64,000 bases of DNA from a phage, in the sequence record NC_129898.1; one strand, written 5' to 3'. The notes under the pieces are model-generated. The model worked only from the letters and a program-made list of their open reading frames with translations. It was not told the DNA's origin and ran no database searches. This document shows, piece after piece, positions 1 through 64,000 of the stretch. How positions within the stretch are numbered: position 1 is the stretch's first letter; each line of letters begins with the position of its first letter. Made by a program: the position numbers and the translations under genes.

Positions 1-27
1 GTAAAAAGAGGGGCCCAAGCCCCTCTC
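1..27 (-). terminator. intrinsic terminator-like hairpin
   Basis: Stem AGAGGGG (7-13) / CCCCTCT (20-26); on the minus strand the hairpin is followed by a T-run (complement of 1-6); lies 3' of minus-strand ORF 35..340. Confidence 0.5.
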
Positions 28-34
28 TTTGTCA

Positions 35-340
35 TTATTCTACAGAGCGTTTGAACAGAATGTCTGCCTCGGACATGTGTTCAACCTCTTCTTCGATTTT
101 AGCTCGACGTTTTTCAGCCTCATAGCGAATATCGAACTCGGTAGCCACTAGAGATTTGATGAATTTAGGAGAATACAGATGATCCTGCTTCTCAACAAGA
201 ATGATATCCTTGATGGCATCTTTCAGATCTTTAATCTGAAGCTGGAGTTCCACCAGTTCTTCGATTGTTTTGCGAAGGCGATCACGTTCTGCAGTGTCAG
301 AAGGAAGAGAGGTGAACAGTTCAACTTTAGATTTAGCCAT
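35..340 (-). CDS. hypothetical protein (charged, coiled-coil-like)
   Basis: 101-aa ORF in co-oriented dense gene array; no recognisable motif. Confidence 0.5.
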   Translation of the reverse strand: MAKSKVELFTSLPSDTAERDRLRKTIEELVELQLQIKDLKDAIKDIILVEKQDHLYSPKFIKSLVATEFDIRYEAEKRRAKIEEEVEHMSEADILFKRSVE

Positions 341-368
341 AGTAAGAGTCTCCTTATGTTGTTTTAAA

Positions 369-686
369 TTAACGTTCTACAAAAATACCGTTCAGTTCAA
401 TAACCAGGAATTTCTGGTCTTCACTATCGTCACGAGCCAGCACCTCGCAGACGTAGCGGTCATCTCCGTCATCATCACAGTCAAATACAAGGCTGAGGAC
501 TTTATCATGATAAATCTTCGACACTACTGCCTCGTAAGTATTGCCGATTGTGAATCCAAGATAATCCCCGATGCATTTGACAACAACATGGTCGCCAGCA
601 TTTAAGTCAATCTTCGTCATTACTGTGCTCCTTGGGTGATAATATGGTATGTAAAACTTTAACCAGAGATGTGAATAACGCCCCAA
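369..686 (-). CDS. hypothetical protein
   Basis: 105-aa ORF, co-oriented array. Confidence 0.5.
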   Translation of the reverse strand: MGRYSHLWLKFYIPYYHPRSTVMTKIDLNAGDHVVVKCIGDYLGFTIGNTYEAVVSKIYHDKVLSLVFDCDDDGDDRYVCEVLARDDSEDQKFLVIELNGIFVER

Positions 687-775
687 AACACACAGATAGC
701 GCTAAAACGGATAAGGCCATCATTAAAGCTTCAGTAAAATCAGTCCTTCCTCACCTCTTGTTAGTAACTATACTA

Positions 776-1039
776 TCATTTATCTTCGCCGTCAAGAACT
801 TTTTTAAATCTCTCAGGAATATCTCCTGTTCTTAGATAGCTCATGACCTCCCAAGGTTTCCACTTGAACTTCTTGCACAGTAAGGCAGCCGAGATCGTCT
901 CGTTGCGAAAAGAAAGGATATTAATATCCCACTCTGAGAACCCCAATTTCCGAAGAGTGGCTATAGAAATCCTCACAGCAACCCAACAAGAGAGGCACGC
1001 AACAAACGCCACTGCCACAACCCACATCAGGATGTTCAT
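776..1039 (-). CDS. hypothetical small membrane protein
   Basis: 87-aa ORF with N-terminal hydrophobic helix ILMWVVAVAFVACLSCWVAV. Confidence 0.45.
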   Translation of the reverse strand: MNILMWVVAVAFVACLSCWVAVRISIATLRKLGFSEWDINILSFRNETISAALLCKKFKWKPWEVMSYLRTGDIPERFKKVLDGEDK

Positions 1040-1128
1040 ACAGCCCCCTTAATGAAATACAAGGCATAGTGTTAAGGTTGCTACCCAGCAAATAATTAAC
1101 AGTGCCGTTGCAACCTTGGCAAGATTTA

Positions 1129-1416
1129 TCATAGTGTCTCTAAAATTTCATACCCTTCGGGTCGGAAAACAAGCCACTCAGGTGCTCCATTTGGTCGATA
1201 CGCTTTATACAGAACAACCTGATCTCGGCACATGCACATGGCTACATAGTTTTCATCAACACCTGCCTCCTGCATTGCATCTTCTTCTCCGGCAACAGCC
1301 TTGCTTACAACTTCCTTGGTAGGCAGGTGGGCGATCAGCTCGTCACCATCGTTAATTCCAAAATGACTGAGTTCTCCATTGGTATCTTTAATCTTGATCT
1401 TAACCAAATCTTTCAT
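1129..1416 (-). CDS. hypothetical protein (MK-I/V-K... small protein family)
   Basis: 95-aa ORF; start overlaps upstream stop; acidic C-terminus EGYEILETL. Confidence 0.5.
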   Translation of the reverse strand: MKDLVKIKIKDTNGELSHFGINDGDELIAHLPTKEVVSKAVAGEEDAMQEAGVDENYVAMCMCRDQVVLYKAYRPNGAPEWLVFRPEGYEILETL

Positions 1417-1745
1417 TAGTCTTCCTCCAGGTTCAAAGGTCCTAAGATTTCATATGCTAGATTAGAAGTTACCAGAGGGTCTTCTGCATCTTTAGTATTA
1501 TACCATCCGTGAATAACCAGAGTCCCACTTTGCTTCATGTCTAACTGGAACTGTTCTGCCGTTTCCTCATCCATCTCCAAGATCTCCATGAGGTATTTGA
1601 TGTTAGGAAGGTATGCAGCTGTTACAGTCCCCTCTACCAGGCCTTCAGGCCAACCTACATCCGGATGACAAGTAGGGACCAGAGAGGTCAGCTTGATAGT
1701 GTATGCTTTTTCTGCACGAGCCTTCAGTAACGGATCAATTTTCAT
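1416..1745 (-). CDS. hypothetical protein
   Basis: 109-aa ORF; stop/start coupled to neighbours. Confidence 0.5.
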   Translation of the reverse strand: MKIDPLLKARAEKAYTIKLTSLVPTCHPDVGWPEGLVEGTVTAAYLPNIKYLMEILEMDEETAEQFQLDMKQSGTLVIHGWYNTKDAEDPLVTSNLAYEILGPLNLEED

Positions 1746-2095
1746 TATTCTTCCTCCTCTTCGGTGCCTGCTTCCAGTAGTAAGTTAAGAACATCTTCAG
1801 CAGAAGGTTCGTAGAACTCTTGGCCTTCGTTGTCGATGATGCGATAGTCATCACCCCGAATAATCAGAGGATCGTCATCAAAACCTTCAAGACCTTTAAC
1901 AACGACAACACGGTCGATTGCCATCATTGTAAGAACTTTATCGACATCTTCCTCTGCTACACCATACTGCAGCAGAATGTCTTTGGTAGGAGGGACAGCA
2001 TCCACCACAACACCGTTACCAAAACCTTCCGGAAGTTTAGCTAAAATATCTTCCGGAACCACATTCATATCAAAACCTGTGATCTCTACTTTCAT
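1745..2095 (-). CDS. hypothetical protein (MKV-family, poly-E C-terminus)
   Basis: 116-aa ORF starting MKVEITGF, ending EEEEE. Confidence 0.5.
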   Translation of the reverse strand: MKVEITGFDMNVVPEDILAKLPEGFGNGVVVDAVPPTKDILLQYGVAEEDVDKVLTMMAIDRVVVVKGLEGFDDDPLIIRGDDYRIIDNEGQEFYEPSAEDVLNLLLEAGTEEEEE

Positions 2096-2356
2096 TTACA
2101 GAACCTCTTCGTCAACTACTTCATAAAAATGGCTTGGGATTGCAATGGCGTTCTCGCCTTCACCTAAGAACACTGTCCCACTAACGATTAACATTAGAAG
2201 AACGTCTGCGATACCTTCCTCGGGGACGTTGCCAAAACCTTTAATCAGCTCGTAGGTTGGAAGATTTACCTCTAAGATGTCACCATCTTTGGAGCGGAAA
2301 TCAACACCATCCTGAATCTCTGCCGTTTCAAGGTTTTTCAATTTAATCTTCATCAA
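2096..2356 (-). CDS. hypothetical protein (MK-I/V-K family)
   Basis: 86-aa ORF, MMKIKLKNLE..., C-terminal VVDEEVL. Confidence 0.5.
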   Translation of the reverse strand: MMKIKLKNLETAEIQDGVDFRSKDGDILEVNLPTYELIKGFGNVPEEGIADVLLMLIVSGTVFLGEGENAIAIPSHFYEVVDEEVL

Positions 2357-2432
2357 TCAGTCTCCTGTCTTGTTAAGATGAAGGTATTATTGCACACAGG
2401 GTTGGTGTTGTCAACACCTGTGTGGAATAAAA

Positions 2433-2828
2433 TTACTGAAACAGTGCAGATAAATTACCTTCTGGTGGGAACTTATCTGCCAAGAACGGAGTCAGAACAG
2501 TGGCCTTCTGAAGATCTGGAGTCCACTCGTTGTTCAGAACATCCCAGTAGTACGCAATGTTGCTGTGTGGGTGCCGCATTACGAACTTTTTCCCTTCGTA
2601 GTCAGTTGAAACCTCTACAGAAGAAATAACAACAGAATCTTCAAGAGTTTCTTCATAGAAAGATCCACCCTCGAATTTCCAACGAGATGCAAGAGCTCCT
2701 GCCTTAAACGCTGCAGATAACGGACTGTCGGCAAGAACATACATTTCTTGCACTCTGTCGCTACGATCTTTGCTTCTTACGTTGTATACAGTATCTGAGC
2801 TATACTCAACACGGTATAGACTTACCAT
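2433..2828 (-). CDS. hypothetical protein, paralog of 4644..5042
   Basis: 131 aa; shares H-P-x-S-x-(6)-YW-(5)-W-T-P motif with 4644..5042. Confidence 0.55.
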   Translation of the reverse strand: MVSLYRVEYSSDTVYNVRSKDRSDRVQEMYVLADSPLSAAFKAGALASRWKFEGGSFYEETLEDSVVISSVEVSTDYEGKKFVMRHPHSNIAYYWDVLNNEWTPDLQKATVLTPFLADKFPPEGNLSALFQ

Positions 2829-3187
2829 TACCGCACCTCCTCAATAACTTCCACATCTGAACCTACCACAAATGCAAAAGGGCAGGTTTCATGAAAGACA
2901 TCCGGATCGCCGCCAAGCTTGCTAACTATTTCTCCACCACTAATAAACACAAGCTCACCGATATTCATCAGATTGCTGAAATAGTATCCATAATGATTAA
3001 AGAATGCAGCAGGGTCAGGCAGACTGGTAGCCTCAAGCTCTACATCGGTTGAGATTACTTTCTTATCATACCCTCTGGCCTTTTGAGATGCAAGATCTGC
3101 AGAATCCTCAGGCGACCGGAGATGCACAGGAATTGTTTCACCAATAAAGCGTACTTTCATATTCTCACCCAACAACCATAGCTTCAA
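2828..3187 (-). CDS. hypothetical protein (VEIVE-tail family)
   Basis: 119 aa; contains MKVRFIGE and C-terminal DVEVIEEVR. Confidence 0.5.
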   Translation of the reverse strand: MKLWLLGENMKVRFIGETIPVHLRSPEDSADLASQKARGYDKKVISTDVELEATSLPDPAAFFNHYGYYFSNLMNIGELVFISGGEIVSKLGGDPDVFHETCPFAFVVGSDVEVIEEVR

Positions 3188-3428
3188 AAGGGGTCATAAA
3201 CGAATAAACAGCATTATCATCTGCTTCAGGAAATGCCCCCAAAGACTTCATGTCTGAGCCCTTGACAAATACAAGGTTCTGATCAAAAGCTTCTTGTGGA
3301 TCAATCCGATACATATTTCGTAGGGTATCACTTACCTCCTCATCAAGAGGTGAGTATGCTGTGCACGTTTTTCCGATCAAGCTTTGAGAATCAGGATATC
3401 CACCTGAAGTTTTAAAATAAACAATCAT
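3165..3428 (-). CDS. hypothetical protein
   Basis: 87-aa ORF, co-oriented. Confidence 0.45.
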   Translation of the reverse strand: MIVYFKTSGGYPDSQSLIGKTCTAYSPLDEEVSDTLRNMYRIDPQEAFDQNLVFVKGSDMKSLGAFPEADDNAVYSFMTPFEAMVVG

Positions 3429-3523
3429 ATAGTATCACCTCTAGTAAGAGATTGGGATTCCTTTCCCACAAATAATTACAAACTTTTCTTTTTATTGAGA
3501 GAAGTATGCTAATCCAAGCAGGA

Positions 3524-3793
3524 TTACTCTTCTACAATCTCATACACATCAGGAGTTACAATCAACTCTTCTCCGTTACCCGGTGCAACAAACACCACCA
3601 AGCCTTCAGGTGTGTGCTTTTTAGCCATCTCGATAACATCTTCTCGCAGAGCTGGCTCCATCAGATCAAAGCCTTCACCCAAGGCATCACGAACTACCTT
3701 CATGTAGTCCACTGGTTGTGCTTCAACGATCATGCCTTCAACCAGTCCGCAGTTTTTGTCTTCCAGCTCAGTTTTGAATAATTTAATTTTCAT
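3524..3793 (-). CDS. hypothetical protein (MK-I/V-K family)
   Basis: 89 aa; MKIKLFKTE..., C-terminal DVYEIVEE. Confidence 0.5.
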   Translation of the reverse strand: MKIKLFKTELEDKNCGLVEGMIVEAQPVDYMKVVRDALGEGFDLMEPALREDVIEMAKKHTPEGLVVFVAPGNGEELIVTPDVYEIVEE

Positions 3794-3930
3794 TTAGAGG
3801 TCTCCTCAATTATTTGATATTAATAGCCGTAACCTAACACATTAACTACAACTGCGATTGCAAACATAATTTCAAAGCATGCAATCTCTACATTTGGGAC
3901 TAATTTCTTAATCACGCCCATTGTAGCACC

Positions 3931-4248
3931 TCATTCTCCAAAGTAAATCTTTACTTTGCCTTTCCCTTTACCTTTCTTTCCACCGCATTTAGCCAACTGA
4001 CGTGCTGCAACATCTACCATACGGTCAGTTGCCTCGTAAGCGTCACTGCCTTTAGCTTTGGCAATAACTTCTTTTCCGGAAGTGTCAAAAATGAACGCCA
4101 TGACTTCCTGGTGATCATTTTCAACTTTTACACTCACACGTGCATAGTTGGCAGAGGGGTGCAAACGCTCCAGCTTAGACATTTTGTGGGAAATGAAAGA
4201 CACCATACCTTCAGTGATTTCTACGTTGCCAGTGATTTCAATTTGCAT
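3931..4248 (-). CDS. hpf: ribosome hibernation promoting factor / YfiA-RaiA family homolog
   Basis: N-terminal MQIEITGNVEITEG matches the HPF/S30EA signature (E. coli HPF begins MQLNITGNNVEITEA); KLE, VKVE and RQLxK elements conserved; 105 aa. Confidence 0.8.
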   Translation of the reverse strand: MQIEITGNVEITEGMVSFISHKMSKLERLHPSANYARVSVKVENDHQEVMAFIFDTSGKEVIAKAKGSDAYEATDRMVDVAARQLAKCGGKKGKGKGKVKIYFGE

Positions 4249-4335
4249 AACGTGCTCCTTTTAAGGAAGAGAGAATAACAACCATCTCTCTTTGAAAACA
4301 ATAATACTATAGCTGAAGCGTTGTGTCAACAGTTT

Positions 4336-4626
4336 TTACAACTTATTATCGATAGTATCTAAAATATCTACAGCAAGATCTGCCATTTTTCGAACATACT
4401 CTGCAAACTCAACAGGATCCTTGATCAAAGAATTCACAGGGTCGTACCCTAGAGCGTTCAAAATGGCTGCAGCATCTACAACCTTCTCATCATTTGCGAA
4501 GATCTCTCCGTCAAACTTGTGGGTCCATTTTGAGTCAATCTTGGCAGAGCATGGTTGGTCAATGCTTGTTACACCATCGTCTTTAAACTCTCCTGCGTTA
4601 TCAATATTCAGAACTAAATCCATCAT
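4336..4626 (-). CDS. hypothetical protein
   Basis: 96-aa ORF. Confidence 0.5.
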   Translation of the reverse strand: MMDLVLNIDNAGEFKDDGVTSIDQPCSAKIDSKWTHKFDGEIFANDEKVVDAAAILNALGYDPVNSLIKDPVEFAEYVRKMADLAVDILDTIDNKL

Positions 4627-4643
4627 AGTGGCACCTCACTGTT

Positions 4644-5042
4644 TCAGTCTAGCTTTTCTTCAACAACCCCGTAGCTCGGGGCAGAGTCAAGAGCTTTTTG
4701 GTTTAAAAGTGGTGTAGCAGAATCTGCAAACGGTGTCCAAGTTTTTGTTCTGGCATTCCAGTAATGCTTCACTCTGGAATCTGGATGCACTATAACAAAA
4801 ACTTTTTCACTTGTCAACACATTAATTTCTTCTACACCCTTGCTGATAATTTCTCCGTCATAGCCCCCAGTCTGGTATCCTTCGTACCAGGTTCTTGCAT
4901 AGGCATAGCCAGCCTGCCAGCATGCAGCCTCCTCCGAGGTGGAGACTACGTAGAAGTCTTTCTCAAATTCTGGGATACGTCCTTGCTTTACGCTCCAAGC
5001 TCCGCGAATTTTCATTGTTACTTTGAAAAGCTTGTTCTTCAT
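4644..5042 (-). CDS. hypothetical protein, paralog of 2433..2828
   Basis: 132 aa; HPDSRVKHYWNARTKTWTP motif shared with 2433..2828. Confidence 0.55.
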   Translation of the reverse strand: MKNKLFKVTMKIRGAWSVKQGRIPEFEKDFYVVSTSEEAACWQAGYAYARTWYEGYQTGGYDGEIISKGVEEINVLTSEKVFVIVHPDSRVKHYWNARTKTWTPFADSATPLLNQKALDSAPSYGVVEEKLD

Positions 5043-5043
5043 A

Positions 5044-5298
5044 CTACCGCTCTACAATCTCTACGTCTGTTCCTACACCGAAGGCATAGTAATGTTCTTC
5101 CCCAAAGTAATACTTGGGGACACCAGCTTTGATCAGGTCTAACCCGCGAATAAATACCACACCGTGTGATACAGTGGAATGCTTCTGACGCACAGGATCG
5201 TTGTCAGGCAACCATTCAAAGTACACCGCAGGTACAACCTTCCCTTTAAGAAAGGATTGCCCCAAGTAGACGTTAGAATCAAGAATTTTGACCTTCAT
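5044..5298 (-). CDS. hypothetical protein (MKVK / VEIVE family)
   Basis: 84 aa; MKVKILDSNVYLGQ..., C-terminal DVEIVER. Confidence 0.55.
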   Translation of the reverse strand: MKVKILDSNVYLGQSFLKGKVVPAVYFEWLPDNDPVRQKHSTVSHGVVFIRGLDLIKAGVPKYYFGEEHYYAFGVGTDVEIVER

Positions 5299-5512
5299 GA
5301 TCGTCCTCCACTATCTCCACATCCTCCCCTAGGGCAAAGTTGTAGGTCCACTGACTGTCAAAGCAGTCCTGAGATGCTCCAGCGGCAATAAGATCTGCAC
5401 CCTTTATTTTTAAAAGGTCAGGATAATCTTCGTTAGGGACAGCGGTAAACACTTTACCCACTAAAGGCTCCTGACCAATATAGAAGTTTGAATCTAAAAC
5501 TTTAACTTTCAT
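5279..5512 (-). CDS. hypothetical protein (MKVK / VEIVE family)
   Basis: 77 aa; MKVKVLDSNFYIGQ..., EDVEIVEDD; clear paralog of 5044..5298. Confidence 0.55.
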   Translation of the reverse strand: MKVKVLDSNFYIGQEPLVGKVFTAVPNEDYPDLLKIKGADLIAAGASQDCFDSQWTYNFALGEDVEIVEDDHEGQNS

Positions 5513-5796
5513 CAGCGGTCTCCATCGGGCGGTTGTGGAACGTAAACACTGTTACGAATCTCGTCAGCAGTGTAGTAACAAGTTTTCCCCTCTCTGTCCC
5601 TGGCAGCAATGTATTCAGCTATACCAATAAGTGCCATAGCCTTGGTGGCGTATCTCTTAAGCTCGTTAGCTCCCCAGCAAAATCTCTGCCAAAACGGTAT
5701 GAAACCGAATAGGTACACCTTCTGTTTCACTATCCAATAAGTTCCTTTACAGATCACTTTAAACTCTGCAGCACTGTTACTGACACCATTGCTCAT
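5512..5796 (-). CDS. hypothetical protein
   Basis: 94-aa ORF. Confidence 0.5.
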   Translation of the reverse strand: MSNGVSNSAAEFKVICKGTYWIVKQKVYLFGFIPFWQRFCWGANELKRYATKAMALIGIAEYIAARDREGKTCYYTADEIRNSVYVPQPPDGDR

Positions 5797-5808
5797 TATC
5801 TTCTCCTT

Positions 5809-6093
5809 TTATTTTTCTGGGTTTGGCAGATATTGCACATTGGCAGGAGGAACACCGGATAGCTCCCAAACAACCATAGTGCTGTACCCTGGCACACTTC
5901 TAACATTTAAAAGAGTAGGAGCACCAACACATTTAAACTTCCTTTTCCCAAATCCGTTCTCCATCATAACCCAGTATCCTGTATCCTGATCACCTGGAAT
6001 TTGTGTTCCATCATCGTCCACCCAGCGGACGGTCCATTTCGATACAGCAACGGCTCGGTATTTAAACTTTTTAAACCACTCAAACAGTTTCAT
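5809..6093 (-). CDS. hypothetical protein
   Basis: 94-aa ORF. Confidence 0.5.
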   Translation of the reverse strand: MKLFEWFKKFKYRAVAVSKWTVRWVDDDGTQIPGDQDTGYWVMMENGFGKRKFKCVGAPTLLNVRSVPGYSTMVVWELSGVPPANVQYLPNPEK

Positions 6094-6096
6094 AAT

Positions 6097-6186
6097 TCAG
6101 CCTCGCATAGCCATAATAACTATAAACAGACAAATAATGAATCCGAATGCCACGCCACCCATAAACGTTAATATTGATGCGACCAT
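6097..6186 (-). CDS. small hydrophobic peptide (29 aa, single predicted TM helix)
   Basis: ATG at 6186-6184 preceded by GAGGA; translation MVASILTFMGGVAFGFIICLFIVIMAMRG; below the 60-aa ORF cutoff. Confidence 0.3.
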   Translation of the reverse strand: MVASILTFMGGVAFGFIICLFIVIMAMRG

Positions 6187-6188
6187 AA

Positions 6189-6374
6189 TCAATCATCCTC
6201 GTTTGGCAGCTCTTCCATTTTGACATACCGGAAAGTGTTGCCGTAATAGTTGATCCATGACATCAGCTCGCTTTCTTGCTCTTCCTCTGGGATTGACTCT
6301 CGTATGCTGACAAGTTTTAAGAAAATCCAATCACAATCTGCACCCATCCTACCAGACAGGCAATAGTGCTTCAT
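6189..6374 (-). CDS. hypothetical protein
   Basis: 61-aa ORF. Confidence 0.4.
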   Translation of the reverse strand: MKHYCLSGRMGADCDWIFLKLVSIRESIPEEEQESELMSWINYYGNTFRYVKMEELPNEDD

Positions 6375-6392
6375 AGAACCCTCCCGACCGGT

Positions 6393-6587
6393 TTAGAATA
6401 TTGCTTCTTCCATTGCACCTGAGAGCAATAAAGAGGTAATATGGCTAACATTCATCTCAGACTCTACTTCCTCCCCTTTGAAAGGTTCGCGGCAGAATAG
6501 GACTGTTTCAGGACTTTTACTTCGAACAATATAATACAAATCATTCAAAGTGTTGTAGTAATAAGTGTTAAAACGTAAGTTTTTCAT
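6393..6587 (-). CDS. hypothetical protein
   Basis: 64-aa ORF. Confidence 0.4.
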   Translation of the reverse strand: MKNLRFNTYYYNTLNDLYYIVRSKSPETVLFCREPFKGEEVESEMNVSHITSLLLSGAMEEAIF

Positions 6588-6871
6588 TTTCTAGTCCCCT
6601 TCTTAGATTTTTGTGAAGAAACGCTTTCTGCAATACGAGACAGGCGTTCTTCTGAAGCTTTACCTACCCCAGGTTTCTTGAGCGGGTTATCTTTATGACC
6701 GCAATCCAATTGGATGCTAGATACCTCCCCAACCTTGTAAGTCAATTCTAGCAAAAGGTTGTCGTCCTTGTCAAATGTTTTTACGATAAATTTTTTATCG
6801 TTCTCCTGAACTTCATATCTGGTACCTGCAGTATACAGCATGGTGCCATCAGCATAGGATATCCAGATCAT
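6584..6871 (-). CDS. hypothetical protein
   Basis: 95-aa ORF; overlapping stop/start with neighbours. Confidence 0.5.
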   Translation of the reverse strand: MIWISYADGTMLYTAGTRYEVQENDKKFIVKTFDKDDNLLLELTYKVGEVSSIQLDCGHKDNPLKKPGVGKASEERLSRIAESVSSQKSKKGTRK

Positions 6872-7215
6872 TGAGCCTCCTTCTGCTGCAACAGCATTAA
6901 CTCTTTGTTGGAAATCTTTACTGCTGTCTTTATTGTTCCATCTTCACGGAACCACGACCAGAATTCTACAGTGTCACCACTATCAAGCAAGGCATGACCA
7001 TGGTAAAAATCCTTGTCCTTAGACAGTTTCTCATCTATATCTGCATCGACACATTCGTGATCCATAGCATTTTGCCTGAATGCATCGGTTATGCCAATGC
7101 ATGCCTTGCTCTCAAGACTGGCATATCCGATATCTTTTAATTCAGTTTCCCAAACCCAGAACCCTATAAAAGCCACAACAGCTACCCACATTAATATCGA
7201 TTTAATCTTTGACAT
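6868..7215 (-). CDS. hypothetical signal-anchored / secreted protein
   Basis: 115 aa; N-terminal hydrophobic segment ILMWVAVVAFIGFWVW. Confidence 0.5.
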   Translation of the reverse strand: MSKIKSILMWVAVVAFIGFWVWETELKDIGYASLESKACIGITDAFRQNAMDHECVDADIDEKLSKDKDFYHGHALLDSGDTVEFWSWFREDGTIKTAVKISNKELMLLQQKEAQ

Positions 7216-7275
7216 TCTCTCTACCTCTTTCTTAATTTGTTTAATTATGGCACATCCTTTGTGCCTTGTTGCACA

Positions 7276-7746
7276 CTACTTAGACAACAGTTCAAAATAG
7301 TGCAAAATTAACAGAAGTTGAATTACGCCTAGCACAACGGCAAGTATGTTAATCTTAGAATCAAAAAACTTCTTAACTTTTACTCTAAAAGGTTCCTTAA
7401 TGTCCTTTACGATCCTATCTATAGATGACCTCATATCTCTGATTACCATCCTGAACATTAAAGACGGATGCTCCCCCATCTCTGTAACGGAATCGAAAAC
7501 ATACTCTCTTCGGTCATAAGGGCCGCCAGCTCTGCGTATTAACCTCTCCACAGAGACCTCGAACGTCACACCTGTAACGTAATCATCTATAACAAGTCGT
7601 GACGGGTCTTTACCTTTACTATCAAGAGGTATCAAAGTTATCTTTCCAGATTTTGTTAAAATTTCTCCTTTTTCAAGCAAGGTGTACCAATGCTCTCTAC
7701 CAAGATTGTTGAGGCACGTTTTTACATATTTAACAAACATCGTCAC
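7276..7746 (-). CDS. hypothetical protein with C-terminal TM anchor
   Basis: 156 aa; C-terminal ILAVVLGVIQLLLILHYF. Confidence 0.5.
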   Translation of the reverse strand: MTMFVKYVKTCLNNLGREHWYTLLEKGEILTKSGKITLIPLDSKGKDPSRLVIDDYVTGVTFEVSVERLIRRAGGPYDRREYVFDSVTEMGEHPSLMFRMVIRDMRSSIDRIVKDIKEPFRVKVKKFFDSKINILAVVLGVIQLLLILHYFELLSK

Positions 7747-7928
7747 CCCTTATCGCACGTCTGATATAACCATTCTATGAAATCTTGATACCACTCTCCC
7801 TCTGAGCGCTCCGTAGGCCAATAATCTTCCCCCTCTCTTGCATTAAAATCTGAGTATTCGACTTTCCACTCCTTTACCAGCTCGTGGAGAAGGTTTTCAG
7901 CCTGTTCTAAGGATTTATTTTTTGTCAT
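7743..7928 (-). CDS. hypothetical protein
   Basis: Track ORF 7743..7946 begins at TTG; first ATG at 7928 (MTKNKSLEQ) with AAGGGG RBS. Confidence 0.45.
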   Translation of the reverse strand: MTKNKSLEQAENLLHELVKEWKVEYSDFNAREGEDYWPTERSEGEWYQDFIEWLYQTCDKG

Positions 7929-8034
7929 TACTGTCCCCTTTTTCAAGATAATTATACATCAGTGCCGCGCCACCCAAAATGGCTACTAGCAGTAATACTC
8001 CAGAGAGCATTTCAATAAACATGGCTTGAAACAT
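7915..8034 (-). CDS. small hydrophobic peptide (39 aa)
   Basis: MFQAMFIEMLSGVLLLVAILGGAALMYNYLEKGDSNDKK; overlaps start of 7743..7928; below ORF cutoff. Confidence 0.25.
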   Translation of the reverse strand: MFQAMFIEMLSGVLLLVAILGGAALMYNYLEKGDSNDKK

Positions 8035-8148
8035 TAGAAGGCCCCCTCTAATTTCACGCACCATTTTAAATACATACTCTTTTCCCATGAAGATGCTAAA
8101 CTAAGGTCTGTATAGAATGCAATCTCCCTAAGAACAGCATAAACAGTT

Positions 8149-8385
8149 TCAGGCACTGTTACCATTCTTATCTGCCTCCTTCATTTTCCTGACGGTTTTA
8201 CAGTGATCTACCAAGCACATAACCACAATGAAGAGAACAACAGGCCAAAAAGGTGCGGCAGTGATTATAGTTATAAAGTCGTCAAACTTAATTTTTCTAC
8301 AAGATATGATGCAAAGAGTTGCTAAAACAACCATTGTCAGAAAGGTCAATGCGCAATACCAAACCAGCACAGTGTCTATAGTCAT
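8149..8385 (-). CDS. hypothetical membrane protein
   Basis: 78 aa; two hydrophobic helices. Confidence 0.45.
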   Translation of the reverse strand: MTIDTVLVWYCALTFLTMVVLATLCIISCRKIKFDDFITIITAAPFWPVVLFIVVMCLVDHCKTVRKMKEADKNGNSA

Positions 8386-8386
8386 A

Positions 8387-8914
8387 CTATATCTCCTGGT
8401 TCAAACTGTTAAGAAAGGATACCCTGTCTTCGCTATTTTTCTCTGTGATGTACCCTCCAAACATGGAAAGAATCACATGCTTCAAGTAATCTTTTTCTGG
8501 GTCGCTTAGATGATTGCGTGGCTTTATTTCCACATCATGGTAGTCATACAATCCACAATCATGATACCCCCAGTATCGACACACCTCAATACTGATCGGG
8601 AGTTTTTTGTCACACGAAACTTTCCAACGGGTTACGTTGTTACCAGGAGATAAATCCTCTCCCACCTTCACGAATGACAAATCATAATTCATAAACTTTT
8701 CGTACAGTTTAAGTACAAAACCTTCTACCTGTGGAGAAACACCAGCCACTAGCTGGGCGTATCTATATTTACTTTCAATAATTTTTCGGCGCTTTGCTGT
8801 AAGGTTTATTGCAGCAATTTGACTCTCCGAGTATCTCCAAGGCTTATATATAAATGCTTTCGGGTCTTTATCGCCATAAAAATCTTTCCAATCAACTAGC
8901 AGCATACCTGTCAC
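8387..8914 (-). CDS. hypothetical protein
   Basis: 175-aa ORF. Confidence 0.5.
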   Translation of the reverse strand: MTGMLLVDWKDFYGDKDPKAFIYKPWRYSESQIAAINLTAKRRKIIESKYRYAQLVAGVSPQVEGFVLKLYEKFMNYDLSFVKVGEDLSPGNNVTRWKVSCDKKLPISIEVCRYWGYHDCGLYDYHDVEIKPRNHLSDPEKDYLKHVILSMFGGYITEKNSEDRVSFLNSLNQEI

Positions 8915-9144
8915 TCCTCCACAACTTCAAGGCCTTTGCCGCCTCGTTCTGGTAGATTACTTAAAGACAGGTAATACGTATAGTCAGGAGAGATCCTACC
9001 AGACTCTGCACCTGCAGATAGTAAATCTTTTCCCTTAACCATGACAACATTATCGTTTGCAGATAGTCGTTTTGCTTCCACAATTTTACCAACGCAGTCA
9101 ACCAAGGAAGGGTACCCTAAATCTGTAAGAAATTTAACTTTCAT
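8911..9144 (-). CDS. hypothetical protein (MKVK family)
   Basis: 77 aa; MKVKFLTDLGYPSL..., C-terminal LEVVEE. Confidence 0.5.
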   Translation of the reverse strand: MKVKFLTDLGYPSLVDCVGKIVEAKRLSANDNVVMVKGKDLLSAGAESGRISPDYTYYLSLSNLPERGGKGLEVVEE

Positions 9145-9183
9145 GCTACCTCCTACTTCTACCGTCCCTAGTAAGATAAATTA

Positions 9184-9582
9184 TTACTGAACAAAGCGCG
9201 GAGCTGGGAAGGATAACTCTTCTAAAGAGAAGATTTCATTCCCCACAATCCATGTTGCAGGATCATCCGGGTTGACTGGATAGATGATCATCACCTCGTC
9301 AGTGTTACATACCCGCTTTTTACCTGTGGAGTCATCAGCAACCAGCATGCGCGGTTCTTCAGAAATGCACAGGTAGCCTCCTCGGCCCACTGTTCCTTCC
9401 ACAGGGTCTTGTCCTTTGATCACGATGATTATCTTCTCTCCTGAGGCGATATTACCTTGCACACTCACCGTTTGACCAACCTTGGATGTGCCAATCTTAG
9501 TGACTTCGAACATTACATCCCGAATTACCGTTGCATAATCGCCAGACACTTTCTTACCTTCTTTAGTGATCTCAATCTTCAT
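9184..9582 (-). CDS. hypothetical protein
   Basis: 132 aa, MKIEITKEG... Confidence 0.5.
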   Translation of the reverse strand: MKIEITKEGKKVSGDYATVIRDVMFEVTKIGTSKVGQTVSVQGNIASGEKIIIVIKGQDPVEGTVGRGGYLCISEEPRMLVADDSTGKKRVCNTDEVMIIYPVNPDDPATWIVGNEIFSLEELSFPAPRFVQ

Positions 9583-9818
9583 ACACTGGGCTCCTTAAAT
9601 GAATCTATGTAATCAATTAAATCCCAAGCATCCCTATGACCTGTCAGAGGGTATACTTCTTCAAGAGGGATCATAGCAGTAAGTCTATCAAAAACCCAAT
9701 CCGGACGCAACATCTTATGGTGATATTCCCACTCACCTTCTACAGACTTTTTCTGAGTGATCAGAATCTCTGTGTAGTGTTTTGCCTGTCTTGAGTAAAT
9801 TGAAAATGACTTATACAT
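9579..9818 (-). CDS. hypothetical protein
   Basis: 79-aa ORF. Confidence 0.45.
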   Translation of the reverse strand: MYKSFSIYSRQAKHYTEILITQKKSVEGEWEYHHKMLRPDWVFDRLTAMIPLEEVYPLTGHRDAWDLIDYIDSFKEPSV

Positions 9819-9855
9819 AGATGACCCTCCCTCTTGTTGAAAACAAAATACACTA

Positions 9856-10140
9856 CTACCAAGTCACTGTCAAGTAGGCAACCGTGTTATTTTTCTCCGG
9901 AGAGATGCCAACAACATCCACCTGCAGACCTCCTGCCCTCAAATCTCCAACGATGTGTGGAAAGTAGTCTGAGAGGTGTGATGGGAGATTTATCGAAAAT
10001 CCACATCCCAGAAAGCCTGCTAACGCTTTATTTTGTATATCCCCTACAATCGCATCATAAATAGAGTTAAGCTCGTCAGGAAGCGTTACAGGACGTTTTA
10101 GAGCTAACTGGTGCAACTTGTCCTTAGCACTCATTTTCAT
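9856..10140 (-). CDS. hypothetical protein
   Basis: Start moved to ATG at 10140 (MKMSAKDK) forming an ATGA overlap with the methyltransferase stop. Confidence 0.4.
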   Translation of the reverse strand: MKMSAKDKLHQLALKRPVTLPDELNSIYDAIVGDIQNKALAGFLGCGFSINLPSHLSDYFPHIVGDLRAGGLQVDVVGISPEKNNTVAYLTVTW

Positions 10141-10670
10141 TTCAAGTCTGCCTCTGGTGGTGCCAACCACATAAATGGCGGCAAGTCTAGACGGTTTTTC
10201 TTGTCCCATACAAAATATGCATATGCCTGCCCATCCGTTCTACCATTGGATTGGAATGACGGACGCTTAGATATTGTGATCACAGTGGTAGGTGCATTAT
10301 CAAGCCACCATTCAAATCTGGCCTTGCTTTCCAGAAAATTAAGACGCAAAAGCATAATAACTACATCGGCATCTTTCAACGCCTTGTCTACAAACTCACG
10401 AGCCAAGCTGTACGGTGGGTTGGTGATAATACAGTCAACATGGTTGTATTCTGTATTCAGATAGTCAACACCTTCTTGGATTTCTCCCCATGCAGATCCT
10501 AACGGCATACGGGAGTAGAACACACCTGAGGCACTATTCCTGCAAGGCTCTAAGTAAGTCCAGTCTTCTGGGAACGGAATAAGGTCATACAGCCCTTCTG
10601 CACACCACTCCGGTGTCACATACTCATCGTAAGCGTTACGTTGTTCATCAGGTTTTCTAGCACAAGTCAT
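10137..10670 (-). CDS. DNA N6-adenine methyltransferase (NPPY motif)
   Basis: DCIITNPPYSL catalytic motif; 177 aa; no adjacent restriction enzyme. Confidence 0.65.
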   Translation of the reverse strand: MTCARKPDEQRNAYDEYVTPEWCAEGLYDLIPFPEDWTYLEPCRNSASGVFYSRMPLGSAWGEIQEGVDYLNTEYNHVDCIITNPPYSLAREFVDKALKDADVVIMLLRLNFLESKARFEWWLDNAPTTVITISKRPSFQSNGRTDGQAYAYFVWDKKNRLDLPPFMWLAPPEADLK

Positions 10671-10688
10671 GCAAATCTCCAGATCATA

Positions 10689-10710
10689 AAAGCCCTCCGA
10701 AGAGGGCTTT
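10689..10710 (-). terminator. terminator-like hairpin
   Basis: AAAGCCCTC-CGAA-GAGGGCTTT perfect 9-bp stem with tetraloop 3' of 10722..11771; weak U-tract. Confidence 0.4.
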
Positions 10711-10721
10711 AGGATTAATGT

Positions 10722-11771
10722 TTAAGCTTCTTCGACAATTCCTGCGCCCAGGATTTTTTCATTGAGCTCTTTTGCTGTTTTAATAATATTGTCCACCAGA
10801 CGCTTACGAGTCTTATCTTTCACCTGAACTTCTTCTCCGCCGTTCAGGGTGGTTTTCAATTGGGACAAAATGTCCTGAAGCTCTACCACAGAGAATCGCT
10901 GCAGATCTTCCGAGGTAATCTCACCCAGTGCAATCTTAACGGTCTCACCACTCTCCATCTGCAGATTCAGGAACACAGTGTGAACATCACCTTTCATACC
11001 ATTTTCTTTTGCAGACTCAACAGCATGAACCAGCTCGTCCAAAGATGTGCATTGGTGAATCTCTGGCAGGCCTGCTTCGCCTAGCACACCTTCTTCATCA
11101 CTTTTTGCCAAAAGCTTTTTCGGTTTCTGTCCATTCTGAATGCGCTGAATGTTTTCATCGTCCAGAATAATAGCACCAGTTCGAGATGCCAGCTCTTCTC
11201 CATCTAACCACACTTCGCCGCCAGCTGTGATGGATGCGATCTCATCTTCTGTTAGCACTCCACCGTAGTATTTTTCGATCAGGCGTTCAAAACGTTTCTT
11301 CCAGTAGTTGACCTGGGTATTCATGTTCACACCGTTACCATAGGTGCCACCTTGATAATAGTGGAACATAAATTCTGTGTCCGGAGCCACAGTTCGTTCT
11401 TTGCAACCCATCCATAAGATTGTTCCTGCTGAACAGCACATCCCTTCAGCGTGTACAACAACGCTTGCCTGAGACTCGCGGAATGCCTGCAAATACGCCA
11501 TAGCAATGTGAACGCAACCACCAGGGCTGTTAATGATTACACGGATACTTTCTTCTGGCTGAGCCATACGAATCGTCTGTAGACGAGACATATGATCTTG
11601 CAGGTCGTCCAAATCGTCAATATAAAGAACGTGGTCAACAACAGGTGTTGGGTAGCTGTATGTTTCCATAATACCACCCGGCATACCAAACATTTTGTTA
11701 CTCATAGGTTCGAAACCGTTCTGTTTTTCTTTCATGCCGTGTACCATGGTGCTGCGAGGTGTTAAATTCAT
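10722..11771 (-). CDS. ClpP/S14-like serine peptidase with ~150-aa C-terminal extension
   Basis: INSPGGCVHIAMAYL and GMCCSAGT (ClpP-type oxyanion/Ser motifs); acidic, helix-rich C-terminal half. Confidence 0.5.
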   Translation of the reverse strand: MNLTPRSTMVHGMKEKQNGFEPMSNKMFGMPGGIMETYSYPTPVVDHVLYIDDLDDLQDHMSRLQTIRMAQPEESIRVIINSPGGCVHIAMAYLQAFRESQASVVVHAEGMCCSAGTILWMGCKERTVAPDTEFMFHYYQGGTYGNGVNMNTQVNYWKKRFERLIEKYYGGVLTEDEIASITAGGEVWLDGEELASRTGAIILDDENIQRIQNGQKPKKLLAKSDEEGVLGEAGLPEIHQCTSLDELVHAVESAKENGMKGDVHTVFLNLQMESGETVKIALGEITSEDLQRFSVVELQDILSQLKTTLNGGEEVQVKDKTRKRLVDNIIKTAKELNEKILGAGIVEEA

Positions 11772-11831
11772 GAGAAATCCTTAATATTGGAAGTTGAAAG
11801 CTATTTATTTAAACCTGATTCACATTTACCT

Positions 11832-12191
11832 TTATTTAGCAATCACTATAGAATACTTACGATTGTCAGAAGCATCACAGCTCAATGATTGCCAGTCTAC
11901 CACATACCACGTATCATTGTCAACAATTACTTTATCGCCTGTTCTGTAGCAGGTGCTGCTTTCAATAATCCTAGACTCGATAAAGAATCTGTGTCGGCGC
12001 TCACGTAGCAACGCTAAGTTGATTATATTACCACCACTGTCCTTGGTCCACACATTCTTGGATCCTTTATTTGCCAAAATTGTCTCGCCGTTATATACAA
12101 ACAGGCAGTATATTTTATTCAGTCTCTCTTGTATTGTAGCCATACTGTGTCCTTCTCCTTGTTTTGTCCAGTAATAATATCTAAAGCTCAC
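11832..12191 (-). CDS. hypothetical protein
   Basis: 119-aa ORF. Confidence 0.45.
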   Translation of the reverse strand: MSFRYYYWTKQGEGHSMATIQERLNKIYCLFVYNGETILANKGSKNVWTKDSGGNIINLALLRERRHRFFIESRIIESSTCYRTGDKVIVDNDTWYVVDWQSLSCDASDNRKYSIVIAK

Positions 12192-12246
12192 CTGTTTGTC
12201 AACAACTGTTTTAGATATTTAAGGGTGGAATAACCACCCTTCTGTA

Positions 12247-13035
12247 TTACTCGGAAACAGGAGTCCAAATATGATTTGCACGATCCTCAATAAGATTGAG
12301 TGCAATCTGACGGCCTAACCCGGAACGAACGACATCGTCTGGACTATCAAAGCTAATCATTCCAACCTCAGGATCTGGATGACGCGTAAAGAAATCTGTC
12401 ACCCATGCAAGGCCAGATTTACCAGGGATGTCACGTTGGCTGTTATCGCCCATAATTACAAGGGTGGCCTGATCAGAGATCCTTGTGATAATTGACAACA
12501 TTTCTTCAGGATTGGTTTGCTGTGCTTCATCAATAAGGACAAAGCATCGTTCATCAAAACTACGACCACGAATGCTTTCAACCTCACAAATCTCGATACG
12601 GCTGTTCTGACCGTCTCCAAGCATTGCTGCAAAAGCACCTTTGCCAACACGACGACAAATCGTGTCCATCATGCTTCTAAGATAGGGCCACAGTTTCTGC
12701 ATTGCATTTCCAGGTTTAAATCCTGAAGTCTTTCCTGTCTGAACGTAAGGGCGTGCAACAATGATCTTATCAATCTCGTTCTTGCGCAGAAGATCCCCTG
12801 CATATGCAGATGCCATGAATGTCTTACCGGATCCAAACACACCGTTTACAATGATAATCTTACGCGACCCTAGATAATCAAGATACTTTTGCTGCTTTTT
12901 ATTCATTGGTCGGAGAGCTGGAGCGGTGTGCTCTCGTTCGTCAGCAAATTTTTCAGCAGCCTTACGCAGGCGATCAGATTTGCGAGCCTCTCTAGCTTCA
13001 TCACGCATGCGTTTTGTTTCTTTAGCTCGACCCAT
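12247..13035 (-). CDS. phoH: PhoH-like ATPase
   Basis: Walker A GVFGSGKTF and Walker B VLIDEAQ in PhoH-like arrangement; 262 aa. Confidence 0.8.
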   Translation of the reverse strand: MGRAKETKRMRDEAREARKSDRLRKAAEKFADEREHTAPALRPMNKKQQKYLDYLGSRKIIIVNGVFGSGKTFMASAYAGDLLRKNEIDKIIVARPYVQTGKTSGFKPGNAMQKLWPYLRSMMDTICRRVGKGAFAAMLGDGQNSRIEICEVESIRGRSFDERCFVLIDEAQQTNPEEMLSIITRISDQATLVIMGDNSQRDIPGKSGLAWVTDFFTRHPDPEVGMISFDSPDDVVRSGLGRQIALNLIEDRANHIWTPVSE

Positions 13036-13073
13036 GTTGGGACTCCTTTCAGATTGAGATGTGCCAAGTACTT

Positions 13074-13424
13074 TTACTGCAATAGTTTTTCAATAGCCGC
13101 TTCCATGCTGCTTGCAACAGCCTGAACTCGGATATTCATCTCTTCTTGGTGGATCAGCTCCTTAAGCTCTTTAATGGTAAATTCTTTAGAGAAACCTTCT
13201 ACCATAATCTTGTGTAAGGCTTCTTGCGTGTCTACCTGCAAGAACTTTTCCAGTTTGTTGGCAGAGGCTTCTAAATCAGCCCGAATACGAGGGTCATCTG
13301 TGCGATTCAGCATCAGGCGTAAGCCATCAAGATTAGTAGAAATAGCGTCTGCATGTTGAGTAACTAATCGTGGCAAAATGAGATCTACAAACTTATTAGC
13401 CAAATCGATACGTTCTTGTGTCAC
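13074..13424 (-). CDS. hypothetical protein
   Basis: 116-aa ORF (GTG start). Confidence 0.5.
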   Translation of the reverse strand: MTQERIDLANKFVDLILPRLVTQHADAISTNLDGLRLMLNRTDDPRIRADLEASANKLEKFLQVDTQEALHKIMVEGFSKEFTIKELKELIHQEEMNIRVQAVASSMEAAIEKLLQ

Positions 13425-13596
13425 TGTTGCACCCCCTCTTCATCCTCATGATGTTTCTTTTCACGCTTGTGTTTTTTCTTAAGCTCAAGCGCAATCTCTT
13501 TTTTGTACGCCTTCTTCAAGGCCTTTTTAGCCATTTGGCACCTCCTCTGCTTTCATTACGCTAATTATAACCAACTTAACAAGACTTTGTCAACAA

Positions 13597-14070
13597 TTAG
13601 TCAACCTGAACCCAACCGCCTGCTACCTTTTTAAACATTCTTTGGTTATCACTGCCTCGGAATGGTTTCTTGGTTGGTAAATCTTTTACATACTTTCCAT
13701 CAATGACGATATCAGCCAGTTTAAGAACATCACTAGAGATATGCTCAAATGTGAACCCAGTATACACAAGAATAGTTTTCTTGTCACCAAACTTTTCCTT
13801 AATTCTCCTCATAAGGTTGATAATATCTGGCTCATTATAAGTAGCCAAAGGCTCTCCACCAAGTAAAGAAATACCGCATACAGATTCATTGTCTAAATCC
13901 AACAAAATTTTCTGCAAATCTTCTTCGGTGAACTCTCTTCCTTTATCTTTTGACCAAAATGCTTGATTAAAGCAACTGGGACAAGCGTGTGGGCACCCAG
14001 ATACCCACAAAGCTGTCCTAATACCTGGCCCCTCGGTGTAAGATATCTCTGTATACCCGACAATATTCAT
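13597..14070 (-). CDS. nrdG: anaerobic ribonucleotide reductase activating protein (radical SAM)
   Basis: CPHACPSC radical-SAM cysteine motif; start set to ATG at 14070 (MNIVGYTE) overlapping the upstream stop. Confidence 0.8.
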   Translation of the reverse strand: MNIVGYTEISYTEGPGIRTALWVSGCPHACPSCFNQAFWSKDKGREFTEEDLQKILLDLDNESVCGISLLGGEPLATYNEPDIINLMRRIKEKFGDKKTILVYTGFTFEHISSDVLKLADIVIDGKYVKDLPTKKPFRGSDNQRMFKKVAGGWVQVD

Positions 14071-14183
14071 ACATACTCCGCATCGCATTTAGGACAATGC
14101 CAAATAAAATCGTCCAGTGCCTTACACCAACGAAGATTGCAATGACAACCACACTTGCAAATTTTATAAATACCTGTAGACAT
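14067..14183 (-). CDS. small Cys-rich (zinc-ribbon-like) peptide, 38 aa
   Basis: GGAGG RBS 7 nt upstream of ATG 14183; MSTGIYKICKCGCHCNLRWCKALDDFIWHCPKCDAEYV; stop overlaps nrdG start (ATGA). Confidence 0.35.
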   Translation of the reverse strand: MSTGIYKICKCGCHCNLRWCKALDDFIWHCPKCDAEYV

Positions 14184-14246
14184 GCTGCACCTCCTAGTTT
14201 ACTGTGTGACAACAATATGCAACATCCTTGTGACTTTTGTCAAGTA

Positions 14247-15239
14247 TCAGCAACCACAACTTCCGTAGTGCTTAACCCGTTCTATAACCTCCGCTTGCTT
14301 ACCTTTATTGTAAGGACGGGAGTTTGGACTGGACAGATACCCGGATACACGTCTAATCACACTGATCGTTCCCTCTTCATGGTTTCCACACTCTGGGCAT
14401 ACAAAGCCTTTAGCTGTTGCACTGAACTCACCAGAGAATCCACACTTAAGACATTTATCCACAGGCTGGTTAATACCAAAATACATAATGTGTTTATATC
14501 CGAAATCAACAAGAGCTTCCAAAGCATCTAAGTTGTTTTTCAGATTTGGTGTCTCTATGTACCCAATGTTGCCACCAGAGGAGATCATAGCAAAACCTTC
14601 CTCATACTTCCACTTATCAAAAGGCGAGCTATTGATCCATACTGGCTGATGGAAACTGTTGGTGAGGTATTCATGCTCGTGCTTCAACACTTCTGGGTAT
14701 TCACGATCCAGACAGGTTGCAGCTTTATAGCATAAACTCTCAGAAGGTGTGCCGTACAAGCTAAATGCTAGTCCACTTTCCTTCTTGTATCGCTCACAAG
14801 CATCTTTCATGTGCTGAAGGATTCCAAGAGCTAAAGCCTTGTCACCCTCTCTGCCCAAAATCTGACAGGTTTCATACACACCAATATACCCAATACTGAT
14901 GGAAGCGTACCCGTCATAGAAGAGTTTATCGATACTCTCTTCAGGATCCAGGCTAGCAAGAGCTCCTTCACACCACATGATAGGGTTATGCCCTGCCTTT
15001 GTTCCTTTTAGACGGTTAACTCTTACAAGGTGAGCCTCATATGCCAAATCCAAATATTCGTCAAGAACTGCAAAGAAATCAACACCTTCCGTTTTAGCTT
15101 TTGCCGCAATCATTGGTAGGTTAAGGCTAACAACACCCAAGTTGAATCTGCCAAGGTATTTCTCCTCGCCTGTTACAGGGTCGCTATATTTCGATAAGAA
15201 ACTTCTACACATTATGTTCAAGGTGGTTCGCAAGGCCAC
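14247..15239 (-). CDS. nrdD: anaerobic ribonucleoside-triphosphate reductase, C-terminal part
   Basis: Glycyl-radical-type RVSGYL motif and C-terminal Cys cluster; reading frame remains open upstream of the GTG at 15239. Confidence 0.85.
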   Translation of the reverse strand: MALRTTLNIMCRSFLSKYSDPVTGEEKYLGRFNLGVVSLNLPMIAAKAKTEGVDFFAVLDEYLDLAYEAHLVRVNRLKGTKAGHNPIMWCEGALASLDPEESIDKLFYDGYASISIGYIGVYETCQILGREGDKALALGILQHMKDACERYKKESGLAFSLYGTPSESLCYKAATCLDREYPEVLKHEHEYLTNSFHQPVWINSSPFDKWKYEEGFAMISSGGNIGYIETPNLKNNLDALEALVDFGYKHIMYFGINQPVDKCLKCGFSGEFSATAKGFVCPECGNHEEGTISVIRRVSGYLSSPNSRPYNKGKQAEVIERVKHYGSCGC

Positions 15240-15962
15240 CCCCGCACCATTACGTGCTGCTGCATGTCCCCATGCAGATCAGACTATATCTTCACACTTA
15301 GTGTGTCTACCATTTCGAGTGTCATCAGCTTACACCCTACACCGCTACATTCATCACGGTTAGTCGTTAGGCATTTCGTAACAGAACTCGTAATCATAGT
15401 TATTAGGTGCACCACGTTTCAGGATAGCAGATATTCTTTTTCTATCTATTCCTAAAACATCAGCACAACATCTCAGACTCTTAAAGTGAATAACCACACC
15501 AGTTAATTTGTGGGTGGCTTTCACCCCGTGACATCTTGTGTAAAAAGCATAACAGTTGTTGTCGTATCCTTCTTGAGTATTGTCTGGGCAAGCTCCCCAC
15601 TCAAGGTTGTATACGCTGTTATCTTTCCTGTTGTCACCTTTGTGCTTAACATATGGTAAATTGTCTGGATTTGGTAAAAACGCTTCAGCAACAAGTCTGT
15701 GAACCCTTAGGCAAACAGTCTTTTTGTTCTTGCGTATCCTGACAAGACGGTAACCTGTGTTTATCTCTTCCCACGAATGAATAATTCTTTCATTTTCGTA
15801 TCGGGTGCAATAAACATTGCCCATCTCGTCAATTTCATAACCTTCAAAATCACGAATTTGTTTTCTCATTTCAGGACTCCTCTTAGTCAGGAGTTCTGTT
15901 ACGTTTAGCACGGGATTGTCCGTTCTGGAGTTTCCCCGTTTAGATAGATTTTACATGAGCAG
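15240..15962 (-). mobile_element. intervening sequence splitting nrdD (group I intron or free-standing homing-endonuclease insertion)
   Basis: About 720 bp between the two nrdD reading frames, containing an HNH endonuclease ORF on the same strand. Confidence 0.5.
15360..15869 (-). CDS. HNH homing endonuclease
   Basis: VHRLVAEAF...HKGDNRKDN...NLEW HNH core; ATG at 15869 preceded by AGGAG. Confidence 0.75.
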   Translation of the reverse strand: MRKQIRDFEGYEIDEMGNVYCTRYENERIIHSWEEINTGYRLVRIRKNKKTVCLRVHRLVAEAFLPNPDNLPYVKHKGDNRKDNSVYNLEWGACPDNTQEGYDNNCYAFYTRCHGVKATHKLTGVVIHFKSLRCCADVLGIDRKRISAILKRGAPNNYDYEFCYEMPND

Positions 15963-17132
15963 TTATAGTTTACCCATGCTTGTTACTTTGCCGTCTGTTG
16001 AACCTGTCACTTTACGATTTAGTGGAACAGAAACAAAGTCAGGATAAATCCGCTCTGCAGAGCATTCTAGAGCCAATCGTTTCAAATCGTAGTTAGGATC
16101 CCCAGGGTTCATGTTGACACCCTCCTCTAAGAAGAACAGCACTTTAGGAAACACAGGGGTGATCCGTTCTTCACCAAGACCCATTTTGTGGACTTTCAAG
16201 TAGTTTTTGGTAATCATTCTACCAAAGACCGAGGTATCCAGTCCTAAACTTAATGTGATGAATGGAGTTTGCCCGTTGACAGAAGTTAACGTATTGATTT
16301 GGTAGAGCAAAGTTTGCATACTATCAAACACGTCTTTATCTGTCATTTGCATTGCAACAGTCTCAGCATCTGGCAACCAATGCTCCTGACAAAATTTAAG
16401 GTTCTTCTCATAGGTTGCTTCAGCATACTGTGCCAGATAATGATCAATATGGCTCATGGTTTGACCACCATATTGAGCACTAGCTACTGCACTAGAGATT
16501 TGGCTAAGGATTGTTGTTGCAACCCCTATTGACTTCGGCTTACTGACATGGGCGTTGCCAATGTTGAATCCGTTTTCCAGCATATCCGGATAATTTACCA
16601 AACAACAGTTTGTTAACGGACTGATCAGGTAGTCAAGATCATGCACATGGATGAAGCCTTTGTTGTGCTCTTCGGAGACACGGTCTGGCAGGATCTGTGT
16701 TGATGCAAGATGTTTGCTAAGGATGCCTGCAAGCAGGTCACGATGAGTGTGTACATGATTAGTAGGCTTATTTGCGTTTTCTTTTGTAAATTCATCACAA
16801 GTACGATCCAAGAAGCCACTAATATCTGCAAGCAGTTTTCCACCTGCCTCTCTGTTATTATCTCTTGTCTGTCTATACTGGATGTATTCTCTGGCTGCAC
16901 ATTTTAAACCCATATCCATAAGAGCATCTTCAACAAGGATATGGATATTTTTTACAGAGATCGTGCACTGGTCGGTTGGCAGATTGTTGGCAACAACTTC
17001 ATTAACCGCACAGGCAATCCGGTAAGCTTCTTCTTCAGTATGTCCAGACTCAAGTAAGGCGGACTCTGCCGCCTTGATCACCTTAATTCCGTTATAAAAC
17101 TCTTCTCTACCGTCCCGTTTTACAACTTTCAC
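15963..17132 (-). CDS. nrdD: anaerobic ribonucleoside-triphosphate reductase, N-terminal part (ATP-cone)
   Basis: N-terminal VVKRDGREEFYNGIKV ATP-cone; terminates at a stop immediately 5' of the HNH region. Confidence 0.85.
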   Translation of the reverse strand: MKVVKRDGREEFYNGIKVIKAAESALLESGHTEEEAYRIACAVNEVVANNLPTDQCTISVKNIHILVEDALMDMGLKCAAREYIQYRQTRDNNREAGGKLLADISGFLDRTCDEFTKENANKPTNHVHTHRDLLAGILSKHLASTQILPDRVSEEHNKGFIHVHDLDYLISPLTNCCLVNYPDMLENGFNIGNAHVSKPKSIGVATTILSQISSAVASAQYGGQTMSHIDHYLAQYAEATYEKNLKFCQEHWLPDAETVAMQMTDKDVFDSMQTLLYQINTLTSVNGQTPFITLSLGLDTSVFGRMITKNYLKVHKMGLGEERITPVFPKVLFFLEEGVNMNPGDPNYDLKRLALECSAERIYPDFVSVPLNRKVTGSTDGKVTSMGKL

Positions 17133-17407
17133 TTTTTCTCTCCAAAACCATTCTTAACAAAAGAGATGAAATCGTCAGCACCACCTATGTGGATACTGTC
17201 AAGGTTGCTTTCCAAGAAGATCTGAGGCAACGTTCTGGGAACAAATGGGCTACACTTCTCGATAAGCTCTTCTTTTGTGTATCCCTCACCTAGCGTCTTG
17301 TATACGAAAGGTATGCCTTTGCTGACTGCAAATTCTTTTGCTCTTACACAATGTGGGCAGTTATCCTTGCCGTAAATGATGATGAAAAAAGATTTTTCGC
17401 AGCTCAT
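17129..17407 (-). CDS. nrdH: glutaredoxin-like protein (NrdH-like)
   Basis: CPHC redox motif near N-terminus; 92 aa; between nrdD and nrdB. Confidence 0.7.
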   Translation of the reverse strand: MSCEKSFFIIIYGKDNCPHCVRAKEFAVSKGIPFVYKTLGEGYTKEELIEKCSPFVPRTLPQIFLESNLDSIHIGGADDFISFVKNGFGEKK

Positions 17408-17410
17408 ATA

Positions 17411-18499
17411 TTAAAACTCCCAAATTTCTTCTTCAGCGTCGTTAACGGTTGTGTTGACGCGGTAGTCGGTGTTAGACATTTCCTGGTTAGCCGTCTGTTG
17501 CAGTGAAGGTTTCATCCACACCTGCATAAACGGTAGCGGGTCCTTTGTTGGCGGCACAAAGTCTTTGTCGATGTCGTAATAATCATAAATCGGTGAGCAG
17601 TTATAGTCAACCCATTCTTTAAGCAACGGGGAATTAAGACCTATAATCGCTCTTCCTTCGCTGAAAATATAGTCACTCCAACCGTACTCCTTGGTCCGCA
17701 CTTCGTCAAGAATTTCTTTTAACTCACCCTTAATCTCAAGAAAGCTTTGCTCCCATGCAGGATCATCAAGCAGGATATCGATGATAGCAAAATCACCTTT
17801 CGAATGCAGCATTTCATCAAGCATAATTTTTTGAACAAGTTGTGCCACTTGAACAAAAATACCTTGCTCAGCTACTGCGAACGTACATGCAAAACTTGCA
17901 ATAAACTCAATACTTTCTAGAGCTAAAAGTGCAAAAAGTGCTCTAAGGATACATTTCCGTACAACATCTTCTTCAACACTGGAAGGATCCAGTCGGTATT
18001 TTGCACCAATAACCTCAAGCTCTTGCATATATTTGACAATAACTCCAGATCTGCTCAGCACGTTCTGGTTTTCCTGAATCTCTTCTATAATCTCGCGAGC
18101 ATTAGGAAGGCATTGTCTAACAATCTCTGAGTAAGTTAGTGCATGAAGAACCTCAATCTCAGACTGCTTCATCAACAAGGTGAAAAGCTCACTGTTGGTG
18201 ATAAATGGTGAAAACAGACAAATGATAGATCTTGCTGCAACACTGTCTGCCTCCCATTGCCACATCAGTGTCTGCACCATCACATCGTAAGTTGACTTTG
18301 AGCATGTTACGAAATCAGAAATAGACTGTGACAAATCTACTTCGTCCTCTGCCCAATCTTGTTCTTTTTGTTTTTTGTATAGTTCAAACAGCTGTGGATA
18401 CTTTTTGTTAATAGAGTCGTACATCCCCATCTGCTGTCCTAGAAACAGCGGATAATCACCAGTTTTATGAGCAGTGTTCTCAGTATTAAATACGGACAT
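17411..18499 (-). CDS. nrdB: ribonucleotide reductase class I beta subunit
   Basis: 362 aa; di-iron ligand helices (E..H patterns); directly downstream of nrdA. Confidence 0.85.
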   Translation of the reverse strand: MSVFNTENTAHKTGDYPLFLGQQMGMYDSINKKYPQLFELYKKQKEQDWAEDEVDLSQSISDFVTCSKSTYDVMVQTLMWQWEADSVAARSIICLFSPFITNSELFTLLMKQSEIEVLHALTYSEIVRQCLPNAREIIEEIQENQNVLSRSGVIVKYMQELEVIGAKYRLDPSSVEEDVVRKCILRALFALLALESIEFIASFACTFAVAEQGIFVQVAQLVQKIMLDEMLHSKGDFAIIDILLDDPAWEQSFLEIKGELKEILDEVRTKEYGWSDYIFSEGRAIIGLNSPLLKEWVDYNCSPIYDYYDIDKDFVPPTKDPLPFMQVWMKPSLQQTANQEMSNTDYRVNTTVNDAEEEIWEF

Positions 18500-18516
18500 T
18501 ATTCTACCTCTAAAAT

Positions 18517-18530
18517 GGGGCCGAAGCCCC
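18517..18530 (-). terminator. intergenic hairpin between nrdA and nrdB (attenuator/terminator-like)
   Basis: GGGGC-CGAA-GCCCC flanked by A- and T-runs on both sides. Confidence 0.4.
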
Positions 18531-18537
18531 TTTTAAA

Positions 18538-20853
18538 TTACAGTGCACAACTTTCGCAATACGGATCTTCAACTGAACTATCTGCAATCAAAGGATAGTT
18601 CTTTCTGGTTTCATCTTCAGCCTGTTTCTTCGCGTGAAGCTCCTCTGTCAAAGAGTCACCAGCACCAACCCGAGAGTTTAAGTAATACCATGTCTTCATC
18701 CCGAATTTAGTAGCACGGATAAGATACCCAAGCTGCTCCTTCATTGAAATTTTACCATCTTTCAACTTGGTGTAATCAATATATAGGTCAGCACTGATTG
18801 CCTGTCCTGTGAATTTTTGAATCACAGCATACATATCAATCATGTCGTTAGTATCAACGTCCCAAGCCGAGGTATAATACTCTTTCAGTTCATCATATTC
18901 AGGAACGATAAACAGCACCTGCCCTTGTGGTGACTTTTTAAAGATAATGTGTTCACGGACAGGATAAACCCCGTTAGTGGTGTTTGTTGCCAACGAAGAG
19001 CTTTCATTAGGCATGTATGCTTCAAGAACGCTATTACGTAGTCCACCGTTTTCAATAATTTCTTTACGTAACCCTTCCCAATCCTGCTTAAGAGAAGGAT
19101 CTTTCACCACACTATCGACCTCTTTGTTATAAGTGTCGATTGGTAACCAACCATCTGGGTATTTTGTTTTATGCATCCACTCGCAGACACCACGCTCTTT
19201 TGCCAATCGTAAACTTGCCTTATGCAAGCTGTAGCTGTGGAGCTCTGCAAGATCGTGAACAAGCTGTTTACTTTCAGGAGATCCGTAAGCAACCTTGTGG
19301 CTGGCAATAAAATGTGCAACATTGGTAAGGCCAACCCCGATGGATCTGCGTTTTTTAACAGTGCTCTCCATATTTTCATACGGATATGTCATGATTTCCA
19401 TAACATTGTCAATCATAAGCACAGTGTAGTATGCAACATCCTCATACTCCTCTGGGGTAACCCTTCCCGCTACAAGAGATGACAGGAAGCACAATGCAAC
19501 TTCGCCATCATCAACATCGTACTTGAAGATATTACGCATATCTGAATAGCCTTTTGTCGGGAGGGCTATTTCTGCACACAGGTTACTTGAATAGATTACA
19601 TCTTTAAAAGGTGTATGTCTATTCATCTCATCTGTCCAGTACACATACAATCTGCCAACCTCGGTACGCTGAGTGATCAGTTCAACAGCAAGGTCTCTAG
19701 CACGGATCCATGTTTTAGGAATGCTGTCATCTTTAGCAATACGATCAACCTCTGCATCAAACTCCTCCATAGACATGGTGAAGATACCCTCGTGCAGTTG
19801 AGGCGCGTGCTTATAGGAAACAAGCATCCAATCTAAATTCTTAGCCACACGGTTGATAAATGACCTATTAATACCTATAGAGTAGTCCATGGTGTTGATT
19901 CTTTTTGAAGCAACAGTCATAGGGTTTCTCAAACGGATTAGCTCATCAATCTGTGGGTCTAGCGCAAGAAATGATACCGTTGCCGAACCTCCGCGTGATT
20001 GTTGTCTATTCTCCTTAACCCCAGCATCAATACCTCGATAATATGGAAGCTTACCCATATGTTTAATAGTGTTACCACGAACACCATCACCTGCAGATCT
20101 TGATGATAAATAGTAGCCAATACCTGCTTGGTTAACCGTCATTGTGTACGCAACTTCACGTGCCACACCAATAGATTTTGCTGTATCGTCAGCTTTTATT
20201 ACACAACAAGATGCATACCCTGTCTTACCTGTGCGTAGACCGTTTAAGTACGGTGTCGGGGCATTGATCTTTAAGTCTGACAGATAAGTGTATAATTTTA
20301 CAACATCGTCAATACGGCGTTCTTTCGGCATATTTTTCATGACAGCCATCGCTATCCCCATGAACATCATCTGTGGGGATTCGAACAGGGTGTCTTTAAG
20401 AGTATCCTTGATCCCGTATTTGTCTCGAAACTGTTTAAGGACTGCATAGCCATAACCAAGGTCTTTACTGTGATCAATAACAGTGTCTAAAGTGTTTAAC
20501 TCGGTAAAGCTATAACCCATATCCTCCCAATACCCTTTATCAACCATGGTGTTGTAAAATGATGGTAAGGAAGGGATCTTTGTAAATCCTCCAAAAGCCT
20601 CTTTATAAATCTGACCGATAAGAACACGACCAGCCATACGAGAATGTGCTTCGTCCTTACGGCTAACACAGGAGTCTATAATAGCTTGGTTAACTTCTTT
20701 GGTTGTGCATCCATCATACAGCCGTTTGTATGCATCAAGTGCAATATGTGACCAATTGCCGTTACCGTCGTCACCGAAAATAGCTGCCTTATTTAAACGT
20801 TCCGGATCGAATGCCACTTCACATCCGTTGCTTTTAATTACCTTGGTGATCAA
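18538..20853 (-). CDS. nrdA: ribonucleotide reductase class I alpha subunit
   Basis: 771 aa; N-terminal ATP-cone (VIKSNGCEVAFDPERL), catalytic NLCAEI and C-terminal CxxC tail. Confidence 0.9.
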   Translation of the reverse strand: MITKVIKSNGCEVAFDPERLNKAAIFGDDGNGNWSHIALDAYKRLYDGCTTKEVNQAIIDSCVSRKDEAHSRMAGRVLIGQIYKEAFGGFTKIPSLPSFYNTMVDKGYWEDMGYSFTELNTLDTVIDHSKDLGYGYAVLKQFRDKYGIKDTLKDTLFESPQMMFMGIAMAVMKNMPKERRIDDVVKLYTYLSDLKINAPTPYLNGLRTGKTGYASCCVIKADDTAKSIGVAREVAYTMTVNQAGIGYYLSSRSAGDGVRGNTIKHMGKLPYYRGIDAGVKENRQQSRGGSATVSFLALDPQIDELIRLRNPMTVASKRINTMDYSIGINRSFINRVAKNLDWMLVSYKHAPQLHEGIFTMSMEEFDAEVDRIAKDDSIPKTWIRARDLAVELITQRTEVGRLYVYWTDEMNRHTPFKDVIYSSNLCAEIALPTKGYSDMRNIFKYDVDDGEVALCFLSSLVAGRVTPEEYEDVAYYTVLMIDNVMEIMTYPYENMESTVKKRRSIGVGLTNVAHFIASHKVAYGSPESKQLVHDLAELHSYSLHKASLRLAKERGVCEWMHKTKYPDGWLPIDTYNKEVDSVVKDPSLKQDWEGLRKEIIENGGLRNSVLEAYMPNESSSLATNTTNGVYPVREHIIFKKSPQGQVLFIVPEYDELKEYYTSAWDVDTNDMIDMYAVIQKFTGQAISADLYIDYTKLKDGKISMKEQLGYLIRATKFGMKTWYYLNSRVGAGDSLTEELHAKKQAEDETRKNYPLIADSSVEDPYCESCAL

Positions 20854-21080
20854 TTTGCTTCCTCCACTTCATCAACGTATTTATCAAGGCAGGTATCAGT
20901 ATCTTGTTGGATAAAGGTATCCTCTTCTACGGAGATATTTATAATTTTACCTGTATACTCGTCATAATAAACATCATCATACATTTTAATATCATTTGTC
21001 AGGCCGTTGAACCAAAGCCAACCAACATACTCTGACCGACTTGCAAAACCAAGATCCTTCCACTTGGAGTTATGACTCAT
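20850..21080 (-). CDS. hypothetical protein
   Basis: Start set at ATG 21080 (MSHNSKW) with AAGGTGG RBS, after the stop of 21091..21591. Confidence 0.45.
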   Translation of the reverse strand: MSHNSKWKDLGFASRSEYVGWLWFNGLTNDIKMYDDVYYDEYTGKIINISVEEDTFIQQDTDTCLDKYVDEVEEAN

Positions 21081-21090
21081 CTTCACCACC

Positions 21091-21591
21091 TTAGCTTTCA
21101 ATACCGAATAATTTTTCCAGGCGATGCAGATCTTCAAAATTGAAAGGTTCATCAACAATATGAATATCTTCAGCCTTTTCAGATTGTTTTGTATACTTTC
21201 TTACATTAACACGATCTTCTACAGGGATATCATACGGAAGATCTTGAACAAGCATTGCCTCACCGGGTGCTTTATCTACATCTAAAATATCTACACCGTT
21301 ATACATTTGCGGGTATCTAAAGTCTGCACGCATGACACCAGCAAATACATCTGCCTTTCGATAATGGGTTGGCTTATTTTTGCATCGAACGTTTTTTCCA
21401 CGAAGAACATCAATATTTTTTAAATCAAACCCTACAGCAAAGAGTGCAGCTCGGAGACCGTTTCGTGTGCGAACGTTAAATCCGGGAACAGTAGATAGGA
21501 AATCTAAAGTAACTGAAATAAATGTCTTTTTAGGAATCATAACATTACTCATATCTGTCTCCATTTCTGGCTCACCAACAAAGTGAGCCAT
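21091..21591 (-). CDS. hypothetical protein
   Basis: 166-aa ORF. Confidence 0.5.
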   Translation of the reverse strand: MAHFVGEPEMETDMSNVMIPKKTFISVTLDFLSTVPGFNVRTRNGLRAALFAVGFDLKNIDVLRGKNVRCKNKPTHYRKADVFAGVMRADFRYPQMYNGVDILDVDKAPGEAMLVQDLPYDIPVEDRVNVRKYTKQSEKAEDIHIVDEPFNFEDLHRLEKLFGIES

Positions 21592-21650
21592 TATTATAGA
21601 TTATCTGATGCTATTAGTCAACACAAAAGTTACCTATCGCTGTGATAGGA

Positions 21651-22634
21651 TTAACCTTTCATGAAGTGGTTATTAAGCAGCTGTCTGTGCTGAACCCACC
21701 CACAAAAGTTGGCAGACCAGAATTTACCATCACGGTCTTGATGGGTTACACCTTCCTGCCAAACACAGCTGTCCTGTGTGATTTCACATGAAGACAGGTA
21801 GTAGTTTAAACGTTCCATTGCGTTATCGTGATCCATAGGTGTTGCCTGGTGCTCGTAGGGGCTTGCATGAATACGATCCCCACCAATCAATTTTTTAGCC
21901 ACACTGTCTGCCTTTTCAAACGTGCTGTCAATATTTCGATAAGATACTTGTGCACAGCAACTAGCACTAATAGACAGAGCTTCTTTAGTATCGAGAATGC
22001 AGAGCTTTCCTTCTGTGTCACGTACAGCGTAGTTAAACTCTCCGTCCAAATAAACATGCTCTACATATGGGGTGTGCCATTGACCCGGTTTAAGGATTTC
22101 AGGAGTGCTATTCATAATAGCATCCTGCATGCAATTAGCCAACATCTGAATCGTAGGATCCGCATCGTGCCAGCAACGTAGGTGGAAAAAATTATTCCAC
22201 TCGGTGCTTGTTACAACTGTTTTCATGCGCTGAAACGGCTCTACTAAGCGGTTACATACTTGCTTATGGTAACCAGCAAGGGCGAACTTCTCTGCATGCC
22301 AAGCGGCGTTTTTTGCAGCTTCTTTCCAAAACTCTTCAGGGGTCATCTCCATGTCAGTGTATTCTACACGGATCTTTTGATCGTGTTCCCCTCCATCTTC
22401 CATTCCTCGCTTATTTACACCGAAGCGAACTGGCATTGCCGGATTCTCAACAATCTGCTGCAGCATCTTGCTGACAGGCACTGCACGAGAAGACATGGCG
22501 TTTCGGCTGAACATTCGATGTGTCATAAGCTCTGAGTGAATAATTCGAGGATATTCTAGCTCAAAAGTAGTGATACGCTTACCTTTCTCGGAAATGCTGT
22601 CGGCAATAATCTTTGCAGTGCACAGTTTTAGCAT
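21651..22634 (-). CDS. thyX: ThyX-like flavin-dependent thymidylate synthase homolog (atypical length)
   Basis: TFELEYPRIIHSELMTHRMFSRNAMSSR aligns with the ThyX signature (F..P...HR..S.N..S.R) and NFFHLR second motif; 327 aa is longer than typical ThyX. Confidence 0.65.
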   Translation of the reverse strand: MLKLCTAKIIADSISEKGKRITTFELEYPRIIHSELMTHRMFSRNAMSSRAVPVSKMLQQIVENPAMPVRFGVNKRGMEDGGEHDQKIRVEYTDMEMTPEEFWKEAAKNAAWHAEKFALAGYHKQVCNRLVEPFQRMKTVVTSTEWNNFFHLRCWHDADPTIQMLANCMQDAIMNSTPEILKPGQWHTPYVEHVYLDGEFNYAVRDTEGKLCILDTKEALSISASCCAQVSYRNIDSTFEKADSVAKKLIGGDRIHASPYEHQATPMDHDNAMERLNYYLSSCEITQDSCVWQEGVTHQDRDGKFWSANFCGWVQHRQLLNNHFMKG

Positions 22635-22834
22635 TATTTAGCTCTCCTTGTTTTAATTTTGGAAATTTCGTCTGGGTTTATGTTGGCCTTAAATGCAAGG
22701 TATCTGTTAAACATATCGGAGCACATATCTTGGGTGATCCTAGAGGCATACACCAGCTTACCGCCCAGATCATACACCTCTATCCAGTCACCGTATCTGA
22801 CTACAGGATCGCCACCTTTAGAACATCTGCCCAT
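22634..22834 (-). CDS. hypothetical protein
   Basis: 66-aa ORF. Confidence 0.4.
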   Translation of the reverse strand: MGRCSKGGDPVVRYGDWIEVYDLGGKLVYASRITQDMCSDMFNRYLAFKANINPDEISKIKTRRAK

Positions 22835-22835
22835 T

Positions 22836-23429
22836 TCAAATACCTTCTAAAAACTTCCCTATTTTATACCAGCTGTTAGCGGTATAGTCAACACTAACCT
22901 TCAACTCCTCGAATTGCTCGTAAGGAGTGTCTTTTAAGATTTTAATAACTTCAGGACGTGAAGCGAATTGATTCAGGTATTCATGCCTGTCGTCAATTAT
23001 AACATCTACAGCCACATTACCTTTGAAATGTGTGGCGTAGAAGCCGTGACCCTGGGTGTGATCGTCCAGATCCATAAAATCGCTGGTCCAACGCTTTAAG
23101 AACCTTGATTTAGATGCAAGGTGACCTTTCTTACATACAGAGATAAATGCAAGCTTGTGACCACGAGCCACCAAATCTTTCATAACCTCAATAGCCCCCT
23201 CTTCAGGCTTAAGAAAGTCGTAGAGGAACGGGTCACTCCAGAAATCAAAAGGCCCTATGATGTTTTCTTTGGGGCGATCAGGCCAATACTTTGACAGATC
23301 GTAATACATCAGTCCGTTAGAAGGTTTAGCGACTGTCTTGCTGGCTGGGCCATACAAACGCTCTAGCCATTCCCACCATGCTGTTCCTGAGTCTACCAGT
23401 GTTAAATCTACATCAATTCCGATCAGCAT
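22836..23429 (-). CDS. HAD-superfamily 5'(3')-deoxyribonucleotidase-like hydrolase
   Basis: N-terminal IGIDVDLTLVDS (DxDxT) HAD motif I; DDR motif late. Confidence 0.6.
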   Translation of the reverse strand: MLIGIDVDLTLVDSGTAWWEWLERLYGPASKTVAKPSNGLMYYDLSKYWPDRPKENIIGPFDFWSDPFLYDFLKPEEGAIEVMKDLVARGHKLAFISVCKKGHLASKSRFLKRWTSDFMDLDDHTQGHGFYATHFKGNVAVDVIIDDRHEYLNQFASRPEVIKILKDTPYEQFEELKVSVDYTANSWYKIGKFLEGI

Positions 23430-23434
23430 TGTTC

Positions 23435-24037
23435 TCAGACCTCTTTAGCATCAATATACTTGCACACAATCTCAGATGCGCACTCCCAAGGAGCTCCCTC
23501 AGGGTTAACAACATCAAACTCGATACCTTTTATCCCGTTCTTCTCTAGGCTAAGGTAAGTTCTGGAATCATTTCCCCAATCATATCCTGCACGGTGGATA
23601 CGGAACAGTAGAAGATCGCCACCTGTGCTGTATGCGTACTCGCCAAGGCATGCCAGCTCCTCTTTGAAGCCACCATCGGAGTAAACAACAACCCCTTTAC
23701 CTTCAGGGAAATCTTTCTTCAAGGATGCGACTGCGGCCTTACCGAAAGCATCTTCACCAAAGATAGGTTTAATCAGATTTTCACTACAATGGATCATCCA
23801 TTCTCGCGGAGAAACATGCTTGCCGTCTATCATTAAGAACGGGCACGGTTCTTCTTTGTAGCGGCGATCATAAAGTGCATTCCACAACTGTGGTGAAATA
23901 CCAGCTGCCTTAATTGCCACACTGAATAGCATTTCCTTTACCTCGCGGTGATGCGAGTTTGGAATGGCTTCCAACAAAAGATCTGCGATATGGTCTTTTC
24001 CAGAACTTGGTGGAGCATTAAGAACAATAATATCCAT
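23435..24037 (-). CDS. deoxynucleoside monophosphate kinase-like P-loop kinase
   Basis: P-loop LNAPPSSGKDHIADLL resembles T4 gp1 dNMP kinase N-terminus. Confidence 0.55.
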   Translation of the reverse strand: MDIIVLNAPPSSGKDHIADLLLEAIPNSHHREVKEMLFSVAIKAAGISPQLWNALYDRRYKEEPCPFLMIDGKHVSPREWMIHCSENLIKPIFGEDAFGKAAVASLKKDFPEGKGVVVYSDGGFKEELACLGEYAYSTGGDLLLFRIHRAGYDWGNDSRTYLSLEKNGIKGIEFDVVNPEGAPWECASEIVCKYIDAKEV

Positions 24038-24240
24038 TAAAAACCTCCGTGGTATTCTTCAACTGCATCAATAATACTTTTACACTTATCTACCAGTTCG
24101 TTAGCTACTACGGCATCGTCTTCCCAAACAGCCTCCTCAATCTGATCAAGCAGTGATCGCATCTTATTCATCATTTCTGGAACAAAGCTTTCTGAAAAGC
24201 TGTCTGGGATTGTTAACTCTGGTGTCATTGCGGTCTCCAA
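24037..24240 (-). CDS. hypothetical acidic protein
   Basis: 67-aa ORF. Confidence 0.4.
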   Translation of the reverse strand: METAMTPELTIPDSFSESFVPEMMNKMRSLLDQIEEAVWEDDAVVANELVDKCKSIIDAVEEYHGGF

Positions 24241-24255
24241 TCATACTGTGCGTTA

Positions 24256-24714
24256 TTAGAAGTTTGTTTTTACACGTCCCTTTTCATCTACTTCGTTGTT
24301 AGCTAAAAGCGTTACAAAGTCTGTAAAACGAACATGAAGAACTCTTTTCTTATCCAGGTATCCTAAAGCCACACCTGAGAAATTTACCATCAAAGGTGCT
24401 AAAGAAGCTCTAGCACTGAAATGCTGCTGTTCCACTCTTCCAACACCCTTAGTATAAGAAGGGTTGAGATTGTAAGTTCTGAATCCAAGTTTTGTTGGAG
24501 CTTTAGAATTAAAAACAACTTTATAACGTTTCTTACTCAGCTTATGTTCCAGAATAAGCATGCCCTTTTCGCCACGGATAAGCTGAAAATCTGTAAAATG
24601 CTCTTTTAAGACAAAAGGTAGTGCCAGCCCCATAGCCTGCCCCCTTTGCACGGCTGTCTCACCAAAAGCTTTTGCATCAGTAAGCTCTTTAGTCAAGTCT
24701 ATACTTTTGATCAT
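24256..24714 (-). CDS. hypothetical protein
   Basis: 152-aa ORF. Confidence 0.5.
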   Translation of the reverse strand: MIKSIDLTKELTDAKAFGETAVQRGQAMGLALPFVLKEHFTDFQLIRGEKGMLILEHKLSKKRYKVVFNSKAPTKLGFRTYNLNPSYTKGVGRVEQQHFSARASLAPLMVNFSGVALGYLDKKRVLHVRFTDFVTLLANNEVDEKGRVKTNF

Positions 24715-25525
24715 ACCTGGTCTCCAAAATGTATTGTAGTTCTTTCTTGCCTATACTCTTCATTCCAGCAGTCTTACCTGCTTCTTCTTGAAAAGAAGAA
24801 TAGCATTCAGCAAACACTCTGTCAACACCATCAACTAAAGATTTTATGAAATATGTTGATTCTTCAGATTTTGGGTCATCCTTCCCCAATACTTTTCCAG
24901 CATTATACCCAACACGCCTTATGCAGAAGTCGTAGTCATCTGGTGTACTAAAAGAAAATAGCTTATTCTCCCCAATCTCTACAGGATCCCTATTGCACAC
25001 CTTTTTCTCCCAAATTTGGAAAACACATGGCACGTCATAAGGTTTGCCGTTGAGTAAAAACGAGTTCTTGGGGCACCTTTCGCTGTAAATAAGGTGCATC
25101 GACATGTCCAGTTTGTTTGCAAAAAATATTTTTTCAAATGTCCGTGGCAAGATGAAGGCTATAGCCCCACCAGGCTCTAGCAATGATGCACAGTGGTTAA
25201 AAAACTTGCAAGCTAAAGACGAATTTTTGCCGAATGGAGGATTACCTATGAAGACATCAGCTTTAGGGTACACCTCTAAGAAGTTTGCCTTAATACACGG
25301 TGTTGGGCCTTCAAATTCAGGATCTGGTACCAAATCGTACGACAGTATCTCTGAAAATAGTTTTGAAAAAGAACCCTTTCCAGCAGAAGGCTCAACGTAT
25401 GCACAACTCCCATACTTACCTTTTACTTTACCAACAAGATATTCTGCATACTCAGGGTCTGTGTAATATTTGTCGTTGGACTCTTTCTTGCTCAAGGTGC
25501 CTCCAAAATGAAAAGGGAGGCGCAA
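24689..25525 (-). CDS. DNA N6-adenine methyltransferase (NPPF motif)
   Basis: VFIGNPPFGKNSSLA catalytic motif; 278 aa. Confidence 0.65.
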   Translation of the reverse strand: MRLPFHFGGTLSKKESNDKYYTDPEYAEYLVGKVKGKYGSCAYVEPSAGKGSFSKLFSEILSYDLVPDPEFEGPTPCIKANFLEVYPKADVFIGNPPFGKNSSLACKFFNHCASLLEPGGAIAFILPRTFEKIFFANKLDMSMHLIYSERCPKNSFLLNGKPYDVPCVFQIWEKKVCNRDPVEIGENKLFSFSTPDDYDFCIRRVGYNAGKVLGKDDPKSEESTYFIKSLVDGVDRVFAECYSSFQEEAGKTAGMKSIGKKELQYILETRYDQKYRLD

Positions 25526-25533
25526 GCCTCCCT
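25505..25533 (-). terminator. intrinsic terminator
   Basis: AGGGAGGC-GCAA-GCCTCCCT; on the minus strand followed by TTTTCATTTT; 3' of 25541..26524. Confidence 0.6.
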
Positions 25534-25540
25534 CTACTTG

Positions 25541-26524
25541 TCAGATTATCTGAATCAGGGTGTTTTTCATCTCTTCTCGGGTACGGATGTTGTTACGATC
25601 ACGAACAACAGACCCACAACCTTCGCAGCGGTAGGTTTTAAATGCACTCAGTTGAGTATACGCCAAAGCCTCTTCCTCGTGAAGGTGTTCTCCACCACAA
25701 CGTGGGCAACGAACTTTTGACTCCTCATCTTGGTAGTACAACGACATGTTGGGGTGCTGCTTAGCAAACGGACGCGCCAGCAAATACAGTCCTTCCAGAG
25801 ACAAGATGTCCCCAACATTATACTCCCGCATCTGTTTAAACGCCTCAAGATCACCATGAACACACTTGATCCACATTTCAAATGTGTGGTCAATTAGTTT
25901 CTGTCTGGCCAGTTGGAAGTATTTACATGCATACTCTAACGTGTTTGCATTCAAACGGAATGCCTTTTTAATCATCTTGAGGGTGTCAACCTCTTTGTAT
26001 GGGCTTGTTGGCGGCAAACCGTGAAATGCAAATCGTTGGTTAGCCCACCCACAGTCAAAACCAGAGTTGTGTGCTACTGCGACATCACATTTATCCAAAT
26101 AATACCACAAATCTTGAATCAGCTCAAGATCGTTGTGGATATCCTCGCCCCACATTTTGTAATCAGGAAGAGCACAGTCAACCACGCTAGGGCTGTCTAA
26201 CCATTTACCTGCGAAAGTTAGCATATAGGGCATAATTTCAATACCGCAGGTTTGAATGTTGGTCTTATAATGCCCAAAGAACCAGCCGTTTGTTGGGGAT
26301 GTCTCTGTATCATACACCCAAACTTTAGCACCTTTGTGTTCTTCAAGGAAGCGCTCCGTTGCCTCTCCTACAATCTCTGACATATTCTCTTGTGCACGTT
26401 TAAGCTGTAGCCGGATCCAGCTCTCACGTGACTCACTACCTAAAAATTCACGAGCAATTTGTCTATTAGTGTATCCCTGTTGCTTCAGTGTTAAAATTTG
26501 CTCAAGAGTTAACTTTGTCATCAT
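25541..26524 (-). CDS. DEDD-family 3'-5' exonuclease with N-terminal HTH
   Basis: VWVYDTETS (Exo I), VAHNSGFDCGW (Exo II), H...D (Exo III); N-terminal GYTNRQIAREF HTH-like segment. Confidence 0.6.
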   Translation of the reverse strand: MMTKLTLEQILTLKQQGYTNRQIAREFLGSESRESWIRLQLKRAQENMSEIVGEATERFLEEHKGAKVWVYDTETSPTNGWFFGHYKTNIQTCGIEIMPYMLTFAGKWLDSPSVVDCALPDYKMWGEDIHNDLELIQDLWYYLDKCDVAVAHNSGFDCGWANQRFAFHGLPPTSPYKEVDTLKMIKKAFRLNANTLEYACKYFQLARQKLIDHTFEMWIKCVHGDLEAFKQMREYNVGDILSLEGLYLLARPFAKQHPNMSLYYQDEESKVRCPRCGGEHLHEEEALAYTQLSAFKTYRCEGCGSVVRDRNNIRTREEMKNTLIQII

Positions 26525-26536
26525 CGTTAAGATTCC

Positions 26537-26758
26537 TTAGTAAAACTGAAGAATGTCTTTTAAAGCGAAGTCACGATATTCGCCCTTGTCTACATCAAAT
26601 GCATGCATCAACCACTGCTCTTCTTTATGATACTCTGTAGATCCAAACCATAAACTAGGCTCAGTAACGCAGCGATCTGCAACAACACCTTTCCAGTTAC
26701 GGTATTTCATTCTGATCAGAACTGAATCGCAAGGATTGAATACCTTTTTCATCCCCAT
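26537..26758 (-). CDS. hypothetical protein
   Basis: 73-aa ORF overlapping the 3' end of 26697..27302; uncertain. Confidence 0.3.
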   Translation of the reverse strand: MGMKKVFNPCDSVLIRMKYRNWKGVVADRCVTEPSLWFGSTEYHKEEQWLMHAFDVDKGEYRDFALKDILQFY

Positions 26759-27302
26759 AGAAATCTCTCTCCTCAGTTTTCTTTATAAACTCCTGCATGT
26801 ATGCCTCAATAGCCTCATGCTTGGTGTACTCTGAATTAATGACAAGATCGAGATCCGATTCTGCCCGTGCAATAATCGTAGCCTTAGAGCATCTCCTCAA
26901 GAACTTTGTCATATCATCTCTGTAGTTTTTGTGGAGCGGGAAGTCGCTGTAGTCTTTCTCCAGATAGTCAGCCATCCGGCGCAACGCCTCTGATAAACTG
27001 CAATCTGTGTACTCGTTACAGTATTTCATCCAGTATTTAAGCACATACCCCTCGAAGGTATTAGTGCATTGGGACAAAACACCCCTGCAACGACCAGTCA
27101 GATGATCATGATCTAAACAAGGCTTACGAAGTGGTTCACACAAGATCGGATCAAGACCATCCTGCTCTTCTGACAATTCTTTTCGAAAGTTGGCTATGTC
27201 CTTAGAATCTTTTAGCCACCCGCTATGAACGGGGGCTTTGACAGCTTTCTTTCTTATTTTACGCTTTGCGATAATCCCTCCAGATGCGCCCTGCCTATCC
27301 AA
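26697..27302 (-). CDS. recombination endonuclease VII-like (His-Cys box)
   Basis: CEPLRKPCLDHDHLTGRCRGVLSQCTN matches the endonuclease VII Zn/HNH core. Confidence 0.7.
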   Translation of the reverse strand: MDRQGASGGIIAKRKIRKKAVKAPVHSGWLKDSKDIANFRKELSEEQDGLDPILCEPLRKPCLDHDHLTGRCRGVLSQCTNTFEGYVLKYWMKYCNEYTDCSLSEALRRMADYLEKDYSDFPLHKNYRDDMTKFLRRCSKATIIARAESDLDLVINSEYTKHEAIEAYMQEFIKKTEERDFYGDEKGIQSLRFSSDQNEIP

Positions 27303-27883
27303 TAAGCATCTGCAAGATCGGCCTTACCTTGTACCAAATTGATCCCATCCAGGAACCCCGGTTCAGATACTTCGCAGGCCTTAACCATCAACTTTTTATC
27401 CATCGTAACAGGTTTCTTCACAGTATGCTCTTTACCTGTCCTTTTGTCAAGCTTTTTCTTCTCCTCAAAAGCAAGTTCTTCAGGAAGATGACTACGAGCA
27501 AACTTTTTGGCAGTTGTTGGTGTCACTGTGTGGACCTTAAACAGGCCGTCATTTTCACAATCTGCTAAAGCATCCCAAAGCATAACTTCAAGACCATAAA
27601 ACAACCCAGCCAGTTCACGTGTGGCATCTCCTCGCGATCCGAAGGAGAGCCCTTCCATAACCACGGTGTCAACGCCGTGCGTGTGGATATAATATCTAAC
27701 CTGTTTGCAGATCCAGTCAATACGCTCAGCAGCTGTTGCAAAAGAAACCGTCCCTGGTTTCTTTTCTTTTGCAGACGAGCTTTGGGTTCGTAACACAACC
27801 TTATGAACAGGCCTACCATCGTCCCATACAACGCAGGCCGTGTGGGTAAGAGACTGGTCTATAGACAGCAGTCTTTCTCTCAT
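27254..27883 (-). CDS. RuvC-like Holliday junction resolvase
   Basis: N-terminal LSIDQSLTHTACVV (catalytic D), C-terminal DLADAYWIG resembling RuvC DAADA. Confidence 0.55.
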   Translation of the reverse strand: MRERLLSIDQSLTHTACVVWDDGRPVHKVVLRTQSSSAKEKKPGTVSFATAAERIDWICKQVRYYIHTHGVDTVVMEGLSFGSRGDATRELAGLFYGLEVMLWDALADCENDGLFKVHTVTPTTAKKFARSHLPEELAFEEKKKLDKRTGKEHTVKKPVTMDKKLMVKACEVSEPGFLDGINLVQGKADLADAYWIGRAHLEGLSQSVK

Positions 27884-28206
27884 GCTGTCTCCTCTTCATC
27901 TGGGGCATAAGCTTTGTCTTTGAACAACACAAGGGAGCAAAGCTTAACATCTGTTTCCACACTGGTAAACATGCATAACCGCTCGCCCTCGATCAGCTCA
28001 CAGTCCTCTTTTAAAACAGCAGACCATACACGATCATCTGCGTAATCATCAGTATACAAGATGTATGCAATAGTGTCATCTTCATACAACCGCCACATAC
28101 CTGTGGCAACAATAAATGTATTTTTTGTTTTAATGGTGCCTGTTGTATGGTCATCCTCAAAAACAGCTTCCATAATTGCATTATCTACAGAGTTTTTAGT
28201 CATCAA
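27880..28206 (-). CDS. hypothetical protein
   Basis: 108-aa ORF. Confidence 0.45.
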   Translation of the reverse strand: MMTKNSVDNAIMEAVFEDDHTTGTIKTKNTFIVATGMWRLYEDDTIAYILYTDDYADDRVWSAVLKEDCELIEGERLCMFTSVETDVKLCSLVLFKDKAYAPDEEETA

Positions 28207-29342
28207 ATTGCTCCAACATTTCTAAGAACATTAACAAGTTTTGTTTGGTCATTGAATGATCGCTTCATATACAAACAGTCGAAAATTATACTCATCCACT
28301 GACCTACGGAAATCCTACGGTCGATACCATTGAAATCAGTATACTTAACGGCACCTTTCGGAAACCATTTTTTATACTGATCAATGATTGCTAACCACAT
28401 CTCCTTCGGTGTGCTGCACTGAGACAGCAAGGAGAATGCAGATGCATCTCCAAACTTTCCTTTACCAATAAGCCCTTGGTAAGGCTTAATATTGTCAGCT
28501 GAGTCACCACATAGCATTTGATAACCGAAGAACAACATTCCATACCCACCAACATCTCCGTTTGGTTTCATGAATATGTTACCCATACCGTTATCAATAA
28601 GCATAGGAGTTTCTCTTACAAAATCACCTTTATCGTTCCTCATCGGATCGAATACAAGCCCAGGAAGTGTTCGCTGGTCCTTATCTATAGAGATAATAAA
28701 CTTGTTGAACTTACCTGTTTTCTGGTAGTGGTTCCAACCTTCAAATTGCTGGATAGCTAACCAGTCGTCAGCTTCAATACCGTTGATCACCTGAGCGTTA
28801 TACTGCTTTTGGAGATACTGTCTTGCATCTTCAAGCAACAGTGGTCGAAGAGTATTGTTACGGTTGGCTTTATATCGTTCCGGCATGGGAAGATCTAGTC
28901 TGAAATTACCTGTGCCTCCAAGCACTCCTACGCACCGATCTTCAGGAATACCAAGATAGTTAAGGACTGCGTTAGCTTTACACTTAATTGTGTGCAAGCA
29001 GTTCTCTACAGGATCAGGGGTTTGGATATCCAAGACATCGAAATCTTCACGTGTCCACGGAATAAACTCCTTGCCAGCTTTTTTACATGCAGCTTCACGG
29101 TTGGTGTTCTCAGCCTTTAACCAACCGCCAACTGCGTTCTTCTGCCTCCCCCAAAACTCTGTTCGTGTTTTGAACACCTTCTTACGTCCGGAGGCTTTAT
29201 GTGTTACCTCAATTGTCCTTTTTTCACAACTTGCTGCAGCTTGATATGCAACCTGATCGAAGTCATAATAAACTATAGCGTCAGGTTCAAGAAGATCAGC
29301 TAGACAATCTATGGACTCAATAAGTGGATATTCTCTACTCAA
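28203..29342 (-). CDS. FEN-family 5'-3' exonuclease / RNase H-like
   Basis: IVYYDFDQVAYQAA, GIEADDWLAIQQF and FIISIDKDQRTL match the three acidic motifs of Pol I 5' nuclease / T4 RNase H. Confidence 0.7.
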   Translation of the reverse strand: MSREYPLIESIDCLADLLEPDAIVYYDFDQVAYQAAASCEKRTIEVTHKASGRKKVFKTRTEFWGRQKNAVGGWLKAENTNREAACKKAGKEFIPWTREDFDVLDIQTPDPVENCLHTIKCKANAVLNYLGIPEDRCVGVLGGTGNFRLDLPMPERYKANRNNTLRPLLLEDARQYLQKQYNAQVINGIEADDWLAIQQFEGWNHYQKTGKFNKFIISIDKDQRTLPGLVFDPMRNDKGDFVRETPMLIDNGMGNIFMKPNGDVGGYGMLFFGYQMLCGDSADNIKPYQGLIGKGKFGDASAFSLLSQCSTPKEMWLAIIDQYKKWFPKGAVKYTDFNGIDRRISVGQWMSIIFDCLYMKRSFNDQTKLVNVLRNVGAI

Positions 29343-29643
29343 AGACCCTCCTGTTAGTTACTCTGCAAGATGGTTGGATGCTGTAATGGAATGCATCATC
29401 ACTCTCTGCAATAAGCGACTCAACATCCCAATATTTTTCAAAAAGGAACGGATTAGACCCCCAGTGGTGGGTTATTTTCATCAAGGAGTCTGGTATCAGA
29501 TAACCAGAGATCTTAACTACATCACCAGGTTGAATTGTGTTTTCATGAAGGTTGCTTGCCTTCTTCAGGATCATACCTTTATGATTCTCGTTTGCATACA
29601 ACTGGACAATATCTTTATCTTCAACAATAAAAATTTTAAGCAT
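29335..29643 (-). CDS. hypothetical protein
   Basis: 102-aa ORF. Confidence 0.45.
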   Translation of the reverse strand: MLKIFIVEDKDIVQLYANENHKGMILKKASNLHENTIQPGDVVKISGYLIPDSLMKITHHWGSNPFLFEKYWDVESLIAESDDAFHYSIQPSCRVTNRRVFE

Positions 29644-29702
29644 ACCTAGTTCTCCTAGTTTATAAATATCTGACTGATACTATCAGATTAATGACACTTT
29701 TG

Positions 29703-29996
29703 TCAAGACTTTTTAGTCTTCCTTGGAGAGCTTTTTGTTGATCTTTTCCGTTTGTGGTAGATTCCAAGTGCAGCGTTTTCTTGTGCGCACGTTTTAACAG
29801 TTCTCAGACAAGAACTTTCAGCTTTAGGCAGGTTTAACTCCCACCAACCAAGCCAGTAAAGTTCTGATTCAGACAACTGCTCAGATTCAGCCTTCCGATA
29901 CAATGATTGCATACCTCTAATAATGTCGTCCAGAGGCGTATCGAATACAAAAGCTGTCTTATCAAATTTCTCTTTTACAGGTTTCTTAGCCATCAA
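29703..29996 (-). CDS. hypothetical basic protein
   Basis: 97-aa ORF, Lys/Arg-rich C-terminus. Confidence 0.45.
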   Translation of the reverse strand: MMAKKPVKEKFDKTAFVFDTPLDDIIRGMQSLYRKAESEQLSESELYWLGWWELNLPKAESSCLRTVKTCAQENAALGIYHKRKRSTKSSPRKTKKS

Positions 29997-30450
29997 GGTA
30001 ACCCTCTATCCACGAAAAGTCAGTCTTCCATTCCGGAACTTTACTAAGCTCACGCCACTCTGCAAAGCAGTCTCGGTAATAGGCCTCTGCCATACCTTTA
30101 GTGATCTTATTCACCTTAGCCAACTGATTAACTGCCTGAGCATACTTCCCACGGATATTTGCTAACCCAGGGTGCACCGATGTGTGACAATCCGGGCACA
30201 GAGCTATCAGTCCGACAAGCCGGATCACCCCCTCTTCGAAGGTGTAAAGTTCATGACACTCCACAGGGTGTTTGCTACCTTTGCCGCCACACACCTCGCA
30301 AGTGTAGTTGGCCTCTCTGTAGCACTTCTTACGGATCTTATCCCACTCACTCTTCTTCACAGCGTTTCGGAGGTTATTATACCAAGCTGTTTCTGGGATC
30401 AGTTGTACAATAAGCCTGCGTTCAGACTTCATTAAACGTCCGTCTTCCAC
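29986..30450 (-). CDS. zinc-binding HNH-like nuclease candidate
   Basis: CEVCG...ECHELY...LCPDCHTSVH Cys/His pattern. Confidence 0.4.
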   Translation of the reverse strand: MEDGRLMKSERRLIVQLIPETAWYNNLRNAVKKSEWDKIRKKCYREANYTCEVCGGKGSKHPVECHELYTFEEGVIRLVGLIALCPDCHTSVHPGLANIRGKYAQAVNQLAKVNKITKGMAEAYYRDCFAEWRELSKVPEWKTDFSWIEGYLDG

Positions 30451-30459
30451 GTATCCTCC

Positions 30460-30666
30460 TCATTCAAAGAAATGGGTGCGAGGGCAGGAACCTGCCTCAC
30501 CTTGCTTCACAAGCTCATATAGCTCACCTTGGCTTGTCTCATAAAGGCAAATACGTTTACCATTGTCCCGATATACATCTACAAGGTACGCTGTCTCACC
30601 TGCAAACACGACACCACAGGCAAGGCATGCAGCCATGAACAAAATTGCCAACAGAAAATCTTTCAT
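30460..30666 (-). CDS. small secreted / lipoprotein-like protein next to endolysin
   Basis: 68 aa; signal peptide MKDFLLAILFMAACLACG with lipobox-like LAC. Confidence 0.45.
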   Translation of the reverse strand: MKDFLLAILFMAACLACGVVFAGETAYLVDVYRDNGKRICLYETSQGELYELVKQGEAGSCPRTHFFE

Positions 30667-30729
30667 AGTTAAATCCTCCTTAACATTCTATGAGGTAACA
30701 ATACCACGTCCGTGTGGTCATGTCAATGA

Positions 30730-31200
30730 TTAATCTAGGACAACACCGCCTGACTTTTTAAACACCTCGATCAACTTTTCGATCTTCTGTTCGTGCTGAC
30801 CGTACCCTGCACCTGGAAGGCTTGCCCATCGAGATCTGCAAAGATGGATGGCCTGGTGAATACGACCTTCATCAATATCATCGAGCGCCTTACACTCACG
30901 GATCAGTTGCAACGCAATCTTGTCCTGACTGGCAGGGCCAAAATCTGGTAATCCTAACTGTTTCATATAGTGTTTAGCAAACTTCTCCAGAATCTGGTAA
31001 CGCCCAGCAGCAGAGGAGGTAAGTTTAGCATTTAGCTTAACGTAAACACCTGGATGCTTACTGTAATCGCTAAACAGCTTGCCCCCGACTATGACATCGT
31101 AGCCCCGATCCTTGGTAGGTTGTCTACCATTATCTGTACCTTCTGAATATGCGATCATATCCAAGAAAGCTTTTCGTTGAACATTTTTATCAAGTTTCAT
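30730..31200 (-). CDS. endolysin, lambda R-like lytic transglycosylase family
   Basis: AYSEGTD...YDVIVGG...SAAGRYQIL motifs typical of lambda-lysozyme-like enzymes. Confidence 0.75.
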   Translation of the reverse strand: MKLDKNVQRKAFLDMIAYSEGTDNGRQPTKDRGYDVIVGGKLFSDYSKHPGVYVKLNAKLTSSAAGRYQILEKFAKHYMKQLGLPDFGPASQDKIALQLIRECKALDDIDEGRIHQAIHLCRSRWASLPGAGYGQHEQKIEKLIEVFKKSGGVVLD

Positions 31201-31341
31201 TTTTCATACTCTCCAGTTCACTCATAACGAGCCCTGATCAGCACGTGGCTAGGTTGCACAGTGCATACATCAGGGCATATGTAGGTGCCAATTGAAAACA
31301 CTCATTCAATTGGCTACCGTTATCTACTAAACATACCTACA

Positions 31342-32625
31342 CTATTCCAGAACATCCCAAGTGTCTGGATTAACATTTCGGACGCAGATACCGACAGGGA
31401 ATTGGTAGTTGTTGTCTTCTGTCCTTGCTTGATATTTAAAGGTGACAAACTTGCCGATCATTTCCTGCATCCTGCTATAGCTACGCTCCTCGTGCGTGCC
31501 TTTCATCTTCATTTTAACAACGATGCCTTCCTTGTCAACGCAGATAAGAACACCCTCATCATTCTTATCTTTCTCAACGTCAATAACTTTCACCTCTGCG
31601 TCGTTGAACTTTTTCCATTTCAATGCTTCAGATGTTCGCTGACCGTATTCGTATTTACCACAGAAGTTACGCATGATAGTACCTTCATACCCTTCGGACA
31701 TGAATACACCAACAGATTCTTCGCAATGATCAACTGTGTACGCAATCTCTGCGTCAACAACCTTGATATGGTCAAGCATCAGAGTGGTAATGGTATCTTC
31801 TGCATCCATAAGATCCTTGCAGCGTCCAGACTCTGTTTCTGGATCCCACCACACCTTGTCACTAGGGATATCAAAAATGTGATACTCTAAGTCATAGCTA
31901 CAGTACCCTCCGTAACGCAAATCATCACGAACAGGCTCAACATCAACAGGAATATCTACCTTATTGAAGTTTTTGTATGTTGATAAGCCTGCCTTAATTG
32001 CGGCATGACGGCGTTTTTTATCTGCCTCGTAGTCTTTATCGATCTCGGCCTGAATCTCTTCCTGTGTGCGCCACCGTTTAGCAAGAGACACTATTTTCTG
32101 CAGAGGCAGACCATGAATATAGATCTCTCCGTCGAGCTGTTTAATCCCGGTGGTGAAGTGGAAAGAACGAAGTTGCTCCAGAAGCTTTCCTTGAATAGGG
32201 TAGGACTTATTACCACGGGAAATAAATTTAGGCTCCCCATTTTGGAAAACAACAAGTAGACGAAGGCCATCTAACTTACGCAAGATCCAGCAAGGTAATT
32301 TAAGTGCCTTTCCACGCTTCAGGTAGTCATGCACCAGCATGGGTAAAAGGTCAACGCCCTGCTCGCAATCTTCCATATTTTCAACATACCCCAGACGGAC
32401 TTGTTTTTCCCACTTACTGATCGCTTCCAGCTCAGCCTGTTGCTCAGCTGTAGTTTCATTGGCACGACCAACGTTCTTAGGTGTGCAGATCGTCTCTTTG
32501 TATTGCAGTTTACCGTCAAGCTTGCCAAACTCTACGATAACCTTATCACCATCCGTGAATACTTTCCACTGTTGGTAGCTGCCATCTTTGTTCAGTGCGT
32601 ACAGTGTTGTTTTGATCTGATGCAT
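31342..32625 (-). CDS. ATP-dependent DNA ligase
   Basis: Motif I RKLDGLR (KxDGxR), motif IV EGTIMRN, motif V ALKWKKF; 427 aa. Confidence 0.7.
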   Translation of the reverse strand: MHQIKTTLYALNKDGSYQQWKVFTDGDKVIVEFGKLDGKLQYKETICTPKNVGRANETTAEQQAELEAISKWEKQVRLGYVENMEDCEQGVDLLPMLVHDYLKRGKALKLPCWILRKLDGLRLLVVFQNGEPKFISRGNKSYPIQGKLLEQLRSFHFTTGIKQLDGEIYIHGLPLQKIVSLAKRWRTQEEIQAEIDKDYEADKKRRHAAIKAGLSTYKNFNKVDIPVDVEPVRDDLRYGGYCSYDLEYHIFDIPSDKVWWDPETESGRCKDLMDAEDTITTLMLDHIKVVDAEIAYTVDHCEESVGVFMSEGYEGTIMRNFCGKYEYGQRTSEALKWKKFNDAEVKVIDVEKDKNDEGVLICVDKEGIVVKMKMKGTHEERSYSRMQEMIGKFVTFKYQARTEDNNYQFPVGICVRNVNPDTWDVLE

Positions 32626-32894
32626 TACTCAGCCTCTTCCTTAAAAATTTTAAACATCTCTTCTTTGCTCATTACCAACCAGTCTCCCATAAAGTCAACT
32701 AACCAATCCCCTTGGTACAAGACAAGGTTACCAAACGGCTCGACAAGCTCGCACATGCGAAGAATATCTCTGGTTCGAACAGGTGACGATGTAAACACAC
32801 CTGTATCAATCCACCGTTGCAGATCAGATACTGATGAAGAGCTTCCGTCAAACTGGTGTGCCTCTACAGGTTTAGCAAGATTAAATAACGGCAT
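32625..32894 (-). CDS. hypothetical protein
   Basis: 89-aa ORF. Confidence 0.45.
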   Translation of the reverse strand: MPLFNLAKPVEAHQFDGSSSSVSDLQRWIDTGVFTSSPVRTRDILRMCELVEPFGNLVLYQGDWLVDFMGDWLVMSKEEMFKIFKEEAE

Positions 32895-33189
32895 TGCAGT
32901 CCTCCTTCTCTAATAGGTCTTTTATCGGGTAAACAAGCAGGTGCGGATCGTAATAACTTATAGTCTTATTCTGCCACACTATGAACTTAATTACAACTAA
33001 ATTTACCACATCTTTATCCCCATGTAGTCCAACACACAAATTTGTCCATATTTTGTGGTTGAATACTTTGCTGTCGATGTAGATCTTAGTGTCAAACTTA
33101 TCCTCTATCCTACCTATAAGTTTAACCAATTCTTTCATCTGATCACCAAACACAGCATCGTTTTCAAGATCTCTGGAGTGCTTGTACAT
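32881..33189 (-). CDS. hypothetical protein
   Basis: 102-aa ORF. Confidence 0.45.
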   Translation of the reverse strand: MYKHSRDLENDAVFGDQMKELVKLIGRIEDKFDTKIYIDSKVFNHKIWTNLCVGLHGDKDVVNLVVIKFIVWQNKTISYYDPHLLVYPIKDLLEKEDCNAVI

Positions 33190-33228
33190 AACTTTCTACC
33201 TCACTTGCATACTTTCCGAAACAAGTAA

Positions 33229-33247
33229 AGCCGGGATCGCCCCGGCT
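33229..33247 (-). terminator. terminator-like hairpin
   Basis: AGCCGGG-ATCGC-CCCGGCT 3' of 33254..33967; weak U-tract. Confidence 0.35.
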
Positions 33248-33253
33248 ATGTTA

Positions 33254-33967
33254 TTAAATATATTCTGTTACATCCTTGAAGCTCGAAGGCTTCATAATCT
33301 TACCTTTACTGTCGAGGAATATGATAACTTTATTTCCGTTGTAGAATTCTTCTTTAGCAACAAAACCTTCATAGCGACCATCAAAGCGTCGCTCAAGATC
33401 TTTAATCTCCAACTCGATGAGTTGTTCAGCAGGCATATCTGCACTGGCACCGTGTGAATACCGCAGATGGTTGACGCGTGCAAACTTGCTGTCATTAGAT
33501 TTTAGAACCTTCCGCATCATCCCGCACACATCACCGCGAAGCTGGAACAGCAAAGCTGTTGACAACTCTGCTAAGCGGTAAGCAGACGCTCTTTGCTTAG
33601 AGGTATTTTTCGCAGCGATCAGTGTATCATAAAATTCACCGATCTTAAACTTAAGACCTCGCGGATTATCAAACAGGTTTGACCACTTTTCATGGTTATC
33701 GTTAACAAGATAAGCGGCATAACTTGTGACAACGTGAAGATCGCAGGCCTCTTTTAGGAGATGATCCCCACCATCACCTTTCTCCAACTCTTCCAAAACT
33801 TCATTGAACTCTTCCTCAATGAAACTCAGCTGAAGTTCGAATGGTGTGTATGATTTTTTCACTTTAGCTGCTACACGGTTCCAATTTTCCACCCAGTTGG
33901 CAGACCAAAGGTAGTTTTCAGGCTGAGACAGTTTTTCCAGGTTGTCGATCAGTTTAGTATTCAGCAT
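33254..33967 (-). CDS. MazG-like nucleotide pyrophosphohydrolase candidate
   Basis: IEEEFNEVLEELEK...KEACDL resembles the MazG/HisE EExxE helix; 237 aa; assignment tentative. Confidence 0.4.
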   Translation of the reverse strand: MLNTKLIDNLEKLSQPENYLWSANWVENWNRVAAKVKKSYTPFELQLSFIEEEFNEVLEELEKGDGGDHLLKEACDLHVVTSYAAYLVNDNHEKWSNLFDNPRGLKFKIGEFYDTLIAAKNTSKQRASAYRLAELSTALLFQLRGDVCGMMRKVLKSNDSKFARVNHLRYSHGASADMPAEQLIELEIKDLERRFDGRYEGFVAKEEFYNGNKVIIFLDSKGKIMKPSSFKDVTEYI

Positions 33968-33981
33968 TAAAAGGCCTCCGC

Positions 33982-34743
33982 TTACAGTTCCATAAAGTTT
34001 TCTACGATGTCAATGAATGTTTTATCAGAGAAAGCGTCAACCGCCCCGTTAAACCAAACTGGGATGCCGCGATCCTCATACTGGTAAATGTCACTACGTG
34101 AAATGCCATTCTCCCCTAAATGCTGTGAGTCGTATTTGTTAACGATCAGTAGTTTAGTCCCCTTATTACAGGCAGGGAATAGCTCCCAGTTAAAATTGAT
34201 AACTGTGTTGGAGCACCCTACAAGGATAACCATATCATTGCTCGTCAGAGAAGTCAACAGGTCATACATGTCTACATACTTTGGAGCTACTTCTCCGAAG
34301 AACACTACATTAGGCTTGACCCAAGTATACTCGCTTGCATCTACCTCAGAGTATCCAATGTCTTTAATGACGTCATTCCCTTCATCATCCTCGTAGACTA
34401 TTTCTGGCAAATATCCGTGGACATGTAAAATATCTTCATGTTTTACACCAGCACGCTCCAGCAAATCATCTACATTGGTGGTCAGGTTGATCACACGACC
34501 AGACCAGCGGGAATACCATTCAGCTATCCGGAGATGTGCAAGGTTAGGATCAACACTGCCCAGAGCTACACGCCGTGCATTATAAAAGTCATGCACCTTA
34601 TAGTAGTTCTTGGCAAAGGTGTGGATGTTACACACCTCATCGATGCTGAAATTCTCCCACATTGCAGTGCCACCAGATCGGAAAGTTGGGATACCAGATT
34701 CAGCGCTCAAACCAGCACCGGAGATAATGATCAGTCGTCGCAT
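33982..34743 (-). CDS. Sir2-family (sirtuin-like) NAD-binding protein lacking zinc-ribbon cysteines
   Basis: GAGLSAESGIPTFR, PNLAHxxIA, TTNVDDL and HG motifs in canonical order; no CxxC...CxxC after the HG. Confidence 0.7.
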   Translation of the reverse strand: MRRLIIISGAGLSAESGIPTFRSGGTAMWENFSIDEVCNIHTFAKNYYKVHDFYNARRVALGSVDPNLAHLRIAEWYSRWSGRVINLTTNVDDLLERAGVKHEDILHVHGYLPEIVYEDDEGNDVIKDIGYSEVDASEYTWVKPNVVFFGEVAPKYVDMYDLLTSLTSNDMVILVGCSNTVINFNWELFPACNKGTKLLIVNKYDSQHLGENGISRSDIYQYEDRGIPVWFNGAVDAFSDKTFIDIVENFMEL

Positions 34744-34751
34744 AAGTGTCC

Positions 34752-35102
34752 TCAGTAGATGTTTTGTTTAATTTCTATTCCAAACTTTTTAAACGAGTCA
34801 GCAGCAAGCATGAATTTACGAGCCGCTGATGGGTTAGAAGTATGCACGAAAATCTTCACGTTGTCAACTACAGGAGGCTTACCAAATACAAATTTTTCCT
34901 CCAGTATGCAGAAGCAATCGTATCCTTCAAAAATTTCTCCCAAGTCGCTGTCAAAATGCCACTCAGAAACGCGTCTATATAGCTTTCCCTTGTCATTAAT
35001 GAAATCCATGAACTCAGAAGAACTCTTTAGCCAAAGAGCGTCTGGGAGCCCATAATTTGACGGATCTCTCAAATCATCTAGCCACACAATCAGCTTCTTC
35101 AT
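34752..35102 (-). CDS. hypothetical protein
   Basis: 116-aa ORF. Confidence 0.45.
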   Translation of the reverse strand: MKKLIVWLDDLRDPSNYGLPDALWLKSSSEFMDFINDKGKLYRRVSEWHFDSDLGEIFEGYDCFCILEEKFVFGKPPVVDNVKIFVHTSNPSAARKFMLAADSFKKFGIEIKQNIY

Positions 35103-36034
35103 TGCATATAGTCCTCGTTGTGGAAATAGCAGTCAAGTATCTCACGGCGTTCCTGCTCCAGGAGGCAATTCCACACATCTTCTGTGTAGTTTCTACGAAT
35201 GAAGTTTACCATGCCGTAAAACTCTTCGTCAACACGTTTAAAGATATCATCATCCCAAATCTTCCAAGCTCTACCCCTCATTACGACCTTCCGTGCCAGA
35301 TAGTAGGGAGACTTGATCTTTAGTTGCAGGTCATAAGGGTAGTAAGGCTTACGGATCATATACCCTTCGCCCCTTGTTTCTGCAGCCAACTCTTTTGCAT
35401 AGCTGAACGGAATTTCACGCACAGTGTGAGGACGTTTTGCACCAAGGTATTTGGCAATACCGTCTAAAGCTGCTTCTGGTAGCATTATTCCAGAATCATT
35501 GTATCGGCAACCGATCAAATAGGCACCATGATCTTCCTGAACAATATGCGGGTCTGAAGGGTGACAAATTTCAAACATGAATGTCATGTTTTCATGGCCC
35601 ATAACCTTCTTGATAAGATCTAAATTACCACATTGCTCCTGGATTGTTTCCTTTGCGAGGTTACAATATGGAGAATCAAGAGACCCTGTTGTTGAGAACA
35701 ACAGTTCACCTTTGTGAGATGATACCACACCAAGGAATCCGTTCTTTTTCTCTACCGCCGTCACAAGTTTATTGTCAGGCAGGTTGGTGGAATTTTCTCC
35801 CAAGTTAAACACTTTTGTGAAGGGCCATGCCACAACATTTCCTTCATTACCGACAACAATTCCTCGGCACTCTAGTAAACGCGGAGACAAATGCCATAGA
35901 TTGTTGTAAAATACTTTTCTGGCATATTTATAGATCTTTAACCCAAGATCTGGATAATACCGACTGGTTACAAGACCTTTATTCACTAAATCATCTGCAT
36001 TAAAATACTTCATCATACATTCCTCGTTTGTCAT
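35099..36034 (-). CDS. ligase-family nucleotidyltransferase, probable RNA ligase
   Basis: Motif I VEKKNGF (KxNG, no Arg at +5), motif IV EGYMIRK, motif V LKIKSP; 311 aa; a separate DNA ligase exists at 31342..32625. Confidence 0.55.
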   Translation of the reverse strand: MTNEECMMKYFNADDLVNKGLVTSRYYPDLGLKIYKYARKVFYNNLWHLSPRLLECRGIVVGNEGNVVAWPFTKVFNLGENSTNLPDNKLVTAVEKKNGFLGVVSSHKGELLFSTTGSLDSPYCNLAKETIQEQCGNLDLIKKVMGHENMTFMFEICHPSDPHIVQEDHGAYLIGCRYNDSGIMLPEAALDGIAKYLGAKRPHTVREIPFSYAKELAAETRGEGYMIRKPYYPYDLQLKIKSPYYLARKVVMRGRAWKIWDDDIFKRVDEEFYGMVNFIRRNYTEDVWNCLLEQERREILDCYFHNEDYMQ

Positions 36035-36077
36035 TTTGTCACTCTATCTTGCCACACAAATAAACTAGTGTCAACAC

Positions 36078-36106
36078 TTGAAATGAACAAAAGAGTTATG
36101 TATACT
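36078..36106 (+). promoter_or_regulatory. sigma70-like promoter for the plus-strand kinase operon
   Basis: TTGAAA (36078-36083), 17-nt spacer, TATACT (36101-36106); RBS GGAGG before ATG 36135. Confidence 0.55.
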
Positions 36107-36134
36107 ACCATTAAAATTAAAACGGAGGATTACT

Positions 36135-36545
36135 ATGTCTAAAATGCTATATATCGTGCGTGGTCTACCAGGTTCTGGCAAATCAACACTGGCAAATGCA
36201 CTATCTTTAGAGGGGCTGTACCCACATTTTGAGAACGACATGTTCTGGTACGACGACGATGGAAATTACAACTGGGATGCAAGTAAAGTAACACTTGCAG
36301 CAAAATGGTGCAAAGATAACGTAGAAGATATGATGCGTATGGGATACGACCGTGTCGTGGTAAGTAATACGTTTACAAAAGAAAAACATGTGCAAGAATA
36401 TGTTGACATGGCAATCAGTCATGGGTATAGTTATACTGTGATCGTGGTTGAAAACCGCCACGGTAATAAGAGCATTCATGATGTTCCAGATAGGGTTGTG
36501 GACCGTATGGAGCGTGAGCTTAAAAACTGCATTAAACTAAAATGA
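36135..36545 (+). CDS. P-loop kinase (polynucleotide-kinase-like)
   Basis: Walker A GLPGSGKST near the N-terminus; 136 aa; operonic with a metallophosphoesterase. Confidence 0.6.
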   Translation: MSKMLYIVRGLPGSGKSTLANALSLEGLYPHFENDMFWYDDDGNYNWDASKVTLAAKWCKDNVEDMMRMGYDRVVVSNTFTKEKHVQEYVDMAISHGYSYTVIVVENRHGNKSIHDVPDRVVDRMERELKNCIKLK

Positions 36546-36552
36546 GGGATGT

Positions 36553-37107
36553 ATGAAATATTTTGTAACAAGCGATACACACTTTCTCCACCAGCGAGTC
36601 ATGGAGTTTGATTCATGTCAAAAACACAGATCTCAGTATGATCACAATCTTGACAGTATGAACGAAGGAATCATTGCAGAGTGGAACTCTGTTGTATCAC
36701 CAGAAGACACTGTGTTTCACTTGGGCGATATTGCATGCACTAAGGATAAGAATATCAACAACTTATTTCCAGATATTCTAAATATGTTGAACGGACATAT
36801 TATTCTTGTTCGTGGTAACCATGACACAAGGACGACTGTCAGAATTATGAAAGAGTTCGGTAATGAGGTTGTAGATTATTACGAGCTTCGCCACAACAAG
36901 AATTTGATCTGTATGAGCCATTACCAGTTTGCAAAGTGGAACAGAAAGCCTCACGGATCAGTCCAACTGTTCGGTCATGCTCACGGAACCACACAGCAGT
37001 TGTTTGGCAGGCAGTTTGATGTCGGTTGGGATGTGTGGGGGAGACTCTTACCATTAGAAGAGGCATACCGTATTGCAATGAGTCTTGCTATTGACAGCGG
37101 GGAGTAA
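36553..37107 (+). CDS. calcineurin-like metallophosphoesterase
   Basis: SDTHF (DxH), LGDI (GD), GNHD, GHAHG motifs in order. Confidence 0.75.
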   Translation: MKYFVTSDTHFLHQRVMEFDSCQKHRSQYDHNLDSMNEGIIAEWNSVVSPEDTVFHLGDIACTKDKNINNLFPDILNMLNGHIILVRGNHDTRTTVRIMKEFGNEVVDYYELRHNKNLICMSHYQFAKWNRKPHGSVQLFGHAHGTTQQLFGRQFDVGWDVWGRLLPLEEAYRIAMSLAIDSGE

Positions 37108-37154
37108 TCCCTGCTATTTTAAAGAAAATTGCCACACAAGGAGAATCAGGAGAT

Positions 37155-37505
37155 ATGAAAGAGGAGGATAAGCTGCCATACCTTAAAGTCCCATTTGGAA
37201 TACTGTCTATGTCAAAAGTTTTGAATGATACAACTGGAGAGGTTGTTGTTCTTGACTTGTATGACAAGATCGTATACTGCTACCTGCACAACTGGTATAA
37301 GCTTGGAGGAAATTCACGCTTCACACCCAGCACAAGGAAAATTGCAGCAGATGTTGGGATAAAGAAAACAAAAGCAGCAGCGTGCGTTAAAACTTTAGAA
37401 TGTGCAGGAGTGGTTGAAATATCCACACAAGGGAGAGGTAAAAGATGCACATTTTCCAAAGTTTTGCCACCAGAAGAGGTTATTCGAATGTCAACAACTG
37501 GTTAG
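37155..37505 (+). CDS. helix-turn-helix DNA-binding protein candidate
   Basis: STRKIAADVGIKKTKAAACVKTLECAGVVE HTH-like segment; 116 aa; immediately upstream of the palindrome array. Confidence 0.45.
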   Translation: MKEEDKLPYLKVPFGILSMSKVLNDTTGEVVVLDLYDKIVYCYLHNWYKLGGNSRFTPSTRKIAADVGIKKTKAAACVKTLECAGVVEISTQGRGKRCTFSKVLPPEEVIRMSTTG

Positions 37506-37580
37506 ACCAGTAAAAACTTAAATATCTGTACTATAAGGATTCGTATGTTTTATGTCCATCCAAGAGCAGAGGGTAGTAAC

Positions 37581-37661
37581 TGTCCGTGATACGGACACTA
37601 CTGTCCGTCACGCGGACACATCTGCCCGTAATACGGACACTAACTGTCCGCAATACGGACA
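37581..37661. repeat. array of four 17-bp palindromic operator-like sites at ~21-bp pitch
   Basis: TGTCCGTGATACGGACA (37581-37597), TGTCCGTCACGCGGACA (37602-37618), TGCCCGTAATACGGACA (37623-37639), TGTCCGCAATACGGACA (37645-37661); half-sites TGTCCGT/ACGGACA. Confidence 0.7.
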
Positions 37662-37800
37662 CATAAAGAATATAACTAAAATAACTAAATAATAAAAAAA
37701 AATAAAAGATCTAGTAATTATGGTACTAAAGTACATATACTTAACTTATGTAGAATATACTAGATCCTAAGTACCATGTTTTAAATTTATTACTTACTAT

Positions 37801-38160
37801 TGGTAGTGTCGGCCCTTCATTGGCACTCGCCTACGAGGGGCGAGATGCCGGGCCTCCATAGTGCACACAATGACAGGAGTGCATACATGCAGGACTGTTA
37901 ACATGTGTGGGAGCGAAGCTATAGCGCAGGCCAAAGGCCGAGCACTAATGTGGACCACCGACGAAAGCTTGCCAGCGCCGTAAGGAGTCGGTTGAGAGCC
38001 TCCCGCGCGAGTTTAGTTAAAGTTTATGTGTGGAAACGGACAGGAAGGCCCCTAAATCGCCACACAGCTGCGTAAACTATACCAAGTAAGGCAATCGCAC
38101 CAGTTTGATAGAAAAGCTCGTTACAAAGCGATACAGTGAGTTTTTCTATAACTTGAAGAG
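37801..38160 (+). ncRNA. GC-rich ORF-free structured block (candidate non-coding RNA or leader)
   Basis: No ORF >=60 aa on either strand; nested helix GGCCC/GGGCC, GGCA/TGCC, CTCGCC/GGCGAG at 37811-37854. Confidence 0.25.
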
Positions 38161-38169
38161 GAGGCAGTT

Positions 38170-38748
38170 ATGAGTTCACGCAAAGATGACCGCGAAAAGA
38201 TTGCAAAACGTTATCAGAATGAAGAACAGATGGAGAAAACTTTCAAGTGGAAGCCAGGTTTCCAGCGTAATCATTCTAACGCTCGTGATCGTAAGCATCC
38301 GGATAAGTGGCTAACACCGCCAAATGATGGCATGCAGGTTGGTGATGAGAAGGAGCTATCGCCTGGAAAAGATGGCAACTACATTCGCACTAAGGACGCT
38401 GGTCCAAAGGATGACAGCTATCTTGTAGATAAGGTTCTTGATGGTATTGATGTAGATGTTGACACCACACGGAACTTTTTTCTTGGGTGGTATCGCACAG
38501 GTTTTTTCGACATCAAGGCCATTCGTCGTGTTTGTGATATTAAAAAGTCTGCATATGATGACGACTCGTTACATCGCACCCTGAGGCAATATTCAGAAAG
38601 ATATGGTCATCCGGTTATCACTCTTGACGATGTTGACGAAGTGATGTATCATGCAGAGGTTGTTGCAGGCAGATTTGGTGATGCATATCTTGATATCCTT
38701 TCTGCAAACGATGAGGTAATGTTGAATAAGATTTACTACGAACGTTGA
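38170..38748 (+). CDS. hypothetical protein
   Basis: 192 aa; GAGGAGG RBS upstream. Confidence 0.55.
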   Translation: MSSRKDDREKIAKRYQNEEQMEKTFKWKPGFQRNHSNARDRKHPDKWLTPPNDGMQVGDEKELSPGKDGNYIRTKDAGPKDDSYLVDKVLDGIDVDVDTTRNFFLGWYRTGFFDIKAIRRVCDIKKSAYDDDSLHRTLRQYSERYGHPVITLDDVDEVMYHAEVVAGRFGDAYLDILSANDEVMLNKIYYER

Positions 38749-38758
38749 GGAGAGCTTA

Positions 38759-38947
38759 ATGAACAATCCGGTAGCAAAGAACTGTAATAAGTTCAACAAG
38801 TCTGCAATTCACACTGACAGGAAAAAGAGCTGGTCACCGGACATTGACGAGGAGCTTGAGAATTACTTTGAAGATCTGGTTACCAATGCAGGTGAGGTTG
38901 CGATTAAAGAATACGCAGACAGGAGGGATAAGGCCGGAATCTGTTGA
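38759..38947 (+). CDS. hypothetical protein
   Basis: 62-aa ORF. Confidence 0.4.
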   Translation: MNNPVAKNCNKFNKSAIHTDRKKSWSPDIDEELENYFEDLVTNAGEVAIKEYADRRDKAGIC

Positions 38948-39023
38948 CAAAAATAATGTTACCTGATAAGATCTGCAATATGATGTGATACAATTTTAAC
39001 TTACGAGGTCTACAGGTAATGCT

Positions 39024-39266
39024 ATGTTTAAGGTTAAGCTCGTTTTCCGTTCCATGAATGAGGATTATTTAGAAGATGAAGGTGAATTTCGTGCACTAGA
39101 TGATGCAATAGATTTTGCCAACGACTTAGCTTGTATGAACACGGGTTATGGGTTGTGTTGTTGGGACGGTGGTATTCAGATCGGTGATAGCAAAATCTTC
39201 TACTTCTACCCTGAGCCGGATAACAAACAAATTAAGTATGTTTTATTTATTTGTGCTTTACAATGA
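39024..39266 (+). CDS. hypothetical protein
   Basis: 80-aa ORF. Confidence 0.45.
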   Translation: MFKVKLVFRSMNEDYLEDEGEFRALDDAIDFANDLACMNTGYGLCCWDGGIQIGDSKIFYFYPEPDNKQIKYVLFICALQ

Positions 39267-39553
39267 GGTTGTTTTCGTGTATCATGATGAATATCCAATT
39301 TAAAGATGAATTTGATGGCTTTATCTCCGGATGCTTTGAAACAGGGTTCGGAGAATGCTGAGTTCCCATTAGAGGGCTTGATAGTGCACCACACTTAAAA
39401 TGGTAGGGGCAGCCAGCACATGACGATGTGACCCCAGCCAACCTGTAATAAGGTCGAGCCAAAGCGCGGTAATGGGTCTCTGGTAACCCACTTGTTGGGT
39501 CTTGTGGTCCAGGACGCTGGGCAAGTCGCAGGGAATACCACCCTGCGGCGAAC

Positions 39554-39599
39554 TTGACAATCAGTATTTGCCGTGATAAAATCCACCTATCACGTGATA
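39554..39599 (+). promoter_or_regulatory. sigma70-like promoter with overlapping 12-bp palindrome
   Basis: TTGACA (39554-39559), 17-nt spacer, TG-n-TAAAAT (39574-39582); perfect palindrome TATCACGTGATA (39588-39599). Confidence 0.55.
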
Positions 39600-39610
39600 A
39601 TGGAGGAAAC

Positions 39611-39949
39611 ATGGCGGATACAACTAAAAAGCGTCGCCGTAGAGGCAGACCTCTGAAAGAGGAGTCCAACGCCATTCAGCTAGAGAAGAACATTCTTGAT
39701 ATGAAGGAATCTTTTATAGCGATGGTTCCAGAAGCTCACAAAGTTTTAAGAGAGCTGATGTTGGATCCGAAAACCAAGCAAAATATTCGTCAAAGCATTG
39801 CAGAGTATGTTCTTGATAAGGCAGACCGAATGCAGGAAGAATATGATGAGATGTTTGGTGAAGAGGAAGAGGTGGTAGTAGAAGAGGCTGAAAAACCAGC
39901 ACCTTTTATGCCATTTACCACAGAAATACAGCCTGTTAGCAATAGCTAA
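39611..39949 (+). CDS. hypothetical protein with Arg-rich DNA-binding N-terminus
   Basis: ATG 39611 with GGAGG RBS; MADTTKKRRRRGRPLK then acidic C-terminus; possible small terminase or regulator. Confidence 0.5.
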   Translation: MADTTKKRRRRGRPLKEESNAIQLEKNILDMKESFIAMVPEAHKVLRELMLDPKTKQNIRQSIAEYVLDKADRMQEEYDEMFGEEEEVVVEEAEKPAPFMPFTTEIQPVSNS

Positions 39950-40045
39950 AATATTTTCTTGACAAACTTTGCTTAACAGTGTAATATTGTAAACATGGTC
40001 TCCCACCTTTTCTGGCGGCTAAGGTGTAAAAGAAAGCCACCCAGT

Positions 40046-40117
40046 GCCCTGTTAGCTTAGTGGATAAAGCAGCGGCCTTCTAAGCCGTTGACACTGGTTC
40101 GAGTCCAGTACGGGGTG
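40046..40117 (+). tRNA. tRNA-Arg (anticodon TCT)
   Basis: Acceptor GCCCTGT/ACGGGGT, D-stem GCTT/AAGC, anticodon loop CTTCTAA, T-loop TTCGAGT, CCA encoded. Confidence 0.8.
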
Positions 40118-40250
40118 CCAAGTTCTTTTTAATGTAGCTTACTTTAGCAGAGTAAATCTTCGGCAAGTGGCGGTAACCACTTTACCGATACCTCATAGTT
40201 AGTGGTGAGAACACTAGCTATTTTAAAAAGAATTTAAATATTAGTATTTA

Positions 40251-40335
40251 GGTGAGTTAATTCCGTAGGGGTAGCGGGGCAGACTGTAAATCTGTTATCA
40301 TTGCGATTCGGGTGGTTCGACTCCATCACTCACCA
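40251..40335 (+). tRNA. tRNA-Tyr (anticodon GTA), long variable arm
   Basis: Acceptor GGTGAGT/ACTCACC, anticodon loop CTGTAAA, T-loop TTCGACT, discriminator A, CCA encoded. Confidence 0.75.
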
Positions 40336-40452
40336 CCAAATTTATATTTTTAAATGCATAAATCATACAGATAATGGCATTGATATTTATCGTCGTTTAT
40401 ACTAGTCACTAACTGCTCGAAAATCAGTGTCATTATCAGTATTGTTTATAAA

Positions 40453-40540
40453 AGAGGGTAGGGAGCAATGGTGCTCAAGCGGTCTTGAAAACCGTCCCGT
40501 TGAGGATGACTCGATGATGGTTCGATTCCATTATCCTCTG
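40453..40540 (+). tRNA. tRNA-Ser (anticodon TGA), long variable arm
   Basis: Acceptor AGAGGGT/ATCCTCT, anticodon stem GCGGT/ACCGT with loop CTTGAAA, T-loop TTCGATT, discriminator G. Confidence 0.7.
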
Positions 40541-40640
40541 CCATATTGTTGACCTTGTAATTAAGCGAAAGCCGGAAGCAGAACCGGATTATCAAATGTT
40601 ACAGTCGTCATCGCCGACTAGCCACATGGTCAACATATTG

Positions 40641-40737
40641 CGCTAGGTAAGCCCTTTGGCAAGGGCGAGGATTTTTAATCCTGAAAATAGACGAGGTAGT
40701 CGTTGAATACATAGATGGTTCGATTCCATCACCTAGC
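40641..40737 (+). tRNA. atypical 97-nt tRNA-like element (anticodon loop TTTTTAA, possibly UUU)
   Basis: Perfect acceptor GCTAGGT/ACCTAGC, D-stem GCCC/GGGC, canonical T-arm GATGG-TTCGATT-CCATC, but ~30-nt variable region with ACGA-GGTAG-TCGT hairpin. Confidence 0.35.
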
Positions 40738-40743
40738 ACCTTT

Positions 40744-40816
40744 TGCTGATGTAGCACAATTGGCAGTGCAATTGATTTGTAATCAATAGGTTGCAGGTTC
40801 AAGTCCTGCCATCAGC
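40744..40816 (+). tRNA. tRNA-Thr (anticodon TGT)
   Basis: Acceptor GCTGATG/CATCAGC, D-stem GCAC/GTGC, anticodon stem ATTGA/TCAAT with loop TTTGTAA, T-loop TTCAAGT. Confidence 0.8.
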
Positions 40817-40820
40817 ACCA

Positions 40821-40892
40821 TGGCCCTGTAGCTGGAAGGTTCAAGCAAGCGACTCATAATCGCCAGACGGTGGTTCAATTCCACCCAGGGCC
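40821..40892 (+). tRNA. tRNA-Met or Ile2 (anticodon CAT), elongator-type
   Basis: Acceptor GGCCCTG/CAGGGCC with paired 1:72, anticodon loop CTCATAA, T-loop TTCAATT. Confidence 0.7.
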
Positions 40893-40907
40893 ACCAAATT
40901 ATAAATA

Positions 40908-40981
40908 CTCCGCGTAGCTCAGCTTGGTAGAGCGCCTGATTTGGGATCAGGAGGTCGAGTGTTCGAATCACTCCGTGGAGA
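40908..40981 (+). tRNA. tRNA-Pro (anticodon TGG)
   Basis: Acceptor CTCCGCG/CGTGGAG (C1:G72), D-arm GCTCAGCTTGGTAGAGC, anticodon stem CCTGA/TCAGG with loop TTTGGGA, T-loop TTCGAAT. Confidence 0.8.
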
Positions 40982-41030
40982 CCACCTTTAGTTATACTTT
41001 AAACATATACACACAAAAGGAACCTTTAAA

Positions 41031-41300
41031 ATGTATACACTTAAAATTGTAGAGCGTGTAAATCCAACCCATACTGTAGATTTTCGTGACGATTTCAATC
41101 CTCTGGCTGTAAATCTTCGAGAGTCATATCATGAACTCAGCTGCGATGCAGTGGTGGTCTTTTTTGAAGACAACTCTGAAGGGGCGGTAGCTTGTGTTGT
41201 TGATAGTGAGCAGAAGTTTTATATTTACAGAGATGTAGATGCATACTTGATGAATGAAAATGCAGTTACTGTTAGAATCATCCACCGAGTGCCTCGATAA
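41031..41300 (+). CDS. hypothetical protein
   Basis: 89-aa ORF with AAAGGAAC RBS-like upstream. Confidence 0.45.
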   Translation: MYTLKIVERVNPTHTVDFRDDFNPLAVNLRESYHELSCDAVVVFFEDNSEGAVACVVDSEQKFYIYRDVDAYLMNENAVTVRIIHRVPR

Positions 41301-41356
41301 GTATTAGTCTCCTTTTAGTTAGTTTCGATCTATTTAGGTTACTCAATTTTAACCCG

Positions 41357-41392
41357 CCCCGTTAGCTGTATAGCTGCGGGGTTTTTTCGTTT
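41357..41392 (+). terminator. intrinsic terminator
   Basis: CCCCG-TT-AGCT-GTAT-AGCT-G-CGGGG hairpin followed by TTTTTTCGTTT. Confidence 0.7.
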
Positions 41393-41405
41393 CTGGAGCC
41401 TTAAA

Positions 41406-41804
41406 ATGATTTCAGTTTTAACATGGCTAGGTAGGTATAGAGGGATCATAAAAGGTTTAGTTTTTGCAGCTGCTCTAGGCACAGCATACCTTGGGGCCGT
41501 GTATTGGTTTAACTCTAAGCTTAACGCTGCTTATCAGGAAGGTGTAACAGCAACAGAGTTGAAGTGGGAGCAGATCCTTGACCAGCAACAAAAGCGAGCC
41601 GACAGGATTAAAATGGGACATGCCGAGGAGGTGAAAAACCTTGAAAAATCCCTTTCTGACTTACAGGATAAGCTGGAGGCAGCTAAGATGGCAGGTAAAG
41701 AAAAGCAGATTATTTACCTCCAGTCACCTGAGGGTAAGAAGTCAACACTCCCTGACCAGCTTATAGATATCTATAACGAGAGCATCAATCAGGAGGGTAG
41801 ATGA
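41406..41804 (+). CDS. i-spanin (Rz-like) candidate
   Basis: N-terminal TM helix GLVFAAALGTAYLGAVYWF followed by a charged coiled-coil periplasmic domain; overlaps the next ORF by 4 nt. Confidence 0.55.
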   Translation: MISVLTWLGRYRGIIKGLVFAAALGTAYLGAVYWFNSKLNAAYQEGVTATELKWEQILDQQQKRADRIKMGHAEEVKNLEKSLSDLQDKLEAAKMAGKEKQIIYLQSPEGKKSTLPDQLIDIYNESINQEGR

Positions 41805-42088
41805 GAGCCACCGTATTATTAGTTGCTTGCTTGCTTCTGTGCGGATGCGCGACAAGTGTCGAAAAAGAATATAAGATTGATCCTCCGGATGTGGGAAGAT
41901 TGATTGTTAAACCGCCCGAAGGTGCTATGAAGCCTCCTGCTAAAGCTATACCTTTAAAGAAAGGTGCGCCTGATGCGGTGAATTCTGGCATTATGAGGGA
42001 TAATAACCTGTCTTGCAGTAATGATAGGGCTAAATTGATCATTTTGCAAGACTATATTAGAACACTGTTTCCAAAGGAGAGAGGTTAA
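41801..42088 (+). CDS. o-spanin (Rz1-like) lipoprotein candidate
   Basis: Signal peptide with Cys-containing lipobox-like LLLCGCAT, proline-rich mature region (DPPDVG, KPPEG, KPPAK). Confidence 0.55.
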   Translation: MRATVLLVACLLLCGCATSVEKEYKIDPPDVGRLIVKPPEGAMKPPAKAIPLKKGAPDAVNSGIMRDNNLSCSNDRAKLIILQDYIRTLFPKERG

Positions 42089-43635
42089 TGTCTAAGATTT
42101 ACGGACCGTGTTCTGAAAAGCAGAAGATGATCCTTGAAAACGATGCAGACATTCTTGTCATTGGTGGTGCGGCTGGTTCAGGTAAGTCGTTCCTCCTGCA
42201 GTTGATGCCGCTTAAAATTATTGATGATCCGCACAGCTCTGTGGTTATGTTCCGAAGAACAACTCCACAGTTGGAAGGTGAGGGTGGGCTATGGCCTAAA
42301 GCAGTAGCTATTTACAGTGATCTGCCTGAAAACATTAAACCAAAGTTCAGAGAGAAGGATCATAAGTTTATTTTTCCACGGTTTGATCCGAGCACTGGCA
42401 AGTGGGACAGGAGCAAAAAAGGGGCCGTTGTAAAATACTGCCACATGGAGTATGTCCAAGATAAGCTTAACCATCAAGGCCTTGAGTACACCATGGTTTG
42501 CTTCGATGAAGGCACGCAATTCGAATGGGAGCAGATAGACTATTTGATGTCTCGTCTGCGATCTCAGTCAAAGTATCCATCAAGAATGGTTATCAGTTGT
42601 AACCCCGACTCAGAACACATGCTTGCCAAACTGGTTAGGTGGTGGTTGGACGATGAAGGGTATCCAGATCCGGAGAAATGTGGTAAGAAAAGATATTTTA
42701 TCCGACGCGACGGTGAGTTTATCTGGGGAGACTCTAAAGAGGAGTTAATAGAGAAATACACCACGGTTAACGGACTGGGTGTGGAGATCAAGCCAAGACC
42801 GTTGTCATTCTCGTTTATAGGTGCAACAATTTTCGATAATCCTGTCTGCTTGAGAGACAACCCAGAATACCTTGCTTTCCTTGAAGGTCTACCAGAGCTT
42901 GAAAAAGCCCAGCTTCTTCATGGCAACTGGTTTGCCAAACCTGAGGGTGCAAACTATTTCCAAAGATCTTTCCTTCGTGATGCCGATAGAGTACCTCTTG
43001 GATCAGTATCTTGCAGGGCATGGGATAAGGCAGGAACCGAGAGAACTTCCGGTAATAAATTTCCTGACTTTACTGCCAGTGTTAAGGTAAGTAAAGATAG
43101 CGACGGTTTTTATTACCTGTCCGGGGATTATTGTCCTGAGAACGTGGATGACGGTAGGTATTCCACAGGTCTGGAAGGTAAGTTCTGTAAAAAGGCTGGG
43201 GAACGAGATGTGATCATCAGGAAACAGGCGCAGTTTGATGGAGATGATTGCATAATCGTATTTTCTGTGGACCCCGGTCAGGCAGGTAAGAGTGAGTTCT
43301 TAACCTCGTCCAGATCCTTGCTCGCCGAAGGGTTCAGGGTTGAAGAAGATCCGATGCCTTCCAACAAATCTAAACTGACAAGGTTCTCACCTTTTGCCAA
43401 TCTTGCCCAACAAGGAATGGTGAGGATTGTAAAATCCAGTTTCCATCCTGACACTCTGGAAGCATTTTTGACTGAACTTGAAAAGTTCAACGGGGAAAGA
43501 TCAACATTTAACAGAAAAGACGACTGGGCCGACTGTGTAGCTTCTGCGATTAATTTCCTGGAGAAAGAGGAGGTAGCGCTGCCTTGTGTTATTCCATCAA
43601 TCTCATCACCTTCTATGTTCAAGCGTTTTATCTAA
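42088..43635 (+). CDS. terL: terminase large subunit
   Basis: Walker A VIGGAAGSGKS and Walker B MVCFDEGTQ in the N-terminal ATPase; 515 aa; heads the structural module. Confidence 0.85.
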   Translation: MSKIYGPCSEKQKMILENDADILVIGGAAGSGKSFLLQLMPLKIIDDPHSSVVMFRRTTPQLEGEGGLWPKAVAIYSDLPENIKPKFREKDHKFIFPRFDPSTGKWDRSKKGAVVKYCHMEYVQDKLNHQGLEYTMVCFDEGTQFEWEQIDYLMSRLRSQSKYPSRMVISCNPDSEHMLAKLVRWWLDDEGYPDPEKCGKKRYFIRRDGEFIWGDSKEELIEKYTTVNGLGVEIKPRPLSFSFIGATIFDNPVCLRDNPEYLAFLEGLPELEKAQLLHGNWFAKPEGANYFQRSFLRDADRVPLGSVSCRAWDKAGTERTSGNKFPDFTASVKVSKDSDGFYYLSGDYCPENVDDGRYSTGLEGKFCKKAGERDVIIRKQAQFDGDDCIIVFSVDPGQAGKSEFLTSSRSLLAEGFRVEEDPMPSNKSKLTRFSPFANLAQQGMVRIVKSSFHPDTLEAFLTELEKFNGERSTFNRKDDWADCVASAINFLEKEEVALPCVIPSISSPSMFKRFI

Positions 43636-43685
43636 GTGTTGCCAATCTTAATTAGATGTGGTAGAATAGAGTAATCGGAGATACT

Positions 43686-43713
43686 AGCCCTCTGACACGA
43701 GGGCTATTTTGTT
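43686..43713 (+). terminator. intrinsic terminator
   Basis: AGCCCTC-TGACAC-GAGGGCT followed by ATTTTGTT. Confidence 0.6.
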
Positions 43714-43737
43714 ATACTGTTTTGAGGGGTAAAGCTT

Positions 43738-45294
43738 GTGTCCAAAAAGAACCGCAGGAAACACAACGCCACAGCCAAAACTGTGAATAAATCTGGGAAC
43801 GCAGGCGCACCAACTCATAATGTTCGTATGAGTGAGATCGGTTCTGGCGCACTTTCCCAAATTATGGCAGAATCACAATCTATGATGGTTGAGGAATTGC
43901 GTTGGCCTCAGCTGATTGCCACAGTGGAGACTATGAAATGTGATTCCACAGTTGCTACTGCCTTAGATACAAAATATGTTTTCATCACGAAAGCATTTAA
44001 TGATTTTAAGATCCTTTATAATGTTAAAAGTGAAGACTCTAAGAAAGCTGCCGAGCTTATAGAGTATTCTTTGCGTAATTTGGCAAACCAGCAAACTCTT
44101 CGAGATATTGCAAGAAGCGCAGCTACCTTTAACGAGTATGGTTTTTCACTGTTTGAGAAAGTATACCGCAGAGAGAAAGAAGGTAAATATGCCGGGATGC
44201 TTCTTATTGATAAAATTGCATTCCGACCTCAGGCCAGTTTGTCCAGATCAGAGCCGTTTGTCTTTGACAAGAATAGTAGAACACTGACAGGTATTTATCA
44301 ATCACCTAATGCATTTCTAAACACGCAGAATGCACGCTGGGCTGGTCCTCTTGCTGCAATGCCTTCAAAAGGCTTTAACGAGCCTGAAATTTTCATCCCT
44401 GCCAAGAAGCTTATGCTCATGACCTTGTCAGGAACAGAGTCTAATCCTGCAGGTGTGTCACCGATGATAGGTTGCTACAGATCTTTCCGTGAGAAAGTTC
44501 TGATTGAAAACCTTGAGGTTGTTGGCTGCTCCAAAGACCTTGGTGGTGTGCTTGAGCTGAAAATTCCTTCCAATATTCTGAACAAGGCCAGCATTGACCC
44601 GAATTCAATGGAAGGGAGAATGGTTGCAGATCTTATGCTTGACGCAGCAAATGCCCACAGTGGGGAGCAAAGTTTCTTTATACTTCCGTCTGATAGAGAT
44701 AAGTCTGGTAAAGAGCTTTACTCCATGACCCTGAAGGGTGTTGACGGCATGGGTAAGCAGTATTCAACTAAAGATTTGATTGATGCCCGTAAGAAGGCGA
44801 TTCTTGACCGTTTCGGTGCTGGATTTATTAACCTCGGTAACGATAACGTTGGATCCTTCTCCCTGTCTGAGTCAAAACAGTCTATCCATGGGCATTTTGT
44901 TCAGCGTGATATAGATATTATCACTGAGGCCTTCAATAAAGATCTTATTCCACAGCTTCTGGCATTGAATGGTATCATCCTTGAAGATGATGATATGCCT
45001 AAACTGAAACCTGGTCTGATTGAAGAAGTGGACATGGAGAGCTTCTCCAAGTTTGTCCAGAGGATCGGTGCTGTAGGTTATTTGCCAAAAACTCCTGCAG
45101 TAATTAATAAGATTCTTGAAGTAGGCGGGTTTGATGAAAGATTTGACGAGGACATGGATCAGGAAGAGCTAATGAAACTCTTGGGCCAGGACATCAGTAG
45201 AGCTGGTGATGGAATGGCTGCAGGATCCACTGGCAACGGCACTTCTAAGATGTCATCAACCAGAGATAACTCCATATCTAACATGGAAAATTAA
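43738..45294 (+). CDS. portal protein candidate
   Basis: 518-aa ORF immediately after the large terminase; size and position typical of portal. Confidence 0.6.
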   Translation: MSKKNRRKHNATAKTVNKSGNAGAPTHNVRMSEIGSGALSQIMAESQSMMVEELRWPQLIATVETMKCDSTVATALDTKYVFITKAFNDFKILYNVKSEDSKKAAELIEYSLRNLANQQTLRDIARSAATFNEYGFSLFEKVYRREKEGKYAGMLLIDKIAFRPQASLSRSEPFVFDKNSRTLTGIYQSPNAFLNTQNARWAGPLAAMPSKGFNEPEIFIPAKKLMLMTLSGTESNPAGVSPMIGCYRSFREKVLIENLEVVGCSKDLGGVLELKIPSNILNKASIDPNSMEGRMVADLMLDAANAHSGEQSFFILPSDRDKSGKELYSMTLKGVDGMGKQYSTKDLIDARKKAILDRFGAGFINLGNDNVGSFSLSESKQSIHGHFVQRDIDIITEAFNKDLIPQLLALNGIILEDDDMPKLKPGLIEEVDMESFSKFVQRIGAVGYLPKTPAVINKILEVGGFDERFDEDMDQEELMKLLGQDISRAGDGMAAGSTGNGTSKMSSTRDNSISNMEN

Positions 45295-45349
45295 AAATTA
45301 TCAACACAGGGGGTTGCAAAACCTCCTTTGGCGTGATAAAATAATCCAC

Positions 45350-45781
45350 ATGGGGAATAAGATGCCACAGGAAGAAATGATTTCCTACGAAATCATCTAC
45401 GAACCTGACACTAAAGATGCTCACGGTGAGTGGATGAGTAAAGACACCATCAAAAAGGCTAAAGATAACTGGGACGCAGCATACGCCGCAGGACTAGTTT
45501 CTGAAAACCTTTTTCACTTGACCTCTACAGATGCTTTCACTATTGAAAAGACGTGGATTCAAGAAGAGTTTGATGTTGTAGTAATTGGCACTGAGCAGGT
45601 CATCAAGGCTGGCTCTTGGGTTGCTAAAGTTAAATACAATAATCCTGAATTATGGGAAGCTAAGAAGGCTGGCATTGTTGGTGGCCTAAGCATTCAGGCA
45701 ACAGGTAATGTTGATGAAGAGACTGGTGAAATTACCAACGTAAACTTCGGGATCAGTGTTGTAGAAGAGGGCAATGAATAA
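45350..45781 (+). CDS. hypothetical head-module protein
   Basis: Track ORF 45206..45781 trimmed to the first ATG after the portal stop. Confidence 0.4.
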   Translation: MGNKMPQEEMISYEIIYEPDTKDAHGEWMSKDTIKKAKDNWDAAYAAGLVSENLFHLTSTDAFTIEKTWIQEEFDVVVIGTEQVIKAGSWVAKVKYNNPELWEAKKAGIVGGLSIQATGNVDEETGEITNVNFGISVVEEGNE

Positions 45782-46758
45782 TGTCTGAAAAAACGATTAC
45801 TATTAAAGAGAAGGGGATTGCCCTGTGCCATAAGGCGCAAGGCTATAGCGCTAACAACAGACCTGTATCTCTTTTGATGAAGAGTGATCTTCAGCCTGAG
45901 CAGTTAACAGACGATATTGTTAAGGCACTTCGCCAAGTTACTGTGGAGCTTAGTTTTGAAGAATACCTGCGTCGTTTCTTCGATATGTGGTATGATGATG
46001 CCAAAGCACTTGCACACATGCTTGGTTTTGAGATTGAAGAGGAAGCTTGGGCTAAAGAGCATCCTGATTGGGAATGGGCGCAAGCTGACGCAGAGTCTTG
46101 TATTGCATGGCTGGAAGAGCGTTGTGATAACGTGACCATTCATAAAGCTGCAAAAGAAGGCAAGCAGCTTAGTGTGGTAGATCAGTACAGCCTGCTAAAA
46201 ACACAACAGATTTTTGAACAAGTAACCGCTGATCTCTTCGATAAAGAAGGGAACCTGATCAAGGCGGTACAGGAACCTACTGAGGTAGATAAAACTACCG
46301 AGGTGGATGATGTTGCAAAATCCGCAAATACCGAGGAGAATCCGGTGGACGTAACCAAAACTAAAGAGTATCTGGATCTGCTGAAGCAAGTAGAAGAGCT
46401 GAAAGCAACCCAGAGTAAAGCTGAAGAAATCATCAAGGCTCAGGTTGAAGTTGAAAAAGCTAAAATGCTGACTAAAGCTCAAGCTTTAAGCTTTGTTGGT
46501 GAAGAAGATCATGCAACCCTGGTTGACTTCATGCTGGAAAAAGCTAACGAACCTATTGTAGCTATGCTGGAGAAAGCTCAAGCCAAAATTGAAGAGCTGG
46601 AAGCAGAGGTGCATAAAACCAAAGAAGAGTTTGCCACCACTGAACATGGTAATGATGGCGAACCTGTTGTGGATGATATTGCAAAATCCGCAGAAGAAAT
46701 TCTTGCTGAAAACGTTGCAAAAGCACTTGCTCGTGCACGTGCAGAATCTACTAAATAA
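45781..46758 (+). CDS. scaffolding protein candidate
   Basis: 325 aa, acidic, long predicted coiled-coil (KTKEYLDLLKQVEELKATQSKAEEIIKAQVEVEKAK); between portal and capsid. Confidence 0.5.
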   Translation: MSEKTITIKEKGIALCHKAQGYSANNRPVSLLMKSDLQPEQLTDDIVKALRQVTVELSFEEYLRRFFDMWYDDAKALAHMLGFEIEEEAWAKEHPDWEWAQADAESCIAWLEERCDNVTIHKAAKEGKQLSVVDQYSLLKTQQIFEQVTADLFDKEGNLIKAVQEPTEVDKTTEVDDVAKSANTEENPVDVTKTKEYLDLLKQVEELKATQSKAEEIIKAQVEVEKAKMLTKAQALSFVGEEDHATLVDFMLEKANEPIVAMLEKAQAKIEELEAEVHKTKEEFATTEHGNDGEPVVDDIAKSAEEILAENVAKALARARAESTK

Positions 46759-46778
46759 GACATTAACGGGGGAAATAA

Positions 46779-47168
46779 ATGATTACCGCTCAATATTCTG
46801 ATATCGTGCTCGGCAAAGTTGATTCTAGCGATGCTGGCTACAATTTTAAAGAGATGGAAATTACACTGACAGAGCACCATCATGCTGGTACTGTTGTAAC
46901 AAAAACTGGCACTATCGCTAACGATGATGGCTCAGATGTTTATGGTGTTATTGTAGACCGAGCTCTGGTAAAAGATGCAGGAAAAGTTCATCTCGCTGAG
47001 CCTCTGCAAACAGGCCAGAAATATAAACTGGTTGTTGCAGTTCACGGTGTTACCTTTGCAAAAGATAAGCTGCTGGGGTCTAACGGTGAAGCAGCTAAGC
47101 AGGCTGTTCTTGAAAAGCTTGAAGCTCTGGGTAACAAAGTTCACGTCCAGACTCTTGGTGAAGAGTAA
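46779..47168 (+). CDS. small head protein (decoration protein candidate)
   Basis: 129 aa directly upstream of the major capsid gene; biased codon usage. Confidence 0.35.
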   Translation: MITAQYSDIVLGKVDSSDAGYNFKEMEITLTEHHHAGTVVTKTGTIANDDGSDVYGVIVDRALVKDAGKVHLAEPLQTGQKYKLVVAVHGVTFAKDKLLGSNGEAAKQAVLEKLEALGNKVHVQTLGEE

Positions 47169-47216
47169 GCCCTAAATTGTTCGGGAAAATATTTAAGTTT
47201 TACTTTGGAGAAATAA

Positions 47217-48227
47217 ATGATTACTCGTAAAGATGAATTTGGCATTGTTGATTTAGGTGCTACTCTGGACCTTGTTCCGCGTCAATTTCGCCTGATCACC
47301 GGTATGGATCTGTTCGAAACTCGTCTTGGCACCTCAACAATTGCTCAGATCGAGCGTGTTGATGAAGTTGTAACCGACATTCCGGCACGCCGTCGTGGCG
47401 GTGAGCGTAACTACGTTGGTAGTGAACGTGCTCAGGTTAAAAACCTGAACATCCCGTTCTTCCCTCTGGACAAAGGCATCACTGCCGCAGATGTTCAGAA
47501 CTTCCGTCGTTACTTCACCCCTGACGCTCCGAAAACTGTTCAGGATGTAGTAACCCGCGTTGTTCGCCGTATCCGTGTTTCTCATGAAGCACTGCGTGAG
47601 AAAGCGCTGTTCCAGGCTATTCTGGGTAAATCCTATGCACCTGGTGACACCACCTGTCAGTATGATTACTACACTCTGTGGGGCGTGTCTCAGAAGTCTG
47701 TTGAGATTGACCCTGCAAAAGCAGATCAGGATCCTATGGAGGTTCTGGAAGAAGCTCGTCTGCACATCGCACTGCAAGCTGGTGATAACGCAGCTGGCTA
47801 CCGTATTGTAGCTCTGTGCTCACCAGAGTTCTTCAGTGCTATTACCCATCACCCGCTGGTAGAACTGGCATACACCTATTACGGCTCTGCTCAGGAACCT
47901 CTGCGTCGCCGTCTGGGTGCTGGCGGTCAGGACAGCGTATACCGTGTGTTTGAACATAAAGGTATCACCTTTATCGAAGATATCTCTGGCAATATTCCTA
48001 AGAAAGAAGCTCGCATTCTGCCGATGGGTATTGATCAGATGTTCCAGCTGCACTTTGCTCCGGCAGATGATGTTAACGAAGCAAACACTCCAGCACAGGA
48101 ACTGTACATGTGGTACAAACACTCTGCATACCTGCGTGAAGAGAAGATTGAATCTGAAACTTCTATGCTGGCAGTTAACACCCGTCCAGAGTTGGTTGTT
48201 AAAGTAACTCTGAAAAACGGTGGCTAA
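47217..48227 (+). CDS. major capsid protein candidate
   Basis: 336 aa; strongly biased codon usage (CTG, CGT, GGT); followed by the strongest terminator in the window. Confidence 0.6.
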   Translation: MITRKDEFGIVDLGATLDLVPRQFRLITGMDLFETRLGTSTIAQIERVDEVVTDIPARRRGGERNYVGSERAQVKNLNIPFFPLDKGITAADVQNFRRYFTPDAPKTVQDVVTRVVRRIRVSHEALREKALFQAILGKSYAPGDTTCQYDYYTLWGVSQKSVEIDPAKADQDPMEVLEEARLHIALQAGDNAAGYRIVALCSPEFFSAITHHPLVELAYTYYGSAQEPLRRRLGAGGQDSVYRVFEHKGITFIEDISGNIPKKEARILPMGIDQMFQLHFAPADDVNEANTPAQELYMWYKHSAYLREEKIESETSMLAVNTRPELVVKVTLKNGG

Positions 48228-48251
48228 TCACTAAGGTGATTCATCCCATAT

Positions 48252-48285
48252 GGGGAGGGGGTTCTCCCCTCCCCTTTTTATTTAT
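48252..48285 (+). terminator. intrinsic terminator
   Basis: GGGGAGGGG-GTTCT-CCCCTCCCC followed by TTTTTATTTATT. Confidence 0.8.
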
Positions 48286-48307
48286 TAGGGTTTAACAGGA
48301 GTGTCCC

Positions 48308-49123
48308 GTGAAGAGAGCCGTATATCCAGTTGAGTATGATCCTCTATTAAGAGTTTTCAACAATCAGTTAAGTTTCTATCAATTTTTAGCACAATATAAC
48401 CCAGAAATCAATGTTGGTTTATCAGCCCTGCTGCCACCAACAGAATTCGTTATTGGCAGTGTTCACTATCCGTGCAGAACGATTGTAGACTTCTTCGAGA
48501 AGATTGCAAAACACACAGGCCTGCCAATTGATACTGGTATTTCAACTATCCGTATGGGTGTTATTCTTCTGTTCTTCACAGAGAACCTTGATGAAAGCAC
48601 TTTAACACTGCAAAGCGGTGATGTCAATATCACACTCACCCCGTCAGTGTTTAAAGAGGTAGATGCCGCTTTCAAAGTTTCCGTGGCAGAGGGCCATCTG
48701 TGGGATCCTGCAGGGATGCCTAAAAAAGTGACCATAAACGATGAGCAATGCAGCATTGTTTATGAAGAAGATACCCAAACTTTCACCATCGAATGGCCTA
48801 AGAAACGCTCTCAGGTTGTAAATCTTGGACTGACCTCTACAGTGGCCCCAGAGCCTGAACCTGAAGTTCCGGAACCACCTCTTGAGGGTGACGGTGAAGG
48901 TCCTGTAGCAGATCCACAAGATGTGGCTGTAGCCTCTTTCGCATCTGCAGCTGTTGAGAATAAGGATGAAATCCTTAAACAGGCCGCAGCTCTTAACAAC
49001 GAAGATGACAAAAGTGGTTCAAAAGATGCACTCCAAACCTTTGCTAAAGAGTATGGTGTTACCTTAAGTAAGGCAAAAACTTTCCAAAATATGATGAAAG
49101 ATTTTGAGGCTGCACTGGCATAA
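48308..49123 (+). CDS. hypothetical structural protein with Pro/Glu-rich linker
   Basis: 271 aa; PEPEPEVPEPPLEGDGEGP linker. Confidence 0.5.
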   Translation: MKRAVYPVEYDPLLRVFNNQLSFYQFLAQYNPEINVGLSALLPPTEFVIGSVHYPCRTIVDFFEKIAKHTGLPIDTGISTIRMGVILLFFTENLDESTLTLQSGDVNITLTPSVFKEVDAAFKVSVAEGHLWDPAGMPKKVTINDEQCSIVYEEDTQTFTIEWPKKRSQVVNLGLTSTVAPEPEPEVPEPPLEGDGEGPVADPQDVAVASFASAAVENKDEILKQAAALNNEDDKSGSKDALQTFAKEYGVTLSKAKTFQNMMKDFEAALA

Positions 49124-49132
49124 TTTTGTTAA

Positions 49133-49170
49133 GGCCCCTTCCAAGTCAGGAATGGGGCTTTATTTTTACG
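49133..49170 (+). terminator. intrinsic terminator
   Basis: GCCCC...GGGGC hairpin with inner TTCC/GGAA pairing followed by TTTATTTTT. Confidence 0.6.
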
Positions 49171-49182
49171 AGGTATTTTCAA

Positions 49183-49803
49183 ATGGCATGGTATGAAGAT
49201 GAAGAGATTATCCCGTCCCCTCCTGACCATGATGGCGTAGTCGATACCCCAGAAGAACCACCAAAAGAAGATCCTGCACCTTCTGAACCTGATCCAGACC
49301 AACCTCTTATTGATATTATGAGGTTATTGCTTGGCAATGTTGATGAGGAAACACTTCCTGATGAGGTAATTAAAACATTCCTCGACATGGAGAAGCTGAA
49401 ACTAAATTACCCGGCAAATCCTGATAAGCTACCCCTGCTTAAGTACAATGTGCTTGTGCAGCTTGTGCGGTGGCTGATGATGCAGGAAGTGTCTAGCGGT
49501 AATGCAAGTATAACTTCCCGTCTGGAAAAAATAGGTGATGAGACCATAGAGATTCGTGGTGGATCTTCCTACGCCCAGTGGAAAGATTTCCTTGATTGGC
49601 TGCTGGCACACCCAGACTATGTAGACTCAGAGCTAGATGCTTATAGCAGAATGATTATCATTGGCGGTGTTCGTGTAGACGAGGGAATTCGGGTTAAATT
49701 CAATGAAAACAGTAACGGCCCGTTCGATGTTCAGGGGATTACACCTATCAGTGGTCTAAATAATCAACCTCCTCGCCACCCAAGACGCAAACGCAGTTTT
49801 TAA
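49183..49803 (+). CDS. hypothetical head-tail joining protein candidate
   Basis: ATG 49183 (MAWYEDEE); Pro/Glu/Asp-rich N-terminus. Confidence 0.45.
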   Translation: MAWYEDEEIIPSPPDHDGVVDTPEEPPKEDPAPSEPDPDQPLIDIMRLLLGNVDEETLPDEVIKTFLDMEKLKLNYPANPDKLPLLKYNVLVQLVRWLMMQEVSSGNASITSRLEKIGDETIEIRGGSSYAQWKDFLDWLLAHPDYVDSELDAYSRMIIIGGVRVDEGIRVKFNENSNGPFDVQGITPISGLNNQPPRHPRRKRSF

Positions 49804-49856
49804 AAATTGTTGCTTTTGATGTATCTTTGTGGTAAAATACATTAGTGAGGAATATA

Positions 49857-50321
49857 ATGCTAAAGGTTAAATGTCAAACTAGGTTCAACCTAAAGCGTTT
49901 AGATCGCTTTTACAAAGACCTTGTGAAACTAGAAAGCAAAACAATAACCTACGGCTTTTATGATGAACCTCACCCGTCAGGCTTAAATATGGCAACATTG
50001 GCAGCTATTCACAACTTCGGTTGGAACGGGCTGCCTGTTCGCAATTTCATGGAGACGGCCTTTGCATTTCACAGCACGCAACTGCAGACCTTGACAGAAA
50101 AATTGTTGAGAGCTATGGCTAGAGGATCAAGTGCAGAGGCTGTTCTTAAGCAGATGGGGGACACAGGGGCCAAAGCTATCCAGTTTGTTATTGAGGCTGG
50201 GCAGTTTAGTAACCCTACTGTTAGTGAGAAGTGGGCACAAGAGAAGGGCTTCAACGAGGCTATGCGGCATTACGATGTGCTGCTGGAATCTGCAACCTTT
50301 AAAATTGGACAGCAAAAATAA
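49857..50321 (+). CDS. hypothetical structural protein
   Basis: ATG 49857 with GAGG RBS. Confidence 0.5.
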   Translation: MLKVKCQTRFNLKRLDRFYKDLVKLESKTITYGFYDEPHPSGLNMATLAAIHNFGWNGLPVRNFMETAFAFHSTQLQTLTEKLLRAMARGSSAEAVLKQMGDTGAKAIQFVIEAGQFSNPTVSEKWAQEKGFNEAMRHYDVLLESATFKIGQQK

Positions 50322-50330
50322 GGGGGTTGA

Positions 50331-50756
50331 GTGGCAGCAGGTTATAAGCTGATAGGAAAGAACAGGCTAATACCCCGTAAAACATTCAAAGGTCGCCACA
50401 GAGTGTATAACAAAACAGTTGGTGGTCCTTTTGCTAACGAGGGGTTAGAACTTGAGTATGAAGAGTTTGATGTCTTAGAGTGTGTTGTGCAGCCGTTGAC
50501 AGGAAGGGCAGCTAAAGATTACTCCTCTCAAATAAATCCTGAAGGTGACAGACAGTACGAGGCTTTTACAGTTTACTCCTCAACCAAGTTGTACAGTCCA
50601 GATGAAGGAACATATGCAATGGCTGATCAAATTCAGCTGCCTGACATCCGTGGTGACTTGAAATGGTTTACCGTTTTAAAATGCGATGCATATGTAACGT
50701 CTGGTGGTGGAAGATATAGATTTTTTGTGGTAGAAGAGCCTGAAGGAGAAGATTGA
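50331..50756 (+). CDS. hypothetical structural protein
   Basis: GTG start with AGGGGG RBS. Confidence 0.5.
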   Translation: MAAGYKLIGKNRLIPRKTFKGRHRVYNKTVGGPFANEGLELEYEEFDVLECVVQPLTGRAAKDYSSQINPEGDRQYEAFTVYSSTKLYSPDEGTYAMADQIQLPDIRGDLKWFTVLKCDAYVTSGGGRYRFFVVEEPEGED

Positions 50757-51307
50757 TGGAAGCTTTCGAAAAAGTTTTTTCTGATCTTGAAACAACCATT
50801 GCTAAGCTTGTCAAGGTTGCCACAGGAAGAACTGTAGTTCTGGCAGAAAGCTCTACCATACCGAAGCCGGAAGGTGAGTTTGTACTTTTACAAACCTTGG
50901 CGATCAATCCAACCACTTGGGAAGATAACGAGTTTCAAGATGCGGAGGGTAATGCTTACGTAACACACAGTTACACTGTTACTTATCTGTTAACAGCTTA
51001 TCGTGGCAGGGCATATGCTGCACTTAGCAGAGTATTGCAAGCAATAAATCTTCCAATGTTTTATGACAAGTATTTCCCTCTGGGATCGTGCTTTGCTTAC
51101 TCTAACAATTCAACAATCTCCCCTCAAAGGGTGCCGTTGAATAAGCAGACGTATGAAAATAGAGCCACGGTAATGCTGACATTTAACGTAAGGTTTGTTG
51201 AGACAGACATTGGGGCTTTTGAGGATCTTCAGGGAATTAAGGCTGAAATAACCACACACTTCCCTTCACCCAATTCTGATAAATCGGTTACAGACAGTGG
51301 TCAGTAA
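50753..51307 (+). CDS. hypothetical structural protein
   Basis: 184 aa, start overlaps upstream stop. Confidence 0.5.
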   Translation: MMEAFEKVFSDLETTIAKLVKVATGRTVVLAESSTIPKPEGEFVLLQTLAINPTTWEDNEFQDAEGNAYVTHSYTVTYLLTAYRGRAYAALSRVLQAINLPMFYDKYFPLGSCFAYSNNSTISPQRVPLNKQTYENRATVMLTFNVRFVETDIGAFEDLQGIKAEITTHFPSPNSDKSVTDSGQ

Positions 51308-51379
51308 TCGTTATAATTGTGTAGTGTAATGATTACACTGCGTGTTTGATATCCGTGCACAGATATTAAGAGGAAACAA

Positions 51380-52756
51380 ATGCCATATTTAGATAAAGTG
51401 GTAGATGTTACAGTTAACCTCGGAACCCAGCCTATTGACACTGTAGGTTTCGAAACTCCGCTGTTCATCGCTATCCACAACAACTTCACTGAGCGAGCTC
51501 GCGTATATGCGGAGCTGGATCAGATGGTGGAAGACGGTTTCGCACAAGGCTCTGCAGCTTATGAGTTTGCAGCAAAAGCTTTCGGCGGTGTATTCCCTCC
51601 GCAGTATGTTATGATCGGCAGACAGGCAAAAGAAAAAACCACTGTAGATTTTAAAGGTATTGCTGCCGCAGCTGATACTGATGTCGTAATGACTATTGCA
51701 AAAGGTAGCTACAATACTTCTCTGATAGTGCCTATCTCTGGTGGAACAGGTGCAACTCAGATTGCAGAGTCAATGAAGACTAAAATTGAAGCAGATGATA
51801 GCTTGAACGATATCACTGTAGCGGCTGAAGACGGTGTTCTCACCATCACGGGTGACTGTACTGTTGGTTATCATACTGGTAACTATACAATCAAAAATAT
51901 CGCCAATGCTGAAAAACCTTCTACAGTAGTTGATAAGATCAATGCTGAGCGTGACAATTGGTACTTCCTGTGCCATGAAGACCACACCGACATTGAAGCA
52001 TGTGCTAAGTGGGCTCAGGCTAACTACAAGCTGCATGTCTACTCTACTGCAGAAGATGTGACTGGTAAAGATAATAACATCGCCACCAAACTAATGGCTG
52101 CACAATATGACAGTGTTGGCATGTACGATCCTCGTGCAGATAAGGACTTCCCGGAGGGTGGTATCATAGGTGCTATGGCATCCAACGATCCGTCCTATGG
52201 TGACAGTTTGCACTTAAAACAGATGCCGGGTGTGATTGCACCATCTTTGACTTTAACTCAGCGTATGGCGATTTGGGAAAACCACGTTAACTTCTATAGA
52301 ATGATTAACGGTGTCGGCGCTTTCTGGGAAGGTAAGTGTGCTTCAGGTCAGTATGCAGACGCTATTCGTTTTGCACACTGGATCAAGTTCAGATCTGAAG
52401 AATCCATGTTCGGGTACATGCATCGCCGCTCCAATATGGGTTTAAGCATGAAGATGTCTGATGATGATCTTCCGGTTATCAAGTCTGTTCTGATGAACAA
52501 CCCGATCAATACTGGCATTAAGAATGGTGCGATCCTGACAGGTTTTGACGAAGACAACAATGTGTTCTACGACCCGATCATCACAGTTCCTAAACGTGCA
52601 GAAATCCCAACCAATCAGTTGGCTGCTCGTGTTCTGGAAGGTGTGAAAGTAGAACTGGTGTATAACAACGCCCTGCACTTCGTTCGTATCCGGATCAACG
52701 TCCTCCTGGACAAAGTTGGTTCTAAATCCACCAATGCTGTTGCAATGACTGAATAA
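51380..52756 (+). CDS. tail sheath protein candidate
   Basis: 458-aa ORF directly upstream of a ~157-aa tube-sized ORF, chaperone and tape measure; biased codon usage. Confidence 0.55.
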   Translation: MPYLDKVVDVTVNLGTQPIDTVGFETPLFIAIHNNFTERARVYAELDQMVEDGFAQGSAAYEFAAKAFGGVFPPQYVMIGRQAKEKTTVDFKGIAAAADTDVVMTIAKGSYNTSLIVPISGGTGATQIAESMKTKIEADDSLNDITVAAEDGVLTITGDCTVGYHTGNYTIKNIANAEKPSTVVDKINAERDNWYFLCHEDHTDIEACAKWAQANYKLHVYSTAEDVTGKDNNIATKLMAAQYDSVGMYDPRADKDFPEGGIIGAMASNDPSYGDSLHLKQMPGVIAPSLTLTQRMAIWENHVNFYRMINGVGAFWEGKCASGQYADAIRFAHWIKFRSEESMFGYMHRRSNMGLSMKMSDDDLPVIKSVLMNNPINTGIKNGAILTGFDEDNNVFYDPIITVPKRAEIPTNQLAARVLEGVKVELVYNNALHFVRIRINVLLDKVGSKSTNAVAMTE

Positions 52757-52766
52757 GGAAGACTAG

Positions 52767-53240
52767 ATGGAAACTCAAATTTTAACTCCTTATGCATATG
52801 ACCCTAAAAAGGTCAAACTGTATCTGATGCAGCAGCGTGTCACTGGCTTCGCTGCTGACACCAAGATCGTTGTTTCAAGAAACGAAGACAACATCTACCC
52901 TCACGTCGGTGTGGATGGTGAAATGTCTGCAGCTCTGTCTCGTAACCAATCTGGTGTTATGACTGTGTCCTTGCAGAACACTTCTGTATGGAACGCTTAC
53001 CTTTCTGACTGGCAGAAACAGGCATCTATTACTGGTCTGGTATTCTTCCCGGTTCTGCTGGAAGGTAGCCAAGGTCCTGGTATTTCTACAATCGGTTGGA
53101 TCCAGAAACAGCCTGACCTGACTTATGGAACCGAAGTAGGTCAACTGGACTGGGATATCGGTATTCTGGATGCATGGCTCAACCGTGACAACATCACTGG
53201 TGCTCTCACTGGCCTCGCAGGTCTTGCAGGTATTATCTAA
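52767..53240 (+). CDS. tail tube protein candidate
   Basis: 157 aa between sheath-sized and chaperone ORFs; followed by a strong terminator. Confidence 0.55.
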   Translation: METQILTPYAYDPKKVKLYLMQQRVTGFAADTKIVVSRNEDNIYPHVGVDGEMSAALSRNQSGVMTVSLQNTSVWNAYLSDWQKQASITGLVFFPVLLEGSQGPGISTIGWIQKQPDLTYGTEVGQLDWDIGILDAWLNRDNITGALTGLAGLAGII

Positions 53241-53258
53241 GGGCACACTTTAGCATAG

Positions 53259-53290
53259 GCCTCACCTTCGGGTGGGGCTTTTTGCTTTTA
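53259..53290 (+). terminator. intrinsic terminator
   Basis: GCCTCACC-TTCG-GGTGGGGC followed by TTTTTGCTTTTA. Confidence 0.8.
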
Positions 53291-53402
53291 TGGTTTTGAC
53301 ACACGCTCTTGAATTGCTTGAAAGGTTAAATTGACAATGCACCGTAATCATGGTAAAATACACAAATATGGTGCACAACATGACTAATAAGGATGCTATA
53401 AA

Positions 53403-53876
53403 ATGGCTATAAACTTTAGACCTACAACAGAGATTGATTTAGCAGGGCACAACTTTGTGATCACCCACTGGGGTCCGATGAAAGCAATGAAAAACATGCC
53501 TAAAATCGGTAAGATTGTGGCTGTCCCGCTAGGTGCTATCGGTGGATCTATTCTCTCAGGCGGTCAGAATATGGCAGAGGTCCTTCCTACAGCCCTGGCT
53601 TACCTGTTCCAAGAACTTGATGATAACTCTATTGAAGAGTTATTTAAAATCTTGTTCGAAGATATTACCGTGGATGGTGTGGATAAGCTTAACCCTGATG
53701 TTGTGTTTGCAGGGCATCTGCTGGAGATGATTAAGCTGGCAGGTAAGGTTCTGGAGGTTAACTACGGCTGTTTTTTCACACAAGACGGTTTAGGAAGCCT
53801 TCTGGAGATGTTACAGCAGATGGGTATGATTCAGCAGGTGAACAATCTGGATCAGACTCCGGAAGAGCAGGAATAA
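53403..53876 (+). CDS. tail assembly chaperone (gpG-like)
   Basis: 157 aa upstream of tape measure; contains in-frame slippery heptamer T TTT TTC at 53771-53777. Confidence 0.55.
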   Translation: MAINFRPTTEIDLAGHNFVITHWGPMKAMKNMPKIGKIVAVPLGAIGGSILSGGQNMAEVLPTALAYLFQELDDNSIEELFKILFEDITVDGVDKLNPDVVFAGHLLEMIKLAGKVLEVNYGCFFTQDGLGSLLEMLQQMGMIQQVNNLDQTPEEQE

Positions 53877-54136
53877 GCAAGGTTGTTGTGAGGGCCAGTG
53901 AGTGGGCAGCCAAGAACAGTTCACTCAACTGGTTCGACTTTCTTTGGTGCAGGGTGCTCAAGAATTTCAAAGGGGAAAATTTTGAATCGCTAAATCTTGC
54001 AGATATGGCGTATTTCCTGAAGCTCTGTGAGTATCTTGATATCGAAGAATTCCTAGATACCGTCCAAAACAGGGAAATGGAGCGGGAGCAGAAGGCTGCC
54101 GCAGCTGCTGCGAAAGCTAAACGCAGGAGAGGATAA
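53777..54136 (+). CDS. tail assembly chaperone -1 frameshift extension (gpGT-like)
   Basis: The -1 frame is open from the slippery site through 54136. Confidence 0.5.
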   Translation, partial: HTRRFRKPSGDVTADGYDSAGEQSGSDSGRAGISKVVVRASEWAAKNSSLNWFDFLWCRVLKNFKGENFESLNLADMAYFLKLCEYLDIEEFLDTVQNREMEREQKAAAAAAKAKRRRG

Positions 54137-54141
54137 TCTAA

Positions 54142-54180
54142 GGGCCGGATTCCTTTTCTGGGATCTGGCCCTTTTTATTA
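54142..54180 (+). terminator. intrinsic terminator
   Basis: GGGCCGGAT...ATCTGGCCC hairpin followed by TTTTTATTA. Confidence 0.7.
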
Positions 54181-54190
54181 TGAGGAAAGC

Positions 54191-56530
54191 ATGGCTACAA
54201 ACAAAATAGTTGCCACAACAGTCAACAAGATTGGCTTTGAGATAGAGAACTCCTCCTACAAAAAAGCTGTAGAGAAAATTCGCAGTATTGGGAGGGAGTT
54301 CAGGAAACTGGGCGAGGATTTTAACTCAGCCAACCCAATGAGTAGATGGCAGGCAGTGGCTGTTAAAACCCAGCAAACAATGCAGCGGGTTGCCAGACAG
54401 CAATCTCAGGCAAATGCTAAACTTCACAGGGAGAGCGTAGCACAAGCCAAGAAAGAGGCTGCAGTAAGGGCTGCAATAGAACGTAGGGAAAACGCAAGAC
54501 GTAAACAGGCTGTAGGTAATCTTACCGCTAAAAATCCAGAAATGGCCAGGATGCGTAAGTTCTACCAGCAGCAAGCTAAAGAGGCCAAAAAGGCTGCCAA
54601 ATCTACACCAGTGTCTTACGGCGGTTATAAGGCACCAAAGGCAAGAGTTTTGGCTAATGCCAAATCTTTCAAGTATATCCCAGGTAACCCTAATATGGGT
54701 GGTGTGGCTTCCGACCCTAACCTTGTGAAAGCTCAGACAGCCGCTATGAATCGTTATCATAGACAGCTAAGAAGAGACAGTAAAGCTGGTATGGATAATA
54801 AGCTTATGTCTGATCGTGAGGCAAGGAGAACCCACCTCTACAACTCTGCGATAAGACTTTCTGCCAAGTATGGGGCCGGATTCCGTGGAAGCTTGGCAGG
54901 ATACTCAGAGTTAGAGTCCAGGTTTGCTCGCGGGGAGATGAAAAAGTCAACCTTTAACGCCCACCTGTCAGCTCTGCAGTCTGGATTTAAAAGCGCCACC
55001 AGCCAAACGCTTACACTAGGTGATGCCATGAGGGACTTACGTAGGTCTGTTATTAATGCAACAGCTGCGTATACTGCTTTCTCTGGATTTACTGCTGTGA
55101 ACAGATCTGGTCACATGATGGAGGGGGCAAGTGCTGCTCTTACTGCTGTTACTGGAGATCCAAACAAAGCCAACAGTGAGGTTGCGTTTGTCCAGCAAGA
55201 GGCTATGCGTCTTGGTTTTGATCTCAAATCTGGTCTTCAAGGTTACGCCCAGATGGCGGTAAACGCCAAAAACCAGATGACAAATCAAGAGGTGCATGAG
55301 CTATTCTCTGCATACTCACAGTATGCTGCTGCTTACGGTGCCGATGAGGTAAAATACCAGCGTGGCATCATGGCAATCCAGCAAATGCTCGGTAAAGGAC
55401 AGGTAATGTCCGAAGAACTGAAGCAACAACTTGCTGAAGCATTGCCTGGTGCATACGAACCTTTTATCAAAGCCACCAAAGAGGCTTTTGGTCTTTCTGA
55501 ACTATCCATGGATCAGTTCATGGACATGATGAAGAAAGGTGAGGTTAAAACAGCCAAGATCATGAAGTATGTGGCTAAGTACATGAACGAGGCATCTGCA
55601 GCTGGTTATGAAAGAATGCAGAAGTCTAACGTACTGGCAGAAAACAGGCTGAAAACCTTCATCGAACTATCTCGTCAGAAGCTGTTCACCCGTTGGGCTG
55701 ATGAATTAACAGAGTTCTATTATACACTGATTCGCACAGGTGAGACTTTGCAATTTGTGTGGGATGCCTCTGGTGATTTTGTTAGCGGGTTTGTGAGAGG
55801 CCTCAACTGGGTAGTTGGTGAACTAAACAATACCATAGTCAAGATCCGCATGTTTTTCCTTGAATGGGGGATTAAATGGGGATTCATAACAGCTAAGACG
55901 AAGGAATATTCTGAAGAGCTTAATGACACCTTTAGCTATGCTAAATGGGCAGGGTTTGCTGCTGCCATCATGCTGGTAGTGAACGCCCTGACAAAAGGTT
56001 TTGTCATGGCATCTATGCTTGTAAAAACCTTCAAATTCCTTAGTTCTATAAGAGGCGCAGCTGGAGCAGCAGGTGCAGGTGCAGCTACCACAGAAGGATC
56101 TGGTGGTGGTGCGGCAGGAAAAGGGGGAGGTGGCCTCAAGACACCTGGCGGTAAAGTTGGCCTGCTTGGGAAGCTTGGTATTATCGGTACAATATTAAGT
56201 GCCGGGGAGTTATTTAATGACCGTTTCAACCCGCTGAGTGAGAGAAATCAGCAACTGGATACTATCAGCGATATGATTCGCAAAGATATCATATCGGGAG
56301 GTAACGGGTTTGTTGATCCTTTGGACACCTTACCGGGAGGGACTCTTCCGTTGCCGGGTGGTCCTGGTTTTGCTTCTCAATTAAGAACTATGGAAATGCT
56401 ACCTTTAGAGATCAGTGATGGCAAAATCACGATTTCAATAGATGAGGGGGAGTTTAGCAAAATACTTGATGCAAAACTTGAGTGGGAGAATAACAAAGAT
56501 ATTAACTTTATGTCAACAGATCTTTGGTAA
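54191..56530 (+). CDS. tail tape measure protein
   Basis: 779 aa, Ala/Gln/Lys-rich helical N-terminal half, hydrophobic segment and Gly-rich tract (GAAGAAGAGAATTEGSGGGAAGKGGGG); follows the chaperone pair. Confidence 0.75.
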   Translation: MATNKIVATTVNKIGFEIENSSYKKAVEKIRSIGREFRKLGEDFNSANPMSRWQAVAVKTQQTMQRVARQQSQANAKLHRESVAQAKKEAAVRAAIERRENARRKQAVGNLTAKNPEMARMRKFYQQQAKEAKKAAKSTPVSYGGYKAPKARVLANAKSFKYIPGNPNMGGVASDPNLVKAQTAAMNRYHRQLRRDSKAGMDNKLMSDREARRTHLYNSAIRLSAKYGAGFRGSLAGYSELESRFARGEMKKSTFNAHLSALQSGFKSATSQTLTLGDAMRDLRRSVINATAAYTAFSGFTAVNRSGHMMEGASAALTAVTGDPNKANSEVAFVQQEAMRLGFDLKSGLQGYAQMAVNAKNQMTNQEVHELFSAYSQYAAAYGADEVKYQRGIMAIQQMLGKGQVMSEELKQQLAEALPGAYEPFIKATKEAFGLSELSMDQFMDMMKKGEVKTAKIMKYVAKYMNEASAAGYERMQKSNVLAENRLKTFIELSRQKLFTRWADELTEFYYTLIRTGETLQFVWDASGDFVSGFVRGLNWVVGELNNTIVKIRMFFLEWGIKWGFITAKTKEYSEELNDTFSYAKWAGFAAAIMLVVNALTKGFVMASMLVKTFKFLSSIRGAAGAAGAGAATTEGSGGGAAGKGGGGLKTPGGKVGLLGKLGIIGTILSAGELFNDRFNPLSERNQQLDTISDMIRKDIISGGNGFVDPLDTLPGGTLPLPGGPGFASQLRTMEMLPLEISDGKITISIDEGEFSKILDAKLEWENNKDINFMSTDLW

Positions 56531-56543
56531 TAAACAGCACACA

Positions 56544-56569
56544 GGGGGCTCCGGCCCCCTTTATTTTAT
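56544..56569 (+). terminator. intrinsic terminator
   Basis: GGGGGC-TCCG-GCCCCC followed by TTTATTTTA. Confidence 0.8.
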
Positions 56570-56636
56570 CGGTGTTGTAAAAACGGCTATTTTATGATAC
56601 AATATTTAGATGGTATCGGAGTGTCCTGGAGAGGTT

Positions 56637-57521
56637 ATGCCAAGCAATATAGTTGATGAAAAAGACCTGTACAAGCCTCAAGAGGTTAAATCTCCAAAGG
56701 CTGAAAAGGCAGAACAGCAAACTGAAAGCGATGTAAAGTACACTATGTTTGTCAGCGGTCTTAACTATGGTGGTCGCAATACGGAGATGAAGGGTAAAAA
56801 CTTTACTAACGATCTTGCCATCATCTTCGATCAGATTGAGAACTACTCTTTCAAACATACTGTTGATAAGACTGATTTTGCGGTGGAAGATAAATCTACC
56901 CTGTCAGACCACGCTGTAATTAAAGATGGTGTATTTTCTTTTACTGGTAGGGTAAATACATCACCACATATAATCTATGAGCAAAACTACATTGACAGGA
57001 ATACTGACTCTAAAAACCCTGCAGCATCTATGCGACCGGGCGCTGCACTGGAGGCTTTGACTGAGATCATTAATAAGCGCCAGTTGGTTTCTTTGGTTAC
57101 CGAGGAAAGACTCCTTGAGAACTACATCATAACCAGCCTTTCTGCCAACAAGTCTGTTGGTGAAGGTGCTGCGATGGTGTTTGATGTAGAACTTACAGAG
57201 TTCCGCACATTCTACTTGAACAAGGTTGTTAATGCAACTGTATACAGCAACCCTAAGAAAGTAGGCAAGACCCAGCAAAAAGGTGCTGTCAACGACTGTA
57301 AGAATGGCAGTAACGTAGGTAACAAGAGGGACACAGGGGCATTTGCAGACACTGCCTCCACAAATGCCGCAGAAGAGTGGCAGCCATACAAATCTATGAT
57401 GTGGACGGATGAAAACGGTGTTACCCAATCCGCAGCAGATTGGTATTATCAGGAATATGGAAGACCTTCTACCATAGTCCCATCTGAGCAGGGAAACTAC
57501 AACAAAGTTAACGGAAAATAA
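56637..57521 (+). CDS. tail/baseplate protein candidate
   Basis: ATG 56637 with GGAGAGG RBS; first gene after tape measure. Confidence 0.5.
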   Translation: MPSNIVDEKDLYKPQEVKSPKAEKAEQQTESDVKYTMFVSGLNYGGRNTEMKGKNFTNDLAIIFDQIENYSFKHTVDKTDFAVEDKSTLSDHAVIKDGVFSFTGRVNTSPHIIYEQNYIDRNTDSKNPAASMRPGAALEALTEIINKRQLVSLVTEERLLENYIITSLSANKSVGEGAAMVFDVELTEFRTFYLNKVVNATVYSNPKKVGKTQQKGAVNDCKNGSNVGNKRDTGAFADTASTNAAEEWQPYKSMMWTDENGVTQSAADWYYQEYGRPSTIVPSEQGNYNKVNGK

Positions 57522-57533
57522 GGGGAGCGTGTA

Positions 57534-57914
57534 ATGGAACTTAAAGATTGGTGCATAATCACCTTTGTGTGGGACATTGACGGCTTTCCTGATCAAACCA
57601 TGCGTGTTGTTTTAGACAATGAGACGTATGAAATGCGTATGCAATGGAATGAGAGGGATGAGTCCTGGTGGTTATCTCTTGGTCCGGTAGGTGACAGCCC
57701 TTTAGTAACTAGAAAAGTAACAGCTTGTCAAGATATTCTAGACGGACTGCATTACAGAGACGATTTACCGAAAGGTAGATTGATGGTGCTGTCGTTTAAA
57801 GACGATCAATATTGGGGAAGGGTTGGAAGATACAACCTTGGAGCAAGGTCTGAGCTGCAACTTGTATACGGTACCCCAGTTGATCTTTACAAGGAACAGC
57901 AAGGGTTAGAATAA
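57534..57914 (+). CDS. tail/baseplate protein candidate
   Basis: 126-aa ORF. Confidence 0.5.
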   Translation: MELKDWCIITFVWDIDGFPDQTMRVVLDNETYEMRMQWNERDESWWLSLGPVGDSPLVTRKVTACQDILDGLHYRDDLPKGRLMVLSFKDDQYWGRVGRYNLGARSELQLVYGTPVDLYKEQQGLE

Positions 57915-58912
57915 TGGCAGAGTACAGACGTAGAACATGGCGACTGTTGTTTGGTCGTCCTGTAGAGCATGGCGGTAAATCAAAAACCAATATCCCAAAA
58001 TCTGTTGAAAAGAAAGGAGAGAGTGATTCCGGAGTTTATGAGATTAGTTCGGACACTGGTGCTGCCAATATAGAGTTTGACATACAAAAGGACAATACCA
58101 AAGAGCCAAACAAAGGCTATGTGACAGTTTACAACCTGTCTGACGATACAGTTAACTATCTAGATATGCATCAAGCTGATGCTCTTGCAGTTATGTTTGA
58201 GGCTGGCTATGATAATGAGAACCAGTTGATATTCTCTGGAACTGTAGAGTTTGTTGAGGACAGATGGGAAGGCCCGACCAGAAAAACTAAGTTCATCTTT
58301 GGGGATGGCACTGAGAACATCATTAAGTGCCAAAGCACAAGATCTTATCAGAAAGGTACACCTCTGAACTCTGTGCTTAATGACCTACTGAAGGATATGA
58401 ACTTGCCAAAAGGTAGGGTTGTTGGTTTTGGAAACCAGACTTTGCAATACTCTATGGCTTTCTCTGGAAACACTGCAGAGAACCTCCGCAGGTTTGCAAG
58501 GCTGACCAACTCGACGTTTAGCGTTCAGGATGGGGCTTTGTATTGGACCAAGGTTGGAAAAAGGTTCAAGGATTCTGTGTTTGAAATAAGTGCAGAATCT
58601 GGGATGCACGGATCACCTACTCCTAAAAACCCAGAACCTGCTAAAAAACGAAAAGCTAAAGCTGCTGCGAAAGGTGGCACAAGTAAGAAAAAGAAAAACC
58701 CGAGAGAGGATGTTGGTCTTACTGTAACCACATGTCTCAACGGAGCTATCCTCCCAGAGTCCACCATTTATCTTAAAAGCAGGCAGTACACAGGCTTCTA
58801 TAAGGTGATCACAGTGCATCATAAGGGCACCATAGAAGGTGGTGATTACACTACAGAGCTTGGCCTTGGGGAAACAGTGGGTGGAGTTGTTGACAAAACT
58901 GAGGAGGTATAA
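57914..58912 (+). CDS. baseplate protein candidate
   Basis: 332 aa; overlapping stop/start with neighbours. Confidence 0.45.
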   Translation: MAEYRRRTWRLLFGRPVEHGGKSKTNIPKSVEKKGESDSGVYEISSDTGAANIEFDIQKDNTKEPNKGYVTVYNLSDDTVNYLDMHQADALAVMFEAGYDNENQLIFSGTVEFVEDRWEGPTRKTKFIFGDGTENIIKCQSTRSYQKGTPLNSVLNDLLKDMNLPKGRVVGFGNQTLQYSMAFSGNTAENLRRFARLTNSTFSVQDGALYWTKVGKRFKDSVFEISAESGMHGSPTPKNPEPAKKRKAKAAAKGGTSKKKKNPREDVGLTVTTCLNGAILPESTIYLKSRQYTGFYKVITVHHKGTIEGGDYTTELGLGETVGGVVDKTEEV

Positions 58913-59589
58913 TGGCAATAAATAGGAAAGATGCTGCTGTAAGATCCTTTATAGAAAAAATAATGAGGGACTACCACACCAGTATCAGGGCCAGAGTTGT
59001 CAGTGTAGATTACAGTATCCCCTCCGCAGCAGTGCAGCCAATAGCTGAAACCACGTTTGATGACGGAGATGTTGAGAGATACCCTCTTATCTATGATGTG
59101 CCAATCCAGGTGATGTCTGCAAACAGTGGGAAGGCAAGGTTAACACTTCCTATTAAGGCTGGAGATGTTGTAGGATTGCAGTTTTCAGAGAGAAATGAAA
59201 ACAATAATGATGATCAACAAACTCACGGCCTGTTTCCAGGGTGGGCAATAACCTCTGTTCATTCAGACTCTAACGCTCTGCAGATCGATCCTGATAATGT
59301 AGAGTTATGGAATGATAGGGTTTATTTTAAGCTTACACCTTCTGGTGATTTTGAGCTTCAAACACCCGGTGGGACATTACGGTGCGACAGCAGCGGGGAG
59401 TTTTCTTTCACCAACGGAGCTGCCAATTTACGAGCTGCTGTGGACGGAAATATTAGAATGAATGGTGCCACAATAGACCCATCGGGCAGAATCATAACTG
59501 CTGCTGGTGTGGATTTGGACTCATTCTATGCAGAATATAAAGGTCATACCCACTCTTGCCCTGATGGTGAGACAAGTGGACCGCACTAA
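58912..59589 (+). CDS. baseplate protein candidate
   Basis: 225-aa ORF. Confidence 0.45.
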   Translation: MAINRKDAAVRSFIEKIMRDYHTSIRARVVSVDYSIPSAAVQPIAETTFDDGDVERYPLIYDVPIQVMSANSGKARLTLPIKAGDVVGLQFSERNENNNDDQQTHGLFPGWAITSVHSDSNALQIDPDNVELWNDRVYFKLTPSGDFELQTPGGTLRCDSSGEFSFTNGAANLRAAVDGNIRMNGATIDPSGRIITAAGVDLDSFYAEYKGHTHSCPDGETSGPH

Positions 59590-59601
59590 TAGAGGGCTTG
59601 C

Positions 59602-60318
59602 ATGGCTACGCTTTATAGTGATATATTGATGGACCCACAGACAGGCGATTTGGCGATAGACAAAGGTCTTAAGTTGATAGACTCGAACCAAGTAAGTCTG
59701 CGCCAGCGCCTGTGGATGAGGTTTAATACCTGGAAAGGGAGCTGGTACTTTGACGAATTGTTTGGCTTCCCTTATATGGACTTTCTTAGCAAGAAAGTCA
59801 TGAAGACTGTTCTTGATAACAAGATTATGGAAGTGGCAAGACAAGAGCCGGATGTGCTAAACATCATAAACTTCCAATCTACCATGGATCGAAGATCGAG
59901 AACATATCAAGCGTTCTTTGAGGTTGTTACCAAGGAGAACGAGATTGTAAGACTTGCTTTCGTAGGTCTTGATCAGTTTACCTATCCACAACCTGATTCT
60001 GGGACAACCTCTCTATGTGATGATGAAGGTTGGATTAAGTGGGCTAATAAACTGTATTACCTGATCAACTTCAGGTTGCCTAGAACCGGGGATGCCACAT
60101 GGTGGAACCAGTATGCTGGTCCTGAGATGGAAAACCCGATCCCTGTAGGATCTCTGTTGACTCAGGATAAAGATCTGCTGATGACCGAGGCAGAACAAAC
60201 CATTAACCGCAATACCTGGACGCTTGCTCCAGATGAGCGCGAATACTCTGGTGTTATTGCTACCTCTAATGATGAGGCTATTGCCAACCAGTCTGGTCGT
60301 GCTATTGATGTTAACTAA
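59602..60318 (+). CDS. baseplate protein candidate
   Basis: 238-aa ORF. Confidence 0.45.
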   Translation: MATLYSDILMDPQTGDLAIDKGLKLIDSNQVSLRQRLWMRFNTWKGSWYFDELFGFPYMDFLSKKVMKTVLDNKIMEVARQEPDVLNIINFQSTMDRRSRTYQAFFEVVTKENEIVRLAFVGLDQFTYPQPDSGTTSLCDDEGWIKWANKLYYLINFRLPRTGDATWWNQYAGPEMENPIPVGSLLTQDKDLLMTEAEQTINRNTWTLAPDEREYSGVIATSNDEAIANQSGRAIDVN

Positions 60319-60327
60319 GGAGAAATC

Positions 60328-60996
60328 ATGGCTGTAGCTTATCCTACAATACCAATTCCAGATCTTGAAGATGCAGAAACAGTCCTGAGTGATGACTTCT
60401 TGGTTGTCAATCAGACTGATGGGACAAGAAAGGCTAAGATTGACGATGTTGTCAACGATCTCAGCATTACCAAAATAGTCTATTTCACAGAGGGTGGTTA
60501 TCTTAAGAGCAAGAAGGACTTTGCTTATGACCCAGAGACCAAGCGCTACTACACGTGGAACGGGGATTATCCTAAAATAATCCTTCCAGACTCTACTGTA
60601 GAGGGTGCTGGAGGTGTGTCTGCAAAAGCCTGGTCTGTTTTTGGGGAGCTTGCTGCAACTTCTTCTGGCAGAATAGTTGATTACGGATCTATTGGTGGTC
60701 AGCTTGATATGGATCTTGAAGTTGCGGACACTTTTAAAGTTCGACTAACTTCAAATACCACAATCTCTTTTGAAAATCAAACAGAAGGCCTTGAAGGGGT
60801 GGCGAGAACTATAACCGTATGCATTACTCAGACCTCTGGAGGCAACAAAGTCTATTGGCCTGATAATGTTAAATGGGCATACGGAAGAGATCCTATCCTA
60901 ACATTTACAGCTGGTGCAACAGATATTTTCAAGTTAGAAACCTACGACAACGGGCTAACTTGGTACGGGGCACTGATTATAGCAGGAGCTATCTAA
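60328..60996 (+). CDS. fibre/adaptor protein sharing an N-terminal domain with the ORF at 63631
   Basis: N-terminal DDFLVVNQTDGTRKAKIDDVV ... FTEGGYL ... DFAY ... WNGDYP recurs in the ORF starting at 63631. Confidence 0.45.
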   Translation: MAVAYPTIPIPDLEDAETVLSDDFLVVNQTDGTRKAKIDDVVNDLSITKIVYFTEGGYLKSKKDFAYDPETKRYYTWNGDYPKIILPDSTVEGAGGVSAKAWSVFGELAATSSGRIVDYGSIGGQLDMDLEVADTFKVRLTSNTTISFENQTEGLEGVARTITVCITQTSGGNKVYWPDNVKWAYGRDPILTFTAGATDIFKLETYDNGLTWYGALIIAGAI

Positions 60997-60997
60997 G

Positions 60998-63595
60998 ATG
61001 CGTATTCAACACAACATTGATAACGTATTTCAGATGATTGAGGGGCACAGGAAGTGCCTCGATAACAACACAGGCATTACCAATCTCCCCACGCAGAACA
61101 AACTGGTAAACCAGGATGGACTTATAGCGTCAGGTTGGTCAGGGAGTAAGATAAATAATGATTGGGCAATGCATGAAGCTCAGGCTGTGTTGATTCTGGG
61201 GTACATTGAGGCATACAGGGCATCAAAAAGCGATTTTTACCTAGATAGGGCCAAAGAAGCTTGGGAAGCCTACAACAGTCATCTTCTGGGTGCCTATGCA
61301 GTAGAAAGTAAAATGCAAAGATTGTCCCACTACCCATTATCCACAGATGGGGTTCCATCACATGGTGGATTTAAAGATGTAGTGGTGTCTTTTACCAATG
61401 GTAGAGGAAAAATCCCAGCTGGATCTCCGACATGGGGGGAATACTTAGACAAGGCATTCCAAGCGTATAACGGTGTGCTAGGAAGAAACACTGTAGACTC
61501 TGATGTTTACGGCGGCACAGATGCTAACCCAAATTGGACAACATCTGGATTAAGTTGGTGGGTTGAGTGGTATATAGCATGGGATGGTAACCGCTATTGG
61601 GCCAACGGTAGCATAGCCGACAGTGGTCATACGTCTGTAGAGTTCGGCACAATCCAACTGCAGGATAAGGGTGTTACAGGCAGCCACAAGGTAACCTACT
61701 GTGTAAGATTGCCACAAGAGCAGGGTGGATCGGTGATACCTGCTGGATCCCCTGTAATTGTAAATCCTATAAATGTGGTTGCAGACAATCAAGCCCCAGA
61801 GTTGGATGGGGAAGAAATGTGGTGTGACGCTTGTTATCAACTCTACACCTTGACAGGTGAGGAAAAGTATTACACAGCGTTTAAGCAGTCTTACAACAAG
61901 CTGCTTAATTTCAGCGATATAAATGCCTACGACAAACTGTTTAGAAAGACCACGTTAATTAAGGCACCGTTCACAGATGGTACTTGTCTAGTCGCAGGAA
62001 CAGTTCCTGTCATGAGCAGGGACAGCGACGGGTATATCAATTTTAGAATGAACGCACGTCAGCCTTGCGAAATAATTCAAAAAGGGACTACATACAAGAT
62101 AGGCAGAGATGCTGAAATTGTTATGAATTTCGGAGGAGAAGGGGTTCTGTTCCAGCCACACTTCATCCTTAACGATGGCAACAATAACAAAAAACAGTAT
62201 AGGATAGGTGTCCCTTTTGGAGGGGCAGAGGTAACAGAGACAGTTGCCAAGGTTACTGATTTCGTAGAGGTGGTTGGTAAAGATGGTAACCCGTATCTCT
62301 TACCAAAAGAGGAAAACATTGTCGTAAGCGGTGGCGCTAGTGTTAGTATGCAGTATGATACCGACATTTATAACCACTCCGACAACTTCACCCGTTGCAA
62401 CATAGCAAGAGGCAAGGTAACTTTCAATTTTGGAAGAGAGATTTCTTTAAACTCAGTAACTTATCGATCAGATGATGAGATGATAAGGGTCAAATTTCTT
62501 GACAAAGACCGTTGGTTATGGTATGCTGATCTATATGCCACTAATGGACAATGGATAACAGAAACTCTTACCCTAGGTGATTTTAAACTAGACCCAACAC
62601 AACCTCATCACACAGAAGATGAGATTAAACCTTTCTTTGCTAACCCTAAAGGAATTACCTCTGTAGATTTCAGTCTGAGCGACAGGCAGATAGGCAATGG
62701 CTTGTTCGATCTGTATTGCGTCAACACGCTGCCACAATTTTATGTTGCAGATAGGGATGCTTATCTGATCTGGTTTAGTGTATGGATGGCAAGCAAGACA
62801 GAATCAACAGCCAAGGTTGGTGATTGCTATGTCAGAAACTACAAGCAAGGTGCCTACAGGCACACCCCAGGTGTGTTCCCTGCCGGAAAGGTGATAGACA
62901 AGGAAAATTATCTCTTAGAGGAAAGGCCAAATTGGCCCTATCCTGGAATGCAATATCCGGTAGTCTACTGTATGGGTGCGGAAAACATAGATCGCCAAAG
63001 ATTGGCAAATACCATTGGATTTATGTACGACTCCCAAGTTTGGTATAACAACACATTTAAAACAGAAGGGCCAGTTGCATCTCGCTATGTATGGCAGAGG
63101 GGTAATGAGGGGTTGACTGGTTGGTGGGAGATGGTAGATAACTCTAAACTCCAATCAAGAGCCTTTGTTGCTGCGTGTCGCACACTATATGAGCTTAAGA
63201 AACATAAAGAACCTGTTGATGAAAGACTGTTCCTGTTCTGCCAGAAATGGGCATGGTTCCTCAACAGATTCCAGTCATCTCATTCCGGAAATCTTCCTAC
63301 AGACTTCAACACCTCAGGAGGATATTCTTATCAAGACAGAGGTGACAGGATGTGGGTGGTAGGTGAATGGCTTGCAGGTTGCTGCTGGCTAGGCCTTTGT
63401 GGGTATTCAGAGACAATACCTCAAATAGATATTGTTGTAGAAGCCTGTGTGAAGTTACTGCAAAAGCACCACTTCATTAACGGGGATAATGTTTTAAACG
63501 GCTGCTGGGCAGTTTCTGATCCGGTAGGCTATCACTCTGGCGAAATCCTTCGCGGTCTGGGACTTTATGCTCAATACCGTGGATTGTACCTTTAA
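60998..63595 (+). CDS. large Trp/Gly/Tyr-rich tail protein (possible receptor-binding or depolymerase-like protein)
   Basis: 865-aa ORF between two paralogous fibre-like ORFs; no catalytic motif recognised. Confidence 0.45.
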   Translation: MRIQHNIDNVFQMIEGHRKCLDNNTGITNLPTQNKLVNQDGLIASGWSGSKINNDWAMHEAQAVLILGYIEAYRASKSDFYLDRAKEAWEAYNSHLLGAYAVESKMQRLSHYPLSTDGVPSHGGFKDVVVSFTNGRGKIPAGSPTWGEYLDKAFQAYNGVLGRNTVDSDVYGGTDANPNWTTSGLSWWVEWYIAWDGNRYWANGSIADSGHTSVEFGTIQLQDKGVTGSHKVTYCVRLPQEQGGSVIPAGSPVIVNPINVVADNQAPELDGEEMWCDACYQLYTLTGEEKYYTAFKQSYNKLLNFSDINAYDKLFRKTTLIKAPFTDGTCLVAGTVPVMSRDSDGYINFRMNARQPCEIIQKGTTYKIGRDAEIVMNFGGEGVLFQPHFILNDGNNNKKQYRIGVPFGGAEVTETVAKVTDFVEVVGKDGNPYLLPKEENIVVSGGASVSMQYDTDIYNHSDNFTRCNIARGKVTFNFGREISLNSVTYRSDDEMIRVKFLDKDRWLWYADLYATNGQWITETLTLGDFKLDPTQPHHTEDEIKPFFANPKGITSVDFSLSDRQIGNGLFDLYCVNTLPQFYVADRDAYLIWFSVWMASKTESTAKVGDCYVRNYKQGAYRHTPGVFPAGKVIDKENYLLEERPNWPYPGMQYPVVYCMGAENIDRQRLANTIGFMYDSQVWYNNTFKTEGPVASRYVWQRGNEGLTGWWEMVDNSKLQSRAFVAACRTLYELKKHKEPVDERLFLFCQKWAWFLNRFQSSHSGNLPTDFNTSGGYSYQDRGDRMWVVGEWLAGCCWLGLCGYSETIPQIDIVVEACVKLLQKHHFINGDNVLNGCWAVSDPVGYHSGEILRGLGLYAQYRGLYL

Positions 63596-63599
63596 CATA

Positions 63600-63620
63600 G
63601 GGGGCTGTTTGCCCCCTTTC
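63600..63620 (+). terminator. terminator-like hairpin
   Basis: GGGGGC-TGTTT-GCCCCC followed by TTTC (short U-tract). Confidence 0.4.
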
Positions 63621-63630
63621 AGGAGAAAGA

Positions 63631-64000
63631 ATGGCTGATATTAAAGTTGTCAGAATTGAATCTCTTCCTGCCACTACCGCAGTGGCAGAGGATGATTACC
63701 TGGTTGTTCAACAACCAGACCTGACCCGTCGTGTAAAAATTGGCGATGTTGTCCATATAGATGGGACTGTTTCTCATGTAATCTCCTTTAAGGAAGGTGG
63801 TAAGTTAAACGGCCCAATGGATTTTGCCTACTTCGAAGAGGAAGACCTCTACCTGCGTTGGAAAGGCGAATTTCCGCACACTGTTCCTGCACTGTCTTCA
63901 CCGTACGCCGATGGTGGGATTACCGATGCTGCATGGATGGTATATACAGACCCGTCCTTAAGAGAGGAGCTGGAGTCTACCATTGGCGCATCTATGATCA
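63631..64000 (+). CDS. fibre-like protein (5' part; runs off the window)
   Basis: ATG 63631 with GGAGA RBS; N-terminus EDDYLVVQQPDLTRRVKIGDVV ... FKEGGKL ... DFAY paralogous to 60328..60996. Confidence 0.5.
   Translation, partial: MADIKVVRIESLPATTAVAEDDYLVVQQPDLTRRVKIGDVVHIDGTVSHVISFKEGGKLNGPMDFAYFEEEDLYLRWKGEFPHTVPALSSPYADGGITDAAWMVYTDPSLREELESTIGASMI

What the first reader, a model, noticed from the sequence alone, without database searches (positions are those of the whole stretch)
40046..40981. Phage-borne cluster of six canonical tRNAs (Arg-TCT, Tyr-GTA, Ser-TGA, Thr-TGT, Met/Ile-CAT, Pro-TGG)
Six cloverleafs with canonical T-loops and matching acceptor stems were read directly from the sequence between the early block and the terminase. 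A TATAAATA element sits just upstream of tRNA-Pro (40899-40906). No integrase or att-like repeat flanks the cluster, so these look phage-encoded rather than an integration target. Phage tRNA sets can compensate codon usage or replace host tRNAs cleaved or depleted by defence systems; proximity to the candidate RNA repair module makes the second role worth testing.
Basis: seen in the sequence. Interest (0 to 1): 0.55.

Follow-up and report, generated by a model that had tools for sequence, protein, structure and literature searches.

The report
Known rV5-type phage tRNA operon

Summary
The window is an rV5-like (Vequintavirus) coliphage, 95-96% identical to JEP1, ECP26 and FV3. All six tRNAs and their anticodons are confirmed by ARAGORN and/or Rfam. 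They are the same six annotated in the rV5 reference genome and described in 2013, together with a consensus sigma-70 promoter, so the finding is already known.

Refinements:
- The CAT tRNA is an Ile2 (lysidine, AUA) type, not Met.
- The cognate codons (AGA, ATA, ACA, CCA, TCA, TAC) are among the most phage-enriched codons relative to E. coli (p=1.5e-4). They remain enriched against other A-ending codons (p=0.002).
- TATAAATA occurs at chance frequency.
- An Rnl1-type ligase, a kinase, a phosphoesterase and a cREC protein lie 3-5 kb upstream, so an anti-defence role remains possible but untested.

- A 97-nt, five-armed tRNA-like RNA at 40642-40738, annotated elsewhere as tRNA-Lys or tRNA-OTHER. 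Every helix shows covariation. Its anticodon arm is 15-16 nt instead of 17, its loop varies between genera, its extra arm is about 30 nt, and CCA is not encoded.
- A 116-nt four-way-junction RNA at 40120-40236 that moves between tRNA clusters of unrelated phage groups.
- A 68-nt two-hairpin core at 40558-40626 shared with P7 and lambda.

The parts
39959..39987 (+). Sigma-70 promoter-like site (TTGACA-17 nt-TAATAT), 58 nt upstream of tRNA-Arg
   Evidence: 10 of 12 matches. The homologous site in rV5 NC_011041 is annotated 'Sigma70-type promoter; P(tRNA)'. Pattern match only; no transcript data.
40046..40120 (+). tRNA-Arg (anticodon TCT, reads AGA/AGG), CCA encoded
   Evidence: ARAGORN; Rfam 67.8 bits. 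Best E. coli match is tRNA-Arg at 78% identity.
40120..40236 (+). Element 1: 116-nt structured RNA, a four-way junction with a 13-bp closing stem and three hairpins. It starts at the CCA of tRNA-Arg and ends 15 nt before tRNA-Tyr.
   Evidence: Fold z=-3.4. Present in 181 phage records across Vequintavirinae, Stephanstirmvirinae and T5-like Demerecviridae at 70-100% identity. 40 pairs, 99.1% of cells paired, 7 pairs with compensatory change, 0 of 500 shuffles. Covariance model scores 131 bits on the + strand and 36 on the - strand. No Rfam match at E<=10. Absent from rV5, ime and FV3.
40251..40338 (+). tRNA-Tyr (GTA), long-variable-arm type, CCA encoded; Phapecoctavirus-type allele
   Evidence: Rfam 39 bits. 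ARAGORN misses it here but calls the ime allele. Sequence is identical to tRNA-Tyr of phAPEC8_ev052. 89.8% identical to tRNA-Tyr on ~95-kb E. coli plasmids.
40358..40449 (+). Spacer 2: long imperfect hairpin
   Evidence: Fold z=-4.6, 0 of 200 shuffles as stable. Found only in Vequintavirus at >=95% identity, so there is no power to test covariation.
40453..40543 (+). tRNA-Ser (TGA), CCA encoded
   Evidence: ARAGORN. Rfam places it under tRNA-Sec at 39.4 bits, below the gathering score. A close homolog is present but unannotated in phage P7.
40547..40635 (+). Spacer 3 element: closing stem GUUGACC/GGUCAAC around two hairpins. The conserved 68-nt core is 40558-40626.
   Evidence: Fold z=-2.3. 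The core is 85-89% identical to unannotated sequence in P7, lambda-derived DE3/imm21 and Salmonella phage ST1UNAM. One compensatory change in hairpin 2; both loops invariant.
40642..40740 (+). Seventh, non-canonical tRNA-like RNA (97 nt to the discriminator). It has five arms, an 'anticodon' arm AGGAU-UUUUA-AUCCU (or a 4-bp stem with loop UUUUUAA), an extra arm of about 30 nt, and ends ACC-U rather than CCA.
   Evidence: ARAGORN 'tRNA-??? (atcc)'; Rfam tRNA 37.5 bits. The minimum-energy fold is a five-arm cloverleaf, z=-4.2. Across 8 distinct homologs: 22 pairs, 100% paired, 8 pairs with compensatory change including the tertiary 19:56 pair, 0 of 500 shuffles. Annotated as tRNA-Lys, tRNA-OTHER or tRNA-???(atcc) in GenBank relatives. 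No match in 5,426 E. coli genomes.
40745..40820 (+). tRNA-Thr (TGT), CCA encoded
   Evidence: ARAGORN; Rfam 77.1 bits.
40822..40896 (+). tRNA-Ile2 type (anticodon CAT, predicted to be lysidine-modified and to read AUA), CCA encoded
   Evidence: ARAGORN 'Met(cat)'; Rfam 60 bits. The best E. coli match is a PGAP-annotated tRNA-Ile with CAT, 81.6% identity over the full length. The anticodon arm is identical at 17 of 17 positions and the acceptor stem matches. The BASEL annotation says tRNA-Ile, codon ATA.
40900..40907 (+). TATAAATA motif; judged a chance occurrence
   Evidence: 5 copies in 64 kb against 2.7 expected, with no consistent placement upstream of genes. The rV5 paper reports no gp55/gp33/gp45 homologs.
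40908..40984 (+). tRNA-Pro (TGG), CCA encoded
   Evidence: ARAGORN; Rfam 66.4 bits.
34752..37107 (.). Context: RNA-repair gene neighbourhood. cREC receiver domain 34752-35102(-), Rnl1-type RNA ligase 35099-36034(-), P-loop kinase 36135-36545(+), metallophosphoesterase 36553-37107(+).
   Evidence: Pfam: PF20274 2.3e-13; PF09511 8.3e-15; PF13671 5.3e-11; PF00149 1.6e-6. BASEL annotation: RNA ligase, polynucleotide kinase, putative phosphoesterase.

Best explanation
This is the tRNA operon of an rV5-like (Vequintavirus) lytic coliphage. Host RNA polymerase most likely transcribes it early from a near-consensus sigma-70 promoter as a polycistronic precursor. Host RNase P and 3' trimming enzymes then cut out the tRNAs (inferred). 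Six products are ordinary elongator tRNAs: Arg-UCU, Tyr-GUA, Ser-UGA, Thr-UGU, Ile2-CAU (needing host TilS lysidine to read AUA) and Pro-UGG. Their main job is to raise decoding capacity for codons that this 43% GC phage uses heavily but the 51% GC host uses and supplies poorly, above all AGA/AGG and AUA, which are most frequent in late genes. The operon is modular and accessory: cassettes are swapped with unrelated phages and some relatives have lost several of the genes. Interleaved with the tRNAs are non-tRNA structured RNAs: a tRNA-shaped RNA with a shortened anticodon arm and a large extra arm, and two folded spacer elements. They are under selection for structure, and their function is not shown.
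For: Shown here:
- The six cloverleafs and their anticodons.
- Identity of the locus with the rV5 cluster and its annotated P(tRNA) promoter.
- Ile2 assignment of the CAT tRNA.
- Codon enrichment, phage versus E. coli per 1000 codons: AGA 12.6 vs 0.7 (rank 1 of 61), AGG rank 2, ATA 10.6 vs 3.0 (rank 3), ACA rank 5, CCA rank 9, TCA rank 16, TAC rank 17.
- Mann-Whitney p=1.5e-4 for the six cognate codons against the other 55, and p=0.002 against the other A-ending codons.
- AGA, AGG and ATA are higher in late genes than in early genes: 15.3, 9.8 and 11.8 against 10.6, 4.6 and 9.3 per 1000.
- The rV5 paper made the same argument for Arg and Pro (PMC3606486).
- Modularity: V18 lacks the Tyr, Ser and Pro genes and the intact seventh RNA, and the window carries a Phapecoctavirus-type cassette of element 1 plus tRNA-Tyr.
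- Structure of the extra RNAs.

Inferred, not shown: early polycistronic transcription, RNase P processing, and lysidine modification.
Against: - The host codon reference is only 41 genes from one 50-kb stretch of one E. coli strain, and the phage ORFs are greedy calls, not curated genes.
- TAC and TAT are only mildly enriched (1.6x and 1.4x), so codon demand explains Tyr poorly.
- AAA has a lower RSCU in the phage than in the host, so the seventh RNA's Lys-like loop is not explained by codon demand.
- Codon matching is a correlation and does not exclude a second role.
- V18 is viable without several of these genes, so the benefit is conditional.
- No expression data were available.
Confidence: 0.78

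Rival explanations
1. Anti-defence supply. The tRNAs exist mainly to replace or out-number host tRNAs cut by anticodon nucleases (PrrC, RloC, PARIS AriB, retron-Eco7 PtuAB, ApeA, colicins), working together with the nearby RNA ligase, kinase and phosphoesterase that re-seal cleaved tRNAs.
For: An Rnl1-type ligase, P-loop kinase, metallophosphoesterase and cREC domain lie 3-5 kb upstream. Published precedents: T5 tRNA-Lys neutralises PARIS (PMC11464382); SP15 tRNA-Tyr rescues from retron-Eco7 when driven by a strong phage promoter, and SP15 tRNA-Lys rescues from PrrC170 (PMC11555353). The cluster includes Tyr and a Lys-like RNA and has a near-consensus promoter. The tRNA-Tyr cassette is exchanged horizontally.
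Against: The set matches codon bias closely. The Ile2 anticodon arm is identical to the host's, so it carries no resistance substitution. Vequintaviruses are reported sensitive to Ec2ApeA, an anticodon-loop nuclease whose in-vitro targets include tRNA-Tyr (bioRxiv 10.64898/2026.01.26.701840). None of the anti-defence papers searched mentions rV5-like phages. The two roles are not mutually exclusive, and the confidence given is for this being a significant selected role.
Confidence: 0.3
2. The seventh element (40642-40740) is simply a functional tRNA-Lys(UUU) with an unusually long variable arm, as annotated in the BASEL phages. It decodes AAA/AAG for a phage that uses 1.7 times more lysine codons than its host.
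For: Opening the U31-A39 pair gives the loop UUUUUAA, with U33, anticodon UUU and A37. The discriminator is A, which is a LysRS identity element together with the anticodon (established knowledge). Rfam tRNA scores 37.5 bits, above the gathering score. tRNA-Lys is annotated in AlexBoehm and others. Lys codons are 72 per 1000 in the phage against 42 in the host.
Against: The anticodon arm is 15 nt, not 17. Its innermost pair covaries (U-A to C-G), which implies a 5-bp stem with a 5-6-nt loop. Homologs carry UUUAUAA (Av-05, TH18) or CAUCCA/CAGCCA (KE22, L042, L043), yet every other arm is conserved. Av-05 already has an Ile2-CAU tRNA, so its UAU version fills no gap. The discriminator varies (A, U, C) and CCA is not encoded, unlike the six canonical genes. 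Genuine tRNA-Lys from E. coli, phi92 and SP15 share only the loop U-run and the T loop with it. AAA is not relatively enriched.
Confidence: 0.25
3. The tRNA genes are host-derived DNA or an integration (att) target, not phage genes.
For: None found. tRNA genes are common att sites in general.
Against: The whole 3.5-kb region is 95-96% identical to more than 100 lytic rV5-like phage genomes. The tRNAs are only 78-82% identical to chromosomal E. coli tRNAs. Nothing in the annotation of the homologous ~41 kb upstream in AlexBoehm, or of the flanks in ime and rV5, is called an integrase.
Confidence: 0.01

Closest known systems
tRNA cluster of Escherichia phage rV5 (NC_011041; Kropinski et al. 2013, PMC3606486) and other Vequintavirus genomes
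   Same: Same locus, same order, same six tRNAs (Arg, Tyr, Ser, Thr, 'Met', Pro) and the same sigma-70 P(tRNA) promoter. The BASEL annotation additionally lists tRNA-Lys and calls the CAT gene tRNA-Ile.
   Different: This window, like JEP1, JES2013 and ECML-10, carries the extra 116-nt element 1 and a Phapecoctavirus-type tRNA-Tyr allele that rV5, FV3 and ime lack.
Phage anti-defence tRNAs: T5 tRNA-Lys versus PARIS (PMC11464382); SP15 tRNA-Tyr versus retron-Eco7 and SP15 tRNA-Lys versus PrrC170 (PMC11555353)
   Same: A large virulent enterobacterial phage with a tRNA cluster that includes Tyr and a Lys-like RNA, driven by a strong promoter.
   Different: No rescue phenotype is known for rV5-like phages. 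The Lys-like RNA here is not a canonical tRNA. SP15 lacks element 1.
T4 tRNA region with stable RNAs C and D, plus T4 Pnkp/Rnl1 tRNA repair
   Same: A phage tRNA cluster that also encodes non-tRNA small stable RNAs of unknown function (RNAC/RNAD; PMC9697503). The phage also encodes an Rnl1-family ligase and a polynucleotide kinase.
   Different: No sequence or Rfam relationship between these RNAs and RNAC/RNAD was tested or found. The kinase and phosphoesterase are separate proteins here, and the phosphoesterase is a calcineurin-like metallophosphatase. In T4 Pnkp both activities are in one protein with a different phosphatase fold (my own knowledge). T4 RNAC and RNAD are late RNAs.
Bacterial type II (long-variable-arm) tRNAs and tRNA mimics such as the tRNA-like domain of YrlA Y RNAs
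   Same: The seventh RNA has acceptor, D and T arms and the 19:56 elbow pair of a tRNA, plus a long extra arm.
   Different: Its extra region of about 30 nt has invariant single-stranded flanks. Its anticodon arm is 2 nt short. The Rfam YrlA model gives only a sub-threshold hit elsewhere in the cluster (25 bits against a gathering score of 69).

Membership tests
   ARAGORN structures for Arg, Ser, Thr, CAT and Pro. Rfam alignments for Arg, Thr, CAT, Pro and Tyr. Ser is called only by ARAGORN and Tyr only by Rfam.
   No RNA-seq or biochemistry available. All six genes encode CCA.
tRNA-Ile2 (CAU anticodon, lysidine-modified, reads AUA): gene 40822-40896 | CAT anticodon with body and anticodon arm like host ileX/ileY, and no initiator or elongator-Met features | tested here: met
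   81.6% identity to an E. coli gene annotated tRNA-Ile (CAT). Anticodon arm 17 of 17 identical; acceptor GGCCCT./.AGGGCC with C4-G69 and C5-G68.
tRNA-Ile2 (CAU anticodon, lysidine-modified, reads AUA): gene 40822-40896 | C34 converted to lysidine by TilS, and charging by IleRS | not testable with these tools
   Needs mass spectrometry or tRNA sequencing.
Canonical tRNA-Lys(UUU): the seventh element, 40642-40740 | 5-bp anticodon stem with a 7-nt loop (17-nt arm) presenting UUU | tested here: not met
   The arm is 15 nt. Pair 31:39 covaries U-A to C-G, giving a 5-6-nt loop. Homologs have UAU or non-canonical loops.
Canonical tRNA-Lys(UUU): the seventh element, 40642-40740 | Short (4-5 nt) variable loop and sequence similarity to known tRNA-Lys | tested here: not met
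   The extra region is about 30 nt. The alignment with E. coli, phi92 and SP15 tRNA-Lys shows only the loop U-run and the T loop in common. No blastn match in E. coli genomes.
Canonical tRNA-Lys(UUU): the seventh element, 40642-40740 | tRNA L-shape: acceptor, D and T helices and the D-loop/T-loop 19:56 pair | tested here: met
   100% of cells paired in 8 sequences, with compensatory changes in the acceptor and D stems and at 19:56 (G:C to U:A).
Phage anti-defence tRNA (T5 tRNA-Lys / SP15 tRNA-Tyr type) | Same isoacceptor as a tRNA cleaved by a known defence nuclease | tested here: inconclusive
   Tyr-GUA is present. The Lys-like RNA is non-canonical. The other tRNAs (Arg, Ser, Thr, Pro, Ile2) overlap only partly with reported ApeA targets.
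Phage anti-defence tRNA (T5 tRNA-Lys / SP15 tRNA-Tyr type) | Resistance substitutions in the anticodon stem-loop, or over-expression from a strong promoter | tested here: inconclusive
   The Ile2 arm is identical to the host's. A near-consensus sigma-70 promoter is present, but only as a pattern match.
Phage anti-defence tRNA (T5 tRNA-Lys / SP15 tRNA-Tyr type) | Rescue of infection in cells carrying the defence system | not testable with these tools
   Needs phage genetics.
T4-type tRNA healing-and-sealing module (Pnkp + Rnl1) | Rnl1-family RNA ligase | tested here: met
   PF09511 RNA_lig_T4_1, E=8.3e-15, full-length profile match. No PDB sequence hit at E<=0.01.
T4-type tRNA healing-and-sealing module (Pnkp + Rnl1) | Bifunctional 5'-kinase / 3'-phosphatase (Pnkp) | tested here: inconclusive
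   A separate P-loop kinase (PF13671, 5.3e-11) and a calcineurin-like phosphoesterase (PF00149, 1.6e-6) are adjacent. Their activities and RNA specificity are not shown, and there is no PDB sequence hit for the kinase.

The most novel reading that the evidence does not exclude
The cluster encodes three uncharacterised families of phage small RNAs that are co-transcribed with tRNAs. (1) A five-armed tRNA mimic confined to Vequintavirinae. It keeps the tRNA L-shape and a long extra arm with invariant flanks, but has a shortened, genus-variable 'anticodon' hairpin, so it is not a decoder. It may act as a decoy or inhibitor for a tRNA-binding host factor such as an anticodon nuclease. (2) A 116-nt four-way-junction RNA that travels as a cassette, usually with tRNA-Tyr, between tRNA operons of Vequintavirinae, Stephanstirmvirinae and T5-like phages. 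(3) A 68-nt two-hairpin element shared between lytic rV5-like phages and temperate P1/P7 and lambdoid phages. None has an Rfam family.
Probability: 0.35. Interest if true: 0.6.

Novelty: already known. Interest (0 to 1): 0.25.

Why it matters
The six-tRNA cluster adds nothing new. It is annotated in the rV5 reference genome, and its codon-usage rationale was published in 2013. Two refinements are useful for annotation: the 'unwarranted' tRNA-Met is an Ile2 tRNA for the rare AUA codon, and depositors call anywhere from five to seven tRNAs at this locus. What could matter lies between the tRNAs. Three structured RNAs are conserved, two of them with covariation support and spread across unrelated phage groups, and they have no described family. 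One of them is routinely annotated as tRNA-Lys although it cannot form a normal anticodon arm. tRNA-Lys and tRNA-Tyr are now known targets of PARIS, PrrC and retron defences, and this phage also carries an RNA ligase/kinase module. A tRNA-shaped non-decoder and a mobile element linked to tRNA-Tyr are therefore concrete, cheap candidates for testing RNA-based counter-defence.

Tried and rejected
1. TATAAATA as a late promoter: not enriched and not consistently placed. rV5 has no gp55/33/45 homologs.

2. ARAGORN's fold of the seventh RNA (A-U-only stem, 8-nt loop, 4-base anticodon 'atcc'): rejected, because KE22, L042 and L043 break that stem and instead compensate in the AGGAU/AUCCU stem.

3. 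The seventh RNA's anticodon fills a gap in each phage's tRNA set: rejected. Av-05 has both a UAU-loop version and a true Ile2-CAU tRNA.

4. The seventh RNA as a decayed pseudogene: rejected by 100% pairing and 8 compensated pairs.

5. Element 1 as the strong 'tRNA-Tyr promoter' fragment of SP15 (PMC11555353): SP15 has no copy, and no sigma-70-like site lies within the element here.

6. An antisense target for the invariant UGAAUACAUAG flank within the window: matches are at chance level.

7. Metagenome and genome scans with the gapped flank pattern: almost all hits were chance. The true hits were only further Vequintavirus-type and Avunavirus-type copies.

8. PDB sequence searches for the ligase and the kinase: no hits.

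9. Literature searches for rV5/Vequintavirus tRNA function, or for these spacer RNAs: only genome reports giving tRNA counts.
Full report
**Observation**

ARAGORN on the whole window finds six genes, all on the + strand between 40046 and 40984:
- Arg-TCT, 40046-40120
- Ser-TGA, 40453-40543
- an unassignable 99-nt 'tRNA-??? (atcc)', 40642-40740
- Thr-TGT, 40745-40820
- Met-CAT, 40822-40896
- Pro-TGG, 40908-40984

Rfam at gathering score also finds six tRNA matches, but not the same six: Thr (77.1 bits), Arg (67.8), Pro (66.4), CAT (60.0), a long-arm tRNA at 40251-40335 (39.0; anticodon GTA, Tyr) and the odd element at 40642-40738 (37.5). ARAGORN misses Tyr. Rfam misses Ser, whose best match is tRNA-Sec at 39.4 bits, below the threshold of 47.

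The six canonical genes all encode their 3' CCA.

**What the window is**

The 3.5 kb around the cluster is 95-96% identical over its full length to Escherichia phages JEP1, ECP26, NHEP1 and FV3 and to about 100 other members of Vequintavirus, the rV5-like myoviruses.

The matching site in the window is TTGACA-17 nt-TAATAT at 39959-39987.

The 2013 rV5 paper reports 'six tRNAs' and argues from codon usage that the Arg and Pro tRNAs speed translation. It calls the Met tRNA 'seemingly unwarranted' (PMC3606486).

Depositors of related genomes annotate anywhere from five to seven tRNAs at this locus. The odd element appears as 'tRNA-OTHER', 'tRNA-???(atcc)' or 'tRNA-Lys'. The finding as stated is therefore real but already known.

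The locus is phage DNA, not an integration target. The tRNAs are only 78-82% identical to chromosomal E. coli tRNAs. Nothing in the annotation of relatives, covering the homologous ~41 kb upstream in AlexBoehm and the flanks in ime and rV5, is called an integrase.

**The CAT tRNA**

Its best match in 5,426 complete E. coli genomes is a gene that PGAP annotates as tRNA-Ile, with 81.6% identity over the full length. In the alignment, the 17-nt anticodon arm AGCGA-CUCAUAA-UCGCC is identical to the host gene's. The acceptor stem (GGCCCU./.AGGGCC, including C4-G69 and C5-G68) also matches.

Av-05 and P7 carry the same type, and the curated BASEL annotation calls it tRNA-Ile, codon ATA.

It is therefore an Ile2-type tRNA. 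It is predicted, not shown, to need lysidine modification by host TilS and to read AUA.

**Codon usage**

I compared 93 greedy ORF calls from the window (18,601 codons; 43.1% GC) with 41 annotated genes from a 50-kb stretch of E. coli M19 (14,183 codons; 51.6% GC).

Ranked by phage/host frequency ratio among 61 sense codons:

| Codon | Rank | Phage per 1000 | Host per 1000 |
|---|---|---|---|
| AGA | 1 | 12.6 | 0.7 |
| AGG | 2 | 7.0 | 0.6 |
| ATA | 3 | 10.6 | 3.0 |
| AAG | 4 | 30.4 | 9.3 |
| ACA | 5 | 19.4 | 6.8 |
| CCA | 9 | 11.6 | 5.5 |
| TCA | 16 | 10.2 | 5.6 |
| TAC | 17 | 19.1 | 12.0 |

The six Watson-Crick cognate codons rank above the other 55 (one-sided Mann-Whitney p=1.5e-4). The five A-ending cognates also rank above the nine other A-ending codons (p=0.002), so this is not just AT-richness.

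AGA, AGG and ATA are more frequent in the rightward structural genes (15.3, 9.8 and 11.8 per 1000) than in the leftward early genes (10.6, 4.6 and 9.3).

This supports codon supplementation as the main function. The caveats are that the host sample is small, the phage genes are not curated, Tyr codons are only mildly enriched, and the evidence is correlational.

**The anti-defence alternative**

The 'RNA repair module' is real at the family level (BASEL names):
- 35099-36034(-) matches the T4 Rnl1 RNA ligase family (PF09511, 8.3e-15).
- 34752-35102(-) is a cyclic-phosphate-processing receiver domain (PF20274, 2.3e-13).
- 36135-36545(+) is a P-loop kinase (PF13671, 5.3e-11).
- 36553-37107(+) is a calcineurin-like phosphoesterase (PF00149, 1.6e-6).

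Phage tRNA-Lys and tRNA-Tyr are documented counter-defences against PARIS, PrrC170 and retron-Eco7 (PMC11464382, PMC11555353). In the retron case the tRNA must function in translation and must be strongly expressed. Resistance is not required, since E. coli tRNA-Tyr also rescued when driven by the phage promoter.

Nothing in those papers concerns rV5-like phages. The Ile2 arm is identical to the host's, and Vequintaviruses are reported sensitive to the anticodon-loop nuclease Ec2ApeA. I keep this as a possible additional role (0.3), not the primary one.

**TATAAATA**

The motif is at 40900-40907. The window holds 5 copies against 2.7 expected, and 15 of 100 shuffles reach 5. The other copies are not consistently upstream of genes on the matching strand. 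I treat it as chance.

**The seventh element (40642-40738)**

Rfam aligns it as a full cloverleaf with an insertion of about 28 nt in the variable region and the loop UUUUUAA. ARAGORN instead draws an A-U-only stem with an 8-nt loop. Homologs decide between the two.

Copies in Av-05 and TH18, in the Seunavirus KE22, and in two IMG/VR contigs (L042, L043) show compensatory changes in every helix of the Rfam-type fold:
- Acceptor stem: GCUAGGU/ACCUAGC, GCUGGGU/ACCCAGC, GCCUGGU/ACCAGGC and GCAGGGU/ACCCUGC.
- D stem: GCCC/GGGC, GACC/GGUC and GCGG/CCGC.
- Tertiary 19:56 elbow pair: G:C to U:A.
- Extra-arm hairpin: replaced by unrelated sequences that still pair.

On 8 distinct sequences and 22 pairs, 100% of cells pair and 8 pairs changed on both sides. 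No shuffle out of 500 reaches this, and slid controls give at most 2 such pairs. The minimum-energy fold is the five-arm cloverleaf, z=-4.2. It is a real RNA under selection for a tRNA-like shape, not a pseudogene.

It is not a canonical tRNA, for several reasons:
- The anticodon arm is 15 nt (16 in the KE22 group) instead of 17.
- Its innermost pair covaries (U-A to C-G), which implies a 5-bp stem closing a loop of only 5-6 nt. Opening that pair gives a 4-bp stem.
- The loop differs between genera: UUUUUAA in Vequintavirus, UUUAUAA in Av-05 and TH18, and CAUCCA or CAGCCA in KE22, L042 and L043.
- The single-stranded flanks of the extra arm (GAAAAUAG and UGAAUACAUAG) are invariant in every copy retrieved. 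The IMG/VR and metagenome copies were found by matching those flanks, so their invariance is independent evidence only for the four blastn-found copies.
- The discriminator varies (A, U, C) and CCA is not encoded.
- Av-05 carries a true Ile2-CAU tRNA as well as the UAU-loop version, so the loop is not filling a gap.
- Genuine tRNA-Lys from E. coli, phi92 and SP15 share only the U-run and the T loop with it.
- It has no match in any complete E. coli genome.
- Every copy retrieved from GenBank phages, IMG/VR and metagenomes resembles a Vequintavirinae type; the genome-collection hits to its flank pattern all failed the T-arm filter.

My reading is that it is more likely a non-decoding tRNA mimic (about 0.5) than a working tRNA-Lys (about 0.25). 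Its function is unknown. A decoy or competitor for a tRNA-binding host factor is speculation.

**Element 1 (40120-40236)**

rV5, FV3 and ime have tRNA-Arg and tRNA-Tyr 4-5 nt apart. The window, like JEP1, JES2013 and ECML-10, has about 130 nt between them.

This segment occurs in 181 phage records at 70-100% identity. These include Phapecoctavirus and Justusliebigvirus (phAPEC8, ESCO13, phi92), the Certrevirus PBES 02 and T5-like phages (Spc35, Lindwurm). In the seven annotated copies I examined, it lies inside a tRNA cluster, in an unannotated gap, in the same orientation as the tRNAs predicted by ARAGORN or annotated in the record, and usually directly upstream of tRNA-Tyr.

It folds as a four-way junction with a 13-bp closing stem and three hairpins (z=-3.4). 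In 12 sequences, 40 pairs are 99.1% paired and 7 pairs have compensatory changes, with 0 of 500 shuffles doing as well (this alignment was fitted to the model). A covariance model scores the + strand at 131 bits and the - strand at 36, as expected for an RNA with G-U pairs. Rfam has nothing for it, even at E<=10.

The window's tRNA-Tyr allele is identical to that of phAPEC8_ev052 and differs from the ime/rV5 allele by compensatory substitutions. Element 1 and tRNA-Tyr were therefore exchanged as one cassette, with junctions at the CCAA(A/G)UU ends of the flanking tRNAs. SP15, the phage used in the retron-Eco7 work, lacks the element.

**Spacer 3 and spacer 2**

Spacer 3 (40547-40635) folds with a closing stem and two hairpins (z=-2.3). 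Its 68-nt core is 85-89% identical to unannotated sequence in three other settings:
- P7, inside the C1-controlled tRNA operon.
- Lambda-derived DE3 and imm21 phages, between orf-64 and the holin gene.
- A Salmonella siphovirus.

Both loops are invariant and there is one compensatory change. In P7 it follows an unannotated tRNA-Ser(TGA) that closely resembles the window's, the same arrangement as here.

Spacer 2 (40358-40449) is a long hairpin (z=-4.6) found only in Vequintavirus, so covariation could not be tested.

**Verdict**

The best-supported function is codon supplementation from an early tRNA operon. The finding itself is already known, so I score its interest low. The unannotated or mis-annotated structured RNAs inside the cluster are the only part that might reward follow-up.

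Noticed in passing
Every helix and the 19:56 elbow pair show covariation, but the anticodon arm is 2 nt short, the loop differs between genera (UUUUUAA, UUUAUAA, CAUCCA), the extra arm of about 30 nt has invariant flanks, and CCA is not encoded. GenBank relatives call it tRNA-Lys, tRNA-OTHER or tRNA-???(atcc).
   Followed up: yes
window 40120-40236: A 116-nt four-way-junction RNA with no Rfam family, found in tRNA clusters of Vequintavirinae, Stephanstirmvirinae and T5-like phages (181 records). It is supported by covariation, is strand-specific, and is present or absent among near-identical rV5-like phages.
   Followed up: yes
window 40547-40635 (core 40558-40626); L037:1501-1568; L038:1501-1569; L039:1501-1566: A two-hairpin element whose 68-nt core is 85-89% identical to unannotated sequence in the P7 tRNA operon, in the late leader of lambda-derived phages (between orf-64 and S) and in a Salmonella siphovirus. 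Both loops are invariant. An STnc100-like hit lies just downstream in P7 (43 bits, below the gathering score of 47).
   Followed up: partly
window 40358-40449: A long imperfect hairpin between tRNA-Tyr and tRNA-Ser (z=-4.6). It is conserved only within Vequintavirus, so its structure could not be tested by covariation.
   Followed up: partly
window 40120-40338 versus L001:1621-1712 and L011:1503-1735: Cassette exchange. The window's element 1 plus tRNA-Tyr is the Phapecoctavirus allele; its tRNA-Tyr is identical to that of phAPEC8_ev052. It replaces the rV5/ime tRNA-Tyr allele, with junctions at CCAA(A/G)TT. The same tRNA-Tyr is 89.8% identical to tRNA-Tyr genes on ~95-kb E. coli plasmids, which I take from their size to be P1-like phage-plasmids.
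   Followed up: partly
L007:1150-1250 (phage V18): V18 carries a deletion that fuses the 5' part of tRNA-Tyr to the 3' part of the seventh RNA. It lacks the Ser and Pro genes, which shows that several of these genes are dispensable for a viable phage.
   Followed up: partly
window 33982-37107: A gene neighbourhood of SIR2 (33982-34743, -), a cREC cyclic-phosphate-processing receiver domain (34752-35102, -), an Rnl1-type RNA ligase (35099-36034, -), a P-loop kinase (36135-36545, +) and a metallophosphoesterase (36553-37107, +). It is a split healing-and-sealing set next to a sirtuin. The ligase and kinase have no PDB sequence relatives at E<=0.01.
   Followed up: partly
L037:1391-1477 (phage P7, NC_050152 about 72257-72343): ARAGORN finds a tRNA-Ser(TGA) that is not annotated in the P7 RefSeq record. 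It closely resembles the window's tRNA-Ser (alignment A7).
   Followed up: partly
window 39554-39582 and 39959-39987: Two near-consensus sigma-70 promoter-like sites in tandem (TTGACA-17-TAAAAT with an extended TG, and TTGACA-17-TAATAT). They correspond to rV5's annotated P74 and P(tRNA). The small ORF between them has no Pfam match.
   Followed up: partly
L008:1638-1713 (phi92): ARAGORN reports the annotated tRNA-Lys(TTT) of phi92 as 'tRNA-??? (tt)', that is, with an irregular anticodon loop. It lies directly downstream of phi92's copy of element 1.
   Followed up: no

What the first reader, a model, noticed from the sequence alone, without database searches (positions are those of the whole stretch)
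40641..40737. Atypical 97-nt tRNA-like element inside the tRNA cluster
A perfect 7-bp acceptor stem (GCTAGGT/ACCTAGC), a D-stem (GCCC/GGGC) and a canonical T-arm (GATGG-TTCGATT-CCATC) are present, but the anticodon region is irregular (loop TTTTTAA with a mismatched closing pair) and a ~30-nt insertion carries its own hairpin (ACGA-GGTAG-TCGT). It could be a tRNA with an unusual extra arm, a tRNA-derived stable RNA of the kind T4-like phages carry in their tRNA regions, or a decoy/mimic.
Basis: seen in the sequence. Interest (0 to 1): 0.45.

Follow-up and report, generated by a model that had tools for sequence, protein, structure and literature searches.

The report
Conserved five-armed tRNA-like RNA gene
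This is a real gene for an oversized, five-armed tRNA look-alike kept by a whole subfamily of rV5-like phages; its tRNA body is strictly conserved, but its anticodon is not, so it is probably a tRNA mimic and not an ordinary decoder.

Summary
The window is an rV5-like Vequintavirus. The 97-nt element folds unaided into an acceptor stem, D arm, anticodon-type arm, extra hairpin and T arm (z = -4.2). It passes the Rfam tRNA threshold weakly (37.5 bits; its neighbours score 60-77).

Homologues occur in all five Vequintavirinae genera sampled and in one N4-like phage. In 25 distinct sequences, all 500 stem base-pair cells pair. Ten of the 20 pairs show compensatory changes, and the elbow pair G19:C56 switches to U19:A56.

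The invariant parts are A8, U14-U16, G26, and the single-stranded flanks GAAAA and AAUACAUA around the extra hairpin. The anticodon loop (5-8 nt, different sequences), the hairpin and the discriminator all vary. That is the reverse of what a decoding tRNA shows.

In the rV5 lineage the anticodon arm copies E. coli tRNA-Lys(UUU) at 10 of 11 positions and the discriminator is A73. An RNA-repair gene cluster lies 3.5 kb upstream.

Best reading: a processed, stable tRNA mimic, here Lys-like, used in conflicts over tRNA. This function is inferred, not shown. It is not homologous to T4 rnaC/rnaD. Public records label it inconsistently or not at all.

The parts
40642..40738 (+). The whole tRNA-like RNA gene: 97 nt from G1 to the discriminator A73-equivalent.
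   Evidence: ARAGORN; Rfam tRNA 37.5 bits; family covariance model R1 115 bits; cloverleaf minimum-energy fold, z = -4.2.
40642..40648 (+). Acceptor stem, 5' strand (GCTAGGT). It pairs with 40731-40737.
   Evidence: All 7 pairs are paired in 25 of 25 sequences, and 4 pairs show double-sided compensatory changes.
40649..40650 (+). Connector A8 A9. A8 is invariant where canonical tRNAs have U8.
   Evidence: Alignments A2 and A5.
40651..40666 (+). D arm: GCCC / TTTGGCAA / GGGC. It can extend to a 6-bp stem (GCCCTT/AAGGGC) with the 4-nt loop TGGC. U14-U16 are invariant, and GG is the G18 G19 equivalent.
   Evidence: 3 of the 4 stem pairs covary. RNAalifold and RNAfold both give the 6-bp version. 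The second G covaries with T-loop position 3: G:C in 18 sequences, U:A in 7, none broken.
40667..40683 (+). Anticodon-type arm: G26, AGGA(T), loop, (A)TCCT, G44. It reads as 4 bp plus the 7-nt loop TTTTTAA (40672-40678), or as 5 bp plus the 5-nt loop TTTTA. Positions G30-C40 match E. coli tRNA-Lys(UUU) at 10 of 11 positions, followed by C41 where tRNA-Lys has A41.
   Evidence: Stem covariation. Loop sequence and length differ between genera. The E. coli tRNA-Lys sequence was confirmed.
40683..40689 (+). 5' flank of the extra region, GAAAATA. G and AAAA are invariant across the family.
40690..40704 (+). Extra (variable-region) hairpin GACGA-GGTAG-TCGTT. This is the lineage-specific, swappable module.
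   Evidence: A hairpin folds at this position in nearly every member, with different sequences. An A-U to G-C compensatory change separates the rV5 and Av-05 copies. FENT2 and KpS8 share the same body but carry different hairpin classes.
40705..40713 (+). 3' flank of the extra region, GAATACATA. AATACATA is invariant at 8 of 8 positions in 25 sequences.
   Evidence: entropy 0.00 bits, more conserved than the T loop.
40714..40730 (+). T arm GATGG-TTCGATT-CCATC. The window copy has A50-U64 where most relatives have G50.U64.
40731..40740 (+). Acceptor stem 3' strand ACCTAGC, discriminator A (40738), then CC (40739-40740). The third base of CCA is not encoded here, but it is encoded (TCCA) in the Seuna-, Mydo- and Henunavirus copies.
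39959..39987 (+). Sigma-70-like promoter (TTGACA, 17 nt, TAATAT) upstream of the tRNA cluster. It is the likely start of the polycistronic precursor that contains the element.
   Evidence: This is a consensus match only.
40046..40984 (+). The tRNA cluster that contains the element, in order: Arg(UCU), Tyr(GUA), Ser(UGA), the element, Thr(UGU), Met/Ile(CAU), Pro(UGG).
33982..37107 (.). Context, not part of the RNA: a predicted RNA-repair gene cluster. It holds SIR2 (33982-34743, -), cREC (34752-35102, -), an Rnl1-type RNA ligase (35099-36034, -), a P-loop polynucleotide-kinase-like protein (36135-36545, +) and a metallophosphoesterase (36553-37107, +).
   Evidence: Pfam scan; annotation of the relative EmilHeitz; this neighbourhood is described for phage V5 in PMC9503650.

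Best explanation
Window 40642-40738 encodes a conserved, non-canonical tRNA-like RNA. It belongs to a family found in the tRNA clusters of essentially all Vequintavirinae.

Shown:
- The sequence folds into a tRNA L-shape scaffold with a 7-bp acceptor stem, D arm, anticodon-type arm and canonical T arm. The D-loop/T-loop elbow pair is preserved.
- It also carries a 31-nt extra region made of two invariant A-rich single strands around a lineage-specific hairpin.
- The scaffold and flanks are under strong purifying selection. The anticodon loop, hairpin and discriminator are not.

Inferred:
- It is co-transcribed with the flanking tRNAs. RNase P and 3' trimming plus CCA completion release it as a stable RNA of about 100 nt.
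- It works as a tRNA mimic and not as a routine decoder. The tRNA body supplies maturation, stability and recognition by tRNA-binding proteins. The anticodon-type hairpin and the extra hairpin are exchangeable specificity modules.
- In the rV5 lineage the anticodon arm imitates E. coli tRNA-Lys(UUU), the tRNA most often attacked by E. coli anticodon nucleases. The most likely role is therefore a decoy, or a nuclease-refractory stand-in, in tRNA-targeted phage-host conflict, working alongside the phage's RNA-repair genes.

Separate confidences: a real, conserved, structured RNA gene, about 0.95; not an ordinary decoding tRNA, about 0.6; a role in tRNA-targeting conflict, about 0.35.
For: Structure:
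- The Rfam tRNA hit is above threshold.
- The minimum-energy fold is the cloverleaf, z = -4.2.
- Covariance model R1 separates 25 distinct family members (83-115 bits) from ordinary tRNAs (33 bits or less).
- On alignment A5, 500 of 500 stem cells pair and 10 of 20 pairs have double-sided changes. The covariation score is 0.462 against 0.172 in shuffles (0 of 500 reach it). With the partners slid, only 29-45% of cells pair.
- The tertiary pair G19:C56 switches to U19:A56 in 7 sequences and is never broken.
- RNAalifold finds the same arms independently.

Not a decoder:
- The loop reads UUUUUAA, UUUAUAA, YAUCAAA (A at position 33), CCAUCAG, or one of five different 8-nt forms.
- Positions 32 and 38 can pair in 22 of 25 sequences, leaving 5-6-nt loops.
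- The discriminator varies between A, U and C, with entropy 1.16 bits. AAUACAUA is 8 of 8 invariant.
- The Rfam tRNA model fails to reach threshold in the other genera.
- Mydo- and Seuna-type clusters already hold about 24 canonical tRNAs, including Lys(UUU), Lys(CUU) and Gly(UCC), beside the element.

Lys mimicry and conflict context:
- The element's G30-C40 is GAUUUUUAAUC; E. coli tRNA-Lys has GACUUUUAAUC.
- It has C41 where tRNA-Lys has A41. PARIS AriB cuts between positions 40 and 41, and an A41C change substantially reduces cleavage (PMC12409363).
- A73 occurs only in the UUU-bearing lineage.
- The rV5-type cluster has no canonical tRNA-Lys.
- An Rnl1 ligase, kinase, phosphoesterase, cREC and SIR2 cluster lies 3.5 kb upstream. 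PMC9503650 predicts it to be a tRNA-repair system.

Modularity: FENT2 and KpS8 have identical bodies but different hairpin classes.

Not host-derived: no match in 5,426 E. coli genomes.
Against: - No expression, processing, aminoacylation or phenotype data were found (literature searches).
- In the rV5 and Avunavirus lineages the loop can be read as a perfectly canonical 7-nt anticodon loop (U33, A37, A38). Decoding is therefore not excluded for the window copy.
- The resemblance to the tRNA-Lys anticodon arm covers only 11 nt, and most of it follows automatically from having a UUU anticodon.
- The RNA-repair cluster is 3.5 kb away and is not demonstrably linked to the element.
- Loop differences between genera could be drift in a region that simply does not matter. 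That would fit a scaffold or spacer role with no link to defence.
- Phage V18 has lost the element through a deletion and is still a viable isolate.
- Alignment A5 was fitted to the model structure, which inflates pairing counts somewhat. The MAFFT alignment A2 and RNAalifold agree with it.
Confidence: 0.4

Rival explanations
1. It is a working, if odd, decoding tRNA. On this view the rV5 copy is a tRNA-Lys(UUU) with a giant extra arm. LysRS charges it through UUU and A73, and it supplies Lys decoding when host tRNA-Lys is destroyed. The unusual body makes it resistant to anticodon nucleases, as with the T5 tRNA-Lys variant.
For: - The 7-nt reading UUUUUAA has U33, UUU, A37 and A38.
- A73 is present only in this lineage.
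- The element passes the Rfam tRNA threshold.
- Several GenBank records call it tRNA-Lys.
- rV5-type clusters lack any other tRNA-Lys, whereas large-cluster relatives have one.
- C41 replaces A41 at the PARIS cleavage site.
- Phage tRNAs acting as nuclease-resistant surrogates are an established idea (PMC10264068, PMC12409363).
Against: - The 7-nt reading leaves only a 4-bp anticodon stem, or a G.G mismatch with no position 26.
- A8, U14 and U15 replace the near-universal U8, A14 and R15.
- The extra region is 31 nt with long unpaired flanks, unlike any class II tRNA.
- Orthologues 92% identical (Avunavirus) carry UAU with U73 or C73. More distant ones have A33 or 5-, 6- or 8-nt loops. Decoding therefore cannot be the conserved function of the family.
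Confidence: 0.25
2. It is a tRNA-scaffolded non-coding RNA whose business end is the extra region. The invariant GAAAA and AAUACAUA strands plus the hairpin would bind a phage or host protein or RNA unrelated to tRNA-targeting defence, such as a regulator or an RNA chaperone or ribonuclease partner. The tRNA body would serve only for processing and stability.
For: - The 3' flank is the most conserved segment of the molecule, 8 of 8 invariant.
- Hairpin modules swap between otherwise identical bodies.
- A second hairpin class has a conserved large loop, GAAYUAACAGUAC, shared by very different bodies.
- T4 rnaC has a comparable layout: an A-rich linker, a hairpin, a linker and then the T arm.
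- B. cereus tRNA-Other is a precedent for a regulatory pseudo-tRNA (PMC3399842).
Against: - No partner was identified.
- Sites complementary to AAUACAUAG are not enriched in the window: 15 found against 17.8 expected.
- The invariant flanks may simply be tertiary-structure elements of the tRNA core. They lie where positions 44-48 normally contact the D arm.
Confidence: 0.2
3. It is a decaying tRNA pseudogene, or merely a processing spacer in the polycistronic tRNA precursor, with no function of its own.
For: - Annotation is inconsistent: tRNA-OTHER, tRNA-???, tRNA-TERM, tRNA-Lys, or nothing.
- It has been lost in phage V18.
- Other irregular tRNA-like genes sit next to it in relatives.
Against: - All stem cells are paired in 25 diverged sequences, with 10 pairs changed on both sides and a covarying tertiary pair.
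- The single-stranded motifs are invariant across five genera.
- It was retained after transfer into an N4-like phage.

A pseudogene would accumulate stem-breaking changes.
Confidence: 0.05
4. The conservation reflects a DNA-level or transcription signal. Examples would be an internal promoter in the AATACATA region, or an attenuator formed by the D-arm hairpin followed by the T-run.
For: The terminator scan flags GCCCTTTGGCAAGGGC followed by GAGGATTTTT at 40651-40666.
Against: - The T-run exists only in the rV5 and Avunavirus lineages.
- Compensatory changes in four helices and in the elbow pair are signatures of RNA structure, not of a DNA site.
- The promoter scan finds nothing inside the element.
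Confidence: 0.03

Closest known systems
Canonical bacterial or phage tRNA (Rfam RF00005), class II long-arm type
   Same: It has a 7-bp acceptor stem and a 5-bp T stem with a TTCGATT loop. It has G18 G19 in the D loop, with the G19:C56 elbow pair maintained. CC(A) follows the discriminator. It sits head-to-tail in a tRNA operon. In the window it scores above the Rfam threshold.
   Different: - A8, U14 and U15 replace U8, A14 and R15.
- The anticodon arm is one base pair, or one nucleotide, short.
- Loop length and sequence are not conserved among orthologues.
- The extra region is 31-40 nt, with 7 and 9 unpaired invariant nucleotides at its base. Class II tRNAs have 0-2.
- Members in other genera fall below the Rfam threshold.
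Phage T4 stable RNAs, species 1 (rnaC) and species 2 (rnaD)
   Same: They are non-tRNA stable RNAs encoded inside a phage tRNA cluster. rnaC has an acceptor-like stem, a canonical T arm, and an extra hairpin preceded by an A-rich linker. Their function is still unknown.
   Different: There is no detectable homology: family model R1 gives 13.5 bits for rnaC and does not report rnaD. rnaC has one long arm in place of separate D and anticodon arms. The phage lineage is also different (Straboviridae, not Vequintavirinae).
Nuclease-resistant phage tRNA surrogates, such as T5 tRNA-Lys(UUU) against PARIS and T5 tRNA-Tyr against retron Ec78 (PMC12409363, PMC10264068)
   Same: It is phage-encoded and has a Lys(UUU)-type anticodon arm. 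It carries a substitution at position 41 next to the AriB cleavage site. The phage also carries RNA-repair genes.
   Different: Those surrogates are otherwise canonical, demonstrably decoding tRNAs. This RNA has a non-canonical core and a giant extra region, and its relatives carry non-Lys or non-functional loops. Resistance or decoy activity has not been tested.
tRNA-Sec (Rfam RF01852)
   Same: It is similar in length (about 95-105 nt) and has a long extra arm. The D arm can form 6 bp with a 4-nt loop, and the canonical 8-14 and 15-48 pairs are missing. Henunavirus-type members even carry UCA.
   Different: Its acceptor/T arrangement is 7/5, not 8/5. The discriminator is A, U or C, not G73. 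The window copy has UUU, not UCA. The tRNA-Sec model does not hit the element.
Allo-tRNAs and regulatory pseudo-tRNAs (B. cereus tRNA-Other)
   Same: These are tRNA-shaped RNAs with long extra arms whose anticodons vary freely (allo-tRNAs), or that do not act in translation (tRNA-Other).
   Different: Allo-tRNAs have 8/4 or 9/3 acceptor/T arrangements and SerRS identity elements. tRNA-Other is chromosomal and unrelated in sequence.

Membership tests
Canonical tRNA (RF00005) | Scores at or above the Rfam gathering threshold (29 bits) | tested here: met
   The window element scores 37.5 bits. Orthologues in Seuna-, Mydo- and Henunavirus and in L039 do not reach the threshold.
Canonical tRNA (RF00005) | 7-bp acceptor stem, 5-bp T stem with a T-Psi-C loop, and the G18 G19 to Psi55 C56 elbow | tested here: met
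   All pairs are kept in 25 sequences. G19:C56 covaries to U19:A56.
Canonical tRNA (RF00005) | 5-bp anticodon stem closing a 7-nt loop with U33, and a purine at position 37 | tested here: inconclusive
   The window copy reads as 4 bp plus UUUUUAA, or as 5 bp plus UUUUA. Rfam deletes position 27. Across the family, loops of 5-8 nt occur, and some members have A33.
Canonical tRNA (RF00005) | The anticodon is conserved among orthologues | tested here: not met
   The anticodon reads UUU, UAU, UCA, or UCC/GCC-like 8-nt loops in orthologous positions. The neighbouring tRNA-Thr keeps UGU throughout.
Canonical tRNA (RF00005) | Core tertiary nucleotides U8, A14, R15 and Y48, and a variable region of 4-5 or about 10-24 nt | tested here: not met
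   A8, U14 and U15 are invariant, and the extra region is 31-40 nt with long unpaired flanks.
Canonical tRNA (RF00005) | Aminoacylated and used by the ribosome | not testable with these tools
   This needs acid-gel northern blots, a LysRS assay or tRNA sequencing.
T4-type stable RNAs (rnaC, rnaD) | Sequence and structure homology to T4 rnaC or rnaD | tested here: not met
   Run unfiltered over the T4 tRNA region, model R1 scores rnaC at 13.5 bits and does not report rnaD. Family members score 83 bits or more.
T4-type stable RNAs (rnaC, rnaD) | A non-tRNA stable RNA encoded within a phage tRNA cluster, with a tRNA-like acceptor and T end | tested here: inconclusive
   Location and architecture match. 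Stability of the RNA has not been tested.
tRNA-Sec (RF01852) | 8/5 acceptor/T arrangement, UCA anticodon and G73 | tested here: not met
   The arrangement is 7/5, with UUU and A73 in the window. The tRNA-Sec model does not hit the element; it weakly hits the neighbouring tRNA-Ser instead.
tmRNA | A tRNA-like domain plus a tag reading frame, detected by ARAGORN or Rfam | tested here: not met
   ARAGORN makes no tmRNA call. The only Rfam tmRNA hit lies elsewhere and scores 17.4 bits against a threshold of 47.
Y RNA-like YrlA | A match to RF02553, meaning a tRNA-like module within a Ro-binding stem | tested here: not met
   The only hit scores 25 bits against a threshold of 69. It spans the neighbouring Met and Pro tRNAs, not the element.
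Allo-tRNA | 12-bp acceptor domain arranged 8/4 or 9/3 (PMC7609411) | tested here: not met
   The arrangement is 7/5 in all 25 sequences.
Type III antitoxin RNA (ToxI-like) | Tandem repeats of a roughly 36-nt unit | tested here: not met
   The element is single-copy. The cluster holds no tandem repeats beyond the similarity between T arms.

The most novel reading that the evidence does not exclude
The Vequintavirinae element is a new class of modular tRNA decoy. An invariant, non-decoding tRNA chassis with a reworked core and A-rich flanks would display exchangeable anticodon-type and extra hairpins. Each would be tuned to bait or block a particular host tRNA-targeting immune nuclease or tRNA-modifying toxin: the Lys(UUU) mimic in E. 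coli phages, other loops in Salmonella, Klebsiella and Erwinia phages. It would work together with the phage's sirtuin-ligase-kinase RNA-repair module.
Probability: 0.15. Interest if true: 0.8.

Novelty: new variant of a known kind. Interest (0 to 1): 0.55.

Why it matters
tRNAs have recently emerged as a main battleground between phages and bacterial immunity. Systems that cut tRNAs include PrrC, PARIS, retron-PtuAB, Schlafen and OLD. Known phage counter-measures are RNA repair and canonical surrogate tRNAs.

This element would add something different. It is an RNA family with a strictly conserved but non-canonical tRNA body, and its anticodon arm and extra hairpin change freely. It is present in about 190 sequenced phages, many of them candidates for therapy against E. 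coli, Salmonella, Klebsiella, Cronobacter and Erwinia.

At a practical level, it is annotated in five contradictory ways or not at all. It deserves its own covariance model so that genomes stop reporting spurious 'tRNA-Lys' or 'suppressor tRNA' genes. It is also a natural example of the tRNA-scaffold principle used to express recombinant RNAs.

Tried and rejected
- **Homology to T4 rnaC/rnaD:** rejected.
- **tmRNA, YrlA and tRNA-Sec membership:** rejected.
- **Host origin or a prophage copy:** no match in 5,426 E. coli genomes. One pattern hit in a Bdellovibrionales genome (L046) and one metagenome hit (L040) were chance T-arm matches with no acceptor stem.
- **Antisense targets for the invariant AAUACAUAG:** no enrichment in the window, 15 found against 17.8 expected.
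- **Pairing between the two flanks:** no consistent complementarity. A 5'-AUGU/ACAU-3' pairing appears only in some class B members.
- **Aminoacylation identity sets:** I considered UCC/GCC with U73, G1:C72 and C2:G71 as Gly-like, and UUU with A73 as Lys-like. U73 is shared by clades with quite different loops, so the Gly reading is weak. I kept only the rV5 Lys-like coincidence, as a lead.
- **ToxI-like antitoxin, or release by ToxN- or MazF-type cleavage at AAAU or ACA in the flanks:** no repeats and no supporting evidence, so dropped.
- **Internal terminator or promoter:** a lineage-specific consensus match only.
- **Literature:** searches for any description of this RNA in rV5-like phages found nothing.
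- **Metagenome and viral-contig pattern scans:** these added only relatives within the same family.
Full report
**What the window is.** The tRNA region (39900-41100) is 98-99% identical to rV5-like Escherichia phages such as ECML-10, ECP26 and JEP1, which belong to the genus Vequintavirus, subfamily Vequintavirinae. It is not a T4-like phage. The cluster on the + strand reads:
- Arg(UCU), 40046
- Tyr(GUA), 40251-40335 (found by Rfam only)
- Ser(UGA), 40453-40543 (found by ARAGORN only)
- the 97-nt element
- Thr(UGU)
- Met/Ile(CAU)
- Pro(UGG)

A sigma-70-like promoter match (TTGACA, 17 nt, TAATAT) lies at 39959-39987.

**Checking the observation.** ARAGORN reports 'tRNA-??? (atcc)'. The Rfam tRNA model gives 37.5 bits against a threshold of 29; the four standard neighbours score 60-77. 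The bare sequence folds into a five-arm cloverleaf at -34.8 kcal/mol, z = -4.2. So the feature is real and non-random.

**Annotation in public records.** The same 97 nt appears as tRNA-OTHER, tRNA-Lys (codon AAA), tRNA-???(atcc), tRNA-TERM, 'hypothetical protein', or is left blank, including in the rV5 reference genome. It has therefore been seen by annotation software but never characterised. Six literature searches found no description of it.

**Comparative evidence.**
- BLAST and pattern scans recovered homologues in Vequintavirus, Avunavirus (Av-05, 18-1-2), Seunavirus (PVP-SE1, 4MG, GAP31, NINP13076, FENT2), Mydovirus (KpS8, KNP2), Henunavirus (Hena1, pEp_SNUABM_01) and several metagenomic contigs. 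In total about 190 phage records match.
- One copy sits in the tRNA cluster of an N4-like Schitoviridae phage, UTK0002. It is 88% identical to the Henunavirus copy, so it was probably transferred horizontally.
- The element has no match in 5,426 complete E. coli genomes.
- A covariance model built from nine members scores 25 distinct family sequences at 83-115 bits and ordinary tRNAs at 33 bits or less.

**Structure is under selection.**
- On the 25-sequence alignment, all 500 cells of the 20 cloverleaf pairs are standard pairs.
- Ten pairs show changes on both sides.
- The covariation score is 0.462 against 0.172 ± 0.015 in shuffles, with 0 of 500 shuffles reaching it.
- Sliding the partners drops pairing to 29-45%.
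- The D-loop/T-loop elbow pair covaries. GG in the D loop goes with TTCGATT in the T loop (18 sequences). GT goes with TTAGATT (7 sequences). There are no exceptions. This is strong evidence for a tRNA-like L shape.
- RNAalifold independently predicts a 7-bp acceptor stem, a 6-bp D stem with a 4-nt loop, a 5-bp anticodon-type stem and the T arm.

A pseudogene is effectively excluded.

**What is and is not conserved.** Invariant or nearly so:
- A8, where tRNAs have U8
- U14 U15 U16, where tRNAs have A14 and R15
- G26 and G44
- the single strands GAAAA and AAUACAUA (8 of 8 invariant) around the extra hairpin
- the T loop

Variable:
- The anticodon loop. It reads UUUUUAA in rV5, UUUAUAA in Avunavirus and YAUCAAA (with A33) in the Henunavirus type. 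The Seuna- and Mydovirus copies carry CCAUCAG or one of the 8-nt forms CCAUCCAG, CCAGCCAG, CCUUCCAG, CCCUCCAG or CCCUCAAG.
- The discriminator, which is A, U or C (entropy 1.16 bits).
- The extra hairpin.

Positions 32 and 38 can pair in 22 of 25 sequences (C-G in 11, U-A in 11), leaving 5-6-nt loops. Orthologous neighbours such as tRNA-Thr keep their anticodon throughout. This pattern is the reverse of a decoding tRNA. Mydo- and Seuna-type clusters also already hold about 24 canonical tRNAs, including Lys(UUU), Lys(CUU) and Gly(UCC), next to the element.

**The extra region is modular.**
- A hairpin forms at the same place in nearly every member, but with unrelated sequences.
- One class is a simple covarying hairpin. 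It occurs in rV5, Avunavirus, and the PVP-SE1, 4MG and KpS8 types.
- The other class is a short stem with a conserved large loop, GAAYUAACAGUAC. It occurs in Hena1, FENT2, UTK0002 and several metagenomic contigs.
- FENT2 and KpS8 share identical 5' and 3' bodies but carry different classes. The module has therefore been exchanged.

**Features specific to the window's lineage.**
- Aligned on the loop, the element reads G30-C40 as GAUUUUUAAUC. E. coli tRNA-Lys(UUU), whose sequence was verified, reads GACUUUUAAUC. That is 10 of 11 identical.
- The next base is C41, where tRNA-Lys has A41.
- According to PMC12409363, PARIS AriB cuts tRNA-Lys(UUU) between positions 40 and 41, and an A41C change substantially reduces cleavage.
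- A73, part of the LysRS identity set (my own knowledge), occurs only in this UUU-bearing lineage.
- The rV5-type cluster has no other tRNA-Lys.
- Upstream at 33982-37107 lie genes for SIR2, cREC, an Rnl1-type RNA ligase, a P-loop kinase and a metallophosphoesterase. PMC9503650 describes exactly this neighbourhood in phage V5 and predicts that it repairs RNAs, principally tRNAs, cut by metal-independent nucleases.

These facts make a role in tRNA-targeted conflict plausible. None of them is a functional test.

**Most likely mechanism.**

*Shown:* this is a conserved, structured, tRNA-shaped RNA gene in a tRNA operon.

*Inferred:*
- It is co-transcribed with the flanking tRNAs, released by RNase P and 3' processing, and completed with CCA. 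CCA is encoded in most genera; only CC is encoded here.
- It is stable because of its tRNA body.
- It acts as a mimic and not as a routine decoder, with the anticodon-type arm and the extra hairpin as specificity modules.
- In rV5-like phages it would imitate tRNA-Lys(UUU), either soaking up or resisting host anticodon nucleases.

The main rival is that the rV5 copy really is a chargeable, nuclease-resistant tRNA-Lys. The 7-nt reading of its loop is canonical, so I cannot exclude this. A third possibility is a scaffolded RNA whose conserved flanks and hairpin bind an unrelated partner.

**Comparison with known families.**
- It works like a tRNA or tRNA mimic, but fails several defining features of canonical tRNAs: the core nucleotides, the anticodon-arm geometry, a conserved anticodon, and the size of the variable region.
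- It is not tRNA-Sec (7/5 arrangement, no G73), tmRNA, YrlA or an allo-tRNA.
- It resembles T4 rnaC only in layout and genomic setting, not in sequence.

I therefore file it as a new variant of a known kind: a distinct, unnamed family of phage tRNA-like RNAs.

**Caveats.**
- Alignment A5 was fitted to the model's structure.
- Many sequences are closely related, so counts of cells are not counts of independent events.
- No expression data exist.
- Phage V18 carries a deletion that fuses the 5' half of tRNA-Tyr to the 3' part of the element. The element is therefore dispensable in at least one propagated isolate.

Noticed in passing
window 33982-37107: A gene cluster for SIR2, a cREC domain protein, an Rnl1-type RNA ligase, a P-loop polynucleotide-kinase-like protein and a metallophosphoesterase. 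It matches the predicted NAD-dependent RNA-repair neighbourhood described for phage V5 (PMC9503650).
   Followed up: partly
window 40121-40250: About 126 nt between tRNA-Arg and tRNA-Tyr that is absent from many rV5-like phages, whose matches cover only 89% of the query. It is bounded by 20-nt inverted arms (40120-40139 and 40216-40235, 85% complementary) and looks like a small insertion or a structured spacer.
   Followed up: no
window 40251-40335 and 40453-40543: Two neighbouring long-arm tRNAs are each missed by one tool. ARAGORN does not call tRNA-Tyr(GUA), which has 3 extra nt before its D stem. tRNA-Ser(UGA) is absent from the Rfam list at gathering threshold, and in the relaxed scan its best match in the tRNA clan is the tRNA-Sec model at 39.4 bits, below that model's threshold of 47.
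   Followed up: partly
window 40544-40641 and 40336-40452: Spacers of 98 and 117 nt between tRNAs. They have no tRNA call but do have local hairpins, for example CCGGAAGCAGAACCGG. They may be remnants of lost tRNAs or further small RNAs.
   Followed up: no
L006 (Escherichia phage V18) 971-1040: A deletion fuses the 5' half of tRNA-Tyr to the 3' part of the element. tRNA-Ser is also lost, and tRNA-Pro is not annotated there. This shows the element can be lost in a viable isolate.
   Followed up: partly
L038 3313-3387, L026 5383-5457, L017 about 1410-1485, L018 about 1410-1485: In Mydo- and Seuna-type phages, a second irregular tRNA-like gene lies 2 nt upstream of the element. ARAGORN calls it 'tRNA-??? 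(ga)', and its anticodon loop is 6-7 nt and aberrant. NINP13076 has a normal tRNA-Ile(GAU) at this position. Anticodon-crippled tRNA look-alikes may therefore be a recurring feature of these clusters.
   Followed up: no
L051 (Salmonella phage vB_SenP_UTK0002, Schitoviridae) 1488-1592: A full-length family member (R1 99.8 bits) sits in the tRNA cluster of an N4-like podovirus. It is 88% identical to the Erwinia Henunavirus copy, which indicates horizontal transfer between unrelated phage families.
   Followed up: partly
Phage records MG0656xx ('Campylobacter phage' C12, C14, A147 and others): Eighteen records labelled as Campylobacter phages are 97-100% identical to rV5-like coliphages across this region. 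The host labels are probably wrong, or the sequences are contaminants.
   Followed up: no
L033 7862-7934 (metagenome contig ERZ808232 NODE-18, 151.9 kb): This contig carries a family member and also a tRNA with anticodon CUA, which ARAGORN calls 'tRNA-Pyl'. It may be an amber suppressor.
   Followed up: no
window 40651-40676: The D-arm hairpin followed by the T-run of the anticodon loop matches an intrinsic-terminator consensus. This holds only in the rV5 and Avunavirus lineages. It could attenuate transcription of the downstream Thr, Met and Pro tRNAs.
   Followed up: no
Record OR062943.1 (Escherichia phage 241Ecol014PP), hit H9: An HNH endonuclease gene is inserted within the otherwise collinear tRNA cluster of this relative.
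   Followed up: no
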